From: Nitrososphaeraceae archaeon
GTDB lineage: Archaea > Thermoproteota > Nitrososphaeria > Nitrososphaerales > Nitrososphaeraceae
Assembly: GCA_035297365.1 (NCBI GenBank)
Contig: DATGZA010000082.1
Span: 1-23,067 of the forward strand
Reading direction: 5' to 3'
Length of the DNA stretch: 23,067 bases
The translations under genes and the position numbers were made by a program. The notes under the pieces were generated by a model. It did no database searches. It was not told the DNA's origin and worked only from the letters and a program-made list of their open reading frames with translations. Shown here in pieces: positions 1 to 23,067 of this stretch (positions within the stretch are counted from its first letter, which is position 1; each line of letters begins with the position of its first letter).

Positions 1-90
1 GTTCTGGTTCAGAGTTTACTGCTGGTTCTGGTTCAGAGTTTACTGCTGGTTCTGGTTCAGAGTTTACTGCTGGTTCTGGTTCAGAGTTTA
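1..90. repeat. 24-bp tandem repeat (GTTCTGGTTCAGAGTTTACTGCTG), at least 3.75 copies, coding PAVNSEPE on the minus strand
   Basis: Identical units start at 1, 25, 49 and 73 (partial); the array may continue beyond the window. Confidence 0.95.
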
Positions 91-484
91 ATAAAGAAAT
101 GAGATTATCAATATTAGATGGTGGTGGGCTTGCTCCAGGACTGGAAAAAGTATTTGGTGGTGGGCTTGCTCCAGGACTAGAAAAAGTATTTGGTGCCAAA
201 GAATTAGTTCCAGTCATGATGGTAGTATTGCTACTACTATTGTTTAGCCCAATTTTTACTTCGTTGATAGTATCTTGAATCACTTTATTCATGCTGTTGC
301 CTATTAGATTCTGAATTTGTTTCTCTATATCACCTGGAATAGGATACGGAGATGGGGAAGGGGAAGGGGAAAGAGACGGAGAAGGTGAAGGAGACGAACC
401 AGTTTCTGACTGTCCATAAATCCCAACTGGCAGTATTATTAAAGATAGAAAAATGGATGAAAAAAGAAATAAATCGAAATACAT
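2..484 (-). CDS. Partial (runs off left edge) secreted/surface Pro/Ser-rich repeat protein
   Basis: Not in the ORF track. Manual translation from ATG 484 gives MYFDLFLFSSIFLSLIILPVGIYGQSETGSSPSPSPSLSPSPSPSPYPIPG...(PNTFSSPGASPP)x2...(NSEPEPAV)n with no stop to the edge. N-terminus is hydrophobic and signal-like. In-frame GTG 517 and TTG 523 are alternative starts. Confidence 0.8.
   Translation of the reverse strand, partial: MYFDLFLFSSIFLSLIILPVGIYGQSETGSSPSPSPSLSPSPSPSPYPIPGDIEKQIQNLIGNSMNKVIQDTINEVKIGLNNSSSNTTIMTGTNSLAPNTFSSPGASPPPNTFSSPGASPPPSNIDNLISLLNSEPEPAVNSEPEPAVNSEPEPAVNSEPE
119..195. repeat. 36-bp tandem repeat x2 coding PNTFSSPGASPP
   Basis: Units 119-154 and 155-190 differ at one synonymous position. 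Confidence 0.9.
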
Positions 485-723
485 CCTAAATATTCTATTA
501 CATAAAATAACTTGCACAATCAAAATTTACTGATATTGTATTAAAGAACAATGTTCAAATCTTGATGTAATATTGTTAAAATATTTTGCTTTTGGACTTT
601 ATAAAAAATATCATAAATTTTACACGGATGAATTTCAGATTTTAAACATAACTATGCAAATTAAATAAATAAAAAATATAATATAGAGATTTAACATGTT
701 TTGTATATCTTCTAAACAAGGAA

Positions 724-1401
724 ATGACGAAAATATCTGTAGATAAAATTTTGGAAAAAATGGAAAGAATACTGGCAAATAGCAATAAGTTGACACGACC
801 TACAGCATTAAAGGAACTACAAATGGAAGAGAAAAATGATCCTTTCAAGATATTGATAGGCACCATCTTATCAGCCCGTTCCAGAGACGAAAATACATCA
901 AAGGTAGTTCATAAATTATTTTTGAAATACAAAGATGCAAAAGAATTGGCAGATGCAGATTTTGATGAATTGAAGTCTATAATCCATAGCATAGGTTTTT
1001 ACAATACAAAGGCCTTGAGGATTAAACAAGTATCGCAGATAATAGTTGAAAAGTATGATGGAAGGGTGCCGAACAGGATAAGTGATCTTTTGGAATTACC
1101 TGGTGTGGGACGAAAGACTGCTAACTGTGTTCTAGTTTATGCCTTTAATGAACCTGCCATACCTGTTGATATCCATGTCCATAGAATTTCAAATCGTATA
1201 GGACTAGTAAACACTAAAAATCCCAAAGATACTGAAGCAGAACTCTCCAAAATAGTCGATAAAAAACACTGGTTGGTACTTAACAATACTTTTGTAATGT
1301 ATGGCCAAAATATTTGCCTCCCCATAAAACCCAGATGTAGGATTTGTGGTTTAACCAATATTTGCAAGTATTATATGTCCAATTTTAAAAAAAATAACTG
1401 A
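724..1401 (+). CDS. nth: Endonuclease III (HhH-GPD DNA glycosylase/AP lyase, 4Fe-4S)
   Basis: HhH motif LPGVGRKTAN, VDIHVHRISNRIG, and C-terminal C-x6-C-x2-C-x5-C FeS loop. Confidence 0.95.
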   Translation: MTKISVDKILEKMERILANSNKLTRPTALKELQMEEKNDPFKILIGTILSARSRDENTSKVVHKLFLKYKDAKELADADFDELKSIIHSIGFYNTKALRIKQVSQIIVEKYDGRVPNRISDLLELPGVGRKTANCVLVYAFNEPAIPVDIHVHRISNRIGLVNTKNPKDTEAELSKIVDKKHWLVLNNTFVMYGQNICLPIKPRCRICGLTNICKYYMSNFKKNN

Positions 1402-1425
1402 AAGGAATTAGCTATTTATCCATTA

Positions 1426-2235
1426 TTATTGTATGGTATCTTCCGTCTCTTTATCCCGTTTCTTGAATTTTAACAAGAAAATCATCACTCCCCCTACTAG
1501 AACTAACATTATTATTGGCAAGAAATACAGCGGAGAATCACGTGGATTGCCATATAAAACATTGAATGAAATAAGTCCATCTACACTGTTTACAGGAGAA
1601 TTGACATCATCTTTTCCATACACAGCTATTGAACCTAAATTAAATCCATCAAGCGAGAGTTTATCTATTACTATTCTTTTGCCGTTAGTTACTGTCAATC
1701 CCTGATTATTTGCATGCCCAATTGTAATTGGTTGTTCAGTTGACCAGCCGTCTGTATCCCTCTCGTGAACTCGTATGTATCCTGATTCGTTTGTATTAAC
1801 AGCCACCCAGAATTTGCTATTTTTTTCGAATAAAGCTAACTCTATGAACTTTTGACTTGGTTTTGGTTCCATCAATTTTATTATTGTTTTTGCCTCACTA
1901 GAATTGGAATAAGTCATATTATTTTCTATATAAAGGATCCAATTGATACCTTTTGGAGCATCGTACGTATAGATAAGTGGGTTCTTTCTATCAGTGTTAG
2001 AAGCATCATATGGTAGGACAAATCTTTCACTATTTTTAGTTTTTAGAACATCAATATCTCCGATATTAGAATGGTATATAGATTTAGATTGGTTTTGTGC
2101 ATATACAGAAGTGCTAGAAAAAAATATCAACAAGAGAACAGACGTAATTAAATAAAGTTTTAGCAAATGTAGATTTCTATTATATATAAAATCAGCTCCA
2201 ATAAAATGCATTTGATCTAATTTTCTTTCTTTCAA
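1426..2235 (-). CDS. Hypothetical membrane-anchored exported protein
   Basis: Signal-like segment ending SVYAQ, beta-rich body, C-terminal TM helix followed by KFKKR. True start is probably downstream of 2235. Confidence 0.7.
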   Translation of the reverse strand: MKERKLDQMHFIGADFIYNRNLHLLKLYLITSVLLLIFFSSTSVYAQNQSKSIYHSNIGDIDVLKTKNSERFVLPYDASNTDRKNPLIYTYDAPKGINWILYIENNMTYSNSSEAKTIIKLMEPKPSQKFIELALFEKNSKFWVAVNTNESGYIRVHERDTDGWSTEQPITIGHANNQGLTVTNGKRIVIDKLSLDGFNLGSIAVYGKDDVNSPVNSVDGLISFNVLYGNPRDSPLYFLPIIMLVLVGGVMIFLLKFKKRDKETEDTIQ

Positions 2236-2338
2236 TATGACGATACTGGTTTTTTAAACTGAAAATGAAACCAATATTTCAGCAAATTTATTTGATTCGT
2301 AGTGGAAATATTTGTGAAGCAATTCCTTTCAATCGAAT

Positions 2339-3508
2339 CTATTTCACAAATGGATCTGGAAATTTCGTAATAACCTCTGCAATCTCTGGACGTAGCAAAT
2401 GTTTTCCTGGGAGATCTCCATCTGTAACCATCTTTCTCATTCTCGTACCGCTAAGCTCTTCTTTATATTCAGGTCCGTGTGGACAGTTCCTTTCATTTGC
2501 ATATCCCAAACACTTTTTACAATAGTAAAACGTAGGAAAGAAAATAGGTTGGATACCAATATCAGGAAATTCTTTGAATATTTCATGAGCAGCAAAAGGA
2601 GGGTAATAATCCCCAACACCGGCATGATCTCGTCCCACAATAAAATGAGAACAACCAAAATTTTTTCTCATAATTGCATGATGTATTGCCTCCTTCGGTC
2701 CAGCATATCTCATTTCGGTATGAAGAGTAACAAACATCACTTTATTTTGTGGGTAATAATTATCAATTAATTTCATGTACGATTCAAATATCACTTCGTC
2801 TCGAAAATCGCCTGTTTTCTTTTTTCCTATTAGAGGATTTATAAACAAACCATCGTATATATTGAGGGCTGCTTTTTGTAACATTTCATGAGCTATATGT
2901 GGAATATTTCGTGTCTGAAAACCTACTACACTATTCCATCCACGTTTTTTAATCTCTGCCCTAGTCACAGATGGTTCTAATCTATAATTTCTCAATTTTG
3001 AATCCAAATTTTTTTTATTTACTTCAATCTTTCCTGATACTAAAAAATCTTTTAATTTAAAAGTTTTAGATACACCCGGATGTTTCTCATCATCTGTTTG
3101 GTAAAGTGACCTTGCCATTTGTAATTTATTGTATCCATAATATTCATCAAAATATAATATTGCAAAATGTTCACTCTTATTTCTTAACGAGATTTCCTTG
3201 TGTTCTTTGAGCTGTACTGCAGTGTCCTTACTTACATCAAGTATTATCGGTATCGTCCATGGTAATCCATTTTTTAGTCTCCCAGATGTTAAAATACTCT
3301 CAAAATCATCTTTTCCAACAAAACCATCCAATGGACTGAAAATACCATCAGCAATATTCTCTATATCATTCCTCAGATCGTCATCAACATCTATGTGATA
3401 CATATCATCAGTCAACTTTTTAGACTCTAGAAATTGATTTACCAGTTTGCCTCCGTGTGGATTGGGAATTCTATCTATAACATCGTAACATTTTGATATT
3501 TCTTTCAT
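2339..3508 (-). CDS. sat: Sulfate adenylyltransferase (ATP sulfurylase)
   Basis: PHGGKL, WTIPI, FQTRNIPHIAHE (HxxH), MRYAGPKEAIHHAIMRKNFGCSHFIVGRDHAGVG, Zn site CKKC...CPH. Confidence 0.97.
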   Translation of the reverse strand: MKEISKCYDVIDRIPNPHGGKLVNQFLESKKLTDDMYHIDVDDDLRNDIENIADGIFSPLDGFVGKDDFESILTSGRLKNGLPWTIPIILDVSKDTAVQLKEHKEISLRNKSEHFAILYFDEYYGYNKLQMARSLYQTDDEKHPGVSKTFKLKDFLVSGKIEVNKKNLDSKLRNYRLEPSVTRAEIKKRGWNSVVGFQTRNIPHIAHEMLQKAALNIYDGLFINPLIGKKKTGDFRDEVIFESYMKLIDNYYPQNKVMFVTLHTEMRYAGPKEAIHHAIMRKNFGCSHFIVGRDHAGVGDYYPPFAAHEIFKEFPDIGIQPIFFPTFYYCKKCLGYANERNCPHGPEYKEELSGTRMRKMVTDGDLPGKHLLRPEIAEVITKFPDPFVK

Positions 3509-3580
3509 TTTTTTTGTCTCTACCTGATTAAATCCATTTTAATATCATCTTTGATGTACATACAATCATAATATCGGATC

Positions 3581-4390
3581 TCATTTCTGGTTACTTGTCT
3601 TATTTTGATCGATATGAAGACCACATTCTTTCTGATCTGGCTGTTCCCACCACCAGCGACCTGACCTAATATCTTCTCCAGGCGCTATTGCTCTTGTACA
3701 TGGTTCACATCCAATGCTTGGATACCCCTTATCATGCAATTTGTTGTAGGGAACATTATTTTCTTTTATATATGTCCAAACCATTTTTTCTGTCCAATCT
3801 GCAAGGGGATTAATTTTTAGTATATTATTATGAGCGATATCGATTTCAACCTTTTCTATATCCAGTCTTGTGACAGATTGTTCTCTTCGTAAACCAGTTA
3901 TCCATCCATCCAGAGATCTCAATGCTCTGTTTAATGGATTAACTTTCCTAATTCCACAGCAAAGTTTTCTATTTTCAATGCTTTCATACATCAGATTAAA
4001 ACCCTTGGTACGAACCATCTCTTCTACTTCAAATGAATCTGGAAAATATGTATCAATAGTAATATCATATTTTTTGGATATTTCATCCATTAAATCATAC
4101 GTTTCTTGATTAAGTCTCCCGGTATCCAGAGTAAAAATTTTAGTTTTATTTTTATTGATTTTGACCATCATATCTATTAATATAACATCTTCCATACCAA
4201 AACTTGAAGCCAGAGCAATTTTCGTTCCGTAATTATCAAAAGACCACTTTAATATCTCTTGGGCAGATTTGCTTTCAAAGTTGGATGCGAGATTTTTTAT
4301 ATTCAATGAATCAATAGAGTGCTCCATGTTTTGAGCCAAGCTTGAATTGTTGGAATTTGCAATAGATGATCCATAACCTGATTCAGACAT
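3581..4390 (-). CDS. cysH: APS/PAPS reductase, thioredoxin-dependent, 4Fe-4S type
   Basis: SSFG, LDTG, CCGIRKVNPL, WITGLRREQS, GYPSIGCEPCT, RSGRWWWE, C-terminal KECGLH. CC plus CxxC indicates the FeS (APS-preferring) class. ATG 4390 preferred over TTG 4438. Confidence 0.95.
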   Translation of the reverse strand: MSESGYGSSIANSNNSSLAQNMEHSIDSLNIKNLASNFESKSAQEILKWSFDNYGTKIALASSFGMEDVILIDMMVKINKNKTKIFTLDTGRLNQETYDLMDEISKKYDITIDTYFPDSFEVEEMVRTKGFNLMYESIENRKLCCGIRKVNPLNRALRSLDGWITGLRREQSVTRLDIEKVEIDIAHNNILKINPLADWTEKMVWTYIKENNVPYNKLHDKGYPSIGCEPCTRAIAPGEDIRSGRWWWEQPDQKECGLHIDQNKTSNQK

Positions 4391-4903
4391 TATAAATAGT
4401 AAAGATATCTTCTTAACTCTATATTTATTTATTCTCAAACCATGTGTATTGCCAAGTTCTTACCTTAAAATATCAATATTAATCTGATTTGATTTGATTG
4501 ATTATCCAGTCATCGTCATAATTTTTGCTAAAATGAGGAAAATTTGATATCTGAGATCTTTTAAAATCTACGTAATTTTACATAATTGAGAGAGATGAAA
4601 CTATAATATATGTTCTCAATTGATTTTCTGGGAACATATTATATCTGGGACAAGACGCCAAATAATGAGGGATCGTCAGATTTATTGTGTATAATATTCA
4701 TAATGGTAAAATCATATGATTTGATGATCTAACTAAATAATTTTGAATAAAGAAATAAAGATACACGTAGAATGGTTCGTGGAATAGTTTTAAGTCAGTA
4801 TTGTACAACTTTCTTTTCTGTAGATTTGGAATGAAAAAATGATAATATGCTTAAAATATCTATATTTTAAATATCATTATATTAAACCATATATTGGATT
4901 ATC

Positions 4904-6337
4904 TTGAATCAAGATTTTTGGCATAATATATTTAGATATAAAGAATATGGTTTTGAACCTCTTAATTGGATTGCTAATTTTTCTAATGAAATTGATCAGG
5001 ACGTATTTGAAAATTCTATAAATAGGATTAAAGGTACAAATGCGAAATTTACACCAGATTGGATTGACTATTTCATTAAATGTGAAGGGAAAGTACCTGA
5101 ATTAACAAGGAGATTCTATGATTTCACAGATTCAGAAGGTTCACAAAGCGAAACTGGAATTAAAAAAGCATTAACAATCATTTGTATGAATAGTGACATT
5201 AGCGAAGATGCAGAAAAAAGATTCGCTCTGTTATATAATTTTATTAGTGGTTTTAAATCTAAATTTAATACAAAAAAAGTAACAGTATTAAGCAATTCAT
5301 CAAAAAAACAGTTTGCATTATTAGATTTTATAGAAACAAGAAGAGGAAATAAAATTGGATACATACTCGCAAATAATTATGTCGCACAAGTTACTGATGT
5401 TATGGATATACCTGAATCAGAAATTCATACTCAGATTACAGTATCAGGTGCCATAGAAAATTTAAACCTTCTAGGGTGTACATCTGAATTTAGAATATTT
5501 CCGATTTATGATGGACCTACAGAAGAGATTCTAGATATTACAAGAAAGAATTTTGATTTATTTACACTCTCAAACAATATCTACATGGAGGATTATCCTT
5601 CTTTGAAAATAGGAAATCTCTTTTTTGGTGCAACATCTACTGCAACTACATTCAAAGAATTGCCCTTGAGATATGAGGATACAGAAGAAGGAATGAATTT
5701 AATAATTACAGACAAATTTGGGTCGATAATACCACTCAATTTATTCTTATTAACACAGATCAATGAAGAAAATATTTCATTGTTTGAAAAGAATGGGATT
5801 TCTTATGAGACCTTGAAACACGCTAAGGATATGATTTTCAAAAACATGGTTCACCCCAGATTTGAGCTGGGGAGGATTATTAACAAATATTGTCCAGATT
5901 TTGGAGGAGAATACGATAAGTCTCAACATATTACTGCAGTATTTCCCATTCTTACAAAAGGATTATTGGCTATAAAACTTCTATCTCAATATACAGATAG
6001 CGAGATAAAGATACAGAAGATTCCGATAAAATATCATGATATCGCTTGCTATGCAGTAAAAGAATATTTTTTGCAAAATCCAACCTCTTCTGTTAATGGT
6101 TGTCATGCAATAATAGCAAGCAGTGAGTTGACAGATTCGATAATTCAAGATTTAAAAAAGATAAATCTCGAACCAGAGGTTATAGGAAGTATTGGTAGGA
6201 AAGGAAAGTCCTTCCTTGATATAAGAGACATCAACTTTGATAAATATTTTCTGCCTAGATCAAAAATGCACAAAAAGTTAAGATCCTTTAGACCAAAGGA
6301 ACCAAATAAAAACATGATGGAGACCAAAAGAAATTAA
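4904..6337 (+). CDS. SelD/PurM(AIR synthase)-like fold protein, archaeal SelD-related sulfur-metabolism family, apparently degenerate
   Basis: Recognised similarity blocks: NNYVAQVTDVMD, GAIENLNLLG, PIYDGP, FFGATSTA, EEGMNLIITDKFG, KYCPDFGGEYDKSQHI, NPTSSVNG. TTG start. Not confirmed by HMM. Confidence 0.65.
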   Translation: MNQDFWHNIFRYKEYGFEPLNWIANFSNEIDQDVFENSINRIKGTNAKFTPDWIDYFIKCEGKVPELTRRFYDFTDSEGSQSETGIKKALTIICMNSDISEDAEKRFALLYNFISGFKSKFNTKKVTVLSNSSKKQFALLDFIETRRGNKIGYILANNYVAQVTDVMDIPESEIHTQITVSGAIENLNLLGCTSEFRIFPIYDGPTEEILDITRKNFDLFTLSNNIYMEDYPSLKIGNLFFGATSTATTFKELPLRYEDTEEGMNLIITDKFGSIIPLNLFLLTQINEENISLFEKNGISYETLKHAKDMIFKNMVHPRFELGRIINKYCPDFGGEYDKSQHITAVFPILTKGLLAIKLLSQYTDSEIKIQKIPIKYHDIACYAVKEYFLQNPTSSVNGCHAIIASSELTDSIIQDLKKINLEPEVIGSIGRKGKSFLDIRDINFDKYFLPRSKMHKKLRSFRPKEPNKNMMETKRN

Positions 6338-6406
6338 AAACTAAATTAGGTAGAATCTTCTTACTAACTTGCCTATTTGTTGTCTGGTATAAAATTAGAT
6401 ATATTT

Positions 6407-7249
6407 TCAATATCTGGATTTACGTCCGGATTTATCCCTAAAAAATTTGCCAAACTCGGGCATTACAGACAATTGTTTTTCATTAAATATTGTTCCGTCG
6501 GTACATACAAGTTTATCACCAATGCAACAGCTGGCACATATTCCTATCCCGCATTTCATATATCTCTCAAGACTGGCCTGAAAGCGAATGGAATAATCCA
6601 AGGATATGGTAAAAATATTTTTCATCATCATCTCAGGACCACAAGTATATATAAAATCAAATTTTTCTTTATTTATTATACACTTTATAGCATCTGTAAC
6701 CTTTCCCTTTATTCCAAAAGTGCCGTCTTCAGTGGTTACAACTATTTTATTGCTTGTTTTTGATACTAGTTGTTTTGCCAAATTGTAAAAAAGAACTTCA
6801 TTTTTTGTTTTTGCCCCAATTATTAAAGTATATTTTATTTTAGAATTGGTTAAAAAATTAGCGAATCGCATTAATGGAACTAAACCCGTTCCACCACCTG
6901 CCAACATTACGTTTTGAGCATTTTTGTTTATACTAAACGAGTTTCCATACGGACCTCTAATCCCTATCACATCATTCAGTTTCTTCATAAATAAAGCAGT
7001 AGAACCTATACCATGTTTTCTAATGGTGACTGCTGCATAACCTAATTTCTTTGCAAACATTACACTCATTGGCAGTTCTTCGATTCTAGGAATCCATACC
7101 ATCAAGAATTGTCCAGGTTTAGCATTATACGAAAGAGGATCTTTGAATATCAGGGTTTTAATCGATGGTGTTTCTTCAATTACTTGCTCTATTACTACGG
7201 TACGAATAATATCAATATCTGTGTGCAATTCCAATAATCTCCTTGACAC
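6407..7249 (-). CDS. pyrK: Dihydroorotate dehydrogenase electron transfer subunit
   Basis: PGQFLMVW, RGPYGN, GGGTGLVP, CGPEMM, ERYMKCGIGICASC...VCTDG (2Fe-2S). Overlaps the pyrD 3' end; TTG 7228 is a plausible alternative start. Confidence 0.95.
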   Translation of the reverse strand: MSRRLLELHTDIDIIRTVVIEQVIEETPSIKTLIFKDPLSYNAKPGQFLMVWIPRIEELPMSVMFAKKLGYAAVTIRKHGIGSTALFMKKLNDVIGIRGPYGNSFSINKNAQNVMLAGGGTGLVPLMRFANFLTNSKIKYTLIIGAKTKNEVLFYNLAKQLVSKTSNKIVVTTEDGTFGIKGKVTDAIKCIINKEKFDFIYTCGPEMMMKNIFTISLDYSIRFQASLERYMKCGIGICASCCIGDKLVCTDGTIFNEKQLSVMPEFGKFFRDKSGRKSRY

Positions 7250-8162
7250 TTTTGTAGCCTTTTTTATTCAAATATCCATTAATTCCTTTAATTATTTTAT
7301 TAATAACACCTAAACCATGATAACCAATAACTGAACCTAATTCTACGGTCGTCGCCCCCGCCAGCATGTATTCTATTACGTCTTCCCAATTCATGATGCC
7401 ACCACAGCCAATCACTGGAATACTTACTTTTTTCGAGATCTCATAAACGCATCTGACACCGATAGGCTTTATAGAGCTCCCAGAAAGGCCTCCAATTTTA
7501 TTACTCAGGATAGGCATCCCCGTCTCAGTATTTATTGTCATTGCCCTTATGGTATTTATTGCAGTAATAGCGTCTGCCCCAGATTCTTCTATTAAATCTG
7601 CAAGCTTTACTACGTCCACATTACCTATTCCAACTTTGATAATTACTGGTTTTTTGGTATTTGCTTTAATAGTTTTAATAATTTTAGTTACCAAAGTAGG
7701 ATCATCCCCAACTTCCATTCCCATTTTGGCTACGTGAGGACATGATAGATTTATTTCGTATCCAAGAATATTGAGTTTATCGAATTTTTTAATCAAATTT
7801 GGGAATTCTGTTGCACTTGAACCCACCAGACTTACAAGTAATGGAACAGTATTATTTGAGATTTCTTCTGAAAATGCATCTGCTCCTGGATTTGATAGAC
7901 CAATCGCATTTAAATAACTCTTCTGGTTAATTGAAACTATTGTAGGGCCTTTATATCCCTCCATAGGAACAACACTTATAGATTTACTAACCACAGCTCC
8001 CAAACCTGATTTATATAATCTATTGAAAATTTCTTGAGAGATTCCTAAAAAACCAGATGCTAATAGCAAAGGATTTCTGAAATGTATTCCTGCAATATCT
8101 ACAGACAAATCATTCGGATCAGAACTCTTTTTAAGATTAGTCAGAGTTGGTTGATATTTCAA
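7212..8162 (-). CDS. pyrD: Dihydroorotate dehydrogenase family 1B catalytic subunit
   Basis: NPLLLASG, NAIGLSNPG, EINLSCPH (catalytic Cys), INTI, GGLSG, IGCGGI; adjacent to pyrK. Confidence 0.96.
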   Translation of the reverse strand: MKYQPTLTNLKKSSDPNDLSVDIAGIHFRNPLLLASGFLGISQEIFNRLYKSGLGAVVSKSISVVPMEGYKGPTIVSINQKSYLNAIGLSNPGADAFSEEISNNTVPLLVSLVGSSATEFPNLIKKFDKLNILGYEINLSCPHVAKMGMEVGDDPTLVTKIIKTIKANTKKPVIIKVGIGNVDVVKLADLIEESGADAITAINTIRAMTINTETGMPILSNKIGGLSGSSIKPIGVRCVYEISKKVSIPVIGCGGIMNWEDVIEYMLAGATTVELGSVIGYHGLGVINKIIKGINGYLNKKGYKSVKEIIGIAHRY

Positions 8163-8552
8163 TAGTATTAGATTAGAATATTTAAATATCTTCTTATTAG
8201 TTGTTCGTTTTCAAATTTTGTTTAAAAATCTTAAAAATAAGATGAAATTACTATTTCATCATATTTATGCATTATAAAATAGATGAATGAATATAATGTA
8301 ATGTAATTTAATAAGGTGTATTTATATTCGGACAAATAGATTTCAAAAAAATATTATGATCCTCTAATAATAGCAAATATATATAATATGTTACTCCATT
8401 TATAGTCTATTATAATTTATATAATTCGATAAATTTGGAAGATCCTACGATATAAAATATTGATCATAATTGCGGCAAACAATTAATTATATTATCTGGA
8501 CCTTTACACGTCGATAACATTTATTATTATTTACTTATATCAATGAAGATGG

Positions 8553-9368
8553 ATGTCACGGCTATTTGATCCTCATATTCATATGTATTCAAGAACTACC
8601 GATGATTATGAAATTATGTCCAAGGCAGGGATTGAAGTTATCGTTCAGCCTTCTTTTTGGTTGGGAAGTCCTAGAACATCTGTTGGTACCTTTATTGATT
8701 ATTGGGAACATATGATATCTTTTGAAACTGCTAGGGCAAAACAATTTGGGATAGAGCATTTTGTTTGTATTTCTGTTAATCCGAAAGAGGCGATACATAG
8801 ACCTCTTGCATCAGATGCATTAAAAGAGATGAAGAAATTTTTGAACAGGGAAAGGGTTGTGGCTATAGGAGAAATTGGGTATAATCTAATTAATGAATTT
8901 GAAGAAGAAATTTTTATTAAACAACTTGAACTGGCATCTTCAAAACATATGCTTGCGATGATTCATTTGCCACATGAGAACAAGAAACAAGGTATGGAAA
9001 GAATGGAAAAGATAACAGAGACCAAAATTAATAATGGCCAATATAATCGAGATCAGATTTTGATAGATCATAATACTGAGGAGACTATTGCAAAGACACT
9101 CGAATTGGGTTTTTGGGCAGGTTTAACTGTATATCCAATTACTAAATTAAATCCAAAAAGAGCAATGGATATCATAAAGAAATATGGTTCTGAACGCATT
9201 ATGGTAAATAGCGCTGCCGATTGGGGAATTTCGGATCCCTTAAGTGTTCCGCTAGTAGCCAGAGAGATGAAAAAAGAAGGATTCAGCTCTAAAGATATAG
9301 AAAATGTTACTTTTTATAATGCCTTCAATTTTTACAAACAATCGGCTAAATTTACTTGGAAACCATAA
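8553..9368 (+). CDS. TatD-family metal-dependent hydrolase, EboB-like subfamily
   Basis: DPHIHMYSRTTDDY, FWLG.PRTSVGTF, NPKEA, AIGEIG, IHLPH, IDHNTEET, NSAADWGISDPL. Confidence 0.88.
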   Translation: MSRLFDPHIHMYSRTTDDYEIMSKAGIEVIVQPSFWLGSPRTSVGTFIDYWEHMISFETARAKQFGIEHFVCISVNPKEAIHRPLASDALKEMKKFLNRERVVAIGEIGYNLINEFEEEIFIKQLELASSKHMLAMIHLPHENKKQGMERMEKITETKINNGQYNRDQILIDHNTEETIAKTLELGFWAGLTVYPITKLNPKRAMDIIKKYGSERIMVNSAADWGISDPLSVPLVAREMKKEGFSSKDIENVTFYNAFNFYKQSAKFTWKP

Positions 9369-9416
9369 TTTGTTTAAAAAGATATTGCCCTAGATTTATG
9401 GGATGGAGATAAATTT

Positions 9417-10253
9417 ATGAAATTAGCTTTTAGTACTAATGCTTTTAAAAAATATTCACTTGATTTTGCAATAAAAGAAATATCAAAGATAGGATACGAA
9501 GGAGTGGAAATATTGTGTGATAGCCCTCATGCGTATCCCCCAGACTTTGCAGATAATAAAATAAATGAAACGCGTAAATTGATTTCCGATCTTGGTTTAG
9601 GAATTTCTAACCTGAATGCATTTACCCTGTACTCCATCGGCGATGTTTATCATCCCTCCTGGATCGAATCCAGTAATGAGTTAAGAAAGTCAAGGATCAG
9701 TCACACCATAAATTGCATAAATCTAGCGAAGAAATTAGGTGCAAAAAATTTGTCTACTGAGCCTGGAGGACCATTCAATTATCAAAAACCAAATGAAGAT
9801 AGAAATAAACTTTTAAAGATATTTGTAAAGGGCTTGCTCGATGTATCAAAATTTGCGGAAAAAAAAGATATAAAGATTTTAGTAGAACCAGAACCATCGT
9901 TACTGATTGAGAATTCCACCCAATTTTTAGAATTAATGCGATTGGTAGATTCAGATTATATTAGACTGAATTTTGATATAGGTCATTTTTATTGTGTAAA
10001 AGAAGATCCTGTTGCAATTATTAATAAGCTCATAGATTATACAGAACATTTTCATTTTGCAGATATAGCAAGTAATAGGGTGCATTACCATTTGAAACTT
10101 GGCGATGGTTCTATAGATTTTGTTAAAGTTGTTGAGGCCATAGAAAAAACAGGATATAAAGCTTTTGTTACCGTGGAATTATATCCATATCAAGATAACC
10201 CAGTTGAAGTTGCAAAAACTTCGTATGAATATTTGACAACAATTATTCCCTAA
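9417..10253 (+). CDS. Sugar-phosphate isomerase/epimerase (xylose isomerase-like TIM barrel)
   Basis: AFSTNAF, GYEGVEI, VEPEP, NFDIGH, HFHFADI, HYHL..GDG.IDF, VELY metal ligands; 48 bp downstream of the TatD gene. Confidence 0.88.
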   Translation: MKLAFSTNAFKKYSLDFAIKEISKIGYEGVEILCDSPHAYPPDFADNKINETRKLISDLGLGISNLNAFTLYSIGDVYHPSWIESSNELRKSRISHTINCINLAKKLGAKNLSTEPGGPFNYQKPNEDRNKLLKIFVKGLLDVSKFAEKKDIKILVEPEPSLLIENSTQFLELMRLVDSDYIRLNFDIGHFYCVKEDPVAIINKLIDYTEHFHFADIASNRVHYHLKLGDGSIDFVKVVEAIEKTGYKAFVTVELYPYQDNPVEVAKTSYEYLTTIIP

Positions 10254-10555
10254 TTCTTCCAAGAAAGTATCATAGTTTTACTAAATGATTTCAAAAAATA
10301 AATTACTTTATTTACATTAAATCTTTCTTTTGATTCTAACAGTATATTGATTGATTTATTGATTTTTATAATTTCCCGGAATTAAAAGTAAGTGAGAAGC
10401 AAGAATGTCGTTAAAAATCAGGATGGCGAAAAATCAATAGTTTCTTTTTTTAGTAGTAACTAAAAATTAAAATCGTCCACATGACAATATCATTGCATCA
10501 TTACAGAATATGACGATTATTTGATTATAATTCAAGTATTTATGGTCAGTAAATC

Positions 10556-10578
10556 TTATATGGTACGGTCATGTACGG
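10556..10578 (+). promoter_or_regulatory. TATA box (TTATAT) followed by GTACGG direct repeat x2
   Basis: TTATAT 10556-10561 lies ~27-32 nt before ATG 10588; GTACGG at 10563 and 10573. Confidence 0.5.
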
Positions 10579-10587
10579 AATTTTAAT

Positions 10588-10983
10588 ATGCCAAAGCCTG
10601 GTTTCAAATCGATTACTGTGAGCGAATATGTTTACAACAAATTCTTCAAGGTATATGAAAAAAGAAAGAATGATTTAGAATTAAAAGGAATAACAAGCTT
10701 TTCGGGATATCTTACAAGCATGATGGAAGAAACTATGATAAAACATGAGGCTTTTGCAAAACAGGCTCCATTCATGGAAAAAATTTCTATTGATATTGAT
10801 CGTGTATTACTTAAAGACAATAAAAAAAATAGGATAGTAGAAGTGATCTTGAAAAATGGTGAATTGAGATGCTTAGTAGACGAAAAGACCGATTGTATTC
10901 ACATTGGTTTTGTTTATTCTTTACCTGAGATATATATGATAATGAATAACAAGGGAATAAGAATCCCTAAACCTTTACGCTAG
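10588..10983 (+). CDS. Conserved thaumarchaeal protein with RHH/antitoxin-like N-terminus and C-x7-C-x-H motif
   Basis: MPKPGFKSITVSEYVY (beta-strand then helix, like archaeal VapB/RHH N-termini); LRCLVDEKTDCIH. Confidence 0.7.
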   Translation: MPKPGFKSITVSEYVYNKFFKVYEKRKNDLELKGITSFSGYLTSMMEETMIKHEAFAKQAPFMEKISIDIDRVLLKDNKKNRIVEVILKNGELRCLVDEKTDCIHIGFVYSLPEIYMIMNNKGIRIPKPLR

Positions 10984-11063
10984 TTAACCTCAAGATATTG
11001 AAATCTGATCAAAATATTTAAATCGATTTAAATAATATGAATTTATTTTAATAAATATCCTAA

Positions 11064-11714
11064 TTGGATGATGTTACATTTTCTATTCCAATAGTACTTC
11101 AAATTCTTGACCTGTTTGGCATAATGGCTTTTGCAGTAACAGGAGCTTTGAAAGCAATTGAATACAAAATGGATATTGTTGGGGTAATAATGTTAGCAAG
11201 TAGTACAGGATTAGCTGGTGGGTTAATTAGAGACGTAATTTTAAACAGGATTCCCCCAAAGGTCTTGGTAGATCCATTTTATTTGCTAGTTGCCGTCTCA
11301 ACAGGTTTGATCGTATTTTTTTTGTATCGCTTTTTTAAGGAAAATTTTAATTTATTCTTGAAATTTGATGCTATCGGTTTAGGTGTATTCAGTATAATAG
11401 GCGCCAGTGTTGCCTACGAAATAACTGGTCTGAATTTCATTGCTATGGCATTTTCTGGAATCTTTACCGCCATTGGCGGAGGAATTTTTAGAGATATGAT
11501 TGTCAAGGAAATTCCATTGGTATTCTTAAAAGAATTATATGCATCTGCAAGTTTTTTGGGTATTACCATCTTTTATATTATGTTACTTTTCGAAATAAAT
11601 TATTATTTTTCTATGATGATTTGTATAGTTATTATTACAGTATTTAGATTACTTTCTATGAAATTCAATTGGAATCTACCTAGATTACATACTGATGAAA
11701 AAAATGTGGATTAA
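11064..11714 (+). CDS. Trimeric intracellular cation channel / UPF0126 (YadS-like) membrane protein
   Basis: Internal repeat: G.MAFAVTGA...GGLIRD and DAIGLGVF...GGGIFRD; P.VF.KELYA. Confidence 0.92.
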   Translation: MDDVTFSIPIVLQILDLFGIMAFAVTGALKAIEYKMDIVGVIMLASSTGLAGGLIRDVILNRIPPKVLVDPFYLLVAVSTGLIVFFLYRFFKENFNLFLKFDAIGLGVFSIIGASVAYEITGLNFIAMAFSGIFTAIGGGIFRDMIVKEIPLVFLKELYASASFLGITIFYIMLLFEINYYFSMMICIVIITVFRLLSMKFNWNLPRLHTDEKNVD

Positions 11715-11868
11715 TGTTAACCTTAATCTGGTACTACTATAAAACCTACAGATACTTTAGTTCATTTGATTAAAGATAGAAAAAGGACAAATGATAGCAA
11801 AAAAAATAAACCATTTTAATATCAAACAGAAAATAGAGGTGATGTCATTTTTCTACATGGATATGTAC

Positions 11869-12528
11869 CTAGTTATCTACACATTTAGTTTTAAATACAA
11901 AAGATTGCGTGAGTCCAACTAATAGAAACGAGAATCCAGTTCCGAGCAATATTCCTCCGACCACATCTAATGGATAATGAACCCCAACATAGATTCTTGA
12001 AAAACATACCAATGCAGCTTCAAAAGCAAGTCCCACAAAGAGAATAGTTCTTTTCACATTTCCACGAAACATGATAGACACAGTAGCTAATCCAGCTGAA
12101 ACAATTGTTGCATGCCCTGATGGAAAAGAGAATGTATCTGCTGAAACCGGGAAAATCTCAACTTCTGATATGTTCGGTCTCGGTCTGTCTATTACATCCT
12201 TAATTACAGATACCAAAGGCATCAGCAATATCATGGATATTGCAGCAATTACTGCGGTCTTTTTTCCTATTTTACCACCAAAAATAAATAACATAATTAG
12301 TACTATTGGCCAAAAAATTTCTCTCCCATACAATGTAATCATGAGCATAATGTTATCTACAAAATTGGGTAAGAAAAGAGAGAGTTGATTTAACTGCAGA
12401 AAATAAAAATTATCAGTTTTTAATAAACCTGTAAAAATTGTATCTCTTTCATTATATATAATAATAGAAAGAAAAACGAAAGAGAGCAAGCATACAAACG
12501 AAGCTAAAAATATTTTATCCACAATCAA
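11869..12528 (-). CDS. PAP2-family membrane phosphatase
   Basis: K-x6-RP (KDVIDRPRP), SFPSGH, SRIYVGVHYPLDV. Confidence 0.93.
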   Translation of the reverse strand: MIVDKIFLASFVCLLSFVFLSIIIYNERDTIFTGLLKTDNFYFLQLNQLSLFLPNFVDNIMLMITLYGREIFWPIVLIMLFIFGGKIGKKTAVIAAISMILLMPLVSVIKDVIDRPRPNISEVEIFPVSADTFSFPSGHATIVSAGLATVSIMFRGNVKRTILFVGLAFEAALVCFSRIYVGVHYPLDVVGGILLGTGFSFLLVGLTQSFVFKTKCVDN

Positions 12529-12655
12529 TTATTACAATATTTAACAATTAGATATACATCATATTAATTTTCTACTTTAATCATAGATTTATGAGTCCAA
12601 GGTAGAATAAGGCACTCTACCCTTATATTCGAACTATATAAATTTCCTTTTGACA

Positions 12656-14260
12656 TCAACCGTCTCGAAGTAATTTGTTTACAAGGTCAGCGATCTTTTT
12701 TTCTAAAATGTTATAATGAGAATCAGTTATTTTGCCTTGTTTAAATAAATGATTTATTTCTTCTCTTATCTCTTCTAATTGTTTGACGCCTTCAACTCTA
12801 TCTTGTTTCAATGCATCGTAGGTAAAATCTATTCTATTCATAACTTTGTTTAGATTCCTTCTTTCCCTTCTTCTATAGTAAAATCCAGCAAAAATAGAGG
12901 TCGAACCTAATATTCCTGCCACCATTCCTATATATGTCTCTGTTGATATAGAATCCTTGAAATTAGCAGTTAACTGATTATTTTCAGTGACATTAAATGT
13001 AACTGGATTTTTGTTAGTTGATAACATATCAGACCAAAAGTCAAATGACTTTTCTCTAGATGAATGAGCTACACATGTTATCTCAGTATTATGTGGATAC
13101 AAAATAGAATGAATTGATGGAAATCTGTAATTATTACATTCAACTGTTCCTGAATTTTCTGGATTAACATTTACAGATAAACGCACTACAATTTGATCTA
13201 GCTTGCTATCGATTACTGAAATTCCATTGAAAGATGTATTGGATACATATATCAAGTTTGTATCTGGGTTTACAGCTAATCTACTAGCTACTAATGGAAA
13301 TGCGACCTCAATAGGCAAATCAAGCGAGGGGTCAATACTTTCATAGCTTTCTGCTATTTTAGTTCCCAGGGAGATATCTTTTATTTTTTCACTAGTCGTT
13401 GCATTAATAACAGAAACCGTATTGTCTCCAAGATTGGAAACATATATTTTGTTTGATAAGGAATCTGCTGCAATATCTACTGGAGATTTACCAACTTTGA
13501 CTGTAGATTTTATTTTATTTGTATTAGCGTCAATTATTGACATTGTATTTGAAACATAATTTGCTGCATACAGTATGTTTGTTTTTAAATCTATATACAA
13601 ACCGGTAGGTACAATTCCAACTGTGATATTATCTAAAACTTGATTTGTTTTTCCGTCTATTACAGATATAGTAGAATTATCAATATTAGAAATATATATT
13701 TTGTTTGTTAGAGGATTTAATGTTATACCATAAGGAATATGATTCAACTTTATTGTTTTTATTACTTCGTTATTTATCCCATCTATAATAGACACGGATT
13801 TAGAATCAAGGTTTGTCACATAAATTATGTTTTTGGATGGATTTACAGATATTCCTACGGGAGATGATCCAACTTCAACATCGGAAAGCTTTTGATTAGT
13901 AGAACCATCTATGACAGATACTGTACCTGATCCTCGATTGGTTACATATACTCTATTATTAAAAGGATTGGTATCAAGATCATATGGAAAATTATCTACC
14001 AGAATCGTATTTTCAATATTATCTGTTTTACTATCTATTACTGAAATAGTATTAGAGAATTGATTGGCAACATAAATCATACCTGTTAATGGATTTATAT
14101 CAATACCTACAGGATAGCTACCAACTATTAACATAGATTTTCCAATACTGCCTGTCAATTCTTTATCTGTCTGTGCAAAAATAAAAGAGAATGAAAGAAG
14201 GAAAATAACAAGAGACCAAAAGAAAATGATAAATGAAAATGATAAAAATTTAAAACTCAT
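12656..14260 (-). CDS. YVTN/YncE beta-propeller surface protein with C-terminal TM anchor and cytoplasmic tail
   Basis: About 7 repeats of VG..P.GI..NP.T..IYV.N..S.T.SVID; signal peptide; B-repeat-like segment (FDFWS...NP......LTANF); TM helix followed by RRRERR. Confidence 0.9.
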   Translation of the reverse strand: MSFKFLSFSFIIFFWSLVIFLLSFSFIFAQTDKELTGSIGKSMLIVGSYPVGIDINPLTGMIYVANQFSNTISVIDSKTDNIENTILVDNFPYDLDTNPFNNRVYVTNRGSGTVSVIDGSTNQKLSDVEVGSSPVGISVNPSKNIIYVTNLDSKSVSIIDGINNEVIKTIKLNHIPYGITLNPLTNKIYISNIDNSTISVIDGKTNQVLDNITVGIVPTGLYIDLKTNILYAANYVSNTMSIIDANTNKIKSTVKVGKSPVDIAADSLSNKIYVSNLGDNTVSVINATTSEKIKDISLGTKIAESYESIDPSLDLPIEVAFPLVASRLAVNPDTNLIYVSNTSFNGISVIDSKLDQIVVRLSVNVNPENSGTVECNNYRFPSIHSILYPHNTEITCVAHSSREKSFDFWSDMLSTNKNPVTFNVTENNQLTANFKDSISTETYIGMVAGILGSTSIFAGFYYRRRERRNLNKVMNRIDFTYDALKQDRVEGVKQLEEIREEINHLFKQGKITDSHYNILEKKIADLVNKLLRDG

Positions 14261-14442
14261 GATAATCCAGATCCAGTAATATTAAATCAATTTAGGGGGT
14301 ATAAAAATAATAGTTTATTTGCGATGCTAATCATCTAGTATATTTTACAAAAAATCATTATATAAGATTGTAATCTAAAAAATATTGTAACAACTTATAT
14401 AAAATGAATATCTATGAATATTATATCTAAGAGGTATAGAGA

Positions 14443-14709
14443 ATGAAAAGGAAAAATCTTCTGTTTGTATCAATAATTTCCCTATCCATATTAGTATTAG
14501 GAACAATTAATATTTCTGAATCTTACTCGGATGTAAGGCTTATTTCTACAGATAATGAAGGGGAGGGAGAAGATGATCAGGACATTTTCAGTTCCCTTAG
14601 TAGAATGTTAGGTGAAAAAGATAGCAGCGGAGATTCTGGAAAAGATTCCAGTTCAAAAGAGAAAGATAGCAGCGGAGATTCTGGAAATGAAGGTAAAGGA
14701 ACAGAGTAA
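14443..14709 (+). CDS. Small exported low-complexity protein
   Basis: Signal peptide, then an acidic/Ser-rich tail with duplicated EKDSSGDSG. Confidence 0.6.
   Translation: MKRKNLLFVSIISLSILVLGTINISESYSDVRLISTDNEGEGEDDQDIFSSLSRMLGEKDSSGDSGKDSSSKEKDSSGDSGNEGKGTE
14617..14687. repeat. 26-bp direct repeat (AAAGATAGCAGCGGAGATTCTGGAAA), 45-bp period, in frame
   Basis: Copies at 14617-14642 and 14662-14687. Confidence 0.9.
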
Positions 14710-14821
14710 ATCTATTATCGATTCTAAAAATTGAAAGATATTTAAAATTTTTAAAAAACAATAAATCCTTTTTAATTATGAAATAAAGAATTTATCTGGA
14801 TCATTAGATAATAATTAATGT

Positions 14822-15835
14822 ATGGACAAAAGCAAAAACAAAAGCAAAAACAAAAGCAAAATCAATCTGAGCAAGAATAATACTTTAAGATATGTATTAA
14901 TTTCCTCTATTACTGTTGTTATTTATCTAATTTCTCTATCTACCTCCAATTCGTACGCAGAAGATATTGTCTCAATATCCGAGAGAAACATTTTCAAGGA
15001 TTCAAATGATAAATTGAATTTAGTAGGAACTTTAACAAATATTGGCAAAACTCCATTAGAGGTAATTATAGGTGTAGATGTAAAGAAGCCTTTCCAAAAT
15101 GAGCCAGATGTACTGAATAGCAAAACGTTTGCTAGTGTGCTCTATCCACATAGAGAAGTTCCTTTTAAATTCACTATAAAAAATGGAGAGTCGTTTGAAG
15201 GATCCGTTTTTGTTGTAGAAACAAAAGAAGTGAATAAACCATTATTTGCCACTCTAAAACATCAATATTCAAACATTGCTATGGGAGAGGAAAAAGCCTT
15301 GATAGGAACCATAAAAAATATCGGGTCATCCATTATCAATGATGTTGCGGTATATGCATCTGTTCATTCCAAAGATGGTACACAATTAGATTCTGTAAAA
15401 AGTGCAGTAATTCCTATTCTGTATCCAGGAGAAGAAAAACCTTATAAAATTATTCCTGAACCTACTACAAGATCTTTAGCTTACTACTATAGCTGTGCTG
15501 GTCTTGATATAAACAGTCCTATAACTACTTTAGACATAGGAGGAGGAGAATTCCTTGCCTTTGATTTTGAAAGCGCATCTCTTGTGAGCAATTTTAACTA
15601 TGATAAATCCTCTGACAGTATTAAGTTTACAATCAAACCATATAACCCAGAAGGTGGAGATCTAATATTCAAAATTCCACAAAGTAACACCAATCAGAAG
15701 ATAAATATCAGTATTGATGGAAAGCTGCATAAAGAAGCAACGATTACAACCGATGGCAAAACGATTACAATGAAAGTATCAATACCAGCCGATGAGCATA
15801 ATGTCATTATTTCAGGAGCTAGAAATGGAGTATAA
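14822..15835 (+). CDS. Exported FxLYD-like Ig-domain protein
   Basis: N-terminal TM; two Ig-like repeats G...N.G......V......LYP.E..P(F/Y); ASVHSKDGTQLD; C-terminal beta domain. Confidence 0.75.
   Translation: MDKSKNKSKNKSKINLSKNNTLRYVLISSITVVIYLISLSTSNSYAEDIVSISERNIFKDSNDKLNLVGTLTNIGKTPLEVIIGVDVKKPFQNEPDVLNSKTFASVLYPHREVPFKFTIKNGESFEGSVFVVETKEVNKPLFATLKHQYSNIAMGEEKALIGTIKNIGSSIINDVAVYASVHSKDGTQLDSVKSAVIPILYPGEEKPYKIIPEPTTRSLAYYYSCAGLDINSPITTLDIGGGEFLAFDFESASLVSNFNYDKSSDSIKFTIKPYNPEGGDLIFKIPQSNTNQKINISIDGKLHKEATITTDGKTITMKVSIPADEHNVIISGARNGV
14826..14861. repeat. 12-bp tandem repeat ACAAAAGCAAAA x3 (KSKN)
   Basis: Three perfect copies just after the ATG. Confidence 0.9.
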
Positions 15836-16097
15836 CAACATATCATCTGTTCCTATGTGAAAAAGAGAATTTATATAAAATAAATTGTGATAAATTAAAC
15901 CAAGCTCATTCAATTTAATTTTCGAATTGATATCTATGTCGTATTACGATTCCAATCCTAGAAACATGTTCAAAAAGAAATAAATAATGTAAATTTCAAA
16001 TAAAAGTAAGATATAAAGAAACAACAACAAGAAACATAATTATTGTTATGTACAATATTTCTATTACATTATTACATATTTTTTGCAAATAACCTTC

Positions 16098-16123
16098 TTA
16101 TATCCGATTCACGTATTAGAATC
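16098..16123 (+). promoter_or_regulatory. Putative TATA box (TTATAT) plus GATTC-N8-GAATC palindrome upstream of the candidate ncRNA
   Basis: TTATAT 16098-16103, ~22-27 nt before the first stem; inverted repeat 16106-16110 / 16119-16123. Confidence 0.45.
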
Positions 16124-16124
16124 A

Positions 16125-16262
16125 TACAGTCAGAAACGAAAGTGGAAGAAACTACGAATTTGACTGTAAATCACACTGGTAAGTACTGACTTGTGCAAAA
16201 GCCTTACCGGAAAAAAACTGATGGGTCGCAATGGGCCAAGAACTATCTGGCCCATTGCATAA
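16125..16262 (+). ncRNA. Candidate structured non-coding RNA (three stems plus possible pseudoknot), family not recognised
   Basis: About 42% GC in a very AT-rich spacer. Stems: 16125-34/16159-68, 16176-83/16203-10, 16228-38/16248-58. Loop 16188-94 is complementary to 16221-27. G-U pairs favour the + strand. Confidence 0.6.
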
Positions 16263-16323
16263 TCTTTGTTGTAGTCAGAAGTTATTATTAGAATATAATA
16301 TTTTAACAGTATAAAAGATAAAA

Positions 16324-16611
16324 ATGACCAACGAGATAGTTGATCAAATGTCATTTAATCTGGTAAAAGCTATCAACAATACCCACAGAAATCCAATAAA
16401 TATAATTTTGCATGCAGTAGGATTAGTCCTATATTGTATTGCACTATATTTGATAGCCGATGATTTAGTTGGAGAAGGACAAGAAATGGTTCTTGGTATA
16501 TTTTCTTTTATCACTGCAATAGGACTATTTTTGATTGGTCACAAGATCGAAGGAAATATTAGGGCAATTACGATAATTATTTTACTAAAATACATCAAAA
16601 GTAAAATATAG
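16324..16611 (+). CDS. DUF962/Mpo1-like small membrane protein
   Basis: HRNPINIILHAVG and IGHKIEGN motifs, two TM helices. Confidence 0.75.
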   Translation: MTNEIVDQMSFNLVKAINNTHRNPINIILHAVGLVLYCIALYLIADDLVGEGQEMVLGIFSFITAIGLFLIGHKIEGNIRAITIIILLKYIKSKI

Positions 16612-16768
16612 CTTACTAAAAATAATAAAACAAGTTTATCATATTTACTATAAAGATCATATTTGTTTAGTTTAAATATATTTTCTATGATAAACTATAG
16701 TACTTTAAATATTAACAATAAAATAATTCCAAAAAAGTTATAGTTTAGATATTACATAATAATATTAG

Positions 16769-17005
16769 GTGAAACACATGAACACCTCCAAGATAATAAA
16801 AAAAGGTCAAAATAGCTTATTTTTCAGACATGAATATCTTAGGGATAGTCTTTCACAAAAATACAGAGAATGTGAATCGTGTAAAACCAGAACACAATTT
16901 ACATGTTTAGTATGTGGATTTTGTTGGAGTTGTCATTGGAAAATTGAACAGCTTTCAAAAATTCCAGAACACTTTTTAAAAGATTCAGTAAGTTTTAATA
17001 AATAA
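16769..17005 (+). CDS. Small Cys-rich zinc-finger protein
   Basis: CESC-x7-CLVCGFCWSCH; ATG 16778 is an alternative start. Confidence 0.7.
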   Translation: MKHMNTSKIIKKGQNSLFFRHEYLRDSLSQKYRECESCKTRTQFTCLVCGFCWSCHWKIEQLSKIPEHFLKDSVSFNK

Positions 17006-17093
17006 TGGTAAGAAATTTTTCTCGCTTAAAACTACAGTGAATAGCAACAAACAGCATAAAAACTATTATTACCAAACAGTAAAAATATTAAAT

Positions 17094-17447
17094 ATGGATT
17101 TTGATAATTTGTGTAAAAGGATACTAGACATGGACAAAAACATTAGGTTTGCAGGTGTATGCGACGAATCCGGCGAGATAAAATATGGTAGTCAACGAGA
17201 AGGCGTACAAAATATTTTAAGCAGCGAAGAAACCAGGAAATCAAATCTACAAGCCTTGGCAAGATGGGGTCTTAGAAATTCATTAGCACCAAAAATCGGC
17301 AAGGGCAAGTATGCAATGGCAGAATACGAAAAGATAAAGAGAATAACTATCCCGCTACCAGATGAACATCTCCTACTGGTTACAACCGAGGTAAAAGCAG
17401 ACCATGGAAAAATTATTAATAATGTCATAAGTTTATTAAGTGCATAA
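17094..17447 (+). CDS. DUF6659-like (roadblock/profilin-like) thaumarchaeal protein
   Basis: LC..ILDMDKNIRFAGV...G......REG, GK.KYAMAEYEKIKRITIP, LLVTTE; ATG 17094 preferred over GTG 17037. Confidence 0.8.
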   Translation: MDFDNLCKRILDMDKNIRFAGVCDESGEIKYGSQREGVQNILSSEETRKSNLQALARWGLRNSLAPKIGKGKYAMAEYEKIKRITIPLPDEHLLLVTTEVKADHGKIINNVISLLSA

Positions 17448-17453
17448 CAATTC

Positions 17454-17687
17454 ATGGTGGAGGCATTTGTCTTAATTACTTGTGATTACGGACAGGAAGA
17501 AAAAATACTTGAGGAATTAGATAAGATAGAAGAGATACAAGTAATCAACAGATTAGAAGGTCCATATAACATCCTTCTTAAAATAAATTCAGAAACTATC
17601 GATGAAATAAAGGAAATTGTTACAGGACAGATAAAAACAATGGACAAGATAAGACATACTTTAACGTTAAAAATCAAGACAGATTAG
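17454..17687 (+). CDS. Stand-alone Lrp/AsnC ligand-binding (RAM) domain protein
   Basis: AFVLITC..G.E..I...L, GPYNILLKI, I..M.KIRHTLTL; no HTH; 6 bp after the previous stop. Confidence 0.88.
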   Translation: MVEAFVLITCDYGQEEKILEELDKIEEIQVINRLEGPYNILLKINSETIDEIKEIVTGQIKTMDKIRHTLTLKIKTD

Positions 17688-17854
17688 TTTAAGATCAGAT
17701 GTTTATGTAAGACCTTGTTTTATATCATGTAAAGTATTATTAAATCAGGATGAAATTTATATACATGTTCCAGTTTTTCAGTAGTTCGTTGTCAATTTAC
17801 AAGAATTTTTCAATATCAGAATAACATTCCTTAATTATAAAAGCTATTGATAGG

Positions 17855-18241
17855 TTAGGTCAACTTCTCTTTTTTCGCAATCCATTTTCCTGATTTTCTG
17901 TCTAGAATTACATTACCTACTATGTGTCCCTTATTGTATACTTTGGCAATTTCCTTATTGATTCCCATCAAGGACAGAAGAAAAGAATCTTTTTCGTGAT
18001 ATCCAGATTCTATAACCTTCATACTGAGTTTACTGCTAGTTTTTTTAATCAGGTTTCTTGCGAAGGACCAATCTCCTTTCCAAGAAAAAACTTTAAAATT
18101 GCCGAAATTTACTGTTGACAGTGAATATCCTTCAAGTTTAGCTTCAAATTTTTTATCATGTTGTAAGGAATATGAATTCATCCATTTTATGGCCTCTTCT
18201 GCCTTTCTTTCCTCAAGAGCAAAATTATCAGCACTTGCCAA
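17855..18241 (-). CDS. Hypothetical protein
   Basis: 128-aa ORF with ATG start and protein-like composition; no motif recognised. Confidence 0.65.
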   Translation of the reverse strand: MASADNFALEERKAEEAIKWMNSYSLQHDKKFEAKLEGYSLSTVNFGNFKVFSWKGDWSFARNLIKKTSSKLSMKVIESGYHEKDSFLLSLMGINKEIAKVYNKGHIVGNVILDRKSGKWIAKKEKLT

Positions 18242-18309
18242 TTAATCATAAGAAATTATAATCCACATTAAATACTTGACGTTGTTTTATTATATATTAA
18301 AACAGACAT

Positions 18310-18894
18310 ATGAACAAAGAGAAAAAATTACATCTAGATAAAAAAGGAATCAGAGTATTTGCAATTGCTGAAAGTTTCAAAAAAGAAAATTTAATATCCA
18401 TCATTGCGGGAATTGTAATGAGAAAAGATCTAATAGTTGATGGTGTTGTTTTTGGAAACGTTACTATCGGGGGTAATGATGCTACTGACAGTATCATATC
18501 AATGGTAAAGAATCAGGAAAGAAATGATATCAATCTTATTTTATTGGACGGTATGATAATTAGCATGTATAATATCATTGATGGAGAGGAGATTTTTAAA
18601 ACTACCAGTATTCCGGTTATTGCTATCACATTCAAAGATTCCTTTGGTATAGATCAATCTATTAAAAACTATTTTCCATATAATTATAAAACGAAGATTG
18701 AAAGTTACAACAAATTGGGAGAACGTAAGAAAATCATGTTGAAGACTGGAAAATTTCTGTTTATCAGAAATTGGGGAATAACTATTCAAGATTCAATTAA
18801 TATTATTAATTCTTTCCTCATTCAGGGAGCAATTCCAGAACCTATAAGAATAGCAAAAATGATAGCAAGAGCACATGTTAGAATAAACAAGTAA
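18310..18894 (+). CDS. DUF99 / UPF0215 family protein (endonuclease V-like fold)
   Basis: IRVFAIAESF, G.VMR.D...DG, GG.DATD, LLDG....YN, PEPIRIA. Confidence 0.88.
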   Translation: MNKEKKLHLDKKGIRVFAIAESFKKENLISIIAGIVMRKDLIVDGVVFGNVTIGGNDATDSIISMVKNQERNDINLILLDGMIISMYNIIDGEEIFKTTSIPVIAITFKDSFGIDQSIKNYFPYNYKTKIESYNKLGERKKIMLKTGKFLFIRNWGITIQDSINIINSFLIQGAIPEPIRIAKMIARAHVRINK

Positions 18895-18985
18895 AGAAGA
18901 AATACCAGACTATCTATAAAAATAAAGAAAATAATAGCAGATAATTATATTTCATCTTCATAGTTAGAAGATTTTTTTTTAATGT

Positions 18986-19561
18986 CTAGTTTTTTACAAA
19001 TTTAAAGTATATAATTCTAATCCGTTGCGTATCTCCTTTGAAAATTTTGAGGAAATAGGTGTTATACTGTTCAGGAGGCTCTTCGGAACAATTTACTGTA
19101 ACGAATCCTATGGATTCAAAAAATTCTTTCAACCAAATCATTTCTTCAAAAAATAATTCATCAGATACAGGTTGTAACAATGCATCAGTGATTTCTGTGA
19201 TTAGAATAAAACTACCTTTATGTTCTAACTTGCTGTAGATTATTTTATATAACTTGCTCCATTTTTGTTTATGATTCTTATCTATAAATTTTGGGTCTGG
19301 CAAAATATAAATAACTTTATTGATGGAATTATCCCCGAATAATGGAATGACCTCATCAAAGGAATTATTAATCAACTTTACATTATTTGATTTAATATTG
19401 GATGAAGCTTCTTGAAAGCGCTCAGTGTTAATTTCGATCCCTATAAAATAGTTCTCTTTCTCTTTTTCTGATAAATTTTTGATTAATCTTCCATCTCCCA
19501 TTCCCAATTCAACTACCAATTTGAGGGATTTTGGTATTTCAGAAAGGAGTTTTTTATTCAT
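18986..19561 (-). CDS. SAM-dependent methyltransferase, TrmB-like
   Basis: Motif I VVELGMGDG, FIGIE, ILPDP (cf. TrmB FPDPW), L..KG.F...TE. Confidence 0.7.
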   Translation of the reverse strand: MNKKLLSEIPKSLKLVVELGMGDGRLIKNLSEKEKENYFIGIEINTERFQEASSNIKSNNVKLINNSFDEVIPLFGDNSINKVIYILPDPKFIDKNHKQKWSKLYKIIYSKLEHKGSFILITEITDALLQPVSDELFFEEMIWLKEFFESIGFVTVNCSEEPPEQYNTYFLKIFKGDTQRIRIIYFKFVKN

Positions 19562-19841
19562 TAACGTAATTTGGAGTTTCAGAATGATTTTTTATACATT
19601 TCGTTATTAATCATATATATTTAAAATTTTATTTGTTATAATGACATTTTCATATTTTCAATGAAACAAATATTGCTAAAAGAAATGATGAATTATTTCC
19701 CAAACAATACTAATTGAGACATTAAAATCAGTTTTGGCTATCTATAATTTTTTACCCTATTGGCTAGGCAACGTCTTAGACGACCCAAACTTATATTCTA
19801 TAGGTAAACCAACAATAATTAGCCAAAGAATGTTAAGAAAT

Positions 19842-20570
19842 TTAATTATGAATATCAAATATTTGTCCGCTGATTTCTCCTTCAGGGTAATCACGGCTTT
19901 GAACATTTAGATAAGCATATCCACTTTGAATAAGATCTATTAACTCGCTAAAAGAAGAATTTTCAAGAGGTCCTTTAAGGTCTTTAATACCTAAAGAACC
20001 TTCAACTGATAGTCCAGGACCTTCCCTACAATGGCCTTTTCCTTTGATCTCATTACATAAAGACAGTACAGAAGGTCCATCTTCACCTCGATTTCCTATA
20101 TGAACATCAATAACTTCTACGTCATCGCCTTCAACATAACTCATACCGTATAAGAAGACTTCAAAATCAAGTGTATCAACATTGGGATGAAAAGTAAAGA
20201 ATGCCTTTCCTCTAGAGTCGATATCACCATTACCTTGTTCGTAAATAGAAGGCGACGGATACATATTAGACGTAAAAATCATTGGATACATTACAAGATT
20301 AGATGACAAGGGATTTATAGGATACATCAAATTAGATCTATCTTCCTCATTAATATTATCATCATAATGTCTATCATCATTTTGGTAATAGTTATTGTCT
20401 ACATAATTTTCAGAGTACTCATCTTCATTACCAATCATAAGGTTTTGAGTGACGGTTTTTTGATTCCTATTCATATCGCCATAGATACTAGGGATGATCG
20501 ATGATATCAATATACCAAATAGAATTAAAGAAAGAAATGATATAGAAAAAAATAAGAATGCTCTTTCCAT
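19842..20570 (-). CDS. Exported CHRD-domain protein
   Basis: Signal peptide; SRGKAFF, HIGNRGEDGPSV, G.AYLNVQSRDYPEGEISGQI. Confidence 0.85.
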   Translation of the reverse strand: MERAFLFFSISFLSLILFGILISSIIPSIYGDMNRNQKTVTQNLMIGNEDEYSENYVDNNYYQNDDRHYDDNINEEDRSNLMYPINPLSSNLVMYPMIFTSNMYPSPSIYEQGNGDIDSRGKAFFTFHPNVDTLDFEVFLYGMSYVEGDDVEVIDVHIGNRGEDGPSVLSLCNEIKGKGHCREGPGLSVEGSLGIKDLKGPLENSSFSELIDLIQSGYAYLNVQSRDYPEGEISGQIFDIHN

Positions 20571-20873
20571 TGTATGGAATTAAATATCAACTATTTCAAG
20601 AAATCGTTACACCATACTCTGAAATAATTATAACCAATATATAGATTATAAAGATACTGTACCAAAATAGGAAGCCATGTTAATAAATATAGTATGTATC
20701 TCCGTGATAGAAGAAATCGTTATATTAACATATTAATAATGATGTTATAGAAAAGTGATAAGATTTTTTTTCTCTTTATAGCAATTAATGAGTGAAATGT
20801 TCCAATAATAAATAAATAAACTGGCAAAATAATTAGAAAAAATATCCAAAATAAATTCTTGAACTAATGTGGT

Positions 20874-21536
20874 TTAGTGATCAAGAGACATCATAGTAAA
20901 CAAGGCAGCTCCTTTAGTAGCAAGTTCGGCTGTAATTTTGCTATCATCATCACTTCCAATAATAATAACATCATTATCTTTTGGTTTTAACTTTTGAATT
21001 AATAAATCCCTTATAATATCTTCTCTATCTAATGCATCATACTCCGTTTCAGGAATAAGAAATTTACCATTAGAAAAGATAAGAGTTGTAGCGCCAGTAG
21101 CACCCAATTTTATCGCTTCATCACGCTGTTCCAATCCTGACCCGACCAGCCTAGCAGAGTTTTTTAACAATACGCAATAATTGAATTTTCCCAAAGTGAT
21201 GGAACTTTTTGGAATTATAGTTTCCGATGGGATTAGAGTTAGAAGGTCACGAAGAATAACTTTTCCTTTATTTGTGAGAATTGTTCCTGATTTACTGGTA
21301 ATTATCATTTCATTCATTTTTAAATGTTTTACAAGTGTCTTAACTGATCCTTCTCCAATACTTAATTCTTTGCATAAAAATGATCTGCTGATATGTCCGT
21401 GTACACTGGCTAATTGTAAAGTTTTAAAAATATGAACAATCCCAAAAGATAGGTTCCTGCTAGGTGCATATTTACCGGAAATTCTACGTAATATCTTGAT
21501 AGGATTTTGCATAATTGTTTTATGAATACCTACCAT
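20874..21536 (-). CDS. DUF4443-like winged-HTH putative transcriptional regulator
   Basis: ISR..LCKELSIGEGSVKTLVKHLK...G..LT.KG wHTH plus SGLEQRDEAIKLGATGATT C-terminal domain; ATG 21512 (MQNPIK) may be the real start. Confidence 0.8.
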   Translation of the reverse strand: MVGIHKTIMQNPIKILRRISGKYAPSRNLSFGIVHIFKTLQLASVHGHISRSFLCKELSIGEGSVKTLVKHLKMNEMIITSKSGTILTNKGKVILRDLLTLIPSETIIPKSSITLGKFNYCVLLKNSARLVGSGLEQRDEAIKLGATGATTLIFSNGKFLIPETEYDALDREDIIRDLLIQKLKPKDNDVIIIGSDDDSKITAELATKGAALFTMMSLDH

Positions 21537-21761
21537 GGATAATCAAATTTAATTGTATCAATATTTTATTTAAAATTTATAAATGACGTATCCCGAATTG
21601 TGTACAAAAATCATATATATTTAATAGTATGGAGATTAAATAAAATATCAAATATTTATTAATAGATAATGCGATCTAGAACATCATCACAAAATGATTT
21701 GATGATGTATTTTTAATATACAAATCAAAGATATTACTCGGTTGGATAAACTAGACAACAC

Positions 21762-21783
21762 TTTATATACTACTTGCTAGTAT
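21762..21783 (+). promoter_or_regulatory. cbtB TATA box (TTTATAT) overlapped by ATACTA-N5-TAGTAT palindrome
   Basis: TATA 21762-21768, 27 nt before ATG 21795; inverted repeat 21767-72 / 21778-83. Confidence 0.55.
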
Positions 21784-21794
21784 CTTCATCACTA

Positions 21795-22010
21795 ATGACA
21801 TTATCAAGACAGATACAGATCCGCGACGATAAAATCCCTAAATTAGCTATAGGAATTCTTTCGGTGGTATTATTATTTGGTTTATTTATGGTCGGATATG
21901 ACCAAGGACAATTATTTAGCATGGTTCAAGGAGAAAAAGCATTTGAGGATCTTTTTGTTCATGAATTATTTCATGACATGAGACATGCTGCAGGATTTCC
22001 CTGTCACTAA
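21795..22010 (+). CDS. cbtB: Putative cobalt transporter subunit CbtB
   Basis: One TM helix and diagnostic C-terminal HELFHDMRHAAGFPCH; ATG 21795 preferred over TTG 21774. Confidence 0.92.
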   Translation: MTLSRQIQIRDDKIPKLAIGILSVVLLFGLFMVGYDQGQLFSMVQGEKAFEDLFVHELFHDMRHAAGFPCH

Positions 22011-22028
22011 TTTTTTAGGTAATAAATA

Positions 22029-22757
22029 TTGAAATCGTTCACTTTTATTTTTATTTCCGTTTTTTCTGGAGCAATAGCCGGAACAATTTTGGGCGTGATT
22101 AACCTCGGTATTGTTGAACCTTTTTTGGATAATGCAATAGGAATTGAAGTTCAAAATGCAATAAAAGATGGGAAAGCAATAGATCAGAATGAATTACAAA
22201 GCTATCGAATATGGCAGAAATTCGGTCAAATTGCTGGAGGCACTATTTTAGGTTTATCATTTGGAGCCCTTTTTGGTATTACATTCATTTTTGGAAGAAA
22301 CATTCTTCCAGGTTCAAATAATCTGAAGAAAGCAGTCGTTCTTGCAGGAATTATATGGCTGGTAATTTTCGTTATTCCTGCACTCAAATATCCAGCAAAT
22401 CCCCCTACAGTAGGAGACCCTCAAACGATTTATGAAAGACAGAATATGTACGTTATTTTCACGGCTATTTCTGGGATCACTGCACTTGCAGTTGCAATGA
22501 TATATAATAATATGGACAGAAATCCAGTCAAGAAATTTGCTCTCATCTCAGTCGCATACGGGATTGTAATGATTGGAGCCTTCATCCTTATGCCACAAAA
22601 TCCTGATGAAATTACTGCACCTATGGATTTAGTGCAGGGATTTAGAATAGCAAGTGGATTCAGCATGACCATATTTTGGTTGGTTCTTGGAATACTATTT
22701 GGAAGTCTATGGGAAAAATTCAAGCCTCATGAGAACCAAAAAATAACCACATTCTGA
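22029..22757 (+). CDS. cbtA: Putative cobalt transporter subunit CbtA
   Basis: EP.L..AI..E, PALKYPANPPTVG.P.TI..RQ, P.DL...FR..S...FW; multiple TMs; directly after cbtB. Confidence 0.92.
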   Translation: MKSFTFIFISVFSGAIAGTILGVINLGIVEPFLDNAIGIEVQNAIKDGKAIDQNELQSYRIWQKFGQIAGGTILGLSFGALFGITFIFGRNILPGSNNLKKAVVLAGIIWLVIFVIPALKYPANPPTVGDPQTIYERQNMYVIFTAISGITALAVAMIYNNMDRNPVKKFALISVAYGIVMIGAFILMPQNPDEITAPMDLVQGFRIASGFSMTIFWLVLGILFGSLWEKFKPHENQKITTF

Positions 22758-23067
22758 GAAAAAGATAGAAAAATTCTATATTTCTAATTTACTATTTATT
22801 ATTTCTCTAAATAGATACCAGGCAAACAACACTTTAAAGCTAGCAAGAAGGTGTGGGTATATTTTGAAGAGACAATGATTCATGTGTGTCGGTCTGAATG
22901 GGAGAATTTGATGTTTTCACTTGTAAAGTTGTAAAATATTTAATCTATGCCTTAGATATATGTCAAAAGTCTAATAAATGTTTAGAATTTATCTCTATAT
23001 AAACCAATAAAAAATAGAAAAATCTAAAATAAGTTCGAGTTAGATAGTTCTAATAACGTAAATAGAA

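Follow-up and report, generated by a model that had tools for sequence, protein, structure and literature searches.

A probable small RNA gene confined to one genus of Nitrososphaeraceae carries an invariant hairpin loop complementary to the first codons of secreted-protein genes

A 23,067-nucleotide stretch of DNA from a Nitrososphaeraceae archaeon (hereafter the window) holds, from position 16125 to approximately 16268 of the plus strand, a sequence that is best explained as the gene of a stand-alone structured small RNA of approximately 145 nt, whose 5' and 3' ends and strand we infer. The window's own genome is referred to as G000, and the other G-numbered genomes are members of the same genus unless stated otherwise. 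The best explanation of the data is that this RNA represents a previously undescribed, single-copy family confined to one uncultured genus of Nitrososphaeraceae, and we regard it as very likely that the gene is genuine, new, and genus-restricted. The apical loop of its second hairpin is perfectly complementary to UGCACAAGUCA, the first bases (AUG-CAC-AAG-UCA, encoding 'MHKS') of many signal-peptide genes of the same genus, many of which encode collagen-repeat proteins. We give a slightly better than even chance to the proposal that the molecule is a trans-acting sRNA masking the 5'-terminal start codon of leaderless MHKS mRNAs, which would form a secretome regulon.

The gene is preceded by a BRE/TATA-like promoter block, AATAACCTTCTTATAT, at 16088–16103 (+), with TTATAT at 16098–16103. 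The corresponding AATAAC(Y)(Y)TCTTATA block is kept in all 14 members compared, and the sequences further upstream diverge. From the TATA spacing, the 5' end of the RNA is predicted near 16124–16128. Between the TATA box and the predicted start lies an inverted repeat, GATTC-N8-GAATC, at 16106–16123 (+), which may be either an operator or, if transcription begins earlier, a 5' hairpin; a related ATTCT-N6-AGAAT occurs in most members, and the repeat shows no covariation. The first hairpin, P1 (TACAGTCAGA/TTTGACTGTA, 16125–34/16159–68, spanning 16125–16168, +), has 10 bp including one G.U pair and a purine-rich loop. P2 (CTGGTAAG/CTTACCGG, 16176–83/16203–10, spanning 16176–16210, +) has 8 bp including one U.G pair and a 19-nt apical loop, in which the 11-mer TGACTTGTGCA (16187–16197, +) is the proposed seed. 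A second, nearly invariant single-stranded block, GATGGGTC, follows at 16220–16227 (+; family consensus RAUGGGKAAC), and the perfect 11-bp stem P3 (GCAATGGGCCA/TGGCCCATTGC, 16228–38/16248–58, spanning 16228–16258, +) leads into a T-rich tail, CATAATCTTTGTTG, at 16259–16272 (+), which includes the T-rich run at 16263–16271 and is the predicted archaeal oligo-T termination region. A T-rich tail stands 3' of P3 in every member.

RNAfold on the 178-nt region gave an MFE of −51.5 kcal/mol (z −4.22) and recovered P1, P2, and P3; none of 200 dinucleotide-preserving shuffles folded as well. The initial annotation had proposed a structured RNA here, and the fold bears this out; the three stems, TTATAT, and the T-rich tract all lie where it had drawn them. 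The island of about 42% GC that it had noted within an AT-rich spacer is likewise real but modest, with a GC fraction of 0.36–0.42 against 0.19–0.28 in the flanks. The minus strand is nearly as stable (z −3.84), and folding energy alone therefore gives no strand.

Homologues were sought as the initial annotation had proposed. G000 has a single copy of the element, and of 24 sister species only 3 gave a BLAST match (97%, 96%, and 71% identity). In the 71% copy, that of G018, the promoter, the P2 loop, a GATGGGT block, and P3 are all retained; its P2 helix is kept with different bases, as UUGGUGA/UUUACCAA, and the 3' arm of P1 is altered. A covariance model built from three near-identical copies (R1) was needed to reach members missed by BLAST and gave full-length matches in 14 genomes of the genus. 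R1 matches outside the genus, L069/G082 (E 2.7e-4) and L072/G065, were dropped, as they contain none of the invariant blocks and were not recovered by a second model (R2), which was built from 14 sequences and comprised P2 and P3 only. With R2, the RNA was found in 17 of the 25 genus genomes, 12 of them among the 15 of high quality, in one copy each; the copy in G007 is split over two contig ends. The high-quality genomes lacking it are G012, G001, and G016. None of 129 genomes from 17 other genera of the family carries the RNA according to R2, and in a 151-genome sample of the order R2 returned genus members only, plus one marginal match (E 0.042). A motif pattern run over the genomes of 185,579 species produced 17 matches, all titled Nitrososphaeraceae or Nitrososphaerales. 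Applied to metagenomes, the same pattern retrieved 35 contigs, each with a full-length match to R2; as the pattern fixes the loop and the AUGGG block, these metagenome rows are no test of the invariance of those blocks.

The resulting alignment has 52 rows and 37 distinct sequences, and standard pairs fill 93.0% of its cells, compared with 29–44% when the 3' partners are slid by 1–3 columns. P3, which has 12 pairs in the family alignment, is paired in 97.6% of cells, and 8 of the 12 pairs have changed on both sides, for example AUGGGCC/GGCCCAU, AGGGGCC/GGCCCCU, AUGAGCU/AGCUCAU, and AUAAGCU/AGCUUAU. P2, a 10-bp helix with a single bulge in most members, contributes nine pairs, which are formed in 97.3% of cells over the 37 distinct sequences and include one double-change pair and four one-sided changes. 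The P1 drawn above is present only in the window's own clade. Other members fold this region into a different hairpin in another register, of the types TTCGACGG/CTGTTGAA and UUCGACGG/CUGUUGAA; the P1-region hairpin is paired in 86.8% of cells, with two double-change pairs and four one-sided ones, the changes being mostly G.U to A-U or C-G to U.G. Non-Watson-Crick pairs read on the plus strand are G.U rather than A.C by 30 to 7 in P2 and P3 together and by 78 to 12 in P1, and the strand was assigned as plus because of this excess and the orientation of the TATA block and T-tail. At the level of sequence comparison, P2 and P3 are thus shown to be RNA helices on the plus strand. The G-U/A-C argument by which the initial annotation had chosen the strand is upheld, as is its proposal of a discrete plus-strand ncRNA that has a TATA box to itself and is followed by a T-rich tract, given that homologues exist and that P2 and P3 covary; of the three stems it had suggested checking for covariation, P1 as drawn proved specific to one clade.

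The initial annotation had also proposed an H-type pseudoknot in which GACUUGU of the P2 loop pairs with AUGGGUC, the latter lying in the second single-stranded block. The pairing can be drawn as described, and its duplex is weak (−1.9 to −3.7 kcal/mol). Five of its seven pairs never vary, and the other two depart only through unpaired cells; only 4 of the 37 sequences have the G-C pair, and G010 has lost one A-U pair. As the pairs are mostly invariant, covariation neither supports nor refutes the pseudoknot, which we regard as possible but unsupported. The AUGGG of the second block is invariant, appearing as CAAUGGG in G008-type copies and as GGGG in G010. A second seed at AUGGGUAAC was considered and rejected: its complement is not over-represented in G000 (14 occurrences against 13 of the backwards control), and the 5' regions of 38 targets hold no complement beyond 5–7 nt. 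A long-range AUCA/UGAU helix flanking P2, drawn from two sequences, is broken in G014 and was likewise set aside.

No described Rfam family accounts for the RNA. Rfam release 15 (4227 models) gave no family at the gathering score anywhere in the window, and in E-value mode positions 15840–16340 gave six matches with E 3.8–8.1 and 14–18 bits, compared with cut-offs of 39–64. The best of these noise matches (E 3.8–8) are unrelated bacterial sRNAs and snoRNAs, the snoRNA matches all having E>5. A tRNA search found none. The initial annotation had seen no fit to tRNA or to several other RNA consensuses, and this view, together with the novelty it implied, survives the covariance-model check that had been suggested.

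The neighboring genes point to an independent gene. The RNA occurs in three contexts. In four genomes, including G000, the order is a gene for a secreted 337-aa protein, the RNA, a DUF962-like gene, a gene for a Cys-rich 78-aa protein, and a DUF6659-like gene; nine genomes have the same order without the DUF962-like gene; and in four genomes a divergent 395-aa gene lies upstream on the opposite strand, with an ABC ATPase gene downstream. The gene next downstream is therefore DUF962-like in 4, Cys-rich in 9, and the ABC ATPase in 4 of the 17 genomes, and in 35 metagenome loci, some of them partial, the three classes number 1, 26, and 8 in the same order. The name DUF962/Mpo1-like itself stems from a weak Pfam match.

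Several readings of the locus other than a trans-acting RNA can be weighed on these data. The initial annotation had allowed for a cis-regulatory leader, either a riboswitch or a thermosensor, of the DUF962 gene. A cis leader shares one transcript with a constant class of downstream gene, and the RNA is indeed co-oriented with the downstream gene in all contexts; one contig from an RNA library spans 16134–16387, from the RNA into the DUF962 gene. However, the tabulation of downstream genes that had been proposed as the check yielded three unrelated classes in different species, so the RNA is not a DUF962 leader. The spacing to the DUF962-like gene varies (65 nt in G000 and approximately 316 nt in G018), 15 genus genomes have a DUF962-like gene without the element upstream, the RNA shows no match to a riboswitch family, and the gene at 16324 has, beyond the T-run that follows P3, its own TATA-like AATATAAT 25–32 nt before its ATG. 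A leader of any downstream gene is accordingly very improbable in our estimate. We attach equally little weight to a functional product of the minus strand, which would mimic an mRNA start with UGCACAAGUCA, or to a small protein. The minus strand does fold nearly as well as the plus strand, a 74-aa minus-strand ORF (16130–16354) and a 48-aa plus-strand ORF (16043–16189) are present, and AUGGGU could open a short frame; however, the excess of G.U over A.C, the conserved TATA box, and the T-run are all oriented for the plus strand, and non-triplet indels and the two-sided compensatory changes in P3 are not coding-like. A guide RNA or other RNA acting on rRNA is the least credible of these readings. 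The CUGA in the P2 loop and the UGAUGG downstream superficially resemble D and C boxes, but a box C/D RNA has its C box (RUGAUGA) near the 5' end and its D box (CUGA) near the 3' end, in addition to C'/D' boxes and guides of approximately 12 nt to rRNA or tRNA, whereas here CUGA lies upstream of (Y)GAUGG at a distance of approximately 30 nt. The GA of the C-like box also varies, as the CAAUGGG copies show, and these variants weaken a C/D-like K-turn between CUGA and GAUGG as well. In an H/ACA RNA, the hairpin is interrupted by a pseudouridylation pocket, and an ACA box lies 3' of it; P3 is an uninterrupted helix of 11–15 bp without such a pocket, and the tails after it (ATAATC, AATATT, AAATTT, ATTTTC, and others) have no ACA in common. 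Six conserved blocks compared with the 16S rRNA of G017 (that of G000 is not assembled) and the 23S rRNA of G000 gave best duplexes within the range of shuffled sequences. Box order and spacing, the missing ACA, and the null result for rRNA complementarity largely refute the guide reading.

The function proposed here rests on the P2 loop. Its core, UGACUUGUGCA, is the reverse complement of ATGCACAAGTCA, and the 11-mer within it, the reverse complement of TGCACAAGTCA, is identical in all 18 model-found genome rows. The lead began with a 19-nt BLAST match that recurred in other species, where it runs antisense to the start of a gene, ATGCACAAGTCAGTACTTAC. A count over all 25 genomes of the genus gave 80 occurrences of TGCACAAGTCA, compared with 6 for the backwards control; 18 of these occurrences are the RNA gene, and 62 lie elsewhere. 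Twenty non-self places, at most two per genome and chosen by the search tool without bias toward gene starts, were inspected. An A precedes the 11-mer at 18 of them, giving the 12-nt start box ATGCACAAGTCA, and 17 of the 20 open an ORF that begins with MHKS and a hydrophobic signal peptide; of the other three, one opens an ORF of 9 aa and two lie away from gene starts. When 20 further places from an ATG-anchored list, a biased sample, were added, ATG starts were found at 38 of 42 distinct places.

In 38 start-box genes, the stretch from −29 to −21, counted from the A of the start codon, holds the TATA consensus CAAATATAT. With the usual archaeal spacing between TATA box and start, this position places transcription initiation at or next to the ATG, and the MHKS mRNAs are therefore probably leaderless. 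The signal peptides and mature parts of the MHKS proteins fall into several unrelated groups. Pfam Collagen (triple-helix repeat) is matched by 7 of 10 MHKS proteins, 4 of them above the cut-off, and the most numerous group is a family that has expanded heavily, to as many as 30 matches in a single genome, with stop interruptions in many of them. Codon usage within the box was compared at 79 ATGCAYAARTC places in five genomes (backwards control, 13): CAC-AAG was found 32 times, CAC-AAA 17 times, and CAT-AAA and CAT-AAG 15 times each. The CAC-AAG set is GC-rich, yet it is the commonest in genomes of approximately 30% GC. The expanded family was also sampled through its mature domain, which introduces no bias as to the start. 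Among approximately 17 members with the family signal peptide, seven have the exact box, five differ by transitions only, with a wobble pair kept (CAT twice, CGC, TAC, and TTA), and five deviate more. The seed-box duplex of 11–12 bp has a calculated energy of −16.5 to −19.1 kcal/mol, and the mean unpaired probability of the seed is 0.62, compared with 0.39 for the whole RNA, over 17 members.

The distribution of the box across genomes was then compared with that of the RNA. A non-self site is present in 13 of the 17 RNA-bearing genomes, a figure to be read as a count, since genomes of one genus are kin and not independent. Five of the eight genus genomes without the RNA have no start-codon box (G019, G009, G001, and G016 lack any site, and the single site of G012 is not a gene start), and the other three, which are only 69–73% complete, have one to five gene-start sites. 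The RNA-less genomes of high quality, G001, G016, and G012, thus have no ATG box at all. Among the 129 genomes of other genera, 38 contain the 12-mer, with 44 occurrences in all (control, 15); 12 of these places were examined, and none opens a signal-peptide gene, which indicates that the start box and the RNA have a common taxonomic range.

G000 itself has no visible target. The sole complement of the loop 12-mer in this genome, according to blastn-short and mismatch scans, is the RNA gene itself; a scan of MHK ORFs found none with MHKS and a signal peptide, and a scan that tolerated wobble pairs gave no match at the start of a gene. G018, G011, and G007 likewise have the RNA but no exact box elsewhere, G011 having a CAT variant. 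The two homologues of the collagen-like family in G000 start with MSNSNNRMIVF and MTDSNNRMIVF. Start-box genes do occur in the closest relatives of G000, with two ATG boxes in G017, alongside a pseudogene-like copy that starts with GTG, and a single one in G014. The MHKS gene of G017 and G014 encodes 491–511 aa with eight 30-aa tandem repeats, and its G000 orthologue (89% identity) is cut off by the beginning of contig C94, with residue 359 as its first, so that its 5' end is not assembled.

RNA-library data are consistent with the presence of the sequence. Small shares of an 801-nt query are held by 11 RNA-labelled runs, and in four runs from four studies, assembled contigs cover 16134–16387, 16146–16286, 15970–16216, and 16361–16511 at a depth of 2–15; such contigs show presence rather than ends, strand, or level, and the parts left uncovered carry no meaning. 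The contig 15970–16216 crosses the promoter and 16134–16387 enters the DUF962 gene, which leaves room for DNA carry-over or read-through.

The model that we slightly favor can be put as follows. The TATA promoter would start the RNA, and the stable P3 hairpin with its T-run would end it. The P2 loop would pair with the 5'-terminal 11–12 nt of the MHKS mRNAs, hiding the start codon from the ribosome and possibly altering mRNA stability, so that one RNA would co-regulate a paralogous secretome. P1 and P3 would contribute to stability and termination, and the AUGGGU block may either form a weak intramolecular pairing with the seed or serve as a protein-binding site. A more ambitious version, which we hold only tentatively and doubt more than we believe, describes a genus-wide RNA switch: the hairpin loop would cap the AUG of dozens of leaderless mRNAs with the 12-nt box AUGCACAAGUCA, which encode collagen-like and other surface proteins of an expanded family rich in pseudogenes; AUGGGU(C/A), pairing as in the proposed pseudoknot, would act as a weak internal decoy and mask the seed until displaced by a target; and the gene might have arisen from an inverted duplication of a target 5' end. 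Relative to ACAAGUC of the target, the AUGGGU(C/A) strand carries only three transitions, and each replaces a Watson-Crick pair by a wobble.

The main competitor is a reading in which the invariant loop and AUGGGUAAC are binding sites for a protein or ligand, the RNA serving as part of an RNP, as a sponge, or as a stable housekeeping-like RNA, and the complementarity to the box is a trace of origin left by an inverted copy of a gene 5' end rather than a functional contact. Three observations fit it: a complement at gene starts exists for only one of the two invariant single-stranded blocks, G000 and G018 retain the RNA although no box is visible in them, and 13 of the 17 genomes have the same Cys-rich 78-aa and DUF6659-like genes alongside. 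Decay would be expected of a relic, but no part of the RNA is better conserved than the loop; chance or a relic is also unlikely for an 11-nt perfect match to a motif over-represented approximately 10-fold, one that stands at the start codon in 17 of the 20 unbiased places and is confined to the same genus as the RNA. A housekeeping role conflicts with the absence of the RNA from three high-quality genomes of the genus. We consider this reading rather unlikely. The seed and the box are both invariant, and there is consequently no seed-target covariation; the box could be kept by a protein-level (MHKS) constraint, by a promoter or initiator constraint, or through recent common descent of the paralogues.

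Archaeal precedents for parts of the sRNA model exist. The sRNA162 of Methanosarcina mazei is reported to mask a ribosome-binding site and start codon (PMC3510493; review PMC4152357). It resembles the present case in that an intergenic archaeal sRNA base-pairs with a trans-encoded mRNA through a single-stranded region and covers its start codon, which for our RNA is a prediction. It differs in that its site is the long 5' UTR of one bicistronic mRNA, whereas here the predicted site is the AUG and 8–9 nt of apparently leaderless mRNAs, and the predicted targets are dozens of paralogous and unrelated secreted-protein genes. The two RNAs have no sequence or structural homology and come from different phyla. 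For leaderless transcripts of Sulfolobus and Haloferax, the review PMC4152357 places sRNA sites in 3' UTRs and states that motifs must be in the ORF or 3' UTR. The host lineage is similar in apparently using leaderless mRNAs, which have no 5' UTR to target, but the predicted site lies in the first codons rather than the 3' UTR. Among open-access papers and preprints, we found nothing on this RNA or on regulatory sRNAs of ammonia-oxidising archaea (Nitrososphaeria), and no regulatory RNA of theirs with a predicted regulon; where one paper mentions ncRNA, it concerns SRP and RNase P RNA. The bacterial envelope-stress sRNAs RybB and MicA use a conserved seed to repress many outer-membrane and secreted-protein mRNAs, some of them within the first codons. 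They are Hfq-dependent, their seed is 5'-terminal, and the mRNAs on which they act have leaders and a Shine-Dalgarno sequence; the target sites are not known to be a nucleotide-identical box. Our RNA would share with them one short invariant seed, many exported-protein targets, and pairing at or after the start codon; unlike in RybB and MicA, the proposed seed lies in a hairpin loop, and the predicted targets are apparently leaderless with an identical box.

Archaeal biology has yet to explain the post-transcriptional control of leaderless mRNAs, which lack a 5' UTR that could serve as a target. The locus described here provides a concrete and testable case: the RNA measures 145 nt and its seed 11 nt, and the box is defined and placed at the first codons of genes for a surface-protein family. 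The seed-target model predicts that compensatory mutations would break and then restore regulation. A nucleotide-level start box common to unrelated secreted proteins is of interest for leaderless initiation with or without the action of an sRNA.

The genes downstream of the RNA differ among its relatives. A DUF962/Mpo1-like gene (window 16324-16611; Pfam E value of 1.6e-4, under the cut-off) lies between the RNA and a gene for a Cys-rich protein of 78 amino acids (16769-17005) only in the clade of the source genome G000 and its relatives G014, G017, and G018. In nine other genomes, the Cys-rich gene directly follows the RNA with no DUF962-like gene between them; a Pfam search of the 78-amino-acid protein gave no match. 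A metatranscriptome contig (RNA-library run X1, depth of 4.9) spans window 16134-16387, joining the RNA to the start of the DUF962 gene. At position 16154, all three contigs covering the site have G, not the A of the window, and G017 and G014 likewise have G. The bridging contig could represent read-through, DNA of a relative, or carry-over. Elsewhere in the window, the genes for a secreted YNCE-like beta-propeller protein of 534 amino acids with a coiled C-terminal part (12656-14260, minus strand) and Endonuclease dU (18310-18894, plus strand; PF01949, E value of 1.4e-55) look like ordinary annotations.

Family members outside the G000 clade share a conserved block, TTAGACACTGTCTACA, at the predicted 5' end of the RNA (e.g., L089:1501-1530), which includes the inverted repeat AGACA-C-TGTCT; the G000 clade has CATACAGTCAGA in its place. 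The block could be a start-site operator or a portion of the RNA itself.

Many secreted-protein genes of the genus, found in relatives at loci L149-L198 and L216-L245, open with the nucleotide-identical 12-mer ATGCACAAGTCA, encoding MHKS, and the form CTCTACTATTTTTCGCAGTTCAAATATAT is common to their promoters 5' of this start box. Among these MHKS genes, the proposed targets of the RNA, a collagen-repeat family forms the biggest group: a single genome can have as many as 30 matches (30 in G003, 26 in G013, and 25 in G002), and many of the copies contain early or internal stop codons.

In G000, a search for the loop complement (the reverse complement of the invariant P2 loop) allowing two mismatches picked up repeats of the form TTTAGAGTGCATAAGGCAGTAAGGTTACAAC, present at both ends of contig C31 (near 536 and, inverted, near the far end), with a related copy in contig C63 (near 13465, minus strand). 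Outside the window, G000 C94:1-968 is the orthologue of an MHKS gene of G017 and G014, which encodes 491 to 511 amino acids with eight tandem repeats of 30 amino acids, and it begins mid-gene at the contig edge. The 30-amino-acid repeat probably caused this assembly break and concealed the sole candidate target in G000.
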